63,707 bases of DNA from positions 1 to 63,707 of IMG/VR virus record IMGVR_UViG_3300018719_000005. One strand, written 5' to 3'. Below the pieces are notes generated by a model that was given only the letters and a program-made list of their open reading frames with translations, was not told where the DNA came from and searched no databases. The DNA is from a virus. Shown here one piece after another: positions 1-63,707 of this stretch. The position numbers and the translations under genes were made by a program. Numbering within the stretch: the stretch's first letter is position 1; the number at the start of each line of letters is the position of its first letter.

Positions 1-115
1 TATTATCTACACGGACAAGGGTTCAGATAATACCCTTGAAATTTCTATTAATAAGGAAGCTTCACTGAACGATACTTTTCCTGAGGATGACACGCCAGGG
101 GGAAGATTGCGGAGG
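1..115. repeat. Terminal direct repeat, left copy (identical to 63593-63707)
   Basis: Read directly: both copies run tattatctacacggacaagg ... gggaagattgcggagg. The repeat edges coincide exactly with the window edges. Confidence 0.95.
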
Positions 116-505
116 GCACGATTAAGTAAACATATGCTGCTTGTAGATCTTGCTAATTTCTCTGGACTCAGTTCGAGGACCCTTCAATTAGCTGAACAGA
201 ATAAAACGAAGCTAAGCCTTCCTAATTTGAGAATCTTATCAGGGATTCTTCAAGCCCCAATTGCTTACTTGGGCTGCTTTGAAACTCTACCTGAAGATAC
301 ATTAGGAAAACGTATTAAGAAGGCACGGTTGTACTCAGGACTAACAAAGCGTGAACTTGCTAATCATTTTGGTTTAAGTGATCGAATGATTCAGGGTTGG
401 GAAAAGGATCAATACAAACCATCTGACAAGCATTCCTCACAAATATTTATTCTCTTGGGAATACTGGTACATAATGTGATTGAAGCGAAAAGTACCGAGC
501 ATTAA
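2..505 (+). CDS. Tandem XRE-type helix-turn-helix segment. The frame is open from base 2 and, via the terminal overlap, continuous with the serine recombinase ORF. Alternative: a stand-alone 132-aa HTH protein from TTG 107.
   Basis: Frame 2 has no stop from base 2 to TAA 503-505. Two HTH_3-like units: LRRARLSKHMLLVDLANFSGLSSRTLQLAEQNK and IKKARLYSGLTKRELANHFGLSDRMIQGWEKDQ. Confidence 0.6.
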   Translation: MIYTDKGSDNTLEISINKEASLNDTFPEDDTPGGRLRRARLSKHMLLVDLANFSGLSSRTLQLAEQNKTKLSLPNLRILSGILQAPIAYLGCFETLPEDTLGKRIKKARLYSGLTKRELANHFGLSDRMIQGWEKDQYKPSDKHSSQIFILLGILVHNVIEAKSTEH

Positions 506-532
506 CTTTTATCTCGATAAATTAAGAACAAA

Positions 533-562
533 GAGCTCTTCTCATTGATTAGAGGAGAGCTC
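533..562. terminator. Hairpin between convergent genes (bidirectional terminator candidate)
   Basis: gagctcttctc / gaggagagctc forms an 11-bp stem (one G-U) with an 8-nt loop. A T-rich tract follows on the minus strand. Confidence 0.5.
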
Positions 563-601
563 AAGCAGCAGTACTATTAAATGAATAGGTTTCTGGATAA
601 A

Positions 602-997
602 CTATTTATCGAAAAAGTTTGCTTCATACAAGTAATCATATTCGACCAAAACATCTTCACTACGTGTAAAACTGGACTTAAATTCATCATGTTCTATCAA
701 ATAATCGATAACTTCTTCAATTCTTTCCCTACTAACATTATCTATTAATATCATATCACTCGCCCAAAAGTAGGCCCCGTACATACATTCTCCTGTTTTT
801 TCGTTTTTTTGTCGTAATGTCTCAATATTTTTGTATGTAACAAAGGTTGCCAACCATCTTGATCTATTGGAAAAAGTTACAGCAACATCAACATTATTAT
901 CAAAGTAATCGTACTCTTTATTGTCCGATTCCTCAACATTAATCCATATATTCTTTTTCATATTTCTCAGATTCATTAATATTAACTCCATTTCCAT
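602..997 (-). CDS. Putative cognate immunity protein of the upstream polymorphic toxin
   Basis: An in-frame ATG at 997 lies 7 nt after the toxin stop. The product is a small acidic cytoplasmic protein. The assignment is positional only. Confidence 0.5.
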   Translation of the reverse strand: MEMELILMNLRNMKKNIWINVEESDNKEYDYFDNNVDVAVTFSNRSRWLATFVTYKNIETLRQKNEKTGECMYGAYFWASDMILIDNVSRERIEEVIDYLIEHDEFKSSFTRSEDVLVEYDYLYEANFFDK

Positions 998-1004
998 TTT
1001 AACC

Positions 1005-2708
1005 TTATTTTTTGGAATATAAGACTTTAAGACGATCAATAACTTTTTGTTGATTATGTTTATCAGATTTCGCCAAGATTTCAACTGTGTCACCTTGGGT
1101 TCTCAAGTATACTCTCGCACCATTTTTTGCTCTTAATTCAAATACCCCGTCAAATAAATAATTGTTTTCGATTCCAGGATTACTATTACCCTGTAAATAC
1201 TGATGAATCAAATTATCTGCAGCTTTTTGTATTTTATCATCCTTCATTGCCTTTTCTGTTTCTTTTGTCAAAACTGAATCCTCACCAATTCGGAATTTAA
1301 CAAAGTATTTCCCAGCTTTTACCGAACCTGATAAGACTTTATCGACAAAACCTATTATCTCACTGCCACCATGTTTCTTTAAGATATCATAGACTTGTTT
1401 ACCAGCACCGATCAATTTTCCTACAGGTAAAATACTAATTGCCGCAAATGCTCTATCTACGGTACTAGCATCCTTATCGAATAGTGTTTTAATGTCATCA
1501 AAGACTAGTTCATCAAGACCAGCTTCCAAAACCTCAAACAGAAACTCTCCTGCCTTAGTCTCCCATGACTTAGCCATAGGTGTTTTTATGTTAATTTCTC
1601 CTGTTTTCCTATTCCAATCAATCGACGTTCTTGAAACCGCTTCTAAGTCTTCTATCTCAACCATATCTCTGCCATTAATATTTTTAACACTAACATTTAC
1701 TTCTTTTATGTTATTGCGTTCGTCTTTAATCTTCATTTTTTCATTTTTTGTATCGAATTCGATTTTCCATGGTCCTTTTATTGCCGTAATTAATGAAGTC
1801 CTGCTATCTTGGGAAACAATTTTATATCCCAACCCTTCAATTATATCGGGAATGTTCGCATATGCTTTATTGTTTCTTACTGCGTAATTTCTACCGGTTG
1901 ACCCAATTTCATCATTATTTACTTCAACATGTATACTACTTTCAATATTGATACCCGAACTCTTATTTGTAATTTGCACTGCGTATAAATGGTTTATGGC
2001 CATATCTGAAATATAAGTAGAACCATCACTTCTAATTTCAGCAGTCATATTTATGCTTCTTTTATTTCTAGGATCGCCATCTTTTGAATAGTATCCGGTT
2101 GTGGTAACTTCATTTTTACGGATTCTAAAACTCAAAGTTGCCCCATCATCTGATGTAACCGTAATATCCTGGTAATCCCAAACCTTATACTTTGGATCAC
2201 CCACATAATGTGTAGATACATCGATGTCTGCTCCTAATTCGGAAAATACATCCCTAAGTCCTACCATGTATTCACCATTTTTTACATATCCAATTTTCCC
2301 TTTACTGTCACCGTCTACAGTAACCGCAATGTTCCCAGCTGCACTAGCCTGAACGCCCGAAATTGAAGTAGTCTGGGAAGCGCTGGTTGCTGCTAATCGA
2401 GCTTTATCACTTATCGCTACGCTATCCTTTTCTTTGGGACTTTGCGCGCTGCTTATTTGATTGGACTGCTCAAGTGTCTTACTTTTTTTAATACTTGTAG
2501 GCAGTGAGCTACTTGTTAATAGACGTCTACTTTCATCACTAATTACAATTTTGTCCTTTATTGAAGTAGGTACGTTTGAAATTACTAGTGTTCCTTTATT
2601 TGATGATTTCAAATAAGTTGAAGATACAGTCCGAAGAGCATTTCCTTGGTTCATACTTATTGAATTTTGATTACTGCGGCTTAGACTATTACTACCATTG
2701 AACAGCAT
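1005..2708 (-). CDS. Polymorphic-toxin-like protein: Ser/Thr-rich N-terminus, copper-amine-oxidase-N-type stalk repeats, RelE/ParE(Gp49/HigB)-like C-terminal toxin domain
   Basis: Strong SD (GGGAGGA) upstream of the ATG. Stalk motif: VTVDGDSKGKIGYVKNGEYMVGLRDVFSELGADIDV. C-terminus: FELRAKNGARVYLRTQGDTVEILAKSDKHNQQKVIDRL. Confidence 0.6.
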   Translation of the reverse strand: MLFNGSNSLSRSNQNSISMNQGNALRTVSSTYLKSSNKGTLVISNVPTSIKDKIVISDESRRLLTSSSLPTSIKKSKTLEQSNQISSAQSPKEKDSVAISDKARLAATSASQTTSISGVQASAAGNIAVTVDGDSKGKIGYVKNGEYMVGLRDVFSELGADIDVSTHYVGDPKYKVWDYQDITVTSDDGATLSFRIRKNEVTTTGYYSKDGDPRNKRSINMTAEIRSDGSTYISDMAINHLYAVQITNKSSGINIESSIHVEVNNDEIGSTGRNYAVRNNKAYANIPDIIEGLGYKIVSQDSRTSLITAIKGPWKIEFDTKNEKMKIKDERNNIKEVNVSVKNINGRDMVEIEDLEAVSRTSIDWNRKTGEINIKTPMAKSWETKAGEFLFEVLEAGLDELVFDDIKTLFDKDASTVDRAFAAISILPVGKLIGAGKQVYDILKKHGGSEIIGFVDKVLSGSVKAGKYFVKFRIGEDSVLTKETEKAMKDDKIQKAADNLIHQYLQGNSNPGIENNYLFDGVFELRAKNGARVYLRTQGDTVEILAKSDKHNQQKVIDRLKVLYSKK

Positions 2709-2981
2709 ACGTATCCTCCCTGATTTAAGAAAAATCCCTTACTTGGGAATAATATCCTTAAAGCAATCTGCCAACAACATATATTTTCCAGCAATAATTT
2801 ACTGTTTTCTACATTATTCGACTTTTCAAGTCACTTTCTAAAAAATGCTCGACTTTAACGTCTTGGATGCAAAGGATATTACTTCTTGCTTTTCCCCTTC
2901 CTGAATCGTGAATGATAATCTTTACCAGATTTATTTTTATGGTATAGTTTTTATCCGACTATTCTATCAGGGGGACATTTT

Positions 2982-3887
2982 ATGAAATTCTTAAAGTTTC
3001 TTGGTTGGCTATTTATTCCTTACATAATGATTTTCTTTCAGTGGAGAAAGATAAAATTAGCTGCCAGAATCTTTGGTACCGCTTGGGCAATTATCGCGCT
3101 CTTATCTGTATTTGGAGCAAATTCACAACCTAAATCAGCCACAAGTGAGCAAACAGTTGCACCTGCAGCCATCGAACATACAACCACTAAAGAAGCCGAA
3201 GTAAAGAAAAATGAAAGCGCAGCACAAGCAACTGAGGCCAAAGTTGCTCCCCCTTCCCATTCTACTCCTATTCCATCAACACCAGCTGCGGCTTCAGTAG
3301 CTCAGAACGGAAAAGCATATGATGTTCAAATGGACTTTCCGGAAGATAAATATCCTGAAACAGCAGCTCATATACGAAATGCGATTGCCAAAGGGGAATC
3401 CCCAGTATGTACGATTGACCGAGCTGGAGCAGAAGAAAACCGAGAAGAGTCACTAAGTGGGATACCAACAAAAGAAGGATACGATCGTGATGAGTGGCCA
3501 ATGGCAATGTGTGCAGAAGGTGGAACAGGAGCTGATATTGCCTACATAACGCCGAGCGATAATCGTGGTGCCGGCTCCTGGGTTGGAAATAAGCTAGAGG
3601 ATCTTAAGGACGGGACAAGAGTATTGTTCGTTATAGACGGTGGTAAGAATGTGTCAGTCAAACAGGCTACAACTTCAAGTTCAGTGACAAGTAAACCATC
3701 CACAGCTACATCGAGTACTCCTGTGACAAAAAAAGTCACTCAATCACCTGCACCAGTTCCGACTACCGAGGTTTTTTATAAAAACTGTACTGCTGTACGC
3801 GCAGCCGGTGCTGCTCCTCTTCATGTGTGGGATCCGGGATATAGTCGAAAGCTTGATCGAGACGGTGATGGTGTCGCGTGCGAGTAA
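2982..3887 (+). CDS. Membrane-anchored NucA/NucB-family DNase with C-terminal Excalibur calcium-binding domain
   Basis: Two N-terminal TM helices. NucB-like core: [38 protein letters not shown]. Excalibur motif: [37 protein letters not shown]. Confidence 0.8.
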
Positions 3888-3917
3888 AACATCTATCCGC
3901 CAGCGCAATAAAATCAA

Positions 3918-3955
3918 AGCCTCCTACCTTAAGTTGGTTGGAGGCTATCTTTGTT
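3918..3955 (+). terminator. Rho-independent terminator after the DNase gene
   Basis: agcctcctacc / ggttggaggct stem (one mismatch) followed by atctttgtt. Confidence 0.6.
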
Positions 3956-4399
3956 AATTAATTACAAGTGGATTACATCCAGAGAACTTTATCCTGTCAA
4001 CAAGAAGTCCTACATATCCATCCATTTCAGAACGATGCAAATTACCTCTTTCTGTGCGGTTTCTTCTATAATATAAAACCTTAATGCTTTTTTTCATTTC
4101 CGTCTTTTGCAAACAGGGCGTTTGCAGTTTTGTTTGCAATAGTTTCTACCAAATAATAATGCCTGGACCATAATGCAAAATACAAACAACAGATAGGCGG
4201 GTGCCTTAAACTCATTAACCCTTACTTTTTATCTGTTTTTTTCACTTCATAATTTATTGTTTTAATTATCCCAAAATTAAATTTTACAGAAATGAAAGCT
4301 AAAATAAACAGAACGTAATGACAATTACCTTTTTTACTATAAAGTTTCTCTAGCACTAATGTGATATTTGTTACCCTATATTAGCTTCAACATTTTTGC

Positions 4400-4443
4400 A
4401 AAACTTCTGTATTTTGATTTCCAAACCAAAATACAGAAGTTTT
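4400..4443. terminator. Perfect 17-bp hairpin downstream of the minus-strand secreted-protein operon
   Basis: aaaacttctgtattttg (4400-4416) pairs with caaaatacagaagtttt (4427-4443) around a 10-nt loop. The A/T-run flanks allow bidirectional action. Confidence 0.5.
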
Positions 4444-4466
4444 ACTCATTTTAAAGGCTTAAATTA

Positions 4467-5192
4467 TCACCACATATAATGGGAAGTGCGAGCAACATCA
4501 CTCCAAACGTCGATCCAAGAGTTAAATGACTGGTTGTATACTTTATACTTAACTTGTCCTTCTGTTGACACTTTGCTGTATTCACCGTATAAAGTTACAT
4601 CATATTGAGCAACAACCCCTAACTCTTTGTCTTGCACGGATTTATCTGCTGATGAGGTTGAAACACTTCCAGGCAGGTCCATGTTATCCAAACCAAGGGG
4701 ATCAATAATGTTTATTCTTCTTCCTGATAAACCATATGGTTGGTGAGCATCAATCTCAGCTGAAAACTCATTTGCAACAACTTTTACAAATAAACCAGCA
4801 ATATTGGTCCAATCACTCCACCTAAACACCGCATCAGGTAAATTAACATTAGCCCCATCAGAATCCTCAGGATAATATGAACCTATTTTTCCAGTAGCAT
4901 CCCCATTATCTCTAGCAAATAAAGTCAATTCTGCTGCAATGGGATAAGCCCAGTCATATTTTTCCTCCATATCATCACTTGTTGCAAAAACCCGTGCTTC
5001 AATTGTCCCATTTAAGGTACTCTTATTAAATTGACGTCCTATAGTCATAACAACAGATCTAATCGAAGTTCCATTAAATCCAGCATCGATAGTTCTATAA
5101 TGTTTAATAGTTTCATAAGCAAAAGTAGGAGTCGGACCTAAAAGAGAGACAAAAAGAAGCATTGCACCAAGTAATCCAAGTGTTTTTTGCAT
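4467..5192 (-). CDS. Secreted protein of unknown function
   Basis: Signal peptide MQKTLGLLGAMLLFVSLLGPTPTFA. The start shares base 5192 with the upstream gene stop. Confidence 0.6.
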   Translation of the reverse strand: MQKTLGLLGAMLLFVSLLGPTPTFAYETIKHYRTIDAGFNGTSIRSVVMTIGRQFNKSTLNGTIEARVFATSDDMEEKYDWAYPIAAELTLFARDNGDATGKIGSYYPEDSDGANVNLPDAVFRWSDWTNIAGLFVKVVANEFSAEIDAHQPYGLSGRRINIIDPLGLDNMDLPGSVSTSSADKSVQDKELGVVAQYDVTLYGEYSKVSTEGQVKYKVYNQSFNSWIDVWSDVARTSHYMW

Positions 5193-5824
5193 TAGTTACT
5201 CTCCTCTTCGTATTCGTTTTTATCAAATTTTTTCTGATGTTCCTTTACATGTTTAAATTCATCCTTGGAATTTTTTAATAATGGTTGGTCATCTCCAAAA
5301 ACAATGACAGCATAATCGGATACAGTTCCTATAGTGATTGCACCTTGCTTTTTATCCTCAGTTTTATTCCATGTAAATGTAAGTGCACATACTTCTTCCT
5401 GGCCGTCACTATTTTCTATCGTTGAATCTCCGGTTAATAGATAAATTTCCTCCCCTTCAGAATTTTCAGATTTTACTAACCTAGCATTTTCTAGATCGAA
5501 TTTTATTTTTTCTTTTCCCATGTTAACGGTTGCTGTGCCCTCAACACTTCTAGTTCTGTCATCTTTAGTTTTCTTGAACTTTAAGTTTAGTTTTACATCA
5601 CCTTCAATATCAGAAGAATCGATATCCAGTTTATTTTCAACTGCATTCTTAAACTTTTTTTCCTTTTTAAAAATGTCTTCCATCGTACTTTCTTGAATTT
5701 TCATATCAATCGTTTTACCTTTTGCCTCAGTATTCTGGTTTAAAGGAATGAGTAATGCAGCGCCAAGCACCAAAAATAGTCCTGTTTTTACAAAATTCTT
5801 CACTTTAACACCTCTTTTTGTCAT
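5192..5824 (-). CDS. Secreted Lys/Glu-rich protein of unknown function
   Basis: N-terminal signal/TM segment GLFLVLGAALLIPL..TEA. It forms an operon with 4467-5192. Confidence 0.6.
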   Translation of the reverse strand: MTKRGVKVKNFVKTGLFLVLGAALLIPLNQNTEAKGKTIDMKIQESTMEDIFKKEKKFKNAVENKLDIDSSDIEGDVKLNLKFKKTKDDRTRSVEGTATVNMGKEKIKFDLENARLVKSENSEGEEIYLLTGDSTIENSDGQEEVCALTFTWNKTEDKKQGAITIGTVSDYAVIVFGDDQPLLKNSKDEFKHVKEHQKKFDKNEYEEESN

Positions 5825-6214
5825 ATTTTTATTTACTTTTCTAAATTTACCAGAAAATCACATCCATGTAAACTTTATATGCAATCTCTATTTTTTTCTT
5901 GGTATACTTTTAAGAAATGTTGGATACTTGATTATATGAACATTCTTACCAGTGAGAGATTTTTTATGTTATGTTTCCCATAAAAATTGAGATTGAACCA
6001 TGATTCGTATAACGTAATGGAGTAAGATTCGAAAAACAAACGAAATAATAGAGTTTTTTTTCATCTTCCGGTTAAATGATTCCGTTTTGATTTTGGAGGA
6101 CAAAATGTGTTAAGTAAGCTTCATGTAAAAATATTGAATTATCCATCGGAATAAGCCCAAATGATTAAAGAGAGATACATGAAATAAAACCTTTAACAAG
6201 GAGAGGTAAACAAG

Positions 6215-6802
6215 ATGGCGTTCATGAAAACTGTACAAATATCACTATTATTTTTACTTTTGGTTAGCTGTTCAACAAGAGAAGATGCGTTACTCGAATT
6301 AAAAAAACGTTCAATTGATTTTAACTCTGATCAATTTATATATGCTGTGGAAAAAAGTGATATTGACACAATTAAATTATTTTTAGATGCAGGATTTAAC
6401 CCAAATGAAAAATCTGGAAAGGATATTCCTGCCTTAATAGCAGCGATTGAAAGTGGGAACAAGAGAATTGTAGATTTGCTCATAGAGGAAGGATCCGACG
6501 TAAATCTGCCAAGTAATAGTGGATATACACCTTTAATGAGCGCAGCGGCAAATAATCATACAGATATTGTGAAGACTTTATTATCAGCAGGAGCAAACGT
6601 TAATTCAAAAGACAATTTAGGATATACCAGTATCATGTTCGCTGTGAGGAATGGAAATAAGGAACTGGTCAAAGTATTACTTGACGCTGGAGCTGATCCA
6701 AATGTAAATGTTGATCCAGTTCGTGATGACATGATTAAATTCACAAGGAATATGTATCCCGAAATTGGTGAAATGTTAAAAGAAGCAGGTGCTAATGACT
6801 AG
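6215..6802 (+). CDS. Ankyrin-repeat lipoprotein
   Basis: Lipobox LLLVSC. At least 3 ankyrin repeats (GYTPLMSAAANNHTDIVKTLLSAGANVNSKDNLGYTSIMFAVRNGNKELVKVLLDAGADPN). SD AAGGAGAGG upstream. Confidence 0.85.
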   Translation: MAFMKTVQISLLFLLLVSCSTREDALLELKKRSIDFNSDQFIYAVEKSDIDTIKLFLDAGFNPNEKSGKDIPALIAAIESGNKRIVDLLIEEGSDVNLPSNSGYTPLMSAAANNHTDIVKTLLSAGANVNSKDNLGYTSIMFAVRNGNKELVKVLLDAGADPNVNVDPVRDDMIKFTRNMYPEIGEMLKEAGAND

Positions 6803-6816
6803 TGACCCACGGTTAC

Positions 6817-7131
6817 CTAAAAGAGTAAACGGCAGTCAATGATACTGACTCCCGTTTGTTTGTACTGACTCTGTATGAACGATACTTTTTTCAACATTAC
6901 ATATTGACATATACCATAAAAGGCTTGCTTATACTTCGGTGGGACCCACATCTCGATGACCCCAGCTGGCAGGATATTCCCATTCTGCTCGATTAAAGCC
7001 AACCGACCAACCTCTCCTTTCCGTTAGCCGATAATAATGACCTCCGCGTACTGGTAATTGATGACTTTCACCCAATCATGCCAACGTTATCCTGATAACC
7101 ATTTTCCTTGCTCTTCCTTTAACATGGTCAT
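6817..7131 (-). pseudogene. 105-codon reading frame interrupted by two in-frame TAA codons (third gene of the WYL operon, apparently decayed)
   Basis: Frame from ATG 7131: MTMLKEEQGKWLSG*RWHDWVKVINYQYAEVIIIG*RKGEVGRLALIEQNGNILPAGV... The stops are at 7087-7089 and 7024-7026. The length is exactly divisible by 3. Confidence 0.4.
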
Positions 7132-7156
7132 TCATGGTCCAGCCTAGTAGGTCGGA

Positions 7157-7576
7157 TCATTTTTCTTGTGGTGGGCTTATGCTTTCAAACTGAGTTTTTG
7201 GCTGAACAACATGATTCCAATACTCGGCTATTTCAATGGTGAGTCCATCCACTTTCTTCTGGGACTCTTTTTGAAGCTCCCTGTCGACGATCCGGAACAT
7301 TTTTGTTTCGCCCAGCTGCTTCCATAAAACGAAATGCTCATCTTTGTCGAACTGCACGCCAAGAATACTAATGCCAGCCTTTCGCAGCTGCTTATACTCT
7401 TCTTGTGCTCGAGAACAAATGTCCTCCACGAAATGTTCCAGCATCATCCCGTAGCCCACCGAAAGCTTCACAGGCATTGCTGTGATCTTCTCCTTGTCAT
7501 GCTTCAGGTATTCAACAGCCTGGCGGAAAGAAAGCCAGGAAAGGATTTGACCGTTGATTTCAATATCCTGCGACAT
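7157..7576 (-). CDS. Hypothetical protein (139 aa)
   Basis: Long ORF overlapping the upstream WYL-like gene by 17 nt (operon). Confidence 0.6.
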   Translation of the reverse strand: MSQDIEINGQILSWLSFRQAVEYLKHDKEKITAMPVKLSVGYGMMLEHFVEDICSRAQEEYKQLRKAGISILGVQFDKDEHFVLWKQLGETKMFRIVDRELQKESQKKVDGLTIEIAEYWNHVVQPKTQFESISPPQEK

Positions 7577-7781
7577 GACGCTTCACCACCGGTTGTATAG
7601 CGAGGATACTATCGATCGCAAACACACGAGGAGCCCGTTTGGTCAAATCGTATGCTTTAAAGCTCTTACCCTTGATCTCCAGTAACCGAACAACCCTCTG
7701 ACTTGTTTTCCCGTTCCGGTCCATGTAGATCAATTCGATCGGTTGATCAGCAGACAAGTACTTTCTTAGTTGATTTATCAT
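7560..7781 (-). CDS. Small WYL-domain-like protein
   Basis: PIELIYMDRNGKTSQRVVRLLEIKGKSFKAYDLTKRAPRVFAIDSI fits the WYL beta-barrel pattern. Confidence 0.5.
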   Translation of the reverse strand: MINQLRKYLSADQPIELIYMDRNGKTSQRVVRLLEIKGKSFKAYDLTKRAPRVFAIDSILAIQPVVKRHVAGY

Positions 7782-7802
7782 GTTCGCTCACTCCATTTTA
7801 TA

Positions 7803-7848
7803 CGAACGTTTGTTTGTATTATAAGCGAACAGAATGAGAACGTGCAAA
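7803..7848 (-). promoter_or_regulatory. Candidate sigmaA promoter with an overlapping Cheo(LexA)-like box
   Basis: On the minus strand: TTGCAC-N18-TATAAT (the -10 element at 7818-7823). CGAACGTTTGTTTG lies at 7803-7816, just downstream of the -10. Confidence 0.3.
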
Positions 7849-8450
7849 TAAAAAAGCATCCCACTATTTGGGAATGCGTTCTGTCATTTGCCTGTTACTC
7901 TTTGGTATTGTTCCTCCTTTATTTCGAGATAAAAGTTATAGACTCACAGCGTCATTGCGCTAATGGGCAGTATTCTGCAACCGTATCAATAGATTTTACG
8001 TATATTATTGGACAATGATATTTCTAAGGGGAGTACATTGCGAGAGAATCCATTGACCTTATCGTTTCAGAATTTAATACGTTAACTGACAAAGAGAAAA
8101 ACCTATTAATTACCGGGTTAGCAAGGCATTTCGGTAAGCAAATTGAAATTACATCAACTGGTTTATCATTGTCTAATCAAGATGAAATAGAAACGATCAG
8201 AAATACTCTGCGTGGTCTAATCCTTACAAAGGAATATGTCCCTGATATACATGGTTCGTATGAATGGTTAAAATATGCAAATTTGCCTCGGAAAATATAG
8301 TTTGATCAAACCAAAGTTAAGTGGGGAGCAAGGAAATATTCAGTTACGCTATTCAATTAGGACACGACTGCTGCCATCAGTATGGCCGGTTGCCGTTTTT
8401 TTGTAGATTACATATCTTAGGTTCTAGGTCGTAGATTATCGGAGGGATAG

Positions 8451-8708
8451 ATGGCACAATTGAAGGTTATTCAAACATTTACGACGAAAGATGCTTTTAT
8501 CATTCGAGGTGTCCTGTTGGAAGGACAGATACTCAAGGGGATGGAAATTCATTTATCTCTTAACGACTCTCTTCAAGTGACTGGCACTATAACAGAAATT
8601 AAAAAAATTAATGATCATTTTGACATCGTGATTGAAAGTTCAGATCAAGATGAGGTAGAACTATGGGATATGTTAAATTTAATTGGTGATGTAATAAATA
8701 TATGCTAG
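8451..8708 (+). CDS. Hypothetical protein (85 aa)
   Basis: ORF with SD GGAGGGATAG just upstream of the ATG. Confidence 0.5.
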   Translation: MAQLKVIQTFTTKDAFIIRGVLLEGQILKGMEIHLSLNDSLQVTGTITEIKKINDHFDIVIESSDQDEVELWDMLNLIGDVINIC

Positions 8709-9001
8709 TTGTTTTTCAACTAACGGGTATCGATAGTTCAACACCAACACGCATTGGCAGCCGATAAATCATGTTCGACTGCCTTTGCTCAACTAATGGA
8801 GCAGTTTTACTTAATCAGATATATACTTAATTCTAAGGCTCACTAATCAAACGCCACTTGGCAAGAACCCTAACCGATTCAAATGTTATGTGTTCTTGTT
8901 ATTTTGCTGATACATAGATATCAATCTAGTCCCAGCAAGAAAGAATAAATCAATGATTAAAGCGTCATTCCATTCTCACATGCATCTTCTAACTCATACA
9001 G

Positions 9002-9049
9002 CCAAACGAAAACGTTCATCATGACCACGTTTTCGTTTGGTTTTTCTTT
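9002..9049 (+). terminator. Rho-independent terminator
   Basis: ccaaacgaaaacg (9002-9014) pairs with cgttttcgtttgg (9028-9040), followed by tttttctttt. Confidence 0.55.
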
Positions 9050-9715
9050 TTAGTTCGCTGGTTGTGAATGTGAATCCATATAACTCAATGCATTATAGAC
9101 GAGGCCTGCTGCTTCCGCTCTTGAAATTTTACTTTTCGGATTGAAATTTCCATTTGTGTCCAGTGTGGCAATTTTCAGTACTAAAGCCCGTTGAATAGAA
9201 CCTTGGTATGCTGCTGTCAGTTGTTCTTCATCTTTGAATGAAACCGGCACTATTTTGATCAACGGCAAATTACTGTGCTTCTCCATCGCCAGCATCAGAT
9301 GATGGATAAACGCTTCCCGTGTCCATTCCTGCTCTGGAACAAGATCGCGTGGCAAGTCCATTTCGTTATTCGCAGCGATCGTCAAGGTTTCTGCATACCA
9401 GGCTTGATTATCTGCGTTTACAAAATAATCATCTGCTTCTGGAGCTTTCATAAAAGTAATATGCGCAAGACTGAGATTCATGGCATTCACGATCAACTGA
9501 ATCCCTTGAGCGGCAGTAAGTGTAGCATCAGGAGCAAACTGATGGTCACCGGTTCCTTTAACATATCCCTTTTCCTGTAATGTTTCTATTTTCGCTTTCA
9601 TCGCTGTCCCCCCCAAATCTCGGAATGAAGATTCAGCTGCATAACTTTGAGAGACAAATGTCAGAGTAAACAATGTCACTAACGAAAGAGTATATAACTT
9701 ATTACTTCCAGTCAT
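9050..9715 (-). CDS. Secreted SLH-domain protein
   Basis: Signal peptide ending SQSYA-AE. SLH-like units: FRDLGGTAMKAKIETLQEKGYVKGTGDHQFAPDATLTAAQ and GNFNPKSKISRAEAAGLVYNAL. Confidence 0.8.
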   Translation of the reverse strand: MTGSNKLYTLSLVTLFTLTFVSQSYAAESSFRDLGGTAMKAKIETLQEKGYVKGTGDHQFAPDATLTAAQGIQLIVNAMNLSLAHITFMKAPEADDYFVNADNQAWYAETLTIAANNEMDLPRDLVPEQEWTREAFIHHLMLAMEKHSNLPLIKIVPVSFKDEEQLTAAYQGSIQRALVLKIATLDTNGNFNPKSKISRAEAAGLVYNALSYMDSHSQPAN

Positions 9716-9870
9716 ATCTTCACCTCATATGTTTTTGTCTTTGCTCTCTTTGACGAGATTATGGAGTGAACGTTTCAAGGTGTAATCAAAAACGGTTACC
9801 CTTAAACATGGAGGTCTTCAAGCTTACTCCCCTCACAAATATGACTCTGGAAGTATGCCTGCACTCCGAA

Positions 9871-9900
9871 TGCCCTCCTCGGACTATCCGATGGAGGGCA
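9871..9900 (-). terminator. Hairpin at the end of the late/lysis operon
   Basis: tgccctcc / ggagggca forms an 8-bp stem 11 nt downstream of the holin stop. Confidence 0.45.
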
Positions 9901-9910
9901 GCCTACAGTA

Positions 9911-10192
9911 CTATTTTAACGCTTTGACTATATTCATTTTTTTCAAAAAACCATTTAAGTAATTGGCTCCACGTGAAGCTAAAATTCCAGCAGCTACTAT
10001 TGCAATGTAAGCGCTTGGACCTGTTAAATCAAACAGCTTGAGGTTTAATGCGAAAGCCAATGCTATACCCACCACAATTGCTGTGGCGTACGCTGCTTTG
10101 TCCCGGATCTTATCCGGGAATAGAGCTTTAACGATTTCCGTAACACCTTCCGTAAGCAATGCGACAAGAATCCAAGCAGTAATTGAATCCAT
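9911..10192 (-). CDS. Holin
   Basis: 93 aa with hydrophobic helices and a basic C-terminus. It lies immediately after the endolysin gene. Confidence 0.7.
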   Translation of the reverse strand: MDSITAWILVALLTEGVTEIVKALFPDKIRDKAAYATAIVVGIALAFALNLKLFDLTGPSAYIAIVAAGILASRGANYLNGFLKKMNIVKALK

Positions 10193-10194
10193 GT

Positions 10195-10908
10195 TTACCC
10201 CTCCTTATTTGCTCGATCAACAAGTACAAACGTAAGCCATGGCAAATCTTCAAGAATGCTTTGTGGATCGTCTTTCAGCCGTTTTTTCCAATCCTCTGGG
10301 TTCTGCAAGACAAATGTCGCACCTTCACCCTGTTCTGCTGCCAAGCTATCAATAGCCTTGTAAGCTAGATCAAGCTGCCACTGTTCATATGCTTTCATTA
10401 CTGCCTCCACCGCCTTTTCCGCTAGTTTTTCAACGGGTGTGACTGGTTTATCAAGTCTTGTGAGGTTGTATTGATTAACGATCCGCATGATGTTGTCTGC
10501 ATACCTCGGATCGGTCGCGTACCCTGCGCGCTGGAGCGCTTCTGCATAGGCTCGGGGAGTCGCAGCTTTCAGAACGCCTGCGTTTACGTACCTCGCCTTT
10601 TTGAGCAACGATAAATGATCGTCGATCGCCTCGCCGTAGTTGTTATAGGCGCGAAAATTGGCTTTCACCTGCGTTTTGACTCCGTTGTAATATTCAGTAG
10701 TCAGGATCCTGACGCTTCCAGCTGGACCAACGCCCTTGATATTCCCCAGGTTGTAACTTTCCTTGCCAGTGTTCATATCTTTTGGGGTTTTCAAGTCCCA
10801 CCCACATTCCTGGATGAGCTGCGCGATGACACCGGAAGGACATGGGTACTTACCCACAACGTACTGTGCAAGCGTGTTTATCACTCTTTCTTGTTTAGAC
10901 TCGAGCAT
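10195..10908 (-). CDS. Endolysin, GH73 N-acetylglucosaminidase type
   Basis: AQLIQECGWD...NLGNIKG...FRAYNNYGEAIDDH..AGYATDPRYADNI. The start is set at the internal ATG 10908 (MLESKQ) to avoid a long overlap. Confidence 0.8.
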   Translation of the reverse strand: MLESKQERVINTLAQYVVGKYPCPSGVIAQLIQECGWDLKTPKDMNTGKESYNLGNIKGVGPAGSVRILTTEYYNGVKTQVKANFRAYNNYGEAIDDHLSLLKKARYVNAGVLKAATPRAYAEALQRAGYATDPRYADNIMRIVNQYNLTRLDKPVTPVEKLAEKAVEAVMKAYEQWQLDLAYKAIDSLAAEQGEGATFVLQNPEDWKKRLKDDPQSILEDLPWLTFVLVDRANKEG

Positions 10909-11248
10909 CAATGTCCGCCTCCTTTGGTGCCTCTGGTACCCGTTTGAAGTTTTTCGCAGTACGGTCAATGAAATATCCACCCAGCACAGTTGTCACCGGA
11001 ATAATAGCCTGTCCAAGTAGAGAAATGTCATTGACCGTAAGGCTTCCCTTCACCAGTTTGTAAGCGAACGGAATTTGAAAAAGAATGTAGCTTCCCACGA
11101 TTGAAACAGCGATGATGTCCGTGATTGATAGGCCGTCCTCATCATTCCAGAAGCCGGCCATTTTCCCGCCGGCACGAACAAGAAGGACGACTATAGCAAC
11201 GGCTAATACCACACCGACAACGCCACCGATCTGTCCGTATGTAACCAT
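10895..11248 (-). CDS. Membrane protein of the lysis cassette (holin-like)
   Basis: Three or more predicted TM helices. It sits between the XhlA-like gene and the endolysin. Confidence 0.55.
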   Translation of the reverse strand: MVTYGQIGGVVGVVLAVAIVVLLVRAGGKMAGFWNDEDGLSITDIIAVSIVGSYILFQIPFAYKLVKGSLTVNDISLLGQAIIPVTTVLGGYFIDRTAKNFKRVPEAPKEADIDARV

Positions 11249-11251
11249 GGC

Positions 11252-11560
11252 TTACTTCCCTCCCTGGATGATGATAAGTCCGAGCAATGCCAGAATTATG
11301 ATGCCACCGACAGTGCGCCCAAGCCATGTATTCCATGCTTCCAGTTTTGTGATTCGTCTTTCTAAGTTACTGATTTGCTCCGTTCTGGCTGCGTTCAATG
11401 CCTGTGATTCAGCACGGGTGAGGTAAACTTGATCCAGGCTGCCCAACCGATGATTGAGCTGATCGATACTGCTTTTGATATCGGCCACACTTTTCAATTG
11501 CTCCTCCATCCGCGCCAATCGTTCCAATACTAAACTGTCGTTTTGTCGTCTGTCTTCCAT
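11252..11560 (-). CDS. XhlA-like coiled-coil protein with C-terminal TM anchor
   Basis: SD GAGGAGG lies 8 nt before ATG 11560. The protein has a coiled coil and then GGIIILALLGLIIIQ. Its position matches PBSX xhlA. Confidence 0.55.
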   Translation of the reverse strand: MEDRRQNDSLVLERLARMEEQLKSVADIKSSIDQLNHRLGSLDQVYLTRAESQALNAARTEQISNLERRITKLEAWNTWLGRTVGGIIILALLGLIIIQGGK

Positions 11561-11853
11561 GCGCCGTTTCCTCCTCACCCCCTTTTTGGGGCAAAAATTA
11601 AAGGAGCTGTTCAGCTCCCTATGCAATGCGTTGTAATTTTTCTGATACGGCGAGATCCGCAGGCGTCACCTGACCATCAATGTCGGGGCAGAGATTGATC
11701 CCTGCAAGATGCGGCACCTGAAGTACAGGCCGGGTGAGTATGAACAACATGGGAATAAGGAGAGCGCGTGACTTTTTCGATCACGCGCCCCATAATGGTT
11801 TTCCCTTTTATTAAAAGGAGGTCGAAACGTCTAAGTCTCATTCGTCCTGCCCC

Positions 11854-12315
11854 CTACCAGTTGATTGAGTCTACTTCATCTTTTGTGGTTGCCCCATTTA
11901 CTTGTTCTTTCAGTTCGTTGTAGCGACTAATAAACAACTGCATGCAATCGAAACCGTCTTTGAACACCTCGTGCAGCTGCGGCAGCGTATGAAGAAGGTA
12001 TCCAGCATCTAAGGTTTTGAAATCGACTGTGGTTCCTTCAGGTTCAAGCTCCAGCCGTTTGATAGCGAATCCCAGATTGTTCTGGGCTTCCGTGTCTGAT
12101 GGGTAGCTGTGAACTTCCCCTAAAGCGTCCGATTCGAATCCAGAGGTGATCGCATAGAAGCATGCCTCATTCAACTGCGCTACCTTCGCTTCTTTAAGCT
12201 CGTCCAGCGTTACTACATCCAGATCAATCTGCTTGTACCATTGATCCGCTGTCATTTCATTGCGCCTTTTCTTCCGATGCTCCCATAAATCTGTTTCAAT
12301 AAGCACTTCTGCCAT
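11854..12315 (-). CDS. Tail-fibre-associated protein (XkdW/DUF4376-like; positional)
   Basis: Follows the fibre gene. Motif: KVAQLNEACFYAITSGFESDALGEVHSYPSD.EAQNNL. Confidence 0.5.
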   Translation of the reverse strand: MAEVLIETDLWEHRKKRRNEMTADQWYKQIDLDVVTLDELKEAKVAQLNEACFYAITSGFESDALGEVHSYPSDTEAQNNLGFAIKRLELEPEGTTVDFKTLDAGYLLHTLPQLHEVFKDGFDCMQLFISRYNELKEQVNGATTKDEVDSINW

Positions 12316-12329
12316 CTCCGTCCCTCCCT

Positions 12330-15300
12330 TTAGTCAAACGAGTACCCAATGGCATCGAACTGGATCGTTCCCAGTGTGTCATTGGCTATTACAGTCACAC
12401 GTACTGAGATTCCCCATTCAGATGCCGTTTTTGTGTTGTTTGCAAATTGGTGATATGTTCCGCCCAGAAAAGCAGCTGTTGCGTCCTCCCATGTCGGTGC
12501 CGAATCAAACGCGTTATTGCTTACCTCCACCTTTAGGGATGCAGGTAATTCTCCATCTTTTGCCATGGAATAAACCGCATTAAATACAACCCTGGACGCT
12601 GCCACAGATGTTTTGAATGGCTTCTCTTGGAACTGAAGGACATTCCCAACTCGGATGCTTCTGACGGATGACCATGCTCCCTGCCCGCCAGTGCTTCCAT
12701 CTACTGCTGCCATGCGCCAGTAGTACGTATGCCCTTCCACTAGGTCGTTTTGCATCGTGTAACGAATTTGCCCGCCTTCATAGGCGCTAGTCACACCGTC
12801 ACCGGTAATTGGGCCGAAGCTTCCGACCGTTGTTTTTGCCTCCCATCCAACAGGAGCTGCGGCGCTTTCATAGGTGCTGACATTTACTGTAAAGTCGCTG
12901 TCTTCCGCTAGTTGCAGCACAAACTTCTGGCCATCGTTCTCTATGTCGTCACCGATCGTTGCAATAAATACAGGGCGGACAGGCGTCCGGTACGTATCCG
13001 TGGGAGTTACCAGGGCCAATGCATCCGGTAAATTGTTCGTAATGAAATACTCGTATCCGGTCGAATTACTAGTTAGCCCGGTTGCATCTTTCGCGGTTAC
13101 CTTCCAGCGGTACACTTGCCCACCATTCAACAAGCCTTTAGGAACGTCGTAGTATTTATTTGGTGACGTAACAAATCCGGTATCCAGAATCAAAGAACCG
13201 GAACTTGTTTCGATCACGACGTTATAGGCACTTTGAGCATCCCCGTCTGTATCACTGTACGACCATTGCAGCTTAGGAGTCATCCCGGCTCCTGCCGGAC
13301 TTCCGTTCGTTCCTTTTGGAAACGTTTGTTCTACGGTGGGAACATTCCCAATTATCATGTACAGACGATTTGATGTGAATTGTACGCCATTATTGTCCGT
13401 AGCTGTAATTTCCCAACCGTACAATCTCCCTGCTGCCAAAACTCCAGCAGGCATTGCATATGTTTTGGCCGCCGATGCCAAGGCCCCAGTATCATGCACA
13501 AGTGCATTGTTAGCATCGTACACCTTGAGCTGGTACTTCGATTGAGAGAATGCTCCGGAATAATTCCAAGCGAATATTGGTGTTGTTGTTCCTACGGCTG
13601 TTGGCTTTGTTTGGTCAGTTGATCCCGGAGTGCGCCCAGTGAAAGTCGGAGCCGTTGATACCTGGGTAACGGTCATAATTACTTGGCCATTGCCAACGCG
13701 TACGCCATCGGTGGTTGCTACGGATGTTCCTGTTCCTGTATATCCATTTCCGCCGCCGCCGCCATAACCACTGCTATTCGTACCGCCACCGCCGCCGTAA
13801 TAGCCGCCGCCACCACCACCGCCGCCATAGCCATAATCAGGTTCCGATGAACCTGTATATTGTCCATCACCACCAACGCCAAGCCCTGCCGCGCTTCCAT
13901 AGCTTATTCCTGCTGTTGTTCCGTTCGCACCGCCGCCTGGATTACCATTGCCACTACCTGTACCGCTCCCTGCCGAGCTATCACCTGAACCAAAGCCACC
14001 GCTAGATATATTGATATATGCGCCAGCACCACCTCCGCCACCAGCAACTATAATGCGGTCAGCAAGGGCAAATGTACCACGCCTTACATCAGACGCACCG
14101 CCGCCACCACCACCACCGACGCTATTACCGTTGCCGCCCAAACCTCCGCCGTTCCAGCCTCTTGCTCCGCCTGTGTTTGCCCCATTACTACCGTTAGCGT
14201 TAAGGCCGTTACCACCCTTTCCGCCAACGAAAACTTTCAGTGTTTCACCAGGCGTCACGGTATATGTAGCTTTGGCGTATCCTCCTTTTCCACCAACTGA
14301 TGAAACGCTGCCACCCTCGGCCCCGTATGCTTCAATGGTCATTTGCGTAACGTTAGCAGGGACAATAAAAGTTTGTTCAGCGCCTGTATAATTAAATGTG
14401 TAAACGTCATTCACCGCGGCTTGCTCAACAATTTTGAAATATTCGGCTGAGCTGTACCCGCTCGCTGAATCTGCCTGATCCCATGTTTTTACCTGCCAGT
14501 AATAGACCACATTCTTGCTCAACACTCCGCCGGGAACTTGGTATTCCGTTAGTGATCCAAGAACTTTTCCCGTGTCATGTATTATGGAATTGTTGGATGC
14601 CAGTTTGATACACACTTGATAGGCGGATTGCGTGTCCCAAACATCTGAATCCAAGAATGACCAGTCAAATGTTGGTGTATTTGCGGTTATAATAGCCGGG
14701 CTAGCACTTGTCCCTTTTGGATTGTTAGTTGGCGGTGTACTTGGTGTATTGCCAAAATCGTAAAAATAATAGTAAACTGCTCCCGCTGTCATGCGGACAA
14801 GAAACTCCAATTTCCCGTTTTTCCATCCACGTTTCATGGAAATGGAATCTACCCCACTTGCAATCAACGTTGTTGCTGCGCTCCAAGCGGCGGTAGATCG
14901 AGTGTACTTTTTCATTTTCAACGCGTTGCTTTCAACGTAGAAGAAATACGGATCATCATTATGGTCAAACTCAACAGCCATATTGGCGGAATTATTCGTT
15001 AATGTGTACCCAGTTGTAACTAGTGGTTGGATCGCTGTCTTTACACCCGCCGAATCAACTTGTTGCAATTCAATTCCAGTCGTACTAGATTGTGCTGCAA
15101 CAACCATTCGTCCTTGGCTGTCGATTGCCGCCGCTCTTAGAAAAGTGCTACCTTGGCTTAGTTGCGCATAGTTTCCAAGCGACCACGTTGAATTGGCCTC
15201 ACTGTATGTGAGTTTTGCAAAATTTGTTACACTTGATATCGTGGCTTGAAACCATACTATGAGAAAATCCTTACTGTTCGGTATTCTTTGGATTGAAGTA

Positions 15301-15845
15301 ATGCCTTGAGATCCGCCTGATCCCTGAAAGCCAGATGGCGTTCCTACGGTAACAGTGCCATCTGCCGCAACGGTAATTGGGTAATATCTAATCCCATTTC
15401 CACCATTATAAAATGAGGTGACAACGTGAACTGCCCAACCTGTACCCTCCCGATGGGCAAGAATGTCCATATACCCATTGTTGCCATCGCTTGTGAGATT
15501 TTTTACTGACGTTGATTGTAATGTCCAAGCAGTACGTCCTGCATCTGGCGTGTATCGGGCATAATAGTACGAATCAAGCGTGCCGGACTCATTGATATAA
15601 ACAATGTGCAAATTGTCGCCCTCGTCAATGGCAGCTGCAAAATTCTCAATCGATGCCGACGGACTTGTCGCCAACGACTGCACCGCTCCAAAATTTACCC
15701 CGTTGTCTGTGCTTACCTTATACGTGATCCCACCGTTAAATTGCAAGGCAAGTGTGTTCCCGTTTGATAGTCTAAAAAGTTTGTGCTGCGTGGATGCGCC
15801 AAGCAAGCCATTGCCAAGTGAAACGCCACTAGATAATCGAGCCAA
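12330..15845 (-). CDS. Tail fibre / receptor-binding protein: N-terminal propeller-like region, four FN3-like repeats, glycine-rich domain
   Basis: 1171 aa. Repeats of the type TP.F.W.Y....Q.AY.V.I......DTG......Y.VP.G.L..G..Y.W.V. Gly-rich block GGKGGNGL...GGGGGGGYYGGGGG. Confidence 0.8.
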   Translation of the reverse strand: MARLSSGVSLGNGLLGASTQHKLFRLSNGNTLALQFNGGITYKVSTDNGVNFGAVQSLATSPSASIENFAAAIDEGDNLHIVYINESGTLDSYYYARYTPDAGRTAWTLQSTSVKNLTSDGNNGYMDILAHREGTGWAVHVVTSFYNGGNGIRYYPITVAADGTVTVGTPSGFQGSGGSQGITSIQRIPNSKDFLIVWFQATISSVTNFAKLTYSEANSTWSLGNYAQLSQGSTFLRAAAIDSQGRMVVAAQSSTTGIELQQVDSAGVKTAIQPLVTTGYTLTNNSANMAVEFDHNDDPYFFYVESNALKMKKYTRSTAAWSAATTLIASGVDSISMKRGWKNGKLEFLVRMTAGAVYYYFYDFGNTPSTPPTNNPKGTSASPAIITANTPTFDWSFLDSDVWDTQSAYQVCIKLASNNSIIHDTGKVLGSLTEYQVPGGVLSKNVVYYWQVKTWDQADSASGYSSAEYFKIVEQAAVNDVYTFNYTGAEQTFIVPANVTQMTIEAYGAEGGSVSSVGGKGGYAKATYTVTPGETLKVFVGGKGGNGLNANGSNGANTGGARGWNGGGLGGNGNSVGGGGGGGASDVRRGTFALADRIIVAGGGGGAGAYINISSGGFGSGDSSAGSGTGSGNGNPGGGANGTTAGISYGSAAGLGVGGDGQYTGSSEPDYGYGGGGGGGGYYGGGGGTNSSGYGGGGGNGYTGTGTSVATTDGVRVGNGQVIMTVTQVSTAPTFTGRTPGSTDQTKPTAVGTTTPIFAWNYSGAFSQSKYQLKVYDANNALVHDTGALASAAKTYAMPAGVLAAGRLYGWEITATDNNGVQFTSNRLYMIIGNVPTVEQTFPKGTNGSPAGAGMTPKLQWSYSDTDGDAQSAYNVVIETSSGSLILDTGFVTSPNKYYDVPKGLLNGGQVYRWKVTAKDATGLTSNSTGYEYFITNNLPDALALVTPTDTYRTPVRPVFIATIGDDIENDGQKFVLQLAEDSDFTVNVSTYESAAAPVGWEAKTTVGSFGPITGDGVTSAYEGGQIRYTMQNDLVEGHTYYWRMAAVDGSTGGQGAWSSVRSIRVGNVLQFQEKPFKTSVAASRVVFNAVYSMAKDGELPASLKVEVSNNAFDSAPTWEDATAAFLGGTYHQFANNTKTASEWGISVRVTVIANDTLGTIQFDAIGYSFD

Positions 15846-15857
15846 TTACTCCACCTC

Positions 15858-16235
15858 CTACGGCAAATAAATTTTCCCTGACGGCGAATCAAATGTCCCG
15901 TGTACTAGTTGGACATCGTTTAAGTTCAGGAAAGTTTCAATTACGATATTTGCATTTACCCCGGTAAGCGCTGCATTGTTCCTCGTCGTTTGTGCGATTG
16001 CCTCTGCGATGAAGTTCTTTCGCATGTCGAGCATTGCGGCGCTCAATCCCTGCAACTCGTTTAGCGACTGGACGATAGGATTCAGCGTTGCGCCATTGAT
16101 GCGTGTTCCCTCTCGTTCAATTCCCAATTTTTCAATTTGCACAATTTCAGTGGTTCCATCTTTTCGGGTGAGCTTGTATTCTTTTTCCTTGCCATACGAA
16201 TATCTTCGATCTGTAAAAAACGGAAGATTGCTCAT
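15858..16235 (-). CDS. Tail/baseplate-associated protein
   Basis: ATG 16235 overlaps the upstream stop (TAATG). Assignment is positional. Confidence 0.55.
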   Translation of the reverse strand: MSNLPFFTDRRYSYGKEKEYKLTRKDGTTEIVQIEKLGIEREGTRINGATLNPIVQSLNELQGLSAAMLDMRKNFIAEAIAQTTRNNAALTGVNANIVIETFLNLNDVQLVHGTFDSPSGKIYLP

Positions 16236-16540
16236 TATGTAGGCTCCTTCCATGTAATTTCGATAGGGATTTCAGTCGTTAAGTCGGTATTATCCTTTAC
16301 GATGTTAAACGTGCCTGGTGGATCAGACCAACAGACCTGATTGCTTGCACTTTTGATAATACGTCGGGTAATGGTACCGACCTCAGAGGCAGGAACATCA
16401 ATAGAAAACCTCACCTTGTTTCCATCGAGGAGGCTGGTGAGCGCAACTGGTTTAATTGTTCCGTTGATTTCAATCTCTGCTTTTGAGAATAGTGACTGCA
16501 GATGCTGCGCCTGTTCATTTATGGCAAAGGTGCTCATCAT
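16235..16540 (-). CDS. Tail/baseplate-associated protein
   Basis: ORF overlapping the upstream gene by 4 nt. Assignment is positional. Confidence 0.55.
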   Translation of the reverse strand: MMSTFAINEQAQHLQSLFSKAEIEINGTIKPVALTSLLDGNKVRFSIDVPASEVGTITRRIIKSASNQVCWSDPPGTFNIVKDNTDLTTEIPIEITWKEPT

Positions 16541-17097
16541 AGCTCGTACTCACCTCCAGATGAGAAAGTTCCGCATACCTGATATGAGCTCACAACCACA
16601 ATGGGGGCAGTGAGATTTGTACCGTACTCAACTTGTCCGGCGTCTTGAATGACACCGAATTCATGATTCTGATGTCCGGGCTCCGAACGGGTTAAAATGC
16701 TTCTTAATTTAACGAGATCCATGACGTCTTTCTTCTGGATCTGCACGCGGTATCTAAACGGTCGAACGCGCTTAATGACTGTAGCCTGATATCCAAAGTC
16801 ACTTGCAAAGGCTATCACCTTGGCTGGCGTCAGCACTCCTTTTGCCCGCTGTTTGTTTAATAGACGGATCTGCCTGTCACGAATCAAATCCGCAGGCAGA
16901 GGCATTTCGTCGTAAATCTTCTCCCAACGAGAAATGAGCAGCACTGTTGTATCGAGTGCCAGCTCGTGCTTCATCTGTTGCTGCCAGGCTAAAAAGTCAT
17001 TCAGTTGTCGTTCATAGGCTCTCAGTTCACCACGCGAGACAGGGTCGTTATCGCTATAGAGTCCCGTGGCTTCCATTTGTAATCGTAGATCAAACAA
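16537..17097 (-). CDS. Baseplate protein, XkdU/DUF2313-like
   Basis: Follows baseplate J. Motif: LISRWEKIYDEMP...DRQIRLLNKQRAKG. Confidence 0.65.
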   Translation of the reverse strand: MFDLRLQMEATGLYSDNDPVSRGELRAYERQLNDFLAWQQQMKHELALDTTVLLISRWEKIYDEMPLPADLIRDRQIRLLNKQRAKGVLTPAKVIAFASDFGYQATVIKRVRPFRYRVQIQKKDVMDLVKLRSILTRSEPGHQNHEFGVIQDAGQVEYGTNLTAPIVVVSSYQVCGTFSSGGEYEL

Positions 17098-18187
17098 GAG
17101 TCACCACTCCCGGCAGTGGCATCTGTTTATTCGTCAGCGTGATTGGGGCATTCGGCGTTTGAATCACCGCATACTGTGCACCAGCATTAATGAGCGCCGC
17201 TACGATTCTGGACGGGTAAATAGTACCCCCGCCACCAACGGAGGCGATATAGGCTCTAAACGCCGTTTCAGCTTGCTCCTGTGTCAGCCCTGGTGCTTCC
17301 GCAGTCAATGCGACGACCACACCCTCTGGAGCGATAACTTTCAGATCAACGTTGATCGGCTCTCTGTTCGGGTCACTAAGGTAGGCATGCACTTCAGCCA
17401 GCTTCGCCGCGCTAGGGATGCCGTCGCCCGATGTAACCAATACGTCCATGGTTCCTTCACCTCGTGCGTTCTTAATGGCAGTGGCAGATGTAATCCCGGT
17501 AACCTTCTTTGCCTCGGCTTCCATCCAAGCAGGGGAGCCATGCCATTCCTCTTCTTTTGTGGCCTCAAAGTATCTGGCTCTTAATGTTTCGTCGTCTTCA
17601 TCGTTGGAACCGTCTGCAGTAGCATCGAGGTTTGTTACAAAGTTGATACCTGCTGGAGGCTTGCCGTAAAATCCAACGATATCGCCAGGTTGAATGTTTC
17701 CATCTTCTCCTGGTTCAACCGCTTCATATGACACTTCTGCTTCTAATTGATTAGGCAGCAGCGTCACTGAAACTGTTGAAGTAAACACAACGCCTTTTCG
17801 AGACACAACCAGTACCCCAGTTGGAACGGTTGTCTCCACGTCGGTCTTGGTCAGGTTCGGGTCGCGTCTGTATTGGAGACGTAACCCCTTTGCTTTTTGA
17901 GCAAGCTTTTCGGTAATGCCTTCCTCTTTTACAAGGGCTCTCAGATAAATGCCTGTGGCAGTGTCCGGCATGTATTGATTCACCGCTACGGCACCGCTCA
18001 CGTACAAGGCGTAGATTTGCTGTGCAACCGCCGATGCGCGGATGTGGGCGTCACTGCCTTTCTCAATGTCTAACTCATTTTTTTCTGCCTTCCAGTCGGA
18101 TAATATCTCGTTGAGGATCTGATCAAACGACTTCACCGGCACACCGTTTAAATCTTCATCAAAAATAATGCCGTTATGTTCAGCCAT
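17090..18187 (-). CDS. Baseplate J-like protein (XkdT-like)
   Basis: 365 aa. Size, position and general sequence pattern match the gp47/J family. Confidence 0.8.
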   Translation of the reverse strand: MAEHNGIIFDEDLNGVPVKSFDQILNEILSDWKAEKNELDIEKGSDAHIRASAVAQQIYALYVSGAVAVNQYMPDTATGIYLRALVKEEGITEKLAQKAKGLRLQYRRDPNLTKTDVETTVPTGVLVVSRKGVVFTSTVSVTLLPNQLEAEVSYEAVEPGEDGNIQPGDIVGFYGKPPAGINFVTNLDATADGSNDEDDETLRARYFEATKEEEWHGSPAWMEAEAKKVTGITSATAIKNARGEGTMDVLVTSGDGIPSAAKLAEVHAYLSDPNREPINVDLKVIAPEGVVVALTAEAPGLTQEQAETAFRAYIASVGGGGTIYPSRIVAALINAGAQYAVIQTPNAPITLTNKQMPLPGVVTLV

Positions 18188-18569
18188 AGAAATCGTTCAC
18201 CACCAGATCGAGGATTTCTCCATTCGGAAGTTCTACAGAGATTGCCAAGCCATATTGTCCCTTGCCCTTGTCCGTAAGAACTACATCAACGACACGATTG
18301 ATTGAACCGGCTTCCGCTTCCGGTTTCAGTGCCTCGTTTACATAGTCTTTTGCCTTTGTCGGCCTCGCAGAATAGGGGACCCGACTCAATTTATAGAGCC
18401 TGCTGCCCTCATCCTCGTAGCCTTGAATGACAAAAGCTTCTCGTCGCATCAACACGCGATTGAGAAGCCTTTGTCGTAAGATTTCTTTTTCGGTTGTCCA
18501 GGACTTGTAATTGCCGCTTTTGTCTAGCGTATACCCGCCCGGTACGTTTAGGATTGGATTCAACCCCAA
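18180..18569 (-). CDS. Baseplate wedge protein (XkdS/gpW-gp25-like)
   Basis: 129 aa immediately upstream of the J-like gene, with overlapping stop/start. Confidence 0.6.
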   Translation of the reverse strand: MGLNPILNVPGGYTLDKSGNYKSWTTEKEILRQRLLNRVLMRREAFVIQGYEDEGSRLYKLSRVPYSARPTKAKDYVNEALKPEAEAGSINRVVDVVLTDKGKGQYGLAISVELPNGEILDLVVNDFYG

Positions 18570-19073
18570 TCACCCCGCTTCTATTATGCTGAGTGTTTCA
18601 GCAGTTACTGAGAATTTTTTCGTCTTAATGATTAGCCCCTGATCATCAGAAGTTAGCTCCGTAATTGGGGTCCCCACCGCGTCCAATGTGTTCCATGTAA
18701 CCGAACCGTCCGCTTTGAAATGGATGTACTGCAAGATTCCGCTTGATAGAAGAGCTCCAGCCGCTACGATAAGGACGTCGCCCGGGTTATATTCAGGAAG
18801 CATCGCGGAGCGTGCCGCCAGTTTTGCCAGCGCTTCTTCCGGCCATTCCACCATCAACCCGGCATAGACTTCCTTTTCGTTGTGCTGGAACTGTACCTTA
18901 GCCCCGATTGGTGGGATGGCGTAGATGCCCGGTATCAGCATTTGGGGTGCATCCATTGGAGACCCGTCACCTTCGGCGGTCAGCAGGGGACCGGTTGCCG
19001 ATCTTTGGAGACGATCGACATATCCCGTCTCGATCGGCCACTCTGACTTTGTGGCTTGATAGGTCTTATTCAT
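18570..19073 (-). CDS. Baseplate protein (XkdR-like)
   Basis: SD GAGGAGG lies 7 nt before ATG 19073, which abuts the upstream stop. Confidence 0.55.
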   Translation of the reverse strand: MNKTYQATKSEWPIETGYVDRLQRSATGPLLTAEGDGSPMDAPQMLIPGIYAIPPIGAKVQFQHNEKEVYAGLMVEWPEEALAKLAARSAMLPEYNPGDVLIVAAGALLSSGILQYIHFKADGSVTWNTLDAVGTPITELTSDDQGLIIKTKKFSVTAETLSIIEAG

Positions 19074-20092
19074 CCCAGAACCTCCTCTAGTGGTCGGCAC
19101 GTTACCGTTGTAAGTTCGCCGTTAGATACGGTACAAGAATATCGGACCGATGAGATGACCCATTTTATCGTGTATCCTCTGTTTCCAAGTTTACGAATTA
19201 TAGTTGCGTAACGTCCCGGCTTAACTACGCGGGTACCTTTGATCACAAGCTCAATCTCATTGCTGCCGATCTTGTTACGAGCCATGCGCTCTTTCGCAGC
19301 CTTTAGGGTATCTTCTCGGGTCTTCCCGCCATTCATAACCATACGACGTTTAAAAGCCTCTGGCAGAGACTTGTCGATCTCTTTCACCAGAGGCTTTCCC
19401 TTACCTGTTCCGTAGGCCCAAATTTCACGCTTTCGCTGAGCTCCTGAACGCTTGCGGCGCAGGCTTTTATATCGTATGTCTGTTGCTACTTGCGGTGAGT
19501 CTGTAAAGACGTACCGTACGTCTGTTTTGGGTTCAAACTTGCCCAGGTAAGCCGTTCCGTCAATGCGGTAAAGGCGGATGTCGTTTTCCAGTGCATGCTC
19601 CTCGATGGTGTCCCATCCGTTTTGGCCGATGCGGATCTGCTTGGCGTCCAGCTTGATCGTGGGACCTGTATACACCAAAGGGATACCGAACTCACCAAGG
19701 ATTCCTGCAGCGAGGTCCTTCAAGGTGATTGTCTTGTGCGTGGTAGGGACGGCATCATTTTCGATGACATAAACGCCGCTGTCCCGACCGTCAAGCCGTA
19801 AAAGATCGCCCTGGCTAGTATCGTACATCTCGTCTACATCATCGAGAAATCCGTTCAGGATACCTTCCCGCCCGCCTCCGGCAGGGTACTCAGCAAACAG
19901 ATTCACTTTATCACCAAAGCCAAAAAGGTCTGTGTAATTTGAGCCAACGTTCGCAACATCGAGAACGAACCTGTCGGCAGCGCGTGAGATATCGATCGTG
20001 ATATCCCATTCCTTGACCCGATTTGCTTCCCATTTAGGACCCTTGAGGGTTTCGACGATTGCTCTGAGTACCTTTTGGAACGTGTCAGCCAC
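19070..20092 (-). CDS. Baseplate hub / late-control-D-like protein (XkdQ-like)
   Basis: 340 aa between the LysM protein and the baseplate genes. Confidence 0.65.
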   Translation of the reverse strand: MADTFQKVLRAIVETLKGPKWEANRVKEWDITIDISRAADRFVLDVANVGSNYTDLFGFGDKVNLFAEYPAGGGREGILNGFLDDVDEMYDTSQGDLLRLDGRDSGVYVIENDAVPTTHKTITLKDLAAGILGEFGIPLVYTGPTIKLDAKQIRIGQNGWDTIEEHALENDIRLYRIDGTAYLGKFEPKTDVRYVFTDSPQVATDIRYKSLRRKRSGAQRKREIWAYGTGKGKPLVKEIDKSLPEAFKRRMVMNGGKTREDTLKAAKERMARNKIGSNEIELVIKGTRVVKPGRYATIIRKLGNRGYTIKWVISSVRYSCTVSNGELTTVTCRPLEEVLG

Positions 20093-20762
20093 GGTTAGGC
20101 ACCCCTTTCAATAACAGCTTGATTCCAGGTTTCATATCCGAAACATCCACCTTGTTATCGAGCATGATCTGTTTAAATTTGCCGGCGTCCTTGTAGTGAT
20201 CTTTTGCGATTCCCCAGAGAGTATCGCCACTTTTTACGATGTACGTAATATCTCTGGCTTGTGGCGTAGAGCCGGAACCGTTGGATGCTCTAGTTGACTG
20301 GCCTGACGTACCGTTCGAAGATCCTCCAACGATTCCCGTGCTATTTTTTGCCGCAGCCGTGCTAGATTGAGGCGGCACATGCTCAACAAAAGTAAAGGAG
20401 TACGGTATATCACCCACCGTACCCCCGTCCCTGTTCGCTTTCAGATTTGATATACGGAAGAGACGGCCTTCCACAGCTTCACCGAGCTCACTGTCGTATA
20501 CTTTCCCGATCGCTCCCACATCATGCAATCGCCAGAGGTTATTGATAAAGATTTCCGGTTTTGGTGAAACCATCGCGGGATTCTGAAGGAATATCCCTCG
20601 GACCTCTACCCGTACCGGCTGCCGCCCCATGTCCTCGGTCTCGGCACCCTGCCGATGTGGGTATTGATGCTCGACGATTAGCTTTGAGCTGTCGAATCCG
20701 ATGTATTCAGGGTTGTAGTACCATTTCATTGTTCCTCGATCTGTTTCGAAGGATAAGGGCAT
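20085..20762 (-). CDS. LysM-domain tail protein (XkdP-like)
   Basis: C-terminal LysM: YIVKSGDTLWGIAKDHYKDAGKFKQIMLDN. Confidence 0.8.
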   Translation of the reverse strand: MPLSFETDRGTMKWYYNPEYIGFDSSKLIVEHQYPHRQGAETEDMGRQPVRVEVRGIFLQNPAMVSPKPEIFINNLWRLHDVGAIGKVYDSELGEAVEGRLFRISNLKANRDGGTVGDIPYSFTFVEHVPPQSSTAAAKNSTGIVGGSSNGTSGQSTRASNGSGSTPQARDITYIVKSGDTLWGIAKDHYKDAGKFKQIMLDNKVDVSDMKPGIKLLLKGVPNRG

Positions 20763-20808
20763 TCACTAATCACCTGCCTATAACCGTCTTATTACACGAA
20801 GTTGTTAT

Positions 20809-23800
20809 TTACATCCTATCTCTTAGTTCTCTCATTTTTACTGACTGCAATGGTGTCAGAGTTCTGCTGTCATGCGTACGGGAAGCATACGTTGAAATAT
20901 CACCCCGGGTAACTTGTACCGCCCTGTTATCTTCCACTAGGACGTGGAGATCGCTAGTTGATTGAACTTGTATTGGTTTTTCATTCAATTTGTTTAATTG
21001 GGCAATCAGGCTGGGGATGATTGTTGCTGCAACTCCATCAGATTTTGGTCGTGATGCTGTAATATTATCGATCATTTCTCGTTTGTAGCTTCCTTTTACG
21101 AAAGGGTCGTTCTCAAGCTCGCGAATTAATGCTGCTATCTCCCGTCCGGATGGTTCAGGAACTGCCCACATGCCGCCAGCAGGCATTCCTTCATAGTGCT
21201 TACGCAATTTTTCTTGTTCTGCCCATTCTGGAGCCAGTTTTCGACGTAGTTTCTTTTCGGTCATAGCTTCAGACACATCGGATTGATTGCGCACCCCATT
21301 GATACGACGATCCACATACGCTGCAACATCTGTGGCGTTGTCTCCAAAAATGTGCTGTTTTCTATCGTTCATGTTCTTCTCAGCTTCGACCCAAAGCTCT
21401 TGAGAGATTCGGTTTAATGTCTCATTACTGACGCGATTACGATATCCAGCAATCATGTCTCCAACAGTCTTCATTTCTTTATGGTATCGCTCTGTTTGTT
21501 CTGCAGAATTTCCATAAAAATTACCGCCGTGAGCCTGTTCATACCAGAATGTTGCGCCAGCATACGTATTTTGTCTTCGCTCTTCTTCCACGCCGGTTAC
21601 ATCTTCAGTTGCAGAAGCAACGATGCTACTAACCCCATAAGAAAGGCCTAAAGCTGCCACTATTCCAGCAGCAGTTGTTGCTGCTTCAGTAGCAAGGGCC
21701 CGTTTAGTGGTGCTTGCTGCAGCCTCTCCGGCTGTTGTAAGTACTGCTCCCCTTCCGACGCCGCCAGCTTTACCAGTTTTCCCTCCCGACAATCCACCTT
21801 CAATATCATCACCATAAACGTGGACGACGTTGGCCTTGATGATTTTATCATCACCAAGCAAGTCTGAAACTGAACCACCGACTTCTTTGCCTCTGACAGT
21901 TTCAGCAAGTGACTTCCCAGCATCGTAGATGTTTTTTCCGTTCTCAACTAACTTGCCTGTTGTGTTCGCGGCGGCGATCGCTGCTAAGAATATAGCAGCG
22001 TTTTTAGCTGCTTCAGCAAGACCTTGCAATTCGCCAGGGAGATTTTCGATTTTTAAATCCGTGGCTTCTAGGGCAAGAACTACTTCCTTGGCAGCACCAT
22101 TGATATCCCCATTTAAAAGATTAAGTAGCGCTTTACCTGCCCCCGTTGCGAGTGGAGTAAGGGATACCCCGATCTGGAATCCATCCAGCGCTAATTCGGA
22201 AAGTTGCACGAAAGTATCAGCTATCTCAGGGTTCAATTCCCTTTCAAGAAGATCGGCAGACTCCTTAACACCCTTTTTAATCGCATCAAAGCTGAATAGG
22301 CCCTCTGTCGCCATGGCAATTAATTGCCGAGCTGCTGCATCGAGTGTTGGCTCCAACGAGCGCCCGACTTTACCTTGAATCTCGTCCACGGCCTTGCTGA
22401 GCGCAACGAGATCCCCCTTGCTTGTGTTTGCTCGATCGTCCGCGTACCGCTTTGTGATTCCGTCACTCCCGCGAATAGCGTCAATTGTTTCAAGCAATTT
22501 GTCGTAGCCATCATTAGCAAAGATGGTTGTCACACTTGCAGCTTCTTTTCCAAAGATAGTCGAACCGACCTCAAGCTGTTGATCCGTTGTTAATTGGCTC
22601 ATGTATTTGTTCATGATGGCAGCTTTCCGGAGAATCTTCTCGTTCCCCTTCTGGTTTACTGCAACGGTGTTGTCAGCATCAACCGCCGCATTGACGGAAT
22701 TCACTTCTTTGATTATCGCGTCAATCGCTTGCCCTACTTTTTCCGATGACACTTTGCTGCGTGCAGCGTCACTGATTCCCATATTTGAGCTTTCGATGAA
22801 CAGTGTGCGAAGAGCAGTACCAGCTGTTTCCCCCTCCACACTGATTTTGGAGAGGAGAACCTGCATGGCCTGAGAAATTGCGTAATCTACTCCGCCTATG
22901 GCATTACCAAAGTCAGTGTACTTCTCCGCGAACAGCAAATCTCTCGGGTCCAATGAGGACATATCAACTGTCTTGGTGAATTGGTCAGCGATCTTCTGGA
23001 AGTTCGCCGTAGTGAAGTCCATCTTGCTGACTTCCAGTTTGTTGGCTAGATATTTGGCAGCGATATCCGGCGCTAGTCCAGTTGCTTGGGCAAAGTCGGA
23101 AACTACGGGGAGTGCCGCTTTAACTTGTGCCGGATTCATGTTGTTCTTTGCAAGTTCAGTGGCCATTCCAATCATGCCCATGACATCGGTTTCGCGGTCT
23201 TTTCGTAGTCCCTGCGCTTGGATAAACTTTTGGAGATCCGCAAAGTCCTTTTGGAATGCTCCCTCATTGAGAACTCCGTTGTTGTAGTAACTTGATTTCA
23301 GTACGGAACCAAGTTTCGAAAATTCGTATTCCTGGTTCACGCTTTTATTTACACTCGTCACGCCAAATCCGACCGTTGCAAGTCCGCCTACGTAAGCACC
23401 CCGACGAATCTGATCACTAACAAAAGACTCGAATCCAGCCGTCCCATTGTTTATTGCGTCCATCATCCCTCGCGATGCTTGTGCAACTTCCACTATTCGC
23501 TGTTTCAATAAAGCCACCCGACTGGCTGCCTGATCAGCTGCACGGCTTCCACTTTGAAATCCTCGTTCCAATTCTCTGCCAGCTTGCCGAGAGTTTTCCG
23601 TGGTTTCTTTCAGTTCTTTATTTAGGCTCTTGATATTGATGACGCCTTTCCCGATATTGTGGAGTGTATCACCAACAGTTTCAACACCATCGCCTGCACG
23701 TCGGGAAGAAGCAGCGATCTGATCCAGCGAGCTGCCGACATCGCGGCCCGTCTGCCTCGCACTGTTTCGTACGCCCTGCAGTTCATTAATGATCCCTTTT

Positions 23801-23874
23801 AGAATCTGCGAAACATTGTCTTCACCGGAGATAATAAACTCAATATCATCCTTCTTGCCCGCCTGATTCGTCAT
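20809..23874 (-). CDS. Tape measure protein
   Basis: 1021 aa, Ala-rich and helical. It sits directly after the frameshifted chaperone pair. Confidence 0.85.
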   Translation of the reverse strand: MTNQAGKKDDIEFIISGEDNVSQILKGIINELQGVRNSARQTGRDVGSSLDQIAASSRRAGDGVETVGDTLHNIGKGVINIKSLNKELKETTENSRQAGRELERGFQSGSRAADQAASRVALLKQRIVEVAQASRGMMDAINNGTAGFESFVSDQIRRGAYVGGLATVGFGVTSVNKSVNQEYEFSKLGSVLKSSYYNNGVLNEGAFQKDFADLQKFIQAQGLRKDRETDVMGMIGMATELAKNNMNPAQVKAALPVVSDFAQATGLAPDIAAKYLANKLEVSKMDFTTANFQKIADQFTKTVDMSSLDPRDLLFAEKYTDFGNAIGGVDYAISQAMQVLLSKISVEGETAGTALRTLFIESSNMGISDAARSKVSSEKVGQAIDAIIKEVNSVNAAVDADNTVAVNQKGNEKILRKAAIMNKYMSQLTTDQQLEVGSTIFGKEAASVTTIFANDGYDKLLETIDAIRGSDGITKRYADDRANTSKGDLVALSKAVDEIQGKVGRSLEPTLDAAARQLIAMATEGLFSFDAIKKGVKESADLLERELNPEIADTFVQLSELALDGFQIGVSLTPLATGAGKALLNLLNGDINGAAKEVVLALEATDLKIENLPGELQGLAEAAKNAAIFLAAIAAANTTGKLVENGKNIYDAGKSLAETVRGKEVGGSVSDLLGDDKIIKANVVHVYGDDIEGGLSGGKTGKAGGVGRGAVLTTAGEAAASTTKRALATEAATTAAGIVAALGLSYGVSSIVASATEDVTGVEEERRQNTYAGATFWYEQAHGGNFYGNSAEQTERYHKEMKTVGDMIAGYRNRVSNETLNRISQELWVEAEKNMNDRKQHIFGDNATDVAAYVDRRINGVRNQSDVSEAMTEKKLRRKLAPEWAEQEKLRKHYEGMPAGGMWAVPEPSGREIAALIRELENDPFVKGSYKREMIDNITASRPKSDGVAATIIPSLIAQLNKLNEKPIQVQSTSDLHVLVEDNRAVQVTRGDISTYASRTHDSRTLTPLQSVKMRELRDRM

Positions 23875-24223
23875 GCTCTTCCTCCTCTCCCATCAGCTTC
23901 GCTTCAAGCTCTGCCTCAATCCGTTTCCGTTCTTCTTCCCGTTTGCGCTCAGCTGCTAGTTTACGAATCCGCTGTTGTTCAATGAAGACTTTCAACTTTT
24001 CTTCCCGCTCTGGGTCGTTGAAGTTATTAACCGGTTTCCCGCATGACGGGCAGTTATGTGGCTTTCTAATCCCTAGTGCCTTGTTTGAACGGCAACTGTC
24101 GCAGTTGTAGTGCTCCTCTTTGATTTGCTCCGCAGAGCGCATCACGTACAGCCAAAGTAGTTGTTGATCGTTGAGAGTACCTGATCCGTTCAGCGGCCTG
24201 TAATCGCCGATGTCCTTGCACAT
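23846..24223 (-). CDS. Tail assembly chaperone, T-like -1 frame extension (also has its own ATG)
   Basis: The frame is reached from 24232-24657 by a -1 slip at GGGAAAG. Contains CDSC...CPSC and a Glu/Lys-rich tail. Confidence 0.6.
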   Translation of the reverse strand: MCKDIGDYRPLNGSGTLNDQQLLWLYVMRSAEQIKEEHYNCDSCRSNKALGIRKPHNCPSCGKPVNNFNDPEREEKLKVFIEQQRIRKLAAERKREEERKRIEAELEAKLMGEEEEHDESGGQEG

Positions 24224-24231
24224 GGTGTATA

Positions 24232-24657
24232 TCAGATACTCTCCAGGAGCTTTCCCTCCGCAACACCTTCTATCAAAGCTTTCAATTCGTCATCACGGAT
24301 CGAATCCAGTGTCTTGTAATGGATTAATAACCCTTGATATGCAGCCAGCAAATGGCCGACTTCTTCATCGATGAAGCGCCCGCGAAACTCGGAGCCATTG
24401 TTGAAAAGCCGTATTCCTTCCGCGTCTTTCATGGCGATTGCCAGGCGTTCGGTTTGATGAATGAATGGCTGCATGTATTCCGGTATCTCTGGGTTATCTT
24501 TGTAAAAGCGTTCCGTGTTTATCGTTGCTTCCAGCTCCTCGGCGCTCGTCAGAACGCGTAAAACAAAAACCGGGGCATCATTCTCCCCGGTTTTGAAGCG
24601 CATTTCTGGAGGCTGACCCAGCCGCAGGACTTTCAATTCCTGAGTCACGTTCATCAT
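24232..24657 (-). CDS. Tail assembly chaperone (G-like)
   Basis: 141 aa between the tube and tape measure genes. A slippery heptamer lies 7 codons before the stop. Confidence 0.65.
   Translation of the reverse strand: MMNVTQELKVLRLGQPPEMRFKTGENDAPVFVLRVLTSAEELEATINTERFYKDNPEIPEYMQPFIHQTERLAIAMKDAEGIRLFNNGSEFRGRFIDEEVGHLLAAYQGLLIHYKTLDSIRDDELKALIEGVAEGKLLESI
24250..24256 (-). other. Programmed -1 ribosomal frameshift site G GGA AAG
   Basis: The zero frame reads GAG GGA AAG. The -1 frame reads GGG AAA GCT CCT GGA GAG TAT CTG ATA TAC ACC ATG with no stop and joins ORF 23846-24223. Confidence 0.6.
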
Positions 24658-24660
24658 GAT

Positions 24661-25098
24661 TTATCCTCCTAGTGCTGATAATGCGGTATTGATAGTTACG
24701 GGTCTTCCTTTGAAGAAGTCCTGGCGCTTAGTGGATGTAAGAGTAATGCTTTCGTTTGCAGATTCGAGATTGCCGCTCTCGTCGTAGTTGGAGAATCGGA
24801 GCCCCGTAAAGACTGTTTTCCAGTCTCCCAAGTACCGTACAATCTCGGTCCCCGGATCACGTAAAAGGATATACAGAGGAACGGTATCCTCTGGATAGCT
24901 TAGCGCCACTGCCGTTTCAAGAGTAATGGTATGCTGGCGAGCCCCGGACGTTTGCCCGATCGACTCCTCACTGCCATACCCGTGAACGTGACGGCTGCTT
25001 TCGCTCTCACTGATTCGGTGGCTTTGGACGGCATATACCTTTTTGCCGTCTTTTTCCACATAGACACCACTATTAGCGCCTGCTGCAAATTGAGTCAT
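24661..25098 (-). CDS. Tail tube protein (XkdM-like)
   Basis: 145 aa directly after the sheath-position gene. Confidence 0.65.
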   Translation of the reverse strand: MTQFAAGANSGVYVEKDGKKVYAVQSHRISESESSRHVHGYGSEESIGQTSGARQHTITLETAVALSYPEDTVPLYILLRDPGTEIVRYLGDWKTVFTGLRFSNYDESGNLESANESITLTSTKRQDFFKGRPVTINTALSALGG

Positions 25099-25112
25099 GC
25101 TAATTCACCACC

Positions 25113-26132
25113 TTACGTGTTTTGGGCAGTAACTTCGCCCGTTACGCTGATTTCCAACTCTTTAAGGCCAGGGATGACATTGAAGTGGTACTTGATGTTC
25201 CCTTTCCCCCGGGTCTCCTTGTCCGGCTCGGCAATAATCCGATCGGCATCTGGTGCATAGATTTTCTCTTGTTCTGCTTTCTCGGCTAAAACAGAGTAAA
25301 TCGTATCTTTGATGTCCTGCAGGCGGGAGATTTTCGTCCGGCTGTGCTTGTTTCGGACCACTTGCTCGACATTTGTGATAACCTCGTCAACGGTGCATAC
25401 GACTTCTGGATCTTTCAATCCGGCTTCGTTGCCTTCCGCGCTTACAAAGCTCGTGGTTCCCTGGAAGATCTCAATTTGAGTCCCAGCTTTGACAAATGAC
25501 ATCAAGCCAGCTTCCGTTTGCGTGCGGAGTGTGTCGATGTGCTTAACAGTTTTGATGGTGTACCCGTTAATTCTGACACCGCCAAACGGCATCGATAGGT
25601 CACTTTCATTAGACAGGGCACCGATGGCGGCTGCTGCCGCCTCAAAGGCAGGTACCGCATTTCCCGCAAAGTCGGCCAGATTGTCATCAAATACCCAGAT
25701 CCGAAAATGATCAGTCTTGGTAACGAGTGTCGCTGTACCGCTGATCGAGACAACAGCGCGAATGGCGTTGGTCTCGCACCATGCCAGAAACTCTTTGACT
25801 TCTGCCACGGTAGCATCAGAAGTATCGTCAATGAGATAGAAATAAGCGCCGTCAGCTTCTGCGCCTTTGATTAGAGCGTTTTTGTATGCCCCAGGCTCTG
25901 GGGTTGCGCCGAGTCCCTTGTAATAAACGACACGCGGGCGCTGCTTCATTGCCCCCGACAACATTTTGGCGAGGTTGCTGTCTGTACCTACTGCAGTCAC
26001 TGCTTCATCCAGCACACTTGCGCGGGTGAGTTCAACTGCTGCCGCGGATTTACCGATCAGAATGATGCCCCGCCCTGTGCCGTATGAAAGCTGGGAACTG
26101 ACCATCTTGAAATTGCTTCGCATTAAGAGCAA
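25113..26132 (-). CDS. Tail sheath protein (positional, XkdK-like)
   Basis: 339 aa upstream of the tube gene. SD AAGGAGGGA lies 6 nt before TTG 26132. Confidence 0.6.
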   Translation of the reverse strand: MLLMRSNFKMVSSQLSYGTGRGIILIGKSAAAVELTRASVLDEAVTAVGTDSNLAKMLSGAMKQRPRVVYYKGLGATPEPGAYKNALIKGAEADGAYFYLIDDTSDATVAEVKEFLAWCETNAIRAVVSISGTATLVTKTDHFRIWVFDDNLADFAGNAVPAFEAAAAAIGALSNESDLSMPFGGVRINGYTIKTVKHIDTLRTQTEAGLMSFVKAGTQIEIFQGTTSFVSAEGNEAGLKDPEVVCTVDEVITNVEQVVRNKHSRTKISRLQDIKDTIYSVLAEKAEQEKIYAPDADRIIAEPDKETRGKGNIKYHFNVIPGLKELEISVTGEVTAQNT

Positions 26133-26149
26133 AGGTCTTCCCTCCTTGT

Positions 26150-26671
26150 TTACTCAAAAGAAGGAGAGAGGCAGATATCCGTGTATCCAGCCTCTCTCCG
26201 TTCTTTGGTTATGGTTCCGGTGTAGGTTAATTCATAGATTGATTGGGTAGCCCCCTCGTCCTCCGGCAACTCTTGATTGCGGGAGAATTTGAAGGTAAAC
26301 CCGTCTTCAAATGCAAAAGCCTGCCGCAACGCTTTGAAAATTCGCCCTCTCGTTAACTCTCCGCCATACTTACCGCGGGTGGGAATCCAGCAGTAAACTG
26401 AGAAGCCATCCACGGACTCCGCACTCTTTTCATAAACGAATTCAGCATTAGCCAGGTCAACGGCTTTCAAGCGCTCATTATGGCCATACCCCTTCGGATT
26501 ATCGAAACCCACATCTAGTTCAAAGTAGATGACTGGGCGTTCCAAGGGTATCCTTACTCGCTGATCGTTTACATGGATATGATCACCCATGACTGCCGGG
26601 CGCCCCGCAGAGCAGAGGCAGTAATCCGGCAAGGCATCGGTCATCATTTGTAAAATGCGTTCCTCAATCAT
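26150..26671 (-). CDS. Neck/tail completion protein (positional)
   Basis: 173 aa between the gp10-like and sheath genes. Confidence 0.5.
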   Translation of the reverse strand: MIEERILQMMTDALPDYCLCSAGRPAVMGDHIHVNDQRVRIPLERPVIYFELDVGFDNPKGYGHNERLKAVDLANAEFVYEKSAESVDGFSVYCWIPTRGKYGGELTRGRIFKALRQAFAFEDGFTFKFSRNQELPEDEGATQSIYELTYTGTITKERREAGYTDICLSPSFE

Positions 26672-26677
26672 GCCGTT

Positions 26678-27214
26678 TTACCTCACTTCCTGCAGCCGTT
26701 TGCGGAGCATTTGACGGCCGATTTCTTTGATACGGCCAGATTGTCTAAATTCCTGAACAGCTTTTCCGATCGTTGGTCGTGGTTTCAAGTAGATCGTCCC
26801 ATCGTGGACATAGCCAAAATATCGAGCGATCTTACTGTCACCGTAGACTCGCCAAACCCCTTTACCGATCCGCTCCGACTTGTGGGCTCGCCTGAACGTT
26901 CCAGTATTAACTGAGACCGGCCACGGCGGATCTGCTTTACCCTCGTGCATGACTTCGCGATACCATAGGTAATCAGCGTTGTTTTTGAAGTGCTTCGCTA
27001 CACGCTTACCGCCATTCTTTACGCTGTCGCGCTGGGCTGTCCTGGCTTGTTTGGCTTTCCAGTCCGGATTCATGGGGCCTGATGCGTACTCAATTGCTTT
27101 CTCCAGAATCTCCTCGGCAGCCTTTGCAGAGGTATCCTCGACTGCTAACTGAACAGCGCTATTAATGCGCTGAATCTTCGAGAGAAGCCTACTAAAATCC
27201 ACGTCCATGCGCAT
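26678..27214 (-). CDS. HK97 gp10-family head-tail joining protein
   Basis: FSRLLSKIQRINSAVQLAVEDTSAKAAEEILEKAIEYA matches the typical gp10-family N-terminus. Confidence 0.65.
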   Translation of the reverse strand: MRMDVDFSRLLSKIQRINSAVQLAVEDTSAKAAEEILEKAIEYASGPMNPDWKAKQARTAQRDSVKNGGKRVAKHFKNNADYLWYREVMHEGKADPPWPVSVNTGTFRRAHKSERIGKGVWRVYGDSKIARYFGYVHDGTIYLKPRPTIGKAVQEFRQSGRIKEIGRQMLRKRLQEVR

Positions 27215-27217
27215 GGG

Positions 27218-27661
27218 TTACGTCCCCCGAACAAGTGCGAGCCACACAGCAACCTCGTTGCCAACATACACCGGAACAGGGTTGCAAATATGCCATTTGC
27301 GCTGTGCCCATTCAATTAATTTAGCCCCCTCTGGCAATGAAGCGGTTAGCATCAAATGATCGTTGTATTGAACGGGCCCCAATCGCTCGATGTAATGGCT
27401 GAAAGCAGCCATGTGACTACTCGACATTGCTTCATACGGGAGGACAAAGGCGGCTCCTTCAGTCTTTGCTTCTTCTGAAGTCAAGTAGCCCTCCTCGTTG
27501 CAAATTGGTGATTCTGGGTTGGAGTCGTGCCAATCAGAATCTGGTTGCTGGTATGTTACGTTCCAGCATGGACACCGGGTAAGCTCACCTGATGAGATAA
27601 AGACGACTGACTGCCCGCGTTTCCGGGCTTGTTTCTGTAGATTACGAGCAATCTTGTTCAT
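27218..27661 (-). CDS. Head-tail adaptor (positional)
   Basis: 147 aa with a 4-nt overlap with the upstream gene. Confidence 0.5.
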   Translation of the reverse strand: MNKIARNLQKQARKRGQSVVFISSGELTRCPCWNVTYQQPDSDWHDSNPESPICNEEGYLTSEEAKTEGAAFVLPYEAMSSSHMAAFSHYIERLGPVQYNDHLMLTASLPEGAKLIEWAQRKWHICNPVPVYVGNEVAVWLALVRGT

Positions 27662-28041
27662 CCGTCCACCCCACTAAAGTGCCCGAAGAATCCGCTTTGC
27701 TCAGACTTTAGCCAGCTCTTCAGTTTTGTCCATCCATTAGTCACCAGCTCATTTCCGCGTTTGGCCAATTTGTCCGGATCTGCTCCAAGCTTGAGAACGC
27801 TAATATCTAGCGGACCGTCCAAAGCAATTTCACCTGCCGCAGCCAGGAGGAATTCGCCTGAGCAAATTTCCTCCGCTGCGATTGGGAGAATAACGGCAAG
27901 GGCTGGATCAGCCCCAGATAAAACGGAAAGCTTCTGATCAAGGAGAGCGGATTGCTGCCGAATAATCATTGTAATTCGTTGATCTTCATCCGTTCCGTCT
28001 ATCGCAAATCGCGCTTTTACCGATTCAACTGTACAATACAT
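27658..28041 (-). CDS. Head-tail connector, gp6/QLRG-like
   Basis: MYCTVESVKARFAIDGTDEDQRITMIIRQ matches the typical N-terminus of this family. Confidence 0.6.
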   Translation of the reverse strand: MYCTVESVKARFAIDGTDEDQRITMIIRQQSALLDQKLSVLSGADPALAVILPIAAEEICSGEFLLAAAGEIALDGPLDISVLKLGADPDKLAKRGNELVTNGWTKLKSWLKSEQSGFFGHFSGVDG

Positions 28042-28433
28042 TACTTACCAGCGCCGTTCAGGTAGCCTTGATAAAGAGCAACGCGTTTTTCTTTGTTGGA
28101 GATTGCTTCATCCTTTTCGTCAGAAGCCAGTTGAAGCTTTACCAAAAGTGCGGATTGCTCTGGAGCGCTCAGCTTCTCAAACGCTTCAAGTGAAAGTTGT
28201 TCATCTATAAGTGGCGTGTTGTCGATCACATCTACGCCTGCATTCCCATCCGGATTACCGGAATCGGAATTATCCATTTGCTCCACTTCTTTCAAGTGGC
28301 CCATGTTCAGCTTGGCTTTCACGAACCAATCCTTTTCGGCTTCCACCACTTTCCCAGATGGAAACTCCTGCTTTGTTTCAGGGTGGATATACAGTTTTCT
28401 AGGCTCTGTTGGGATAACAAGGATCTTATTCAC
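28041..28433 (-). CDS. Capsid-associated protein with SAP/HeH-like C-terminus (YqbF-like)
   Basis: Position after the capsid gene. Motif: LSLEAFEKLSAPEQSALLVKLQL. Confidence 0.5.
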   Translation of the reverse strand: MNKILVIPTEPRKLYIHPETKQEFPSGKVVEAEKDWFVKAKLNMGHLKEVEQMDNSDSGNPDGNAGVDVIDNTPLIDEQLSLEAFEKLSAPEQSALLVKLQLASDEKDEAISNKEKRVALYQGYLNGAGK

Positions 28434-28476
28434 GTAAATCCTCCTTTCAAGAATGAAAACCGCGCAACTTTTTTGG

Positions 28477-29535
28477 TTACGCGGCTACATTCAGCACCTT
28501 ACGTGCCTCTTTATTCAGAATTTCGAAACCACCCTCATAGGAGATGGCAGACAACATAATTTGTGTATCAATCAACTTGTCATGCTCCATCATTAACGGT
28601 GCGGCCACAATGCGATTGAGTGCGTAACGAGTGTCCAGTCCAATCACGAGATCCTGTGGCACATCGTCACAACGTTCAGGCATTCCACCAATTGTTTGTT
28701 CAACCTGTCCTGTTTTGGCATAAAGGAAACCAGCTAATGGATTACTAAACTCAGGTAATGTGATGATGTCGGTGAACAGGTCTTCCTTTGCCAAGAAGAT
28801 ATTTGGCTTGTACGCCTGCTTGAATTGATTCTTGAATCGAACAAAACGCTTGTAGTCGATTTTGCCAGCTGTACCACCAAGGTCTCCAGCCAAATCAAAT
28901 GTATCTGCTCCAGAGACACCACCATCACCATTGATCAGGACCTCAATAGCTGCCAGCACTTCATCTAAGGCCAATTGAGCGCCGAATTGTTGGAGCTGAA
29001 GAGAGTACACATTGAGCTTTTGATTGCGGATCGCTTGGTAAGTTGCATCCAATACGCGACCGTAACGGAAGACAGTAATCTCTTTGTCACCCAATCGAAT
29101 TTTTGTCCGCGGCATTGGAGCCCCTTGAGCAACGCGTTGCAGGCGTGCTCCTTCTTCGGCATGTTCCCATACAGCTGTCTTGTACGTATCAGATCCGGAA
29201 ATATTGGTTGTTGTTGCAACAAGCTTGTTAATGATGCTGTTCTCTTCGATTCCCTTGCGAATTGCTGTTTCAATGAACGCTGGGAAAAGAATGGAATGCT
29301 CGGTTGTTTCGAAGAACTTGCTGACATTGTCGGCTCGCATACCAAATGTTTTGATCTCACGGGCCGCGAGCTGACGCTGTAGTGCCGTAGTACCTTCAAG
29401 ATCGGATCCTTTGTATTCAATACTTGGATCCAGTTCCTCCAAAACATCGGCTACATGGATACTCTTTGCTGCTGCCTCTTGGAAGATCCCCTTTTCAAGA
29501 TTCACTTTCTTGATGGATTTTTTCTTTTTTTCCAT
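28477..29535 (-). CDS. Major capsid protein
   Basis: 352 aa. Position between the decoration and connector genes, with a strong hairpin-free short spacer. Confidence 0.75.
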   Translation of the reverse strand: MEKKKKSIKKVNLEKGIFQEAAAKSIHVADVLEELDPSIEYKGSDLEGTTALQRQLAAREIKTFGMRADNVSKFFETTEHSILFPAFIETAIRKGIEENSIINKLVATTTNISGSDTYKTAVWEHAEEGARLQRVAQGAPMPRTKIRLGDKEITVFRYGRVLDATYQAIRNQKLNVYSLQLQQFGAQLALDEVLAAIEVLINGDGGVSGADTFDLAGDLGGTAGKIDYKRFVRFKNQFKQAYKPNIFLAKEDLFTDIITLPEFSNPLAGFLYAKTGQVEQTIGGMPERCDDVPQDLVIGLDTRYALNRIVAAPLMMEHDKLIDTQIMLSAISYEGGFEILNKEARKVLNVAA

Positions 29536-29566
29536 TCTTCAAATACCTGCCTCTCTGTTATGGGAT

Positions 29567-29920
29567 TTACAATTCCACTTGTACTTTTCCAGCTGTTGAA
29601 TCAACAACCGTAACAAAACCTCGTCCGTTTGCTGCAGTTCCTGCCGTTTTCACTTTACCGTTTCCATCAACAACAACCTTTGCACCAACAGCAATCGTTC
29701 CATTAGATGCAACTTCCACGTTTCCGAAGCATTCCACGCGTGCGGTGCCGTCCTTTTCTACCCGGCCAAGTACTCCAACAAATGTTGCACCATCCGTTCC
29801 TAGTCCAACTTCGTTGTTTCCTACCATCGTGACTGCTTTGCCGACATCTGCAGTAGTCAAAACGGTCTTAAAAGTTCTGGACCGATCAAAGATTCCTTGA
29901 TTTCCGATTCCACCTAGCAT
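29567..29920 (-). CDS. DUF2190-like capsid decoration/cement protein
   Basis: 117 aa, Gly/Val-rich beta protein directly upstream of the capsid gene. Confidence 0.55.
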   Translation of the reverse strand: MLGGIGNQGIFDRSRTFKTVLTTADVGKAVTMVGNNEVGLGTDGATFVGVLGRVEKDGTARVECFGNVEVASNGTIAVGAKVVVDGNGKVKTAGTAANGRGFVTVVDSTAGKVQVEL

Positions 29921-29945
29921 CTGTCTTCCTCCTTTTTCCGTCGCA

Positions 29946-31058
29946 TTAGACTGAGAATTGTTTCATGTCGATCTCTGGTTCCATTGCTTTACCATCCCCT
30001 AACTCAGCATTCTTTGACTGAGGTGTAGGAGGGAATCTCTTGTCCAATTTCTCCTGGTAAGATTCCTTGATTTCAACGAGGCCGTTGATGTCCGAAACAT
30101 TTTTCAGGACGACTTCCAGCGTCTTTACATTCTCATCCAACATCCCCGCCATTTTGATGATGGCGTTTCGTGTATCTTCAAAGAACTTTTGACCCGCGGC
30201 CACCAATGTAACGTCCGGCTTTTCTTTTTGGGCCATTTCTAGTTGAGACTTTGTTACCGCATGCTGTTCTTTCTCTTTTTTCAGGTCTTCTTCCAGACTC
30301 TTCGCTTTTTCAGCATCTAACTTCCAGCCTTTCACAATAGAAAGGGCATGGTCGTCATCCTTGACTTCCACGCCCAGCGTTTTAAACAGTTCGATCAGAT
30401 TCACTTCTGATTCGCCTCCTTTGATTTTCTTTTCCTTGTCCTCGTCCATCTTCTGGCGAAGGCTTTTTTCCACTCCTGCCCCCTGTTGTGCGGGAACTGC
30501 TACGAAACTAATCTCGTACCAATCAGATACTCCGTTGATCCAGGTGAAGCAGATATCTCCTTCATACTCCTTCCCACGCAGATGTGGGCAGTTACCACCG
30601 TAGTAGCTTTGTTTGCAGACAGAGCATTGAAGCTCTTTGTACGCGAAACCTACGCTAACCTCCTTCAATATACCCGCGTCGATATCATCAATGACTGGCT
30701 GTGTCTTCTCATTGATCGGCATGTATGCCCATCCGAGAAGCTCATACTCACCATCCTGTGCTTGCCTTACTTCGGCTTTGTACACACGCGCTGTTTGCCC
30801 AGATGCACTCCAACGATGGTCAAAGATGAAAGTAACACCCTTCGCCAGCCCTACCATTTCCTCTAGTGATTGTTTCGTAAACCGGTCGCCTTCTCTATCC
30901 ATCCTTGTATGGCAGCAGATAACAGGGAAAGTGTACAATTGTTCAGCTGTAAATTCACGCCGAGTTAGACTGTTGATGATGGCTAGGTCTTCTGAGGATA
31001 TGCTCTTTGTCTCCACTGCGAGACGAGCAGCAATGCTTTTCCGTAGCGTCTTTTCCAA
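29946..31058 (-). CDS. Prohead protease / scaffold (XkdF-like)
   Basis: N-terminal globular half and a Lys/Glu-rich coiled-coil C-terminal half. It sits between the portal and capsid genes. Confidence 0.55.
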   Translation of the reverse strand: MEKTLRKSIAARLAVETKSISSEDLAIINSLTRREFTAEQLYTFPVICCHTRMDREGDRFTKQSLEEMVGLAKGVTFIFDHRWSASGQTARVYKAEVRQAQDGEYELLGWAYMPINEKTQPVIDDIDAGILKEVSVGFAYKELQCSVCKQSYYGGNCPHLRGKEYEGDICFTWINGVSDWYEISFVAVPAQQGAGVEKSLRQKMDEDKEKKIKGGESEVNLIELFKTLGVEVKDDDHALSIVKGWKLDAEKAKSLEEDLKKEKEQHAVTKSQLEMAQKEKPDVTLVAAGQKFFEDTRNAIIKMAGMLDENVKTLEVVLKNVSDINGLVEIKESYQEKLDKRFPPTPQSKNAELGDGKAMEPEIDMKQFSV

Positions 31059-33219
31059 CCTTATTCACCTCCCTTCGAACGCTCTTTCTATCCGCACCCG
31101 ATCGATCAAAGTAGACAAGATTACCAGCTGCTTGTGCTTCATCAGCTGTCGTTACTGTGACATCCATCTTTCGGCACCGACAATGCGGGTGAGTGTCTTT
31201 TACCGTTCGAGGGGAATCAAGTAAAGGAAACACCTTATTCGCGTATTGACGGCATGCAGGGCAGGCATCAGGGGAGATAATCCATTTCAAATATTGAATG
31301 TCCTGAGCTTTGTACTCTTCCTCTGCTGCTCTATCAAACATCATAGCCGCCTCAGAACGCCCTAGTCGTCTCCAATACCAGCGCGGTGCATCTAGTTGGT
31401 CTCCAAGTTCTCTTTGAAGTGAAGTTGCCCATTCCTCAGGGTTATCTCCAACCGTCGCATGTCTCTCCATGATCTCGAGACATGCCTCTTTCATTTCACT
31501 TGCTTTAGTGACGACAAGAGACATTCCATCAGATCGAAGAGTACGCACATACGTAGAACCAGAGTCAAACTGACTTCTTACAGATGCTTCTGGATTAATC
31601 TCTCGTCGTATGTCCTCAACAGCAGCCTGAAATCCAGCAGTTCCAGCCTGTTGTAGCATTTCATCATAGTAGGAAGGTTGGCTATCTTTCCCCAAGATCA
31701 AGTCTGCTAGGAAGTCATTGAATTCTTCCGTGACAAATTCATTGATCTCATTGGGATCCACTGATTTAAGTGTCTTCCCCTTTGATACCCGCTCTTCCAT
31801 GAACGAAAAAAGACGTTCCCTCATCGATCTCAGCTTCCTGATGGTCGATGTTTCAAACGTCCTGGCAATGCGGTCTATTTTCTTTGTATCTCGCTCTTTT
31901 TGCGGTAGCCGCTCGGGATCAAGGTCATTGTCTCCATCCTTGATCATTCGCTTGATCGACTTACCGCCCGGCTGCTTTTTTCTTGCCGCTATCATTTCTT
32001 CTACGATTTCCGGCTCGATGTACCCTTGCTCCTCAAGATCTCTTGCTACCATGATGTTTTGTAGACGTTGCCCTTCTGCCCTCGCATTGGTCAATTCGGC
32101 ATTTGCCAGTCCTTCGATATCCGCTAGAGTAACCTCGTCCCACTTGATTTCATAATCCAGAGGATAACCCCGGAACTTCAACCACCACTCTACTACTTGA
32201 GAAACCCCCGGATTAACCATATCTCTCCAGTCATCAATCAGTGATGTAAGGAAGTCGGCCTGTGTCTTGGTCATGGTTTCCCGGGCTGCCCAAGAGAAAC
32301 CGAATACGAAAGGCGGCAAACCGGTCTTCGCAACAATCTGTTCCATGAGGGTACGTGCGGGGACTTCCATTTCCAGTTGCTTAGCATCAGCTCCAATGAC
32401 CGAGACCTTTACAAAAGATCCGAAGAAGTCTTGCACCTTACCTTCACGAGTTTTCTTCATAGCTTCGGACCACGACTTCTGAGCCTGCTCAATGAACTTT
32501 GTAGCATCCTCTGCTTTCGTTCCTTGGGGAAACTCAAATCCGAGACTGTACTTAAGGTCCCCAAAGCGCTCCCAGTTTCGGCCGGTTGCATAGAAGATTG
32601 TTAGAAGAATATCCGCGATAAAGGGAAGACCGGTAAGCAAACCTTTCCCATATGGATTCTCGGGTTCAGCTTCATAGGCTGTATAGACGATCCAATCTTG
32701 TACCGGATAAACCACCGGTTCTGGCTCCATCGGTTGTCGTTCAGCAAGGATCAATTCGGTAGGATCTTCGGTATTCCGAACTACTACGTTTTCGGCAACG
32801 ATCGGCAGTAGTGCATAGATATCTGTCCTCGAACGATACGGCACGATTTCCGTAACGCTAAAGCCGTTTTGGATCATTCCATCCACGAACGAGGAGATAA
32901 ATGTCCCGAACCCCTTTCCCACTTTACCGACCTTTACTGTCTTTGCCCAGTTGTCCCACTCTTTTTGCCTTCGTGAGTTAGGAGCACCGACGATCACCTT
33001 AGGTACTCCAATAAGACGCCTAAGGTTTTGGATCCCCACACCGATGATTGGAACACCATCTCGCATCTGTTTGTACACTTTTACCTGTATCTGGTTGGGG
33101 ACATAGCTTTTAAGAGCATCGAATGGGTGCGCTCCTCCACTTCGGGTTTGAGTACCAGAATATCGGTCGTTTCCTCCTATGCTTTTTCTTCGCCATAGTA
33201 TCCAATCTAACCATCCCAT
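30955..33219 (-). CDS. Portal protein fused to a MuF/SPP1 gp7-type minor head protein
   Basis: SD AAAGGAGGTG lies 8 nt before ATG 33219. C-terminal motif: CPACRQYANKVF....THPHCRCR. The 3' end overlaps the next gene by 104 nt. Confidence 0.8.
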   Translation of the reverse strand: MGWLDWILWRRKSIGGNDRYSGTQTRSGGAHPFDALKSYVPNQIQVKVYKQMRDGVPIIGVGIQNLRRLIGVPKVIVGAPNSRRQKEWDNWAKTVKVGKVGKGFGTFISSFVDGMIQNGFSVTEIVPYRSRTDIYALLPIVAENVVVRNTEDPTELILAERQPMEPEPVVYPVQDWIVYTAYEAEPENPYGKGLLTGLPFIADILLTIFYATGRNWERFGDLKYSLGFEFPQGTKAEDATKFIEQAQKSWSEAMKKTREGKVQDFFGSFVKVSVIGADAKQLEMEVPARTLMEQIVAKTGLPPFVFGFSWAARETMTKTQADFLTSLIDDWRDMVNPGVSQVVEWWLKFRGYPLDYEIKWDEVTLADIEGLANAELTNARAEGQRLQNIMVARDLEEQGYIEPEIVEEMIAARKKQPGGKSIKRMIKDGDNDLDPERLPQKERDTKKIDRIARTFETSTIRKLRSMRERLFSFMEERVSKGKTLKSVDPNEINEFVTEEFNDFLADLILGKDSQPSYYDEMLQQAGTAGFQAAVEDIRREINPEASVRSQFDSGSTYVRTLRSDGMSLVVTKASEMKEACLEIMERHATVGDNPEEWATSLQRELGDQLDAPRWYWRRLGRSEAAMMFDRAAEEEYKAQDIQYLKWIISPDACPACRQYANKVFPLLDSPRTVKDTHPHCRCRKMDVTVTTADEAQAAGNLVYFDRSGADRKSVRREVNKVGKDATEKHCCSSRSGDKEHILRRPSHHQQSNSA

Positions 33220-33492
33220 GTTAATTACACCTCCTTTCAAAGCTTGTAAATCGAAGAAGATTACACTTCTTCACGCGAAATAGTATGTTGTCCAGGCTTT
33301 GCTGACATTTTAAATAGTTCCGGAACTAAATAATCCCCAAAACGGCTGAAACTAACCGAATTTGAGGATTTAATAAATTGATAAAATAGATTTTTACATA
33401 GACCCAAAATTCAAGTTTAATGACATCCGACCATACCGTAAGATCTAATGGTCACATATCTTGGTGTTAACTTGAGGAAAGGTTGTGTTAAA

Positions 33493-33948
33493 ATGCCAGG
33501 TTCTGAAAATAAGATACTTGAATACTCCTATTCTGAACCATACTCAACAATGTGCCCTCAAACGACTCCATGGGGCGGTTCGTACCATACTCCTTGTATA
33601 AAAACTAGACATAGAAAAACTGGGGTTTTTGTTGGTTATAACTATCCTGTTTTGCCAGGTGGTCGCCCCATTACTATTCGCGATCCGATTACGGGGCGAA
33701 CTCACACCATTAGTACAGGATCTCCTCAATATATTCAAATTCACAAATGTGCAGAGATTGCTGTTGCTCAAGCTAAACCAATAATAGCAGGTGCAATTCC
33801 AGGAGGACCAGCTGCAGTTGCTGCTGCAATAAAACCTGCAAATGAAGTTTTAAGAAAAACATTTTTTGAATGTCTAAATCAAAGTGGTGTATCTCCACAA
33901 GCAAAAAGAGAATCGAATATCGGGATTTATCAAAAACGTTTGGAATAG
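33493..33948 (+). CDS. Opposite-strand moron, unknown function (151 aa, Pro/Gly/Cys-containing)
   Basis: ATG 33493 follows GAGGAAAGG. The gene lies in an AT-rich spacer between the terL and portal genes. Confidence 0.55.
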   Translation: MPGSENKILEYSYSEPYSTMCPQTTPWGGSYHTPCIKTRHRKTGVFVGYNYPVLPGGRPITIRDPITGRTHTISTGSPQYIQIHKCAEIAVAQAKPIIAGAIPGGPAAVAAAIKPANEVLRKTFFECLNQSGVSPQAKRESNIGIYQKRLE

Positions 33949-33997
33949 TAATAACTTTATCCCCCTTCCTTTAAGGGAACAATAATAAAGAACATAA

Positions 33998-35446
33998 TTA
34001 CTCTCGTAAAGCCGTTCCCACAAATAGAAGAGGAGTGTTCGTCTTGATTTCAGCAAAGGATAACACTACTGCATCCGCACGGTCAGGAGAATCAAGACCG
34101 CGCTTCTTCATTTCCTTTTTCCGCTCAAGGGCAATCTTGCCCCGGCTGGTCATCCGGTACTTCCTTTGTGTCAGCTGTGTTATCAGTCGTTCATCATCCG
34201 GCAGCTCGATTCCATTCGCCTGCCCCTGCATATGTGCTGAGAAGTTCTCCTGAAGTAGATCCCGAAGATGAGCCCACATTTCAGTCCCAAGGCTGTCATA
34301 GTACTCTGCTTCATCGTCTGTAGGACGAGATCCATTGTTCACGGGAATGATTTCCCAGTTGGATAGTCCTTCTTCTTTAATGATCTCATTTAGGCGGTCG
34401 GTTACTCCACCACCCACTCCAGTATCATCTACCTTGATTCGGACGGTCGACAGCTGAGGATAATTACGAAGGAACTCCTTCACAGTACTTATGCACCACC
34501 CTGCAGTCACCATCGTGTCCTGCTTCTGATAACAACGTAGAGGAAATACCTTCATACCAATACGTGGCGCGATTACCGTTTCATCGTCACCGAAACGAGC
34601 AACGTCCACACCAATGTCAAGGGTGTCGCCAGTCGGTTCAACCGTGTTTCCTACGGCAAGCTCCGCAAGTTCCAAAGCGATAAAAGCATCTGCCTCTGCT
34701 TTTGGGAAGTCACCATATACCCGGACCCGAACAACATCACTTTCGGCTCCATACTTGGCAATGAGCATCTGAATATTGTCTTTGCTGGTCCTTTTACTAT
34801 CCAGGCTGGATACTTTGTGCGTCCGGAATTTATCTCGGTCTCTATGATGTGAATCATAAAAAACCCCACTGGTTCGAGTTGGGTTACCGCACATCAGCAA
34901 TTTGTTTTCAGGACCGGATAGCGTACCGAGAATGGCTTCCATAATCGGATCAGCAACCCCAGAAGCCTCGTCCACAATGAACAGCATGTAGTCTTCGTGG
35001 AAACCTTGCATGTTCTCAGGCTTAGTGGCTGTGCGGGCAGTGGAAAACCATCTTTCCTCATGGCCAATCATGTAAATCTTCGTTTTCGTCCATTTGAGGA
35101 GGTTTTTAACCTTTGATCGTTCTAACCATTTGGCTACCTCTGCCCAAAGAACATCATGAAGCTGTTGCCGAGTCGGTGCGGTACACACTACTTTGGGATT
35201 TGGCCGGCAACATAGAAACCATATTACCAAAGCCGCCTCAAAAGCTGTTTTACCCACCCCTTGTCCTGACCTTATACTTGTGCGGGGATAGTGAGCTACG
35301 TCCATCATAGCGGCTCTTTGCCAGTCATCAGGATCGAAATCAAGGATGTCCTCTGCAAAGGCAACCGGGTTATCCCAATAAACATCAATAAGGGCTTCAA
35401 GCGTCGCCAGGACGTTGTAAGGATGATTTGTCGACATTGTCCCCAC
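33998..35446 (-). CDS. terL: Terminase large subunit
   Basis: Walker A GQGVGKT, Walker B LFIVDEASGV, and a C-terminal nuclease half. Confidence 0.9.
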   Translation of the reverse strand: MGTMSTNHPYNVLATLEALIDVYWDNPVAFAEDILDFDPDDWQRAAMMDVAHYPRTSIRSGQGVGKTAFEAALVIWFLCCRPNPKVVCTAPTRQQLHDVLWAEVAKWLERSKVKNLLKWTKTKIYMIGHEERWFSTARTATKPENMQGFHEDYMLFIVDEASGVADPIMEAILGTLSGPENKLLMCGNPTRTSGVFYDSHHRDRDKFRTHKVSSLDSKRTSKDNIQMLIAKYGAESDVVRVRVYGDFPKAEADAFIALELAELAVGNTVEPTGDTLDIGVDVARFGDDETVIAPRIGMKVFPLRCYQKQDTMVTAGWCISTVKEFLRNYPQLSTVRIKVDDTGVGGGVTDRLNEIIKEEGLSNWEIIPVNNGSRPTDDEAEYYDSLGTEMWAHLRDLLQENFSAHMQGQANGIELPDDERLITQLTQRKYRMTSRGKIALERKKEMKKRGLDSPDRADAVVLSFAEIKTNTPLLFVGTALRE

Positions 35447-36305
35447 TCTCCCTCATGGCTCTTCTTCGTTCAGCGACGTTAAGCAGGGCGGTTGTCCATT
35501 CCTCAGCATTTTGGTTTTTTCCTCCCCCTCTTAATGAATCAACTTCAGCTTTAAGCTTCTCGATCCGTAGACGCTGCTCCTCAGTAGCCAATCCTTTGTT
35601 ACACATGTCCTCATACTGACGTATAAGGGATTGAAGGGTGCTCATCGCCCGGGATTGTGCATGCAGAAATGTTGCGTGCTTATCCCAAGCAAACTGAATT
35701 TCCCACTCTTGTTCCTTCATTTCCATGCCTTCGTTAGACATAGACTTGTTCTTTCGGACCTCCTTCGTGATGTTTCCCTGATCCTGGACAAACATCAGCC
35801 GCTGAGCCCGGATAATCGCTGTATACTGAATAACGATGTTATCCCAGAGCATGTCGATGGGTGATCGCGTCTCGATCTGTTCCATGATCTCCAGCGTCTC
35901 CTCTGGGAAGAACTTACGAAAAAAGCCGTGGGTTACGGCGTTGCTGTTCCCTTTCGGTGCAGCCCCACCTTTGTTTCCCACGGCGTTCTTATTCCCTTTT
36001 GGCGCTCCTGCTCGATTAGTAACGTTACTTTTCGGAATGGTAACGTTACTATTCAACCGATCTTCCCACCTATCTTGGTTCTTCCATTTGCGGATCTGTG
36101 TGTCTAATAATCCTAAAGCATCGGCAATGTCCTTCAGCAACATTTTGCCGTCGCTCTCACGCCACATCTCGAACGCTTTTTCTCTATCCGGACTTCGCGC
36201 TCTTGCCACTACATCACCACCACCACCTATTGAGTTTGTTTTGAAAAAGGAGATACCTCCCTGTTGTCGAACATTGGAATTGAAGGGAGGTGGAAATATT
36301 GCCAC
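35397..36305 (-). CDS. terS: Terminase small subunit (YqaS-like). The start is uncertain.
   Basis: HTH LLKDIADALGLLDTQIRKWKNQDRW plus GAPKGNKNAVGNKGGAAPKGNSNAVTHG repeats. Confidence 0.7.
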   Translation of the reverse strand: MAIFPPPFNSNVRQQGGISFFKTNSIGGGGDVVARARSPDREKAFEMWRESDGKMLLKDIADALGLLDTQIRKWKNQDRWEDRLNSNVTIPKSNVTNRAGAPKGNKNAVGNKGGAAPKGNSNAVTHGFFRKFFPEETLEIMEQIETRSPIDMLWDNIVIQYTAIIRAQRLMFVQDQGNITKEVRKNKSMSNEGMEMKEQEWEIQFAWDKHATFLHAQSRAMSTLQSLIRQYEDMCNKGLATEEQRLRIEKLKAEVDSLRGGGKNQNAEEWTTALLNVAERRRAMRESGDNVDKSSLQRPGDA

Positions 36306-36628
36306 TTGAAAGAGTCTATAGAAGTAACCATCATCAATACGACATGGAAGTTCATAAGACAGCGGATGATTCCTATCTTGTCGTTAAAGTCGGGCCAATT
36401 AATGTTGGTAATGGACATATCCTAACTAGACGTGAATCAAAGGAAGATGCAATCAGAGCTGCGGAACAATTTCCAAAAATGTATGCAATTGCACAACAAG
36501 AAGGCTTTGGATTGAACGATGAAGACTTTGTGCACTCTGATGGAAGAAAAGTTTGGATCTCATATGCATTTGACATTGATCGCTCGGAAGATAATTTCAG
36601 ACGTCTTCTAAGAGGACAATCTGATTAG
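36299..36628 (+). CDS. Opposite-strand small protein. The start is uncertain (TTG 36299 or ATG 36344).
   Basis: SD GGGAGGTGG lies before TTG 36299. A T-run hairpin follows the gene. Confidence 0.45.
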   Translation: MPLERVYRSNHHQYDMEVHKTADDSYLVVKVGPINVGNGHILTRRESKEDAIRAAEQFPKMYAIAQQEGFGLNDEDFVHSDGRKVWISYAFDIDRSEDNFRRLLRGQSD

Positions 36629-36655
36629 CCACCCTCACCGGTGGTTCTTTTTTAC
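36629..36655 (+). terminator. Weak rho-independent terminator
   Basis: ccacc/ggtgg stem followed by ttctttttt. It sits between convergent genes. Confidence 0.4.
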
Positions 36656-36684
36656 AAAAGAAAAAGTATTTGAGACGTTTATTC

Positions 36685-37404
36685 TTATTTTTTCTTTGGG
36701 GAAACCTTATACATATCAATGTCGTAAATAGTTAGAAATATATGCTCAATTACTTTAATTCCAGAAACAATTAATGACCTTTTTGGTGATTCTATTTCAT
36801 GTACAGTATAATTTCCAAGTTCTCTGATTTGTTGAAGGATTTGAGCTTCTTTTGTAACTATGTAACCTTTCTCAACTAAGCCATTAATTTTTGCAACTAA
36901 ATTTATTGTTCGTTTAATAGTGCCGTCATTACTTAGCCTCTTGTTTCCGTTTTCATCTAATAAGTATCCATCAGTAATTTCCTGATCTTTACAAATGCCT
37001 TCTACAATCATTCTCAAACCGATAGCAGCTAGAAAATATGATTTAGCATTACAAGCATCCACTGTTTGTTTATACAACTCTCTAAGAATTTCTGGCACAT
37101 TATAATGTTGTTTAGGTACTAAATTGAACCCTGTACGATTCGTTTTAGGTTCTTCAGGATATACCTTTAAAATAGAATATTCGATCCATTCACCATATTG
37201 ATCGAATCCCTCCATAGATTTATCCCACTCTTCATGGACAAATCCAACTCGGTCACATCCCCTACACTGGACAACGTAATAATTATCAAATGCTGTAATT
37301 TCCTGATCAAAATCAATATGATTTACAGTATGACAGTAAATAACACTATGATTTGTATCACGTTTACATGAATGACAATATACCTTTTCATCTAATTTTT
37401 CCAT
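36685..37404 (-). CDS. Zinc-ribbon + DUF4145 protein
   Basis: SD AAGGGGG lies 6 nt before ATG 37404. N-terminus: CHSC...CRGC. C-terminus: AAIGLRMIVEGICKD...INGLVEKGYIVTKEAQILQQIRELGNYTVHE. Confidence 0.7.
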   Translation of the reverse strand: MEKLDEKVYCHSCKRDTNHSVIYCHTVNHIDFDQEITAFDNYYVVQCRGCDRVGFVHEEWDKSMEGFDQYGEWIEYSILKVYPEEPKTNRTGFNLVPKQHYNVPEILRELYKQTVDACNAKSYFLAAIGLRMIVEGICKDQEITDGYLLDENGNKRLSNDGTIKRTINLVAKINGLVEKGYIVTKEAQILQQIRELGNYTVHEIESPKRSLIVSGIKVIEHIFLTIYDIDMYKVSPKKK

Positions 37405-37530
37405 TGATAACCCCCTTGTTTTTAATTGTAAAGAATATTTCGATGTTGTATATAAAATATCACTCATTGTTGAAGGTAGGACTTATAAAAGCTAGGGAGT
37501 GCGTTACTCAATAAGTATTTAAATTGCAGA

Positions 37531-37782
37531 TTAATCGTTGTGAGGAAACTTGCTTGTACCTCTTTTTGTAGTCATCTGTTCCCCTCTTTGTACCTCGGTA
37601 ATTTCTCTTTTACTTCCCCTTCTTAAAGCGTCTAATTCATACACTGAAAACTCCATCCGACTCTCAAAATACTCATACAAAGCAGTACTCATTAAACCAG
37701 ACATAGTTGTACCAATTGCTTTGCTTCTTTCAGAATACCAATCATACAACTCCTGACTAACGTTAATATTTACACGTGGCAT
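37531..37782 (-). CDS. Ribbon-helix-helix (CopG-like) protein
   Basis: SD GAGGGGGA lies 5 nt before ATG 37782. Motif: MPRVNINVSQELYDWYSERSKAIGTTMSGLMSTALYEYF. Confidence 0.65.
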   Translation of the reverse strand: MPRVNINVSQELYDWYSERSKAIGTTMSGLMSTALYEYFESRMEFSVYELDALRRGSKREITEVQRGEQMTTKRGTSKFPHND

Positions 37783-38006
37783 ATACATCCCCCTCAAAAA
37801 ATTATAACTAGGATATTTTTACCAACACATCATTAAAACGTCAATTCCAATCGTTAATATATCATTTTGATGTAAACCCTTTTCAAAAAACCAAAAAACC
37901 ACTCAGTTTTCTGAGTGGTTGTACTACGTATTCACACTATCATCATAACACGTTTACTTTAAAACTATCTGCCAAGAAACTGCCATTTTCCTGCCATAAT
38001 AATTTA

Positions 38007-38852
38007 CTATTTATCCCGGTGTAACTGATAGACCCTTGCTAATAATTCGCTGTCAAGTTTGTGCCAGTCCTTCAATTCCAATGTTTTACCTTCGTAGATA
38101 GGATCTTTATCCCAATGGTGTATTGTACGGGTATCATCGCTGTCAATAAACAATGATCCATCATCAAACAAGGCATGACAATTTGGACAAAGTACAATTT
38201 CGTTTCTGTGGTTTGGTGATACTAACGCTCCTCCCAAACCAACAGGCTCTAAATGGTGGACTACAACTTTTGAACCGTTTCGCCCTAAAACATTATGATT
38301 TTGATCAACTTGACAACGATATCCGTAAGCCTCTTTTAGCTTTCTAAGTTCTGGTGCATACCTGACAAGTCGGTTTATGGTTGTCATCTTTCTTTTTGCA
38401 AACGTAGTCGTAAAAGTATTTGGTTCTGTTGGTCTTTGATTTATTTCTTCTGCTGAAGTTGGGATTAACTTATAGACTAACTTTAGATTTCCATCATGAC
38501 CGATCACTGTGTCCAGATCGATTATTCTCCAAAAGCCCCAATCCCTATAACGATTGTCTCCGCCTGCAAACACTCTAACTGGAATTTGATCCTCAAAATT
38601 TAGACTAAGTGCTTTGTTGTCATAATCCTCTAAAGTTTGATCTTTATCTTTTCCTCTTCCATGATAGGTTAGAGTCAAATCCTCGTCTAAGTTGTCTTCA
38701 TAATTTGGTCGTGTCTCACCAACATTAGTTATAATGCTCGCTGCGTATTTTGAATCTCTTGGTTTATATATTCCCATCTGTTGTTTATGCCCGCGATTCC
38801 TAATTTCTTCATAGGTAATGATCGGCATATCAAAATAGTCTTTTTTAATCAT
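38007..38852 (-). CDS. SRA/YDG-like domain + HNH nuclease (type IV restriction-like)
   Basis: GIYKPRDSKYAASIITNVGE..YEDNLDEDLTLTYHGRGKDKDQ parallels the SRA core of 54392-55600. HNH motif: VVVHHLEPVGLGG...LCPNCHALF. Confidence 0.7.
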   Translation of the reverse strand: MIKKDYFDMPIITYEEIRNRGHKQQMGIYKPRDSKYAASIITNVGETRPNYEDNLDEDLTLTYHGRGKDKDQTLEDYDNKALSLNFEDQIPVRVFAGGDNRYRDWGFWRIIDLDTVIGHDGNLKLVYKLIPTSAEEINQRPTEPNTFTTTFAKRKMTTINRLVRYAPELRKLKEAYGYRCQVDQNHNVLGRNGSKVVVHHLEPVGLGGALVSPNHRNEIVLCPNCHALFDDGSLFIDSDDTRTIHHWDKDPIYEGKTLELKDWHKLDSELLARVYQLHRDK

Positions 38853-39390
38853 TAACAACACCTGCCTTGTAGTGCGTGTGATTTTTTTCTAAGGACTCTA
38901 GAAGAATTTTTGCCAATCCTAAGTCGCTTTCTATTTTTTCTAAACGGGACTTACTGTCCTTTTCTTTTATTAAACATTCTACTATTCCAATAAGTACTAA
39001 CGAGTTTGATAGTCTGTCATGTTTTATTATGGCGGAGACTCCGTAGCAAAGAGAAATCACTATAACAAACATGAATAATATATACATTGTAAATACAACT
39101 TGGTCATTCAAAGACTCATCAATTTTCGCTAAAAATTGAATGAAACCTAAAAATATTGTATTCAATGCGGCAATACAACTTATCATTAGTGACAGTGGAG
39201 AAACATTCTTTTGAACTTCTATATATGCAGTTAAATACGATTTAAACATCTCTAATTCTTCTTTAGTTGGAAAGTTATCTTTCAAATTATTCTTTGAGTC
39301 AAGCCACGACAGTTTACGAGATTGTTTAATAATTACGTAATATTCATCTGGCATGTTCGGTAGATCATACATAAATTTTAATAGTCCCAC
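38845..39390 (-). CDS. Two-TM membrane protein, 8-nt overlap with the HNH gene
   Basis: TM helices LSLMISCIAALNTIFLGFIQFL and VVFTMYILFMFVIVISLCYGVSAII. Confidence 0.6.
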   Translation of the reverse strand: MGLLKFMYDLPNMPDEYYVIIKQSRKLSWLDSKNNLKDNFPTKEELEMFKSYLTAYIEVQKNVSPLSLMISCIAALNTIFLGFIQFLAKIDESLNDQVVFTMYILFMFVIVISLCYGVSAIIKHDRLSNSLVLIGIVECLIKEKDSKSRLEKIESDLGLAKILLESLEKNHTHYKAGVVND

Positions 39391-39474
39391 GTGTACCCCT
39401 CACTTACTAAATAATTTCAACTTACTTAAATTTGATAATAATTCTGCCAGAAAAAAGAAAGGACGACCACATTT

Positions 39475-39930
39475 TTATACGGCCGTCTTCTCATCTTTAT
39501 TTAAGACCTCAAGGCCAAGCATAAACGCCAACTTATAAAATGCCTCTCCCTTTACCCGGTAATATTGCCTCTCGCTCATTCCGAGCTCTGGCCAGGTAAG
39601 GTAATCCGTAGTTGTTTCATCTTCCAGGTACCGCCTTATGATGATCTCCCTTTCACGCCTGTTAAGCTTGCTTACAGCGCGCTCCACTCTCTCAGTCAGA
39701 ACCCGTAACCGTTCCTCGTTTGCCACGTTCCAGACCGCGCATTCCTCTACCGGTGCGCTTGTTTTATTTGTCCGGCCGTGGAAGCGCGGCTCATAATTCG
39801 GTGTGTTGCTTATCTCTCTACGGACAAAGCCGATCTGTTTATAAATTCGTACTGTCTCTAGGGCTTCTTCTACTCGTCTCTGTGTCTCTTTACGATCGAT
39901 ATTAGGTAGAAAGGACAGTTGTGTGCTCAT
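39475..39930 (-). CDS. ArpU-family late transcriptional regulator
   Basis: Start at ATG 39930 (MSTQLSFLP). Motifs: IDRKETQRRVEEALETVRIYK ... LNRREREIIIRRYLEDE. Confidence 0.75.
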   Translation of the reverse strand: MSTQLSFLPNIDRKETQRRVEEALETVRIYKQIGFVRREISNTPNYEPRFHGRTNKTSAPVEECAVWNVANEERLRVLTERVERAVSKLNRREREIIIRRYLEDETTTDYLTWPELGMSERQYYRVKGEAFYKLAFMLGLEVLNKDEKTAV

Positions 39931-39950
39931 CTTCCTTTTCCCCCTTGCCA

Positions 39951-39959
39951 TGGTATAAT
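39951..39959 (+). promoter_or_regulatory. Extended -10 element TGGTATAAT
   Basis: Perfect TGnTATAAT about 58 nt upstream of the small plus-strand ORF at 40017. Confidence 0.35.
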
Positions 39960-40016
39960 GTGGGTAACGAACGCACATTTGCTCCCAGCTCGGGGGCATT
40001 CTTTTTGGAGGTACAA

Positions 40017-40127
40017 ATGCCTGAAATTAACCTTATCCCTCAAGATTGGAAAGCGTACCTTGTTCTCGGGACGATCGCTGCTATGTTCATCATTCCAACA
40101 TGGGGTTACATCACAAGCAAGAGATAA
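40017..40127 (+). CDS. 36-aa single-TM peptide
   Basis: SD GGAGGT lies 5 nt before the ATG. Sequence: MPEINLIPQDWKAYLVLGTIAAMFIIPTWGYITSKR. Confidence 0.3.
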   Translation: MPEINLIPQDWKAYLVLGTIAAMFIIPTWGYITSKR

Positions 40128-40184
40128 CCAATGGAGGCCACGTTCATTTTCAAAGGAATGTGGTTTTTCTCTTTATCCAATGAG

Positions 40185-40580
40185 TTAAATGTCACCAATG
40201 CTTTTCAAAATCTCTTTCGCCTCATTATCAAACTCATTGTATTTTTCCATAATATTTGGCTGGTACGCTATTCTTTGCAGTTCAGGAGTTATCTCCTTGA
40301 TTATCTCTAAAGGTAATTTTTTAATTAGCAAGAAAAAGCACGTATATTGCCAGCCTTCATCGCCTGATTCTAAAGCCTTCTTTAATTCAGGAACAATATC
40401 TCTCCCACAAGAGATCAGGATATTTACTATTTCTCTAGCAACTGGCCAGTTACTATCCTGAATCCATTCAAACAAGTCAGGTAAGATTGGTTTTATTGTT
40501 GAAGGTTCCAAATTCTTTAATTTCTCTACACTCTCAATATCATACTTGTCTCTAGGTATTAAAGATTTAAGATCGATCAT
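40185..40580 (-). CDS. DUF5071-like protein (immunity-protein-like helical repeat)
   Basis: Motif: LFEWIQDSNWPVAREIVNILISCG. Confidence 0.6.
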   Translation of the reverse strand: MIDLKSLIPRDKYDIESVEKLKNLEPSTIKPILPDLFEWIQDSNWPVAREIVNILISCGRDIVPELKKALESGDEGWQYTCFFLLIKKLPLEIIKEITPELQRIAYQPNIMEKYNEFDNEAKEILKSIGDI

Positions 40581-40674
40581 CAGAATGCTCCCTCCATATT
40601 CTCTTTTGAGCTAATTTTAGTATTGAATAATAGGGACGCTTATCACAAGTTTCAATATGTCAAACGACTTTCTG

Positions 40675-40788
40675 TTAATCGTCTTGGTCTTCTTTTTTAG
40701 GTTTATCTGCGCCACACTCATGGCAAACTTCAACGCCCCACCTTGGTCCACTAACCCAAAAGTCCTCACCACATTGCGGACATTTCAT
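40675..40788 (-). CDS. 37-aa zinc-ribbon protein (below the ORF-track cutoff)
   Basis: SD GGGAGGT lies 9 nt before ATG 40788. Sequence: MKCPQCGEDFWVSGPRWGVEVCHECGADKPKKEDQDD. Confidence 0.45.
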   Translation of the reverse strand: MKCPQCGEDFWVSGPRWGVEVCHECGADKPKKEDQDD

Positions 40789-40905
40789 GTCATTACTACC
40801 TCCCATTCATCACATGTAATGTTGAGATAAATTGTTTATCCATATTGTCAATTAAGCCACTTGTTGTTACCATCACAGATGTATATCCATTTTTTTACAT
40901 GAAGG

Positions 40906-41193
40906 ATGAGTACAATGAACCAATCTTTTCAGGCAGTGATATTTTCAATCGTAGTACATACCTTATACTATTTTTTCGATTGGACTTATCCTTTCATAGA
41001 CGATTTTTTAGATTACCTAAAACTTAAATATCACGGATACAAGGTCGTTTCGTCCACTGTCGTTGAATTTACGTGTGATGATTGCCCACCTGATTACAGT
41101 CCCTACTTTCAATTTTTCTTTACTTTTATTATCGTTACCCTGATGTTTCCACTAGTTAAACGACTCTACTTAAAAGCTAGATCACTAAAATGA
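40906..41193 (+). CDS. Small membrane protein (start 40906 or 40915)
   Basis: Two hydrophobic helices. SD GAAGGA lies before ATG 40915. Confidence 0.45.
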   Translation: MSTMNQSFQAVIFSIVVHTLYYFFDWTYPFIDDFLDYLKLKYHGYKVVSSTVVEFTCDDCPPDYSPYFQFFFTFIIVTLMFPLVKRLYLKARSLK

Positions 41194-41303
41194 TGAATCC
41201 ATTTATCACATCGTGTGTTGAGTGTAATAGGTCTTATGTTCCGTTACCGCGCCAAAAAATTGTAGTAAATTTAGATGTAAAGTGACTTAAAAGGAGAATA
41301 ACC

Positions 41304-41546
41304 TTGAAAAAGAGAGTGACAGCTTTACTTGTTGCTTTATTCCTTCCTCTACTCATGTTTAGCATTGATTGTGTACTGGCTATTAATGACAACCCACCCG
41401 TTTTTGCAATAAGGACGCACCTTTATAAAGATGGCGGCACTTCAATTTATCAAGGTTTAGGTTATAAGGTAATCGACTATAACCAAATAGATGGGCGCAA
41501 AGATGTCGTATTCAATTCATTTTTCTATTCAAAAGGCAAGGAATAA
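41304..41546 (+). CDS. Small secreted protein
   Basis: SD AAAGGAG lies 7 nt before TTG 41304. Signal-like LLVALFLPLLMFSIDCVLA. Confidence 0.55.
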   Translation: MKKRVTALLVALFLPLLMFSIDCVLAINDNPPVFAIRTHLYKDGGTSIYQGLGYKVIDYNQIDGRKDVVFNSFFYSKGKE

Positions 41547-41574
41547 CTAACTATTTTACATATTGTGAGTTGAG

Positions 41575-41676
41575 TTAAATCAGATCGTCGCCAATCAAGC
41601 AAGCTTCGCACATTTCTGCCTCTTCGACTGCAAAGCGATCCACCTTGTCGCCGCAGAAAACGCAGGCTTTTTCCAT
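41575..41676 (-). CDS. 33-aa Cys-rich peptide
   Basis: MEKACVFCGDKVDRFAVEEAEMCEACLIGDDLI. A GGGGG tract lies 8 nt upstream. Confidence 0.3.
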   Translation of the reverse strand: MEKACVFCGDKVDRFAVEEAEMCEACLIGDDLI

Positions 41677-41711
41677 CGTCATTACCCCCGTTCCTCACAA
41701 AAACTGTTGAG

Positions 41712-41996
41712 TTAAACGATCTTGAAACCTTGCCTCTTATAAATCTCAATAGCGTTTTCTGGTGCATACTTAGATGATGACCATTTCTTGCTGTCTATTT
41801 CTTCCTTATGCGCTTCTGCAAAGTAGGCAAAGCCGAATGTATCAACTGCAAATAACATGTACTCGTCAGAAGACCGAGACTCGCATTCTGTATTAGGGCA
41901 TTGTGCCCCAACGTACTCCATCCGCTCTCCGTTTTGCTGGTACTGATTGTGCCAAAAGAATAATCCGCAACACGGGCAGTAATATTCTCGCTTCAT
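41712..41996 (-). CDS. Zinc-ribbon-containing small protein
   Basis: CPCCG...CPNTEC. It is preceded by repeated initiation cassette copy A. Confidence 0.55.
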   Translation of the reverse strand: MKREYYCPCCGLFFWHNQYQQNGERMEYVGAQCPNTECESRSSDEYMLFAVDTFGFAYFAEAHKEEIDSKKWSSSKYAPENAIEIYKRQGFKIV

Positions 41997-42119
41997 CCTA
42001 TTCCTCCGTTCTCCTCAATTACCGTTGTGTTTAGTGAACAATTTTGGGGATCAAGTTTACGAAACCTCCATCATTTTCAAACGTATTAAACTTCATTACC
42101 AGTAAAGGAGGGTTTCTTA

Positions 42120-42284
42120 ATGATTAATAAACTTATTCGAGTCCTGTTGGCGTTTTTGAGCATTCTTTTGGTCAGTATGTTTTCTGAAAGTCATATGCTC
42201 CGATACGGATTAGGTCTTGCTATTTCTTTCTTCATTTTTGAACCGATGTTTACCAAAGTATTTAATAGAGACTTATCAAAATAA
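42120..42284 (+). CDS. 54-aa two-TM peptide
   Basis: SD AAAGGAGGG lies 7 nt before ATG 42120. Confidence 0.35.
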   Translation: MINKLIRVLLAFLSILLVSMFSESHMLRYGLGLAISFFIFEPMFTKVFNRDLSK

Positions 42285-42297
42285 CTATTGAGTCGAG

Positions 42298-42507
42298 TCA
42301 ATATGTTACATCCCATAAATTTGACTGAAGCCAGGCTAAAGCATCTCTTTTTGATAGATGCTTTAACTCTTGATTTTTGTTTCCAATTTTCCATTTTGTA
42401 TCCAAGTAATACTTATCTCCGATTTTGTAAAGTTTCCTTAGACATAACTCTGAGTCCTGAGTAAAAGAACCATAATTGTTAATCAAAAACGATGCATCCA
42501 TGTTCAT
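42298..42507 (-). CDS. Hypothetical protein (69 aa)
   Basis: SD GGGAGGAG upstream of ATG 42507. Confidence 0.5.
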   Translation of the reverse strand: MNMDASFLINNYGSFTQDSELCLRKLYKIGDKYYLDTKWKIGNKNQELKHLSKRDALAWLQSNLWDVTY

Positions 42508-42555
42508 TCTGGCAACTCCTCCCTTTTTCCTTATGCTAGTTGTGGCAAATGACTT

Positions 42556-42732
42556 TTATGGATGCTCAGTTAATACAGTTCGAACGTCCAGCAAATCTCC
42601 GTTATCCCACTCCAACTCTTCGTGGATATCGTTGATTTCTTCGATATTCCCCTCACGGTCAAGTACAACGGTTGCGATCTCCGTGACCGTTCTTGTGATT
42701 TTTGCTTTTACGATCCTCGGTTTTCCACTCAT
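42556..42732 (-). CDS. Hypothetical protein (58 aa)
   Basis: ATG 42732 is preceded by repeated initiation cassette copy B. Confidence 0.5.
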   Translation of the reverse strand: MSGKPRIVKAKITRTVTEIATVVLDREGNIEEINDIHEELEWDNGDLLDVRTVLTEHP

Positions 42733-42838
42733 GTTCTTTCCTCCCGTTCTCCTCAATACAGATTGTGACAAATGACCAGAAACTCAATTCTCACCAGTAC
42801 GTATTAAGATGTATCTCGTTGAAAAGGAGATACTTTTT

Positions 42839-43078
42839 ATGAGTCTGTTTTCGCTTTTCTCAAAATACAAAGTTTTAGTGTATACATCCTTTGGGAGTGA
42901 AAACTACTTTAGAGTAATCACCAAGCTGCAGTCTCATGGCGTGAAATATCGTACTGAAACATTCAATAACAGTTACAACTCCTCACATTTCCAGGGACGT
43001 GTAGACAACACACAGTATGATATTTATGTAAAACCTGAAGATGAGCATAAGGCTCAACAAGCAATTCATAGTAAGTGA
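42839..43078 (+). CDS. Hypothetical protein (79 aa)
   Basis: SD AAGGAG lies 9 nt before ATG 42839. Confidence 0.5.
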   Translation: MSLFSLFSKYKVLVYTSFGSENYFRVITKLQSHGVKYRTETFNNSYNSSHFQGRVDNTQYDIYVKPEDEHKAQQAIHSK

Positions 43079-43161
43079 TGCGGAGGCATTTCTCCTATAG
43101 TCTAGTCTCCACTTTTTTGTCCCAACTCCCTATGGTAGCCTAATCAAAAGGAGTTGAAGTT

Positions 43162-43383
43162 ATGGATAAATCATTTTACTACCTTGTCACCTGGGATGAA
43201 GCAAGTTACCTCAGACAAACACTCGAGGAACTAGGGATTGAACACGCTGTAGAGTCCTCAAGCGAATCCATTTCAATCCCTGATGGCCGACTTGCTATTG
43301 TCTTCCCGGACCTACACGTTCGAGCGTACAATACTGTTCGTGAGCTTTTTGAGGGAGATCATTGGTTGCCTTATCCATCGTGA
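43162..43383 (+). CDS. Small protein, paralogue of 44300-44500
   Basis: Shared motifs with the paralogue: KSFYYLV, VFPDL, YN.VR.LF.GDHW.PYPS. Confidence 0.55.
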   Translation: MDKSFYYLVTWDEASYLRQTLEELGIEHAVESSSESISIPDGRLAIVFPDLHVRAYNTVRELFEGDHWLPYPS

Positions 43384-43588
43384 TAATGCTCATCCTTTTT
43401 CCTCATATAATGTAGTTTTAAACATTGTTATTCAACATCCAGAAACTATAAAGGAAAAGCTTTGAGATGGAAGTACCCCTTGCAGAAATTTTATGAGCCA
43501 TTTTATCCCCCTGTTCTCCTCAATATAGATTGTCTTAATCAAACTTTCCTGTAACATAGAAAAGGCATAATTTATGAGGTGATAATCA

Positions 43589-43912
43589 ATGTTTAGATCT
43601 TTATTTAAAGCATGGGCGATTACGAACGTTGAAAATCTAATTTCACGAAAAGTTTCTACTGAATTTGTTATTAGAAAGGATATTGATGTTGAGAAATTAC
43701 TTGATCCTTCTACCGTTATTCGACATGAGTCCGAGAATTGTGTAGGTCAAGTGATTGTTTGGGAATCTGGTCAATTGGAATATCAGGTTGTACATATCCA
43801 AACCGAAGAACAATTGTTATGGAATTACATTGAAAAACTTAGCGAAAACCCAAATTTTGATGAAATAACGACTGAGTACTTTAAAGTGCTCATATCTGGC
43901 TTGAAGAATTAA
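43589..43912 (+). CDS. Hypothetical protein (107 aa)
   Basis: ORF with GAGGTGA upstream. Confidence 0.5.
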   Translation: MFRSLFKAWAITNVENLISRKVSTEFVIRKDIDVEKLLDPSTVIRHESENCVGQVIVWESGQLEYQVVHIQTEEQLLWNYIEKLSENPNFDEITTEYFKVLISGLKN

Positions 43913-44127
43913 TTTCTATTCAGCTCGAGCACATCGCAGCTGTACTTTGCCCAAAGGTGGTAGTTGCCGCGGCAGTCAAACCATTTGACATAGACCTGCT
44001 TGCCGGACAGGGACACGTCTTCAACTATTCCGTTGTTCAGCGATTGATACCAGTGGTTATTTCCGGTGCTCTTTTTATGGCGAACTCGATCGCCTTTTTT
44101 TAATCCGTTCAGTGCCTCAGTCCTCAT
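43909..44127 (-). CDS. Hypothetical protein (72 aa)
   Basis: ORF with GGAGGA upstream. Confidence 0.5.
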   Translation of the reverse strand: MRTEALNGLKKGDRVRHKKSTGNNHWYQSLNNGIVEDVSLSGKQVYVKWFDCRGNYHLWAKYSCDVLELNRN

Positions 44128-44299
44128 TTTTATCCTCCGTACGCCTCAGAGTGTGAAAAGCACAACTTGAAATCGTCTTCCACCGACTGCTTTGATCTTT
44201 GCCATTTCGCGTATTGGTTCGACTTAATTCATTTAGCTCTCCGCCGGTATTTTTGTCCCAATTGCCAATAGTAATATTGGTAAGAGGAGTGTGATTTCA

Positions 44300-44500
44300 A
44301 TGAAGAAATCGTTTTACTATTTGGTTCCAAAAGACAGATCTTTCGCTGTGAGTTTTAAATTAAACGAACGAAGTATCCCTTATGCCCTCGAAAGAAAGGG
44401 TAAGCAAAGCGCCTTTGTTTTTCCGGATCTCCCTGTCGGTCAATACAATGTCGTCCGCCAACTATTCGGTGGAGATCATTGGCATCCTTACCCTTCTTAA
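44300..44500 (+). CDS. Small protein, paralogue of 43162-43383
   Basis: SD GAGGAG lies 9 nt before ATG 44300. It has the conserved C-terminal GDHWHPYPS. Confidence 0.55.
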   Translation: MKKSFYYLVPKDRSFAVSFKLNERSIPYALERKGKQSAFVFPDLPVGQYNVVRQLFGGDHWHPYPS

Positions 44501-44688
44501 GTTTATTTACTACTGTTCCACGATCGTCCACTTCCGACGATGTTTGTATTAACTTTGGCCAGCGTCCCGGACCGATTAATATGTTCCGATACATCCTTGC
44601 TTAGAATTCTGTACTTTCTCCACGGATGATTGGGTGCTGGCTTATGTGCTCGAGAGTTACTCATCTTCCTTACTCCCCCGTTTTCTCT

Positions 44689-45084
44689 TTAAGCAATACT
44701 TTCTGATTGTCGATAGAAACGAATCTCTACCCTTGGGTTATGCTTGTCGACTTGGAAGTCCATGTACCGTGGTAGCAGCCAATGGTCATTTTCATAGACA
44801 ATGCCTTCTAGTGCGTCCCAAAGCAATTTCCCCACATTCTCCACGTCGCGCTTTCTGCGTGTCGGCCAGAAGATCATTACTTCAGCCACCAGTTTTTCAT
44901 CCCGGCTCATAATCCACTTTTGGCGGCTTATACATTCTCTCGCCAGCAACTGCACTTCCTTAACCCATCGCTGCCCTTCATTGGTTGTAATCCTCCGGTT
45001 GATGGCAATGTTCCGGTACACATGATTGATTGTCGGTGGATTACCAGGTATAACGAGATGAAGACTTTGACTCATCTTCTCCAC
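44689..45084 (-). CDS. rusA: RusA-family Holliday junction resolvase
   Basis: Motifs: IPGNPPTINHVYR ... DVENVGKLLWDALEGIVYENDHW. Confidence 0.8.
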   Translation of the reverse strand: MEKMSQSLHLVIPGNPPTINHVYRNIAINRRITTNEGQRWVKEVQLLARECISRQKWIMSRDEKLVAEVMIFWPTRRKRDVENVGKLLWDALEGIVYENDHWLLPRYMDFQVDKHNPRVEIRFYRQSESIA

Positions 45085-45086
45085 CC

Positions 45087-45845
45087 CTATGCCGGCAGTT
45101 TCTCGCCTTTGAATTTGTTCACGAAGTACATCTGGCCCTTACCAGTTACCTTTGTGGTTTTTGTTACTCGCACACTTCCATCAGGATTGTTGATGGTCCG
45201 GGTCTTGATCTCAAAGAGCCTTAAATCCATGGATCGCTGAGTCGGCATGTTATGGTGCTCACCTTTACGTCCCAGGTACCCTTGTTCCCTTAGAAGAGCA
45301 AAAAGGCGATTCTGGCCAATGTCGATACCGTTTTGTTTCAGAATCTTTGCCAGCTCACCGATCAAAATGCTGGTGTTAGACGTTTCCAAAGCTTCGGCAA
45401 AGATAACCTTGGGTCGGTCTAATTCGATTCTTTGCTCCGCGGCAATACGTTTATCACGTTCCTCTTTGAGCTTGGCTACTACGTCCAGAAGCAAATCAGG
45501 ATTGTCTAACAGCTCGTCTTTTGCGTACATTCCGTGTTTGCGAATCGAAGGCATAACATCATGGGTGATCCAGCGCTTAAAAGCTTTTGCTTCCGGTTTT
45601 CGGCTGGTAAGAATGAGCGAATAGAGACCAGGCTCATTTACAAGCCATACTTCTCGATTTTGACCTGATACGAATAGTGTTCGGGTCAGCTTTTCATCAT
45701 CGTCAAGCCTACTGACTGCCTTACTGGTATCGCTATGCTCAAGAACGTCACATACGTCTTTCGCAACAAACCAAGGCTCACCATTCTCGATGACCACTTG
45801 AATCTGTTTATTCTCGTAGTTGAAAATGTTTTGAAGTACCTGCAT
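45087..45845 (-). CDS. Antirepressor (BRO-N + KilAC domains)
   Basis: BRO-N motif: FNYENKQIQVVIENGEPWFVAKDVCDVLEH. The C-terminal half is KilAC-like. Confidence 0.8.
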   Translation of the reverse strand: MQVLQNIFNYENKQIQVVIENGEPWFVAKDVCDVLEHSDTSKAVSRLDDDEKLTRTLFVSGQNREVWLVNEPGLYSLILTSRKPEAKAFKRWITHDVMPSIRKHGMYAKDELLDNPDLLLDVVAKLKEERDKRIAAEQRIELDRPKVIFAEALETSNTSILIGELAKILKQNGIDIGQNRLFALLREQGYLGRKGEHHNMPTQRSMDLRLFEIKTRTINNPDGSVRVTKTTKVTGKGQMYFVNKFKGEKLPA

Positions 45846-45857
45846 GTATGATCCTCC

Positions 45858-46712
45858 TCACCGTGCCGTCCTTTTTCTAGCGTTTTCCAAAAGCTGCCTA
45901 AGCTCTGGGTCATCCATAACTGTTTGTTTCTCTCCTACAGCTATAGGTAATCCTTGTTTCTCACGTTCCATTTGTCGCTGAATGGAATCAGGGAGCTTGT
46001 CCGTAAGTACATGAACATTGCCCATTTTCCTGGCCGTGGTCGTCTTACCAACTTGCTGATGACCCTGTTTGGCTTGTAATTGCTCAAGCGTATAGATCTT
46101 CTCCTTATTCCAGCCATTAAGAATGACTAAAGCATAGGCGACGCTCTTTTTCTCTGACCTGCGTAAAGCTTCTTTCACCAGCTCAACATCCATCATGCCG
46201 ACAAATGAAATAAGCTCATCGAACTGAAAAGTCCCTTTGCAGGTAATCCCTAACCGGTTGATCATTTTTAGCAGCTCATCATGACCTGCAGATATATCAT
46301 CATTTGTTTCGTTTGGTTTAGTTTTATTTAGTTTAAATAATGTTCCCCTACCGTTTCCCTCTCCGTGTTCCGGTTGCGTCCCCTTCTGTATCCCCTCTTG
46401 ATTCCCTTCCTGTTTCCCCTTTTGAACAATCGGGAATGGCAAAAAACTATATTTGCCTGCTTGATTTACTCTTTGGGACTTTTTGTAGTTAATCAGGCCA
46501 AGGTTAATTAGTAACTGGCGAGCATTATCAAATTCTTTTTTACTCAACCCGGCAAATGATTGTAACACCGCATTAGCAACAGTAAATTCCGTCGGCCACC
46601 CAGCCTTATTGCAAATGGACATTAACTCGTACCATAATGCAATTGCGCTGGCAGGCAATGGGTTTACTTCCTTCCATCTGTGGAATGCCACAATCTGCTC
46701 AAGGTAGTTCAT
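45858..46712 (-). CDS. DnaD-domain replication initiation / replisome organiser protein
   Basis: The N-terminus resembles a replisome organiser. C-terminal motif: AYALVILNGWNKEKIYTLEQL. Confidence 0.7.
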   Translation of the reverse strand: MNYLEQIVAFHRWKEVNPLPASAIALWYELMSICNKAGWPTEFTVANAVLQSFAGLSKKEFDNARQLLINLGLINYKKSQRVNQAGKYSFLPFPIVQKGKQEGNQEGIQKGTQPEHGEGNGRGTLFKLNKTKPNETNDDISAGHDELLKMINRLGITCKGTFQFDELISFVGMMDVELVKEALRRSEKKSVAYALVILNGWNKEKIYTLEQLQAKQGHQQVGKTTTARKMGNVHVLTDKLPDSIQRQMEREKQGLPIAVGEKQTVMDDPELRQLLENARKRTAR

Positions 46713-46895
46713 TTACGCTCCCCCTTCCTTTGTAGAAATCCATTCAGCCAAAACACGATAATTTCTGATTTTCACTGGCTTCCACCCCGGATGTCGTACT
46801 TTCATATAGGCTGCTGCAAATCGTTTCAATGTCTCCGGATTCTCTATCACTCGGTAAAAATTTGGGAGTGGAAACCATTGTTCAACGGGTCGCAT
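46713..46895 (-). CDS. Hypothetical protein (60 aa)
   Basis: Fills the gap between the recT and dnaD-like genes exactly. Confidence 0.45.
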   Translation of the reverse strand: MRPVEQWFPLPNFYRVIENPETLKRFAAAYMKVRHPGWKPVKIRNYRVLAEWISTKEGGA

Positions 46896-46897
46896 TC

Positions 46898-47731
46898 TTA
46901 TTTGCCTTCATCAAAGAGCGTTGGATCTTGTCCATCCTTGCCCTCTTCAGCCACTGTCTCCGCTGTGACACCGAAGATATCAATTGGGTCCGTGTAAATA
47001 CTTTCAGGCTCACTCGTGACATCCTTACGGATCACTTCATCTTGTGCAGCCTGCTGTTGAATCTCGATGCTGATCGGTAGGTACTTCCACATGTGGCGGA
47101 TAACAGTTTTCTTCGCCATCTCCTCGTAGTCTGTAACCCATGGACCATTATTCGCTGCCTTAGAACGTTTACGGCGCCGCTCAATCTCTCCGGTATCCAT
47201 GACCTCAAACTGATAGCCACCATCTTTGAAGTGTGCCACAGCATACACGTATTTCATTTCTCCTCGGTGACCAGTGGCCGGCTTATGATGTAGCTTCGGG
47301 TGGAGACCGAGCTCGTAATCAAACTCATCTTTCTCGTAGACAGCGTGAGCATAAATGCTTTCGATGTTGCCGCTGCGCCGAGCTAAATCAATCATTCCCT
47401 TATATCCAATGATGAAAGTCGCTTCTTTGCCGTAAGGAATGATGTAGCAGTGTCCGATGAGTCCTGGTTCCAACCCGAGCTGAGCTGCCTGCATTATGGC
47501 ACCCATCAGAGAAGGAACGCTGCAATCAAGAAGCTTCGGTGTTAACCGGATCGTGGTGAGTGCAATACGTCCCATACGCTCCGCATTCATGTGGGAAGGA
47601 AGCGCCTTTTCGATCTCTGGAGCCATCCTTTTTAAATAAGCAGCAATGGTTTGCTCTGGCGTAAGGGGTTTATCTGGGGAGTTATTTGCACGATTCGCCA
47701 GTTGGTTTTTTAAATCCTGATTGGTGGCCAT
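46898..47731 (-). CDS. recT: RecT-family single-strand annealing protein
   Basis: Motifs: CYIIPYGKEATFIIGYKGMIDLARRSGNIESIYAHAVYEKDEF. Confidence 0.9.
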   Translation of the reverse strand: MATNQDLKNQLANRANNSPDKPLTPEQTIAAYLKRMAPEIEKALPSHMNAERMGRIALTTIRLTPKLLDCSVPSLMGAIMQAAQLGLEPGLIGHCYIIPYGKEATFIIGYKGMIDLARRSGNIESIYAHAVYEKDEFDYELGLHPKLHHKPATGHRGEMKYVYAVAHFKDGGYQFEVMDTGEIERRRKRSKAANNGPWVTDYEEMAKKTVIRHMWKYLPISIEIQQQAAQDEVIRKDVTSEPESIYTDPIDIFGVTAETVAEEGKDGQDPTLFDEGK

Positions 47732-47745
47732 GTCTCCATTCCCCC

Positions 47746-48684
47746 TTAAACTGCTTTCACGTTAAACCGGCGTGAGATTACTGGTTTAACGTACTTCTCA
47801 TAGATGGCTGGATGATCTTTGGCAAGGGCCTTCGCATCTACCCTATTGGAAGTAACTGTCTTCCAGGTAACAAGATGATTGCTAGCAATCCCTGTTTCGT
47901 ATTCGCCGAGCATTGCTTTGAGTCGGTTCTCCAATTCGGTAACTCGACTTTCATACTCTTTTGCCTGCTCTTTGATAGCTGCAAGCTCTTCGATTAGCTT
48001 GTCCGCCTCAAGAGGTAGTTCTGTTTCACTCTCAGGCTCACCAACCGGATACAGTTGCTTGATCAGCTCAGTAGAAGCATCAGATCCATCGAACGCTGGT
48101 GGAATCTTAGTCAGCACATGTTTGTTCCAGAAGTCTGATTCAATTTGGATAATTTGAGTGATCAGCTCTTCGTCGCGCTCGATCTTCTTATACACGAACT
48201 TGTTGCCACCGATAAGTACTGCAATCCACCATGCCTCATAACCAGTAACCGCCATGTAATGCTGGCATTGTAAGAGATATTCCGCTGGAACTTCCTCGCC
48301 GGTCCAAAGGTCTTTGAGATATTCCGATGCGTTCTTGCATTCCAGACCCGTTTTCTCCCCTACAATTAAGCGGTCAACGTTGGCCAACATGAATGGGTAC
48401 TCTGGATGTTGCAGGAGCTGGTTGCATCTCCTTACTTTCATACCTGTTCGTAAAGCAAACTCTTCTGCAATAAGGGCTTCTTGCTTTGTTCCCCAGTATG
48501 CAACCTCGTTGTGAGTTTCTTCTAACTGAGCTTGTCCCGTTTTTTCCAACCAAACCTGAACGGGAGACTTCCACCTGTTCATGCCTGCAATTGCAGAAAC
48601 TTCGCTACCGCCGATTCCCTTTGTGCGGTACTGTAACCACATTTCACGACTCATATCTTTCGTCGAAACCAATGCAAGTGCCAT
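47746..48684 (-). CDS. YqaJ-type (PD-(D/E)XK) exonuclease
   Basis: Motifs: GIGGSEVSAIAG...ANVDRLIVGEKTGLECKNA. Confidence 0.85.
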   Translation of the reverse strand: MALALVSTKDMSREMWLQYRTKGIGGSEVSAIAGMNRWKSPVQVWLEKTGQAQLEETHNEVAYWGTKQEALIAEEFALRTGMKVRRCNQLLQHPEYPFMLANVDRLIVGEKTGLECKNASEYLKDLWTGEEVPAEYLLQCQHYMAVTGYEAWWIAVLIGGNKFVYKKIERDEELITQIIQIESDFWNKHVLTKIPPAFDGSDASTELIKQLYPVGEPESETELPLEADKLIEELAAIKEQAKEYESRVTELENRLKAMLGEYETGIASNHLVTWKTVTSNRVDAKALAKDHPAIYEKYVKPVISRRFNVKAV

Positions 48685-48816
48685 ACTATCCCTCCTCTTG
48701 ATTTGTGAGGGTCTTTAAGCTACGATTGAAGTAGATTCCCAATCGTGCTTGAAGACCGAAGACTCAGCGTTGCAGCGCTGGGTCTTTTTTAATAAGTGAC
48801 AAGGGGTGTTTACTCT

Positions 48817-49089
48817 GTGGTAAGTAAATACAAGATTTTGATCGAAGGCTTTTTGAGCGGTGAGGTTCCCGTTGAAACGTTTGAGAAGCAATACCTCCAG
48901 ATGTTTAAAAATCAAAAGGAACCTCTGGGTCCTGTCTACTTTGATATTCTCAACTCGCTTTTTGAATCCGTTGATGCTTATTGGGGTGAATGCCAAGTTG
49001 GACAGGAAACAGCATTCACTATCTCTGAGGCTCAATTAAGAGCTGATGCAAAGGAAGCCCTTCAAAAACTTAAATCACTCGAAATATGA
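48817..49089 (+). CDS. Colicin/pyocin-immunity-like small protein on the opposite strand
   Basis: SD AAGGGGTG lies 8 nt before GTG 48817. Motifs: FLSGEVPVETFEKQYLQMF...FDILNSLFESVDAY. Confidence 0.5.
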   Translation: MVSKYKILIEGFLSGEVPVETFEKQYLQMFKNQKEPLGPVYFDILNSLFESVDAYWGECQVGQETAFTISEAQLRADAKEALQKLKSLEI

Positions 49090-49242
49090 CACCCCCATAT
49101 AGTTTTTTGCGAAGCCGCCGCCGTCCCAACCTCTACGGCAGCCGTTGTAGTTCCTTGCCTACGCCACGCATTGACCTCGCATTATGTATGGCCTGTCATC
49201 ATCAGGCAGGGTAAGCCACTCCCCTGCGACTAGGGCTGAGCC

Positions 49243-49470
49243 CTAGTTTCGACTTAACTTTTTGATTTGCTCCTGGATCGCCTCTCGGTTCTCCGAAAGG
49301 GAACGATCCCTCCACGTGCTTCTGATGTATTCAAATTCCTCCATAATGTCTTCCAGACGATAAAGCAGATCATCGCTTGGAATATCGAAAGCAAGAACTT
49401 CCGCTTGCTTTTGTTTCAACGATTCCGTTTTTTCTACATAGGTTGGAAAATCAGACAGCAGTACGCTCAT
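49243..49470 (-). CDS. Hypothetical protein (75 aa)
   Basis: ORF in the early operon. Confidence 0.45.
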   Translation of the reverse strand: MSVLLSDFPTYVEKTESLKQKQAEVLAFDIPSDDLLYRLEDIMEEFEYIRSTWRDRSLSENREAIQEQIKKLSRN

Positions 49471-49711
49471 AATGGATCTCCTCCGTTACTTCAATTTGAG
49501 ATGTAGATGGTGACAGGCTGTTGAGAAAGTCCCGTAGTCTCTCGATCTCTTCCCAGCTCCGTAAGATAACTTCTTGTGCTGGTGGCCATCCTTGACCGGG
49601 TACTAGGTCGGGAAAGTCAGTTATCTTGAGTGCTCCTTTTGGTGTGTATATAGCCATTCGATCGAAGTTACCACCGATGATTGTCACGATCTCTTTTGAA
49701 GGTATGCTCAT
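49451..49711 (-). CDS. Hypothetical protein (86 aa)
   Basis: ORF in the early operon. Confidence 0.45.
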   Translation of the reverse strand: MSIPSKEIVTIIGGNFDRMAIYTPKGALKITDFPDLVPGQGWPPAQEVILRSWEEIERLRDFLNSLSPSTSQIEVTEEIHYERTAV

Positions 49712-49763
49712 ATGCTTGTCCTCCTTACAAATGATGTGCTATGATTTTCGTACACAGTTTTTT

Positions 49764-49916
49764 CTAAGCCGTCTGTTCGCTGCAGGCGGTTTTCTCTTTT
49801 TCAGCCATCAAAAGAAGCTCCGTCATTTCTCCCAGTGTGATTACCTTACGGCCGATTGGTCGATCACCGTCACACACCAACTCGATTACTCCCTCTGCTG
49901 TTGTTAAATCTTTCAC
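49764..49916 (-). CDS. 50-aa protein (below the ORF-track cutoff)
   Basis: GTG 49916 overlaps the upstream TGA (GTGA coupling). Sequence starts VKDLTTAEGVIELVCDGDRPIGRKVITLGE... Confidence 0.35.
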   Translation of the reverse strand: MKDLTTAEGVIELVCDGDRPIGRKVITLGEMTELLLMAEKEKTACSEQTA

Positions 49917-50095
49917 CGTAATCTCTCCTTTTGTTCAATTTGCCTACGGAACTCGGCTAGTCGCTCAGCATATTGTTGATTCTGTCTTTCTCCTTCTGCG
50001 GTAAAGGTGGCCATTAGTTTCGCATCGTATGGATAAGTCTTTTCCAATACCTCCAGCAGTCTCTTGTTCCAGTCTTGTGCGAGTGCAGCACTCAT
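49913..50095 (-). CDS. Hypothetical protein (60 aa)
   Basis: 4-nt overlap with the upstream gene. Confidence 0.45.
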   Translation of the reverse strand: MSAALAQDWNKRLLEVLEKTYPYDAKLMATFTAEGERQNQQYAERLAEFRRQIEQKERLR

Positions 50096-50724
50096 CGGAT
50101 AGTCGCCCCCATCATCAATGCATCTTGTCGTTCCCTCCTCATTAACTCTCGAGGGTCCATTACCACGATTTCTTGAGCACGAGCTTCCAGCAGCCAGTTG
50201 TGTTGGTGGATTGCTGGATCGATACCGTACTGCTCGTCCATGATGATATGTACGTCGTCCCCAGCCTGGAACAGATCCTCGATCTGCTTACCAAGATGTT
50301 TGAGAAACTGATCATCAGACCCACATAATGTTTGCCATGGCCGTCTCGTTCGTTCCCATTCGATGGCTTTCTTTGCCTCACTTATTACGTCCTCACACTG
50401 TTTGATAAGGTTATAGAGCCCGACTGTGAGACTGGCCATCAGCCGGGGATCTGTTGGAGGCGGAGCGTCGCCATACAAGTGCTTCAACATTCGAATTGCT
50501 CGGTGATTACCGCAAATAAGTACGAATGCTTCTGCATCTTCCCTCATCGGTGTTGTTCGACCGTTAATCACATCAGAGACCCAACGAGCTGATCGGCCGA
50601 GTTTCTTACCAAGCGTTTCGTGCGTCAACTGTTCCCCTGTCCGTTGATGGATGTACGCATATTCACAGATATCTGATATCCGTGACCGAGAATAAATTGA
50701 GATTGGTTCATTTCTGTTCCCCAT
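50092..50724 (-). CDS. Early regulatory-type protein with HTH-like segment
   Basis: Segment: LTHETLGKKLGRSARWVSDVINGRTTP. Confidence 0.55.
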   Translation of the reverse strand: MGNRNEPISIYSRSRISDICEYAYIHQRTGEQLTHETLGKKLGRSARWVSDVINGRTTPMREDAEAFVLICGNHRAIRMLKHLYGDAPPPTDPRLMASLTVGLYNLIKQCEDVISEAKKAIEWERTRRPWQTLCGSDDQFLKHLGKQIEDLFQAGDDVHIIMDEQYGIDPAIHQHNWLLEARAQEIVVMDPRELMRRERQDALMMGATIR

Positions 50725-50826
50725 TTGTTCTCCTCTCCTTTATGAAGTTTTCCAGGTACGATAAAACTGTGCTCATCTTCCTTGCTCCCTCGGTTATTGA
50801 CCGGGGGTTTTGTTTTAAATTGATCC

Positions 50827-50991
50827 TTACGCAGACTCTTCTTTTACAGATGCTGGCTTTAAGTCATCATCTTCATCTTGCTTTCGCTCGGCGGGTTTTG
50901 ATTCCAATAGGACCCTCAGAGCGTGAACCATTCGGTTCATGTCTGGGTAGAATTCGCGATGGATTTCAATATTTTTAGGTGGTTTGATCAT
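50827..50991 (-). CDS. 54-aa protein directly after cro (below the ORF-track cutoff)
   Basis: SD AAAGGAG lies 7 nt before ATG 50991. Sequence starts MIKPPKNIEIHREFYPDMNRMVHALRVLLES... Confidence 0.4.
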   Translation of the reverse strand: MIKPPKNIEIHREFYPDMNRMVHALRVLLESKPAERKQDEDDDLKPASVKEESA

Positions 50992-51006
50992 TGGTTGACT
51001 CCTTTC

Positions 51007-51246
51007 TTAAGCTGATAATGTATGAGATTCTTGTACTTCAAAACCAAATAAAAAGCTTACTTCTCTATTCAAGATTTCAGCTATTTTTATCGCAGTCTGT
51101 AACGGTGGTATAGCATGTCCATTTTCCCAATTCGCAACTGCTTGCCTTCCTCTATATCCAAGTAAATAAGCTAGTTGCTCCTGAGTATAGCCATTTTCTT
51201 TTCGAGCCTGCTGAAGTCTATTGTTTTTTCTCACTTTCCCCACCAC
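51007..51246 (-). CDS. cro: Cro-like XRE-family HTH regulator
   Basis: Motif: GYTQEQLAYLLGYRGRQAVANWENGHAIP. It is divergent from the cI-like gene. Confidence 0.8.
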   Translation of the reverse strand: MVGKVRKNNRLQQARKENGYTQEQLAYLLGYRGRQAVANWENGHAIPPLQTAIKIAEILNREVSFLFGFEVQESHTLSA

Positions 51247-51256
51247 CTTTGTTTAA

Positions 51257-51380
51257 GATTCTTGTACTTATGAGATCATTATAAGTACAAGGAAATCATA
51301 CGTCAATACTATTGTATGACTTTCTTGTACTCAATTTAAACATTAAACTCTGTAATGTACAATTAAATTGTACTTATGAG
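51257..51380. promoter_or_regulatory. Lysogeny-switch operator/promoter region with reiterated TTGTAC half-sites
   Basis: Palindrome cttgtacttat-N9-ataagtacaag at 51261-51291. Exact 13-mer TTGTACTTATGAG at 51262-51274 and 51368-51380. cttgtact at 51324-51331. gtacaatt-a-aattgtac at 51357-51373. Confidence 0.6.
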
Positions 51381-51392
51381 GAGGTTTGTCTA

Positions 51393-51743
51393 ATGCTTTC
51401 ACAGCGCCTTCGATCTGCCAGGAAATATAGAGGGTTAACTCAAGAAGAATTAGCGATTAAAGTAAAAACTACAAAAGCTACAATAAGTAATTATGAGAAT
51501 GGGCATAGCTCTCCTCACAATGAAATGCTTACTTTCTTGGCTGACGTATTAAATGTTTCTACGGATTATCTACTTGGACGTACTGATGACCCCAACACTT
51601 CAGACAATAAGGACATACATCGAACCGAATTCGAAAACCTGTTCTTCAATGAGTTGGATAAGTTGAGCGAGGAAGATAAGAAGAAGGCATTGGAACATGT
51701 AAAGTATTTGAGGTTCCTTGCGGAGCAGGAAAATAAGAAATAA
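51393..51743 (+). CDS. CI-like XRE-family repressor
   Basis: SD GAGGAGG lies 9 nt before ATG 51393. Motif: LTQEELAIKVKTTKATISNYENGHSSP. C-terminal extension present. Confidence 0.85.
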   Translation: MLSQRLRSARKYRGLTQEELAIKVKTTKATISNYENGHSSPHNEMLTFLADVLNVSTDYLLGRTDDPNTSDNKDIHRTEFENLFFNELDKLSEEDKKKALEHVKYLRFLAEQENKK

Positions 51744-51793
51744 AGACGAGACTCGCACAGAATTGCGGGTCTTTAAACTTTCGGGGGATTTAA

Positions 51794-52444
51794 ATGAAAA
51801 TACCGCAAGACAGAATAAAGGAACTAACTAAAGACTTCTTAACTCCGTTTTTCAAAGAAAATGGGTTTAGAAAGTCCGGGAATCGATTTTATAAACCCGT
51901 CAACGATTTTTCCTATATCATTGAAATGCAGTCTAGTCGATTTAATTCTAAAGAAGAAGCCCAATTTACATTTAATGTTTCGCTATACATTCATCAGTAC
52001 TTTCGACATGTATATAATGCGGAACCACCCAACTGCCCTACTAATAATCATAATTTGGTTCCACCTTCTAAACGTAGTGGTCACATATGCGAAGCTGGAG
52101 ACAAATGGTATACCGTTAACCAGGAAAATCTATTAATTGAAGTTGCACAAGAAATTATCGATGACTTTAACCATTATGTGATTCCTTATTTTGAACAATT
52201 TCAAAACATAGATGATATTATTCAATATGGTTTTGAATCAATGTCTCTTCCGCATCATAAAAGTCTTTGTAATCCAATTCAATTCTCCATGTTACTATTA
52301 GCTTTAGGTCGAAAAACTGAAGCCGAACAGATTTTCCGCGATTTATGGACTAAGAATTCAGATCGTACAGATCCCAAAGCAGAAGAATACCTTGAATGGT
52401 TAGAGGAAATGGCAGCAAATACCGGAATTAATATACCTAAATGA
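51794..52444 (+). CDS. DUF4304-like protein (immunity-protein-like)
   Basis: Motif: LTPFFKENGFRKSGNRFYKPVNDFSYIIEMQSSRFNSKEEAQFTFNV. Confidence 0.6.
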   Translation: MKIPQDRIKELTKDFLTPFFKENGFRKSGNRFYKPVNDFSYIIEMQSSRFNSKEEAQFTFNVSLYIHQYFRHVYNAEPPNCPTNNHNLVPPSKRSGHICEAGDKWYTVNQENLLIEVAQEIIDDFNHYVIPYFEQFQNIDDIIQYGFESMSLPHHKSLCNPIQFSMLLLALGRKTEAEQIFRDLWTKNSDRTDPKAEEYLEWLEEMAANTGINIPK

Positions 52445-52505
52445 TAAGTGGCACGTTCTTAGAGAGCGTGCCTGATTAATAATAAATGAAAGAAGAGATG
52501 TTTTA

Positions 52506-52745
52506 ATGACCCTTTTCGAGAAGTGCAAAAATGTAGAGTCAAAAGATGATCTCATCCAATTTATCAAGGATTTAAGACATGACCTTCAAGTTAATCCTCA
52601 TGAATGGGAAAACCTTACGCTTGAAGCTTTTCTGGAGGCAATGGAAGCCTGGTTAGAAGATTCTAAGGATGCTGGTTTTCTACCGGAGCAACCTGAGTGG
52701 AAGTCGTTGGCTGCTATCTTATACATGGGGAAGTTATATGAGTAA
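52506..52745 (+). CDS. Small helical protein (DUF7660-like)
   Basis: Motif: LIQFIKDLRHDLQVNPHEWENLTLEAFLEAMEAWLED. Confidence 0.5.
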   Translation: MTLFEKCKNVESKDDLIQFIKDLRHDLQVNPHEWENLTLEAFLEAMEAWLEDSKDAGFLPEQPEWKSLAAILYMGKLYE

Positions 52746-52776
52746 AAAACAGGATCTTTTTCGAGTGGTTTAAATA

Positions 52777-52803
52777 AAGAGACACTTTGTGAATGTGTCT
52801 CTT
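52777..52803. terminator. Hairpin between convergent genes
   Basis: aagagacac / gtgtctctt forms a 9-bp stem with a 9-nt loop. Confidence 0.55.
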
Positions 52804-52825
52804 AGTATTTAGTAACCATTATTTT

Positions 52826-54364
52826 TCATTTTTCTAACATGTCTTTTACTTCCACTAGGAAATCATAGAGATCAGTATCTTTAATATCCTCTAACTTCAT
52901 CTCTTTAGAGATTCTTCTATTGCATTTTTTGGGATTTAATTTGATCTGTTCCTCTAATTTTACGTTTTGATCAATAGCAGATATTGAATCACTTATTTGA
53001 GATCCAAACACAGTTTTTAGTGCCTCTAAAGAAAAATAGTTTTCTATGGAGTATCGTTCTAATTGTTTAACGGGTATCCCCAGTTCATTACATCTTCTTT
53101 TAAACCTCTCTCTAACATTTCTACTACCAGGATCTAAATCCAACAATGCGATTATCTTATAGTTATCTTTGAAGACAGATAAATCAAGTTGGTCCATTAT
53201 GTCACCACCAAGTGGCCAAATCTTTATATTGTATTTTTCCAACAATCCCATTTTAACAAGAAATTCTTCAATCACTGGCTTATCTGTTGGTCCTTCACAT
53301 AAAATTACAATGTCAGAAATTAAGTTATCAGCGATAGAAAATCCTAGATCATGTAAAATTGAACTTCTAGTTGTTGCATCCTTTACATTTACTTTGGTAT
53401 CAAAGCTAACATGGTAGACCCTATCAACCAAACTACTATCCAAAAATACGTTTGAGTGAGTAGATATTATGAATTGACTATCTGTTTCATTCTTTAAAAT
53501 TGCCAGTAACCTTCTTTGCATATCCGGGTGCAGATGTGTCTCAGCTTCATCAATAAGAACTAACGTAAATCCAACGTTTGCGAAATAAAGTATGATTAAT
53601 AAATCTTGCAAACCAAGTCCACATTCTTCTGCTGTTATCCATTTATTATTTAAATTAGTAAAACTCAGTTGAAGTTGATTATTCATATTTACCGTGATAT
53701 CGAAATCAAACCCTGAAGTAATGGTTCTAAAATGATCCTTAATTTTTGTGTATATAATATATTGGTTAGAGTCATTTGATTGATTTTTATAAAAAAAGAG
53801 TCTATTCAGTATGCCATTTCCATTTGCGCTGGTTTCCTCTAGAGGTATTATCTCCTTTGTTACTTCAATTTCTCTTTTGGATGGAATATAACAAATATTT
53901 GTTTGAGGATTATTATTTTCAAAATAAACACCAGAAAAGAAATTGACAATAAGTTGTAAACACTCTTTTACTTTTTCTTCAAGTGTTATTTTTTGATGTG
54001 AATCACTATACTGGGTTGAAATATATTCTGTTGCTCCAATATATATATAATGGGCCATTTCGTAGATTTCCGTTAAGAACCAACACTTTGTTTCAATATC
54101 GATGTAATATTCAAACAGCCTCTCTTGAATGTATCCTAATACCGGTCCTGCAATTAACGCATTATCCAAATAATTATTACAGGATTTATAGAATACTTTC
54201 TTTGGTATATCTACTCCTGATTTATAATGTTGTTTAAATATTTCCCTAAGAATAGTTGATTTTCCGCTATTATTGCGACCGCATAGTACATTTACCTTAC
54301 CTAGATTTTGAAATCGACATCCATCTGTAATATCATTCCCTATTAACTCTAAATTTATTAGCAT
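52826..54364 (-). CDS. OLD-family / PARIS-like nuclease: ABC-type ATPase (AAA_15/21-like) fused to a TOPRIM/DUF4435-like domain
   Basis: Walker A GRNNSGKST, Walker B LVLIDEAETHLHP, H-loop IISTHS. TOPRIM motifs: IVILCEGPTD, IALLDLDPGS, YSIENYF. Confidence 0.8.
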   Translation of the reverse strand: MLINLELIGNDITDGCRFQNLGKVNVLCGRNNSGKSTILREIFKQHYKSGVDIPKKVFYKSCNNYLDNALIAGPVLGYIQERLFEYYIDIETKCWFLTEIYEMAHYIYIGATEYISTQYSDSHQKITLEEKVKECLQLIVNFFSGVYFENNNPQTNICYIPSKREIEVTKEIIPLEETSANGNGILNRLFFYKNQSNDSNQYIIYTKIKDHFRTITSGFDFDITVNMNNQLQLSFTNLNNKWITAEECGLGLQDLLIILYFANVGFTLVLIDEAETHLHPDMQRRLLAILKNETDSQFIISTHSNVFLDSSLVDRVYHVSFDTKVNVKDATTRSSILHDLGFSIADNLISDIVILCEGPTDKPVIEEFLVKMGLLEKYNIKIWPLGGDIMDQLDLSVFKDNYKIIALLDLDPGSRNVRERFKRRCNELGIPVKQLERYSIENYFSLEALKTVFGSQISDSISAIDQNVKLEEQIKLNPKKCNRRISKEMKLEDIKDTDLYDFLVEVKDMLEK

Positions 54365-54391
54365 TACCTACACCTTACCTTTTTACTAAAC

Positions 54392-55600
54392 TTATCCGTT
54401 TCGGGTAATTCCAATATCTTTGATCTTTTTGATAATAATATCATTATATATTGTAGAGTCGTGTCCATTGTGAGCCCTTCTGTGACAGTTAGGACAGACA
54501 GCTGCAACCCAATCCGGATGATCAGGTCCTCCATCCGATAGCTTACGTAAATGATGCACTTCCAAAAATGGCTCCCCAGATTTATTGATAAAAGGAGCTG
54601 GTTTCCCGCATGCTTCACAAACACCATTTGCTCGTTTTAAAGCGTACTGTTTTACAGCTAGGCTTCTTTCTCGGTAAACGGCTTTCCGTTCTTTAACAGA
54701 AGTCCTTGCTGATTCTTGTAAACCTTCAATTGCCTTTCTGCGCAAGTCCTCTAGAGATAAAGAGCGAATATGTTCCATTGCCTCAAGGTTAAACGTCTCA
54801 GCCACAGCGTCTTCGCTTGGCATAAGTTCAAAAACGATCACTTTTCTCTCTCTACCTTTGCTGTCTTTATCTTTTATTTGATGACCAATGTAGCTCATTT
54901 GACCAACATAATAAACAATGCCGGATCCAGCTACACGATATTCAAACAAGTGAATGTCTTCTCCATTTTCATGGTGGTCCCTAATAGCTTTATTACCCTT
55001 GGTAAACTCCATATCCCCTTCCTGTCCTTCACCGGTATACAAGAAGATACCTTCATCAGACCAACCATCTTTGTACCCGTGATCCTCTCCCCGATCTCCA
55101 GTGAAGGCAAGAATGATTGGGAATTTAGCTGGCGTAGAAATACCACCTTGCTGCTGGCCACCTAGCATTGCGTGGAGATCTTTTCTCCGGACCTCCCTAC
55201 CTGGGACAAACAACTTTTCAATGTCGCCGAGTTCTATCTCAGTATCAGCAACTTCTGCTTCTGCTTCTGCTTCTGCTTCTGCTTCTGCTTCTGCTTCTGC
55301 CGGGAAAGTGTAATTGCATTCAATCAATCGTTGGCGCGCAATTTCCCTCTCTTCATCAGTAAATAAGTCTTTATAATGGGCATCAAGAATTAGAGCCTCC
55401 ATTGAAAGATCCAAGCGTCCCTCTTCCCACAATCTACTTAACCCTGATTGGTCCTTTCCCCTGAGTATGCTCTTGGCAACAATCACTCCGTTTTGTCTTG
55501 TGAGCATTTGAAAGAACCCCGTTGGGTTATAAGTTGTCTCTCGCTTGGTTCTTTGGCATGTATCAAGCAGAGCCTTATGAAACTGATGTTTTAGATCCAT
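54392..55600 (-). CDS. SRA(YDG)-HNH nuclease, type IV (modification-dependent) restriction-like, with N-terminal helical domain and (AE)8 linker
   Basis: SRA core: RRKDLHAMLGGQQQGGIS...ILAFTGDRGEDHGYKDGWSDEGIFLYTGEGQEGD. HNH motif: CEACG...LEVHHLRKLSDGG...CPNCHRRAH. Confidence 0.8.
   Translation of the reverse strand: MDLKHQFHKALLDTCQRTKRETTYNPTGFFQMLTRQNGVIVAKSILRGKDQSGLSRLWEEGRLDLSMEALILDAHYKDLFTDEEREIARQRLIECNYTFPAEAEAEAEAEAEAEAEVADTEIELGDIEKLFVPGREVRRKDLHAMLGGQQQGGISTPAKFPIILAFTGDRGEDHGYKDGWSDEGIFLYTGEGQEGDMEFTKGNKAIRDHHENGEDIHLFEYRVAGSGIVYYVGQMSYIGHQIKDKDSKGRERKVIVFELMPSEDAVAETFNLEAMEHIRSLSLEDLRRKAIEGLQESARTSVKERKAVYRERSLAVKQYALKRANGVCEACGKPAPFINKSGEPFLEVHHLRKLSDGGPDHPDWVAAVCPNCHRRAHNGHDSTIYNDIIIKKIKDIGITRNG
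55252..55299 (-). repeat. Perfect hexanucleotide tandem repeat (CTTCTG)8 = (GCAGAA)8 on the coding strand
   Basis: Counted directly. It encodes AEAEAEAEAEAEAEAE between the N-terminal and SRA domains. Confidence 0.95.
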
Positions 55601-55908
55601 TATGGCAGCCCCTTGGTAATTAGGATGTATACTTACATTTCGCCAAATAGTGCCAATTACCTACAATTAAAGATTGTCATTTTACGACATAAAACGACAA
55701 AACCTCCTGATCTGTGATCAAGAGGCTAATAAGTTTTGTGCTTTCAATTTATTATTTCTCTTTTATTTTCACACCAGCTAAGTCCTTGAATATCTCCCTT
55801 TTTTTGTCCTCCACTCGTTCGAAAGAGAAAGTTCTGAGCGAAATAATTTTATTTTCACCGTTATAGACTTCTTCTTTAATCAGAAGTCTAGGAGCATAAT
55901 ATTTTTTG

Positions 55909-56604
55909 TCATTTTAAAGCTTGTATTAGTTTCATGACTTGGTCTTTGCTTGCAAACGACTCGTCAATAGAAATAAAAGTGATCATGGTAATTGGCTTCC
56001 TTGCTTTTGCAGCTGCTAGTATTTTATGATGCCCATCTAACAAATAATAAGAATGCAGCCAAATCTCATCGAAGTTTATATCAAAAAGTGGAAATTTTAT
56101 GTCTAGAAAAGAAACACATAATGCTGTCGGAGCTTCCTTTATTTCTGTTTTCTTCATGTATTCATGGATGACTGTTTGATCTAATGACTCACTTGGTTGA
56201 AATGGCACCACATATTCCTCGATTTTCTTTCCACGACCTACTAGTCTTGATCCAATTTTATAATATTCACTCCCATCAGCCTGTCTTTTCAAGCGTGGAT
56301 ATACTTTCAACAACGCCACAATATACTGCCCATTTGGAATGATACATGATAATTTTGCAACAAATTCATTAGTTAGCTCAGTTAATCCATCATTTAATTT
56401 GTTTGATAAAAATGTTGGATTAATTTTTTTCGCTCCTGATACTTTGACAAGAAACAGGCATGTTTCACAATCAATCCCTGTATTCGCTATCTCTTCTCCG
56501 TTAATAGTAAGATATCTTTGGCGATAGCCATCTCTCTTGTATTCGATAGGCGATGTAGAATCAGATATTGTGGTGTGATCTAAATAGCTTAAAAGTTTGG
56601 TCAT
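55909..56604 (-). CDS. Hypothetical protein (231 aa) with a ParB/Srx-like DGHHK motif near the C-terminus
   Basis: Motif: YYLLDGHHKILAAAKARKPITMITFI. No other recognisable motif. Confidence 0.55.
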   Translation of the reverse strand: MTKLLSYLDHTTISDSTSPIEYKRDGYRQRYLTINGEEIANTGIDCETCLFLVKVSGAKKINPTFLSNKLNDGLTELTNEFVAKLSCIIPNGQYIVALLKVYPRLKRQADGSEYYKIGSRLVGRGKKIEEYVVPFQPSESLDQTVIHEYMKKTEIKEAPTALCVSFLDIKFPLFDINFDEIWLHSYYLLDGHHKILAAAKARKPITMITFISIDESFASKDQVMKLIQALK

Positions 56605-56967
56605 TATGCCAATGTCTCCTATTAATTCTTCTTATAATAAATTTATCATTATATTACTTATCCTTATGTCGTTTAAAAATCGCTATCACATCTCTTGAAG
56701 CCCCTTGTGACTGAGGTAATAAAAAGAATTAATCCAGCCCATACATTAAATCGTCTTGCTACTAAAACATTTAGAATTATTACAAATACAAACACAATTA
56801 CTTTGAACGTTATCTCAATCCATGTGTTCATTCACAGCACATCGGCTCCCATATAAAATTGTACTTACTTAATCCCACAGTTCATGATTCAATCATTTAT
56901 TCATCAACGACAATCTCCAATCTTCCGTCATATAAAGTTTTAACCCAAAAGTCAGCTAAAAAATTCT

Positions 56968-57231
56968 TCAATTAATCTTATTCCATACCTTTAGTGCGAC
57001 AGGATAACATTTTTCAATGGTATAATTTTGCGCATCAACAAAATCTTTTCCAAACCAGTTCACAAAGACATTGTGAATTCCCCTGGCTAAATCATCTACC
57101 GATCCTACATAAGCGAGGATTTCTACAATATCTTCTATCTCGCTGTCATACTCGTCATCTGGTGCATGTGACATTAAACAGATAGGGTCCCATTCATATA
57201 TCACTTCTTTAACGATAGAGAATCTATTCAT
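56968..57231 (-). CDS. DUF1871-like small protein
   Basis: Motif: EWDPICLMSHAPDDEYDSEIEDIVEIL. 4-nt overlap with the pentapeptide gene. Confidence 0.55.
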   Translation of the reverse strand: MNRFSIVKEVIYEWDPICLMSHAPDDEYDSEIEDIVEILAYVGSVDDLARGIHNVFVNWFGKDFVDAQNYTIEKCYPVALKVWNKIN

Positions 57232-57731
57232 AATTTCCCCTTGGATTCTATTTTAATCGCACCCTTGGCAACTGGATCAAATCCTATTGGCCACACCGTA
57301 CTGTCATCGAACGTCGCTTTATCGAGACTAATATCATCAATACGTTCGCAAAGCATAATAGCGCCTTCCAGGTTTGAATTATCAAATTTTGCTCCAAACA
57401 CGTCCGCACCAGTAAAATCTGCGTTTTGTAGATTGGCTCCCGAAAACTTGGCGCCGATCGCAAGACTCTCTCGGAAATTTGCGTTAACTAAATTGGCATT
57501 TTGAAGTAACGCATTCATCAACATAGCTTTGGATAAATTAGCACAACTTAAATCTGCACCATCTAACTCCGCGGATCGTAAGTTAGCTTCAACAAAACTT
57601 GCTCCTCTTAAATTCGCATTCGATAACAGAGCTCGGTGTAAATTAACCCCATCAAGAACTACTTTTTGAAGTGTATCCGCTTCAACAATTACGTTGCCAA
57701 CTTCTTGGGCATGACTTTTAATAACGATCAT
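57228..57731 (-). CDS. Pentapeptide-repeat protein
   Basis: About 20 consecutive A(D/N)LXX units, e.g. ANLRGASFVEANLRSAELDGADLSCANLSKA. Confidence 0.9.
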   Translation of the reverse strand: MIVIKSHAQEVGNVIVEADTLQKVVLDGVNLHRALLSNANLRGASFVEANLRSAELDGADLSCANLSKAMLMNALLQNANLVNANFRESLAIGAKFSGANLQNADFTGADVFGAKFDNSNLEGAIMLCERIDDISLDKATFDDSTVWPIGFDPVAKGAIKIESKGKL

Positions 57732-58019
57732 TCATGCTCACCTCGTCAAAGTCATTGCAAGTCTTCCGTAAGCTCAATTTTTTTTTATTGACCATTCTTT
57801 AAAGCCTTTCAGTATTTCAGTTAGATTTTTAGGGCCGCCTGCTGCTATAAACATACCTTCAGTGACTTTACAATAGAACCAATCGTTTTCTGTACGGTCA
57901 ACTTTAATTGGTCACTCCTTATCAACTGTACCTTTTAGATGGAGAATGGCATTTAATCAACTAATTCGGATGCCAGCACATTCAGCATTTTACTCCCTTA
58001 GTGTTTTACAATTTTCAGT

Positions 58020-58511
58020 TTACAATGGAATTTGAATATCTTTGGATTGGATGTAATAAATTTGTTCATATTCGGACTCATAATAACCAACTTTGTATTT
58101 ATTAAAATCAATGAGATCGCTAAATGAATCTGGGACTTTGCAATCCCACTTTATAAAGTCGAATTTAATTGGGAAATCATTAATATTTGGATTTGGCGTG
58201 TGAACATACACTGCGTCCGCTCCACTATCTTCCTCATGTATACATATCCATGATTGATAAGGCTTATTGAAACTTTCTAGTTGCCGCAAAAAATTAGAGT
58301 AAAGTACAATATGTGCTTTTATGTGTTCCCTTCTAACTTTTAAACTACAGTTGCCTAATCCACGAAAGTCGAGGTGTCTATGCCATAAATCGTACCAGGA
58401 ATCATTTTCGACATGTAGCTGATAATTCTCTACCAATGACCATAAGTTCTTAAAGTACCTTCTTTTCCCACGAAGCTTTTTCATCATTCCATCTCCAAAA
58501 CGTATTGACAT
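58020..58511 (-). CDS. Hypothetical protein (about 155-163 aa)
   Basis: ORF downstream of the ARH gene on the same strand with a 33-nt gap. Confidence 0.5.
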   Translation of the reverse strand: MSIRFGDGMMKKLRGKRRYFKNLWSLVENYQLHVENDSWYDLWHRHLDFRGLGNCSLKVRREHIKAHIVLYSNFLRQLESFNKPYQSWICIHEEDSGADAVYVHTPNPNINDFPIKFDFIKWDCKVPDSFSDLIDFNKYKVGYYESEYEQIYYIQSKDIQIPL

Positions 58512-58544
58512 TACCAGATAATTCTATCCATATAAGAACTACAT

Positions 58545-59486
58545 TCACATCTTTTTTATATACAATTGCTCCGCCATGGATTCAATTTTTTGCCTTTGTA
58601 CCAATTTTTCAAACATTCGAGTAGGCAACCCAGAGAATCCATAATATGCTCCGGCCAGTTGTCCGTAAACTGCACCAGTTGTATCAGCATCATCCCCCAG
58701 ATTCACAGCAAGTAAGACTCCATCTTCAAAGCTATCAGTGTTATAAAATGCCCATAATGCTGCTTCAAGTGATTCAACTACGTACCCACTACCCTTTACT
58801 TGTTGAGCGTTCTTTTCTTTAAAGGAACCTCTCGCAATTTCTTCGATTTTAGGTGTTAAAGGCTCAGTCCTCCACGAATCATTAAGGGGAGAGAATAACT
58901 CTGAAAGTAATTCCTCTTTGGAACAACCATATAGTGCCCCTGTAATCAATCCACCAAAGTATCTGCATGCATCAACGGTTTCTTTACTTGGATGAGTTGT
59001 GACCGAGCTTCTACCACTCATTTCTATAGCTTTTAGTGGATCATTAGCATAAAACATTGGCACTGGTGCTAATCTCATGATGGATCCATTGCCTGCTGAC
59101 CAAGGATCGTAAGAGCCGCTAAATGGCTGTCCCGTTTTTTCAAAAAGAATTAGAGCCTCTCTTGTTGCATTGCCAATATCAAAGCAGTAGCCTTTACAGC
59201 TAAAGTATCCTTCTCTATACCATTTAAGGTAACGTGTCATTTGATCCTTGGCATCAAAACCATTACATTCAAGCAAACTTTCTGCTAGACACAATGCCAT
59301 AGAGGTATCATCTGTCCATTCACCAGGCTCCAGCTCGTGAACTCCACCACCTACAATGTCTGTAATTGGCTGAAAACTCCCTGGTTTATAAAACTCAAGA
59401 GTTGCTCCTAGTGCGTCACCGATTACTAATCCAAGCAGGCTACCTTTAAATCTATCAATTTGTTCCAAGGCTACCACTCCTAACAC
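58545..59486 (-). CDS. ADP-ribosylglycohydrolase (ARH/DraG family)
   Basis: Motifs: GSLLGLVIGDALGATLEF, EWTDDTSMALCLAESL, GDDADTTGAVYGQLAGAYYG. Confidence 0.9.
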   Translation of the reverse strand: MLGVVALEQIDRFKGSLLGLVIGDALGATLEFYKPGSFQPITDIVGGGVHELEPGEWTDDTSMALCLAESLLECNGFDAKDQMTRYLKWYREGYFSCKGYCFDIGNATREALILFEKTGQPFSGSYDPWSAGNGSIMRLAPVPMFYANDPLKAIEMSGRSSVTTHPSKETVDACRYFGGLITGALYGCSKEELLSELFSPLNDSWRTEPLTPKIEEIARGSFKEKNAQQVKGSGYVVESLEAALWAFYNTDSFEDGVLLAVNLGDDADTTGAVYGQLAGAYYGFSGLPTRMFEKLVQRQKIESMAEQLYIKKM

Positions 59487-59718
59487 TAAATAAGGTCACT
59501 TCATTGCTATTTACTCGTGCAACTTCTTTTCAAGTTGCCTTAGAATTTGTTGCACACTAAATGGATGTCTATTTTCTTCAAATAACATTACTTTTTGTTT
59601 TTTCTCATGCAAAGCGAAAACACATTCCCAAAATTATACATTGTTTTGCAAATGGAAAAAAGTCTAAACAAATGGTAAAATACGACTATGAGAACATGCG
59701 TTCCTAGAAGGTGATCTG

Positions 59719-60207
59719 ATGAAACTGTCCTACTCCCCATCCCCCCTTGAGTCCTGGGTGACTCACTTTTATAAGCAACTAGGAATTTACTCACCTGAGG
59801 AACTGGACGAACACCGAATTGCAAAGGCATTAGACATTTATCTTTTCTACAAAGAAGTTCCATCCATGGCTTATGAGCTAGGTCGATTTAAAAGCATTAC
59901 CGTAGACAAGCGACTTCCGATAAAGGTGCAGAGAGAGCATTTTTTTCATGAACTATGCCATATCCTCCGGCATGCAGGCCGACAGATCATGATGCCTGAA
60001 GCATTTCGGGAGTTACAGGAATGGGATGCGAGGAATTTTACCCGGTATGCCGCCTTACCGTTGCACCTGATAACAAAGTATGACTATAAGGAACCAGGGT
60101 TTGTGGACTTGCTATCTGAAGATTTTATGGTAACTCCTGAGTTGTGTGAGGACAGAATACTGAGGATAAAAAGTAAGCTTATAGAAAATCAATGCAAATC
60201 AAGATAA
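59719..60207 (+). CDS. immA: ImmA/IrrE-family metalloprotease (anti-repressor protease)
   Basis: HEXXH motif within FFHELCHILRH. Size and context are typical of ImmA. Confidence 0.85.
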   Translation: MKLSYSPSPLESWVTHFYKQLGIYSPEELDEHRIAKALDIYLFYKEVPSMAYELGRFKSITVDKRLPIKVQREHFFHELCHILRHAGRQIMMPEAFRELQEWDARNFTRYAALPLHLITKYDYKEPGFVDLLSEDFMVTPELCEDRILRIKSKLIENQCKSR

Positions 60208-60415
60208 GTCTTATCTAGTACACCCCCTCCATTAACACATTACTTTTTTACTATAAACGACAAAAAACGACAGTTTTCTCAATTAATTAGCGGTATTATT
60301 TGAGGTGCCTAGGTTTTCCTACAATTTTTATTTGTTTGCAATTTGATGGACATATATATTCCCTCTTTGGGAAGCCTCATTTGATTTAAAAAGTATGTGT
60401 TGAGAAGGTGGATAT

Positions 60416-61330
60416 ATGGCAAAACGAACTTTTTACGCGGCTAAAATAAATATTCACGGCAATATTTTCAGTCAGAATCTCCAAGAGTTAATTCATATTT
60501 ATATTCCAAATACAATTCTCGAATCAGTTCCAATTAAAGTTAACACATGGAATTGGACGTTTACGGATGTTAAAGAAGTTATTAGTAACGATCGTAAGAT
60601 TATAGTAGGTAATGTTACTAAGTCTAAATATCAAAATCAGACGGTCAGAATAAATACAGTGACAAAACGGGTCAAATCCGAACACGAATTAGCCTACAGA
60701 GCATTTTTTGTCTATGATCCTATTGGTGAAATACTAGCTCATGAAAGCACTTCCTCAATAAGTGCAAATGAGTTTATTTATATGTTTAAAAATCTTTTAA
60801 GTCGCAATCCATTGATTGGTGAAGTAAAAATAGTTCCTGTTCCAGAGCCTTTTATGATAAGGAAAGAGATCTTATCCATTGAAAAATTGACCCAGGTTAA
60901 CTTTCATTTGATACATCCAAATCCAGGAAAGCAGGAATTTAATCTTTATCAAAGAATGATTAAAGAAAACAGACTTAAAGAACTTGACATTAAAATGACG
61001 AATAAAGATGGTCTTGACTTATCATCTAAGGAAACAATAACTAATGTTCATGAAAATAAACCTACGTTTACAAATGCTATTGAAGATGGGATAGCCCTTG
61101 TCGAGGCTGGATATGGACAAGTTGAAGTTCGTGGTTATGATGAAGTTAAGATTCAAGGAAAAAAGAAGGAGTTAACTAGAAAACAACGAAGGGCGTTCTC
61201 TTCCAAGCGTTCCGTCCGTACGTTAAAATCGAGTGAGAGAGATAACTCAAGGTTGCTTCCTCGTATTGTTGACTTTATTCTTGATGTAATAAATAAACAC
61301 CAAAAAGAAGGTGGTAACATTGAAGGGTAA
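60416..61330 (+). CDS. Unknown 304-aa protein (architecture reminiscent of DUF4747; low certainty)
   Basis: SD GAGAAGGTGG before the ATG. Motifs: KIIVGNVTKSKYQNQ, AFFVYDPIGEILAHES, VNFHLIHPNPGKQEFN. Basic C-terminal tail. Confidence 0.6.
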   Translation: MAKRTFYAAKINIHGNIFSQNLQELIHIYIPNTILESVPIKVNTWNWTFTDVKEVISNDRKIIVGNVTKSKYQNQTVRINTVTKRVKSEHELAYRAFFVYDPIGEILAHESTSSISANEFIYMFKNLLSRNPLIGEVKIVPVPEPFMIRKEILSIEKLTQVNFHLIHPNPGKQEFNLYQRMIKENRLKELDIKMTNKDGLDLSSKETITNVHENKPTFTNAIEDGIALVEAGYGQVEVRGYDEVKIQGKKKELTRKQRRAFSSKRSVRTLKSSERDNSRLLPRIVDFILDVINKHQKEGGNIEG

Positions 61331-61865
61331 TGATCCCTCGGATTTTTATGAATTAAAATGGGAAGACACTACTTTTTGGGGCCTTTTTAAAAAATCAGGA
61401 AAATCAACCTTAAAGAACTGGACTTGGTTTTGGGCCCTTATAATCACATTATGGTTTGTCATATTCTTCGTAATGAATAGCGCAAGTTTTGTGGAAGGTG
61501 TTTTTGCTTTCTCTTCTGCACTAGCTGGGACACTATTAGGAGCCTCTGCTGGCATTTTTGGTATTGTGATTGCTTCATTAACGTTGTCAGTAACATTATT
61601 TAGAAAGTCCCTATTACCAATAATGTTAAAAGAAAATTTATTACAAAGCTTTTTATTCCCCTTTTGGTTTTCAGTATCCTTATGGTCATTAAATATTGTA
61701 CTATGTCTTATTCTGTTTGCTATTCAAATTCTCAATCAAAAATGTTTAGCTCCCTATTTCTTTTTTCTTGAATTATATCTTTTCATCTATTCAACGTTTT
61801 ATACTGTTAGACTTACAGGTCTAGTAATTAGACTTTCATTACAAAATGCACAGATCGAAGACTAA
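61320..61865 (+). CDS. Four-TM membrane protein overlapping the preceding gene (start TTG 61320 or GTG 61311)
   Basis: SD AAGGTGG upstream. TM helices WFWALIITLWFVIFFV, LLGASAGIFGIVIASLTLSV, FLFPFWFSVSLWSLNIVLCLILFAI, FFFLELYLFIYSTFY. Confidence 0.6.
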   Translation: MKGNDPSDFYELKWEDTTFWGLFKKSGKSTLKNWTWFWALIITLWFVIFFVMNSASFVEGVFAFSSALAGTLLGASAGIFGIVIASLTLSVTLFRKSLLPIMLKENLLQSFLFPFWFSVSLWSLNIVLCLILFAIQILNQKCLAPYFFFLELYLFIYSTFYTVRLTGLVIRLSLQNAQIED

Positions 61866-61870
61866 TGTTT

Positions 61871-61915
61871 CCCTTTCTTTCAACGATTGACACTACGTTT
61901 AGAAAGGGTATTTTT
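61871..61915 (+). terminator. Hairpin + T-run after the membrane-protein gene
   Basis: ccctttct (61871-78) pairs with agaaaggg (61901-08), followed by tattttta. Confidence 0.5.
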
Positions 61916-62012
61916 ACAAACTCAATTAGAACGTATGTTCTATTCGGGTGATGTTCGATTAGTTAAACAAGTATCGTACTAAAATTGTATTTCGTAACAA
62001 TGAGGTGAGAGC

Positions 62013-63707
62013 GTGTCAAGATTAGGAGTCTACGCTAGGGTAAGCTCAGATGATCAAGCAGAGCGTGGAACAATTGAGAATCAGTTAGAATTTGCAAGAA
62101 AGTATGCAGACCTCCATCAACTTGAAGTCGTCAAATGGTATAAGGACGATGGAGTCACCGGAACAATTCCTTTAGAAGGACGATCTGCCGGTAAAGAACT
62201 GCTCGAGGATGCTAAGAATGGCCTTATCGATCTACTTCTCATCTACCGACTTGACCGACTCGGACGTTCAGCCCGAATCATTTTAAACTCTGTCCATGAG
62301 TTAGAAGGATACGGCGTAAAGATTCGGTCCATGACTGAACCGTTTGACACCGGTGACCCTTCTGGCCGTTTCCTTCTGACCATCTTAGCCGGTGTTGCTG
62401 ACTTAGAGAGAGAAACCATCCTGGAGCGTCTTTGGTACGGGGCAAATCGTGCAGCTCGAACAGGGAAATGGCTGGGTGGTATCGTGCCGTATGGCTATCA
62501 GTTGAACGCAGAAGGGTTCTTGGAGGTAAATGAGGATCCTCTCCCCCACTTTGATATGAGTGAAGCAGCCGTTGTACGTATGATCTTTCATATGCTTGCA
62601 GCTCAAGGACAGTCTTGCATTAAGGTTGCAGACTACTTAAATGCGCTCGGAGTCCCAACCGCTTATACAAAGGACGATCGTAAAGTAACCCGCGGTAAAC
62701 GCCAGGAAAAAACATCGGGCATTTGGCGGCCGGCACGAATCCGGGCAATTATCACGAATACTACCTATAAAGGCATCCATCAATACGGTAAAAGAAGTGC
62801 AAAAAAGCGTGAACTCATTGAACGTGAGGTACCGGCGATTGTAGATGTAGAAACATGGGAAAAGGCGCAACGAGTCTTACGAGGTAATCAGATCGAGGCC
62901 ATGCGAAATGCCAAGAATCGCTACCTGTTACGCGGTCTAATCAAGTGTCAATGCTGTGGGTTAACTTATGTCGGTATCCATTATCACGGCAGCAAGCGGT
63001 CATTAAAAGGTTATTACGTTTGCACGGGAAAACAAGCGTATAAAGGACCAATGCAAGGTAAATGTACATCAAAGAACATTCCCCAAGATTGGATCGAGGA
63101 TTTGGTTTGGAATGATTGTGTAGCTTTCATCAATCAACCTGGGGAAGCATTGCAACAAATAGCTGCAACACTCGAGACAAAGAAATCGGAGAAACAAGAT
63201 TTTGAAGCAGAAGTCACGTTAATTCAAAAAGCAATCGATGATAAAGACATTGAGCGTCAGAGCATCCTAGATCTCTTCCGGAAAAACATCATCTCTTACA
63301 CAGATCTCGAAAAGCAGATCCAAAAGATTAACCAAGAGAAAGAGCTATTGGAAATTCGCTTGAAGGATCTCCGTAGCTATCTTAAGAATGATCAGGATTA
63401 CACAAACAAGATCAGCAATGCTTTTCAGCTCCTCAACACATTGAAAAACAAATTAGATGAGGACCCTTCTTTCGAAACTAGACGCGAGATTGTTAAATCA
63501 CTCGTACAAAGGGTTAATGTCGAAACAATCTATGATGAATACACGAAAAGACCCCGTGCTTCTGTTTCTGTTCAATACTCTCTGTCCAAGGATATTATCT
63601 ACACGGACAAGGGTTCAGATAATACCCTTGAAATTTCTATTAATAAGGAAGCTTCACTGAACGATACTTTTCCTGAGGATGACACGCCAGGGGGAAGATT
63701 GCGGAGG
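62013..63707 (+). CDS. int: Large serine recombinase (phage integrase). The ORF is still open at the window end.
   Basis: SD GAGGTGAGA before GTG 62013. Motifs: VYARVSSDDQ, YRLDRLGRS. Recombinase domain present. Zinc ribbon CQCCG..YYVCTG..GKC. Coiled coil present. 565 codons without a stop. Confidence 0.9.
   Translation, partial: MSRLGVYARVSSDDQAERGTIENQLEFARKYADLHQLEVVKWYKDDGVTGTIPLEGRSAGKELLEDAKNGLIDLLLIYRLDRLGRSARIILNSVHELEGYGVKIRSMTEPFDTGDPSGRFLLTILAGVADLERETILERLWYGANRAARTGKWLGGIVPYGYQLNAEGFLEVNEDPLPHFDMSEAAVVRMIFHMLAAQGQSCIKVADYLNALGVPTAYTKDDRKVTRGKRQEKTSGIWRPARIRAIITNTTYKGIHQYGKRSAKKRELIEREVPAIVDVETWEKAQRVLRGNQIEAMRNAKNRYLLRGLIKCQCCGLTYVGIHYHGSKRSLKGYYVCTGKQAYKGPMQGKCTSKNIPQDWIEDLVWNDCVAFINQPGEALQQIAATLETKKSEKQDFEAEVTLIQKAIDDKDIERQSILDLFRKNIISYTDLEKQIQKINQEKELLEIRLKDLRSYLKNDQDYTNKISNAFQLLNTLKNKLDEDPSFETRREIVKSLVQRVNVETIYDEYTKRPRASVSVQYSLSKDIIYTDKGSDNTLEISINKEASLNDTFPEDDTPGGRLRR
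63593..63707. repeat. Terminal direct repeat, right copy (identical to 1-115)
   Basis: Same 115-nt string as 1-115. It lies inside the open recombinase reading frame. Confidence 0.95.

What the first reader, a model, noticed from the sequence alone, without database searches (positions are those of the whole stretch)
62013..63707. Serine integrase ORF runs through the junction into two XRE helix-turn-helix domains (predicted 694-aa fusion)
From GTG 62013 the recombinase frame has no stop up to the last base of the window (565 codons). The last 115 nt are identical to bases 1-115. The same frame is open from base 2 to TAA 503-505, giving 1580 + 505 = 2085 nt, or 695 codons, on the circular map.

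A typical large-serine-recombinase end (zinc ribbon, coiled coil, ...RREIVKSLVQRVNVE...) is followed by an acidic linker and two XRE-type HTH units.

I do not know of integrases with a built-in tandem XRE module. Such a module could target or auto-regulate integration, act as an integrated directionality or repressor function, or tether the integrase to operator-like sites.
Basis: seen in the sequence. Interest (0 to 1): 0.65.

Follow-up and report, generated by a model that had tools for sequence, protein, structure and literature searches.

The report
Phage integrase gene split by integration
This circular phage genome encodes a serine integrase fused to two DNA-binding (XRE) domains, and the phage attachment site lies inside that gene, so inserting into the host comM gene cuts the DNA-binding half off and excision puts it back.

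Summary
The window ends share an exact 115-nt overlap, and on the 63,592-bp circle GTG 62013 to TAA 503-505 is one 694-aa ORF. It carries the Resolvase, Recombinase and Zn-ribbon domains, a disordered linker, and two XRE helix-turn-helix domains.

The fusion is real and recurrent. At least 28 homologues of 48-61% identity have it, including gp44 of cultured Paenibacillus phages Harrison and Paisley.

It is a 14-nt inverted repeat around a central CA at 63608-63609 (codons D532/K533), in the linker. The closest homologues (76-97% identity, 529-580 aa, no HTH) are the same gene after integration. They diverge at that point into antisense comM.

In 11 bacterial genome loci the HTH module abuts a comM fragment, never the recombinase. 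In Heliobacterium mobile the two halves lie about 57 kb apart. Excision in silico rebuilds a 686-aa Int-HTH ORF and an intact 506-aa ComM.

The XRE module is therefore part of the integrase only while the phage is unintegrated. What it does is not shown. I found no description of this arrangement. It is a new variant of known kinds (large serine integrases; attP-inside-gene switches).

The parts
62013..63707 (+). int-HTH ORF, codons 1-565. This is the large serine recombinase core plus the start of the linker and HTH1. The ORF continues at base 116 on the circle, because 63593-63707 duplicates 1-115.
   Evidence: Searches show the open frame. One search gives Resolvase 6-153, Recombinase 184-292 and Zn_ribbon 305-369. 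One search shows Ser11, in the motif RVS, invariant in 29 fused homologues. In one search the best PDB matches are cryo-EM large serine integrases (9dxd, 9y66, 9rah, 9iu2).
2..505 (+). The same ORF after the junction: codons 528-694 plus stop TAA 503-505. In AF2 residue numbering, HTH1 lies at about bases 95-274, HTH2 at about 302-403, and the C-terminal helix at about 425-499.
   Evidence: AF2 helices. Foldseek to Cro, c2 and SinR.
63584..63633 (.). Predicted attP, about 50 bp. Inverted-repeat arms are CAAGGATATTATCT (63587-63600) and AGATAATACCCTTG (63617-63630). The central dinucleotide CA is at 63608-63609 and straddles codons D532/K533. Bases 63593-63633 are repeated as window 1-41.
   Evidence: this is the best dyad centre, with 16 of 25 symmetric positions. 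pair I19: arms 93% complementary. Homology to the integrated relative L001 stops at 63618. Homology to the attL remnant in L003 starts at about 63602.
63602..63617 (.). 16-bp core shared by attP and the empty attB in comM (CACGGACAAGGGTTCA). Its antisense strand encodes the conserved ComM motif NPCPC.
   Evidence: One search aligns window attP, L003 attB (6668-6683), L001 attR and L003 attL. One search shows that the antisense strand reads LNPCPCR*.
63588..63674 (+). Coding region for the disordered linker (residues 526-554) between the last beta-hairpin of the recombinase and HTH1. It contains the crossover.
   Evidence: pLDDT is below 50 for residues 526-554, after strands 498-507 and 514-522; the segment is poorly conserved but open in frame in all 30 fused sequences.
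61887..61914 (+). Promoter-like site (TTGACA, 16-nt spacer, TATTTT) about 100 nt upstream of the int start. A Shine-Dalgarno-like GAGGTG precedes GTG 62013.
   Evidence: One search gives only a consensus match, and the count is not above the shuffle expectation.
533..562 (.). 11-bp stem-loop just after the stop codon, between the convergent int-HTH gene and ORF 602-1093 (minus strand). It is a possible bidirectional terminator.
   Evidence: minimum free energy -23.9 kcal/mol, z = -2.7, and 0 of 200 shuffles fold as well. The consensus scan did not call it, because there is no T run.

Best explanation
The window is the circular (unintegrated) genome of a temperate phage of a Brevibacillus-like host. 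Its integrase gene encodes a 694-aa protein. Residues 1 to about 525 are a complete large serine recombinase. Residues 526-554 are a disordered linker. Residues 559-693 are two XRE-type HTH domains plus a long helix.

The phage attachment site attP lies inside the DNA that encodes the linker.

Shown by sequence comparison:
- Recombination with attB severs the ORF at codons 532/533. attB is the NPCPC-coding stretch of the host comM/yifB gene.
- The prophage then encodes only the recombinase core plus a tail of about 3-35 host-coded residues. These are the 529-580-aa 'recombinase family proteins' found in chromosomes.
- The two HTH cassettes end up at the opposite prophage end, next to the other comM fragment.
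- comM is interrupted within its AAA+ domain.
- Excision restores both comM and the full int-HTH ORF, in frame.

Inferred:
- The XRE module is joined to the integrase only while the phage DNA is free. It therefore works as a state-dependent DNA-binding module.
- Its most likely role is binding phage DNA during the period before integration or after excision. That could mean auto-regulating the lysogeny operon or providing an accessory contact near attP.
- In the lysogen the module is erased from the protein. The orphan cassette there lacks a recognisable ribosome-binding site and start codon.

The confidence of 0.8 applies to the structural claim (attP inside the ORF, and a gene that is split and rejoined). 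The specific role of the HTH module is much less certain.
For: Observation and domains.

attP in the ORF:
- The DNA match to the integrated relative L001 (Int P0001, 97% identical, 553 aa, on an 892-kb contig) ends at window 63618. Beyond that point L001 continues into a truncated comM on the other strand (Mg_chelatase positions 1-161 of 207, no C-terminal domain).
- An inverted repeat is centred at 63608-9.
- An empty attB and the matching attL and attR sequences are available.

Genomes:
- In 17 loci from the GTDB genome scan, no close relative has the HTH module preceded by the recombinase.
- In 8 loci it abuts an antisense comM 3' part. In 3 loci it abuts a sense comM 5' part.

Both ends in one isolate: in H. 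mobile DSM 6151, Int P0116 and the HTH end lie about 57 kb apart on one contig and share the core GCACGGACA. Joining them gives a 686-aa Int-HTH ORF and a 506-aa ComM with all three Pfam domains.

Same phage in both states: L007 (Desulfotomaculum copahuensis genome, attL) and L026 (a 46-kb IMG/VR contig, attP) are 99.6% identical from the crossover onward and unrelated before it.

Episomal and virion records always show the fusion: Harrison and Paisley, L021, and 4 of the 4 IMG/VR contigs that have upstream sequence.

Selection for the fusion: the linker is poorly conserved, yet it is open and in frame in 30 sequences of 48-61% identity. The HTH residues are conserved (13 invariant columns).

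No own start: there is no in-frame start preceded by a Shine-Dalgarno sequence in the 45 codons before HTH1 in 12 of 13 loci.

Contig ends: the 115-nt overlap of the window contains the attP centre. The chance of that is about 115/63592 = 0.2%. Two IMG/VR contigs also start inside this ORF. This is as expected if assembly graphs branch at att sites when both states are present.
Against: - No expression, binding or recombination data exist, so the role of the HTH module is inference only.
- No repeated operator-like motif was found near attP or upstream of int.
- The phage has a separate CI/Cro-like pair at 51007-51743, so the module is not needed as the sole repressor.
- Gene callers do predict stand-alone 110-215-aa ORFs for the orphan HTH ends. 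At least one cluster (P0232) is an in-frame ComM'-HTH chimera. Expression in lysogens therefore cannot be excluded.
- The Shine-Dalgarno test is crude.
- The circular join of this particular window rests on the 115-nt overlap plus homology, not on reads.
Confidence: 0.8

Rival explanations
1. Integration-dependent release. The important form is the free tandem-XRE protein made in the lysogen from the orphan 3' cassette. It would use a host-derived start and, in the orientation where comM is co-directional, the comM promoter. It would act as a prophage repressor or regulator. The Int-tethered form in the free phage would be the inactive or differently targeted version. This would be an analogue of mycobacteriophage integration-dependent immunity.
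For: - The HTH frame stays open 29-107 codons into host DNA at every junction.
- Many database ORFs of 110-215 aa correspond to these ends.
- P0232 is an in-frame ComM(1-~355)-HTH chimera.
- In 3 loci the module lies directly downstream of, and co-directional with, the comM 5' part.
- Precedent: attP inside a repressor gene in BPs and Brujita (PMC8092301).
Against: - 12 of 13 loci have no Shine-Dalgarno plus start before HTH1.
- In the commoner orientation the cassette follows antisense comM, with no evident promoter.
- In L010-L012 the HTH frame is +1 relative to ComM.
- If the free form were the functional one, nothing would keep the frame joined to int across a variable linker in 30 divergent phages.
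- The phages carry ordinary CI-like repressors.
Confidence: 0.15
2. Directionality isoforms. The HTH module is an accessory DNA-binding 'arm' that makes the full-length protein proficient or specific for attP x attB. The truncated prophage isoform would be biased to, or permissive for, attL x attR excision. Integrase isoform switching, rather than a separate directionality factor alone, would then set the direction.
For: - The cut falls exactly between the last structured element of the recombinase and a long flexible linker. That linker could let the HTHs reach DNA flanking attP.
- All solved large serine integrases lack such a module.
- From established knowledge, C-terminal and coiled-coil changes alter directionality in phiC31 integrase (Rowley et al. 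2008; own knowledge, not checked here).
Against: - No repeated HTH-type sites flank attP in the window.
- Large serine integrases characterised so far need only the ~50-bp sites.
- No test of activity was possible.
Confidence: 0.2
3. Artefact. The fusion arises from wrongly circularising a linear contig or prophage. In reality the recombinase and an XRE regulator are separate genes, as the 529-580-aa chromosomal homologues would suggest.
For: - The ORF is seen only by joining the two window ends.
- The ten closest homologues lack the HTH part.
Against: - Uninterrupted orthologous ORFs lie in the interior of virion-derived and metagenomic phage genomes.
- The short homologues diverge exactly at attP into antisense comM.
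- The halves rejoin in frame in H. mobile.
Confidence: 0.03

Closest known systems
Large serine phage integrases (SPbeta SprA, A118/LI Int, phiC31, Bxb1)
   Same: - The same three-domain core, with an invariant Ser nucleophile.
- A long coiled coil inside the zinc-ribbon domain.
- A short, dyad-symmetric attP with a central dinucleotide.
- Integration into a host gene, which excision restores. Examples recalled from own knowledge, not checked here: SPbeta in spsM, A118 in comK, skin in sigK.
- The best structural matches are these enzymes.
   Different: - A ~160-aa C-terminal extension with two XRE HTH domains.
- attP inside the integrase ORF, so that the prophage and free-phage proteins differ.
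- None of the solved integrases (486-596 aa) has either feature.
Integration-dependent immunity of mycobacteriophages BPs/Brujita and M. abscessus prophages (Broussard et al. 2013; PMC8092301)
   Same: attP lies inside a gene for an HTH-type protein next to int. The viral and prophage products differ at the C terminus, and integration itself flips the switch.
   Different: - Those systems use tyrosine integrases and a separate repressor gene.
- Integration there removes a degradation tag and activates the repressor.
- Here the gene that is cut is the serine integrase itself, and the whole DNA-binding module is removed from it. The window protein ends ...EAKSTEH; whether that tail acts as a degradation tag was not tested.
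SSV-type archaeal integrases and Myxococcus phage Mx8 intP
   Same: attP lies inside the integrase gene, so integration partitions or alters int. Sources: PMC8371274, listed; Mx8 from own knowledge.
   Different: - Those are tyrosine recombinases.
- In SSV the catalytic protein itself is split.
- Here the catalytic core stays whole and only an appended regulatory-type module is detached.
Paenibacillus phage Harrison/Paisley gp44
   Same: An orthologue: 49% identity over 97% of the length, 695 aa, the same fusion, and an attP-like dyad in the same linker position.
   Different: - It is annotated only as 'serine recombinase', and the HTH module and internal attP are not mentioned.
- Its central dinucleotide is TG rather than CA. 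This predicts the opposite insertion orientation in comM.

Membership tests
Large serine recombinase (phage integrase type) | N-terminal resolvase-type catalytic domain with a conserved Ser nucleophile | tested here: met
   PF00239, residues 6-153, E = 3.6e-33. R9, V10, S11 and Q15 are invariant in 29 sequences.
Large serine recombinase (phage integrase type) | Recombinase domain plus a zinc-ribbon domain with an embedded coiled coil | tested here: met
   PF07508, residues 184-292, and PF13408, residues 305-369. AF2 predicts helices 377-423 and 429-480. Foldseek matches 9dxd, 9y66, 9rah, 9iu2 and 4kis.
Large serine recombinase (phage integrase type) | Short attP/attB sites with imperfect dyad symmetry around a central dinucleotide | tested here: met
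   14-nt arms, 93% complementary, with centre CA at 63608-9. A 16-bp core is shared with an empty attB. Junctions were reconstructed in H. mobile and in the L007/L026 pair. The cleavage position itself was not determined.
Large serine recombinase (phage integrase type) | Unidirectional recombination reversed by a directionality factor | not testable with these tools
   Needs an in vitro or in vivo assay. No directionality-factor candidate was sought.
XRE / Cro-C1 helix-turn-helix DNA-binding domain | Five-helix bundle with an HTH, matching PF01381 | tested here: met
   HTH_3, two stretches, E = 2.8e-10. AF2 pLDDT is 90.7. Rmsd is 0.8-1.4 A to 434 Cro, P22 c2 and SinR. DNA binding was not tested.
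Integration-dependent immunity system (Broussard 2013) | attP inside the repressor gene, with the prophage form a truncated, active repressor | tested here: not met
   attP lies upstream of the HTH module within the int ORF. The prophage keeps the recombinase, not the HTH.
Integration-dependent immunity system (Broussard 2013) | Tyrosine integrase | tested here: not met
   The enzyme is a serine recombinase.
SSV-type integrase | attP within int, so that integration partitions the gene | tested here: met
   However, the family is defined as archaeal tyrosine recombinases, and that is not met. The relation is an analogy only.
Prophage as reversible switch of a host gene (comK/sigK/spsM type) | Insertion interrupts a host ORF, and precise excision restores it | tested here: met
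   comM is truncated in L001 and L020. In-silico excision gives a 506-aa ComM with ChlI, Mg_chelatase and Mg_chelatase_C. Regulated excision without lysis was not testable.

The most novel reading that the evidence does not exclude
A serine integrase senses and records its own integration state. Because attP lies in its ORF, the enzyme edits its own gene. The free-phage isoform carries a tandem XRE module that controls transcription or the choice and direction of att sites. The prophage isoform lacks it. Lysogeny commitment or recombination directionality would then be set by isoform switching, not only by a separate repressor or directionality factor. As a corollary, this whole clade of 'recombinase family proteins' in genome databases consists of truncated chimeras with host-coded tails.
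Probability: 0.3. Interest if true: 0.85.

Novelty: new variant of a known kind. Interest (0 to 1): 0.7.

Why it matters
- It shows a way for a phage to make a protein domain conditional on the physical state of its genome, using a large serine integrase. This enzyme class was thought to need only two short sites and a separate directionality factor.
- It gives a directly testable handle on directionality and the lysogeny decision. The 694-aa and 1-532 isoforms can be compared on attP x attB and attL x attR. Harrison is a cultured phage and H. mobile DSM 6151 is a cultured lysogen.
- It matters for integrase mining for genome engineering. For this clade, sequences taken from integrated prophages are C-terminally truncated and end in antisense-comM residues. 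The native integration enzyme can only be read from excised or virion DNA, or rebuilt by joining the prophage ends.
- It identifies the conserved NPCPC-coding stretch of comM, a gene required for natural transformation, as a widely used serine-integrase target in Bacillota. It is used in both orientations.

Tried and rejected
- Megablast of 24 kb of structural genes against GenBank phages gave no match. The phage itself is unrelated at DNA level to sequenced phages.
A 5-sequence alignment worked.
- I searched for operator-like repeats around int and attP. Only the attP dyad stands out, and the other repeats look like chance.
- Promoter and terminator scans were not above the shuffle expectation.
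- I considered that the HTH module is the ImmR-like substrate of the ImmA/IrrE-type M78 protease encoded upstream (59719-60207). The top full-length Foldseek hits were DdrO, an IrrE substrate. I rejected this as a general explanation because relatives lack the protease next to int (L020, L021, Harrison) and the window has a normal CI-like XRE at 51312-51743.
- I considered independent translation of the HTH module from TTG 107 or ATG 134. Neither has a proper Shine-Dalgarno sequence, and ATG 134 would truncate helix 1.
- Literature searches for a serine integrase with XRE domains, attP inside a serine integrase gene, or comM as a serine-integrase target found nothing relevant. The library lacks most subscription journals, so absence is not proof.
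- The profile search of 1.84 billion representatives gave 177 hits at E <= 1e-30, but multi-repeat XRE giants contaminate the list. It gives no clean family count.
Full report
**Observation**

The window's last 115 nt equal its first 115 nt, and no other overlap length fits. With the duplicate removed, the circle is 63,592 bp. From GTG 62013 the frame is open to TAA 503-505, giving 694 residues.

Pfam finds Resolvase (6-153), Recombinase (184-292), Zn_ribbon_recom (305-369) and two HTH_3 stretches (best 632-680, E = 2.8e-10). NCBIfam places the N-terminal 500 residues nearest the CcrC, CcrB and XisF large serine recombinases, all far below their cut-offs.

AlphaFold2 of the last 154 residues, using a 22-sequence alignment, gives pLDDT 90.7. 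The model has two five-helix XRE domains followed by a 23-residue helix. Each domain superposes on 434 Cro, P22 c2 and SinR at about 1 A. Nothing in the PDB matches the tandem as a whole (TMq <= 0.40).

The full-length model shows the recombinase ending in a beta-hairpin (498-507 and 514-522). A segment of pLDDT below 50 follows (526-554), and then the HTH module. Its best PDB matches are cryo-EM large serine integrases of 486-596 aa, none of which has such a tail.

**Is the fusion real?**

Among the 120 best database hits, 28 proteins of 664-722 aa cover 96-99% of the query at 48-61% identity and carry the same HTH domains. They sit on contigs of 2.5-48 kb.

- Paenibacillus phages Harrison and Paisley were sequenced from virions. 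They encode a 695-aa orthologue (gp44) in the interior of the genome, downstream of an XRE gene and opposite a divergent XRE gene. Their authors describe it only as a serine recombinase that 'could be an integrase' (PMC5056774).
- P0016 lies in the interior of a 43.7-kb contig with a CI/Cro pair, replication genes and a lysis cassette.
- Four IMG/VR contigs also have the fused ORF internally.

In an alignment of 30 fused sequences the linker is poorly conserved but never interrupted. The HTH module has 13 invariant columns. The join across the window ends is therefore not an artefact.

**The twist: attP is inside the ORF**

The closest homologues (76-97% identity, Brevibacillus and relatives) are only 536-553 aa. 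They lack the HTH part and lie on contigs up to 4.3 Mb. The same holds for the other short hits, down to 504 aa.

P0001 (97% identical) sits on an 892-kb contig (L001) and converges with a truncated comM/yifB gene.

- DNA identity between the window and L001 (93% over the gene) stops at window 63618. The window continues ATAATACCC..., while L001 continues CGACCCCAC..., which is antisense comM.
- The truncated ComM has Mg_chelatase positions 1-161 of 207 and no C-terminal domain.
- The antisense strand of window 63597-63618 reads LNPCPCR*. This mimics the conserved ComM motif NPCPCG.
- Around this point lies the strongest dyad in the region. The arms are 63587-63600 and 63617-63630 (14 nt, 93% complementary). 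The centre is CA at 63608-63609, which falls in codons D532/K533.
- L003 comes from a host 91-97% identical to that of L001. It provides an intact comM with an empty attB, and also an attL remnant. Together the four sites define a 16-bp common core, CACGGACAAGGGTTCA.

**Genomes show the two halves apart**

I scanned one genome per GTDB species with the HTH module and obtained 17 loci. In none of the close relatives is the module preceded by the recombinase.

- In L003-L007, L009, L014 and L016 it directly follows the 3' part of comM on the opposite strand.
- In L010-L012 it follows the 5' part of comM on the same strand.
- In every case the phage-derived sequence begins at the family motif ...RTD / xRAENNLD.

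In Heliobacterium mobile DSM 6151 both ends are on one contig. Int P0116 (531 aa) lies next to the comM 5' fragment, and the HTH end lies next to the comM 3' fragment, about 57 kb away in the same orientation. The ends share GCACGGACA. Recombining them in silico yields a 686-aa in-frame Int-HTH ORF. It also yields a 506-aa ComM (..SSNPCPCGFFG..) with complete ChlI, Mg_chelatase and Mg_chelatase_C domains.

The junction peptides of Moorella thermoacetica (P0035 with L004) and Brevibacillus massiliensis (P0031 with L009) are compatible in frame in the same way.

One phage is seen in both states. L007 (Desulfotomaculum copahuensis genome) and L026 (a 46-kb viral contig) are 99.6% identical from the crossover onward and unrelated before it.

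**Orientation**

In the window, H. mobile and Moorella the dyad centre is CA on the int strand, and comM is antisense. In Harrison the centre is TG. In L010-L012 comM is co-directional. In both cases the dinucleotide falls in the first Cys codon of NPCPC.

I infer that the clade uses one attB in either orientation, set by the central dinucleotide as in other serine integrases. This is inference; the cleavage was not mapped.

**What the window is**

The window looks like a temperate tailed phage.

- A long run of minus-strand genes spans 9-50 kb, with ORFs of 1021 and 1171 aa.
- A CI/Cro-like XRE pair lies at 51312-51743 (+) and 51007-51246 (-).
- An ImmA/IrrE-type M78 protease lies at 59719-60207.
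- Then come two unknown ORFs and int-HTH.

It has no DNA-level relative among GenBank phages.

The 115-nt overlap that closes the contig contains the attP centre. The chance of that is about 0.2%. Two IMG/VR contigs also begin inside this ORF. This fits assembly graphs that branch at att sites when free and integrated copies coexist. It is an inference.

**Mechanism**

Shown: the ORF spans attP. Integration into comM cuts the ORF after residue 532. The prophage integrase carries a short host-coded tail. The HTH cassette is moved to the far prophage end. comM is disrupted. Excision reverses all of this.

Inferred: the XRE module acts only in the unintegrated state.

- Twelve of 13 loci have no in-frame start preceded by a Shine-Dalgarno sequence in the 45 codons before HTH1. 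The frame with int is maintained across a variable linker. Both points argue that the module is made as part of the integrase, not on its own.
- What it binds is unknown. I found no operator-like repeats.
- The two main alternatives are a free regulator made in lysogens and an accessory arm that sets directionality. The first is suggested by called ORFs of 110-215 aa and by a ComM'-HTH chimera, P0232. Neither is excluded, and both are listed as rivals with tests.

**Comparison with what is known**

The recombinase part meets the sequence and structural criteria of large serine integrases.

Placing attP inside a gene so that integration changes its product is known in two settings. One is mycobacteriophage integration-dependent immunity, which uses a tyrosine integrase and a separate repressor gene (PMC8092301). 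The other is SSV-type archaeal integrases, where the tyrosine int gene is split (PMC8371274).

I found no report of a serine integrase with attP in its own ORF, of a serine integrase fused to XRE domains, or of comM as a serine-integrase target. The searched library is incomplete.

I therefore rate this a new variant of known kinds. The structural finding has high confidence. The function of the detachable module is open.

Noticed in passing
window 63593-63707 = 1-115: The contig's closing overlap contains the attP centre, which starts 15 nt into the overlap. IMG/VR contigs L023 (47 kb) and L027 (41.6 kb) also begin inside the linker or HTH1 of the orthologous ORF. This suggests that assemblies break at att sites when free and integrated forms coexist.
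   Followed up: partly
L003 2053-3015 and 6193-7797: This contig is binned as 'Ca. Bathyarchaeia archaeon' but is 91-97% identical to the Brevibacillus-like host DNA of L001, so it is probably mis-binned. It holds an intact comM with an empty attB. About 4.1 kb away it also holds a duplicated comM 3' fragment joined to a frameshifted HTH remnant. This looks like a decayed attL relic whose origin is unclear.
   Followed up: partly
P0232 (513 aa): This is one ORF made of ComM residues 1 to ~355 (up to ..SSMNPCPC) joined in frame to the tandem HTH module. It is a host-phage chimeric protein predicted at a prophage junction of the co-directional orientation.
   Followed up: no
L008 2527-3150: The HTH module is the same as in L005, but it is preceded in frame by a different XRE HTH domain instead of comM, on a 3.1-kb contig. 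This could be a secondary attachment site or a recombinant.
   Followed up: no
window 52826-54364 (-) and 54392-55600 (-): An OLD-family ATPase with a TOPRIM domain (AAA_21, AAA_15, OLD-like_TOPRIM) lies next to a 402-aa HNH protein, beside the CI/Cro switch. The pair looks like a phage-borne defence cassette.
   Followed up: no
window 58545-59486 (-) and 59719-60207 (+): An ADP-ribosylglycohydrolase (phrog_6572, E = 1.3e-73) is transcribed divergently from an ImmA/IrrE-type M78 metalloprotease. No ImmR-type XRE gene lies directly upstream of the protease. In L001 the protease gene abuts the int start.
   Followed up: partly
one search hits P0121-P0139: The tandem-XRE profile hits very long proteins (up to 7503 aa) with 5-30 XRE-like repeats. 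Their nature and origin are unknown.
   Followed up: no
L001 1-3072 and 3184-9391: The integrated relative carries an AAA_15/AAA_21 ATPase next to a reverse transcriptase (RVT_1). It also carries several Imm53, DUF1871 and DUF5071 immunity-like genes upstream of int. This accessory cargo differs from that of the window.
   Followed up: no
window 533-562: A strong 11-bp stem-loop (-23.9 kcal/mol, z = -2.7) lies right after the int-HTH stop, between convergent genes. It has no T tract, so the terminator scan did not call it.
   Followed up: partly
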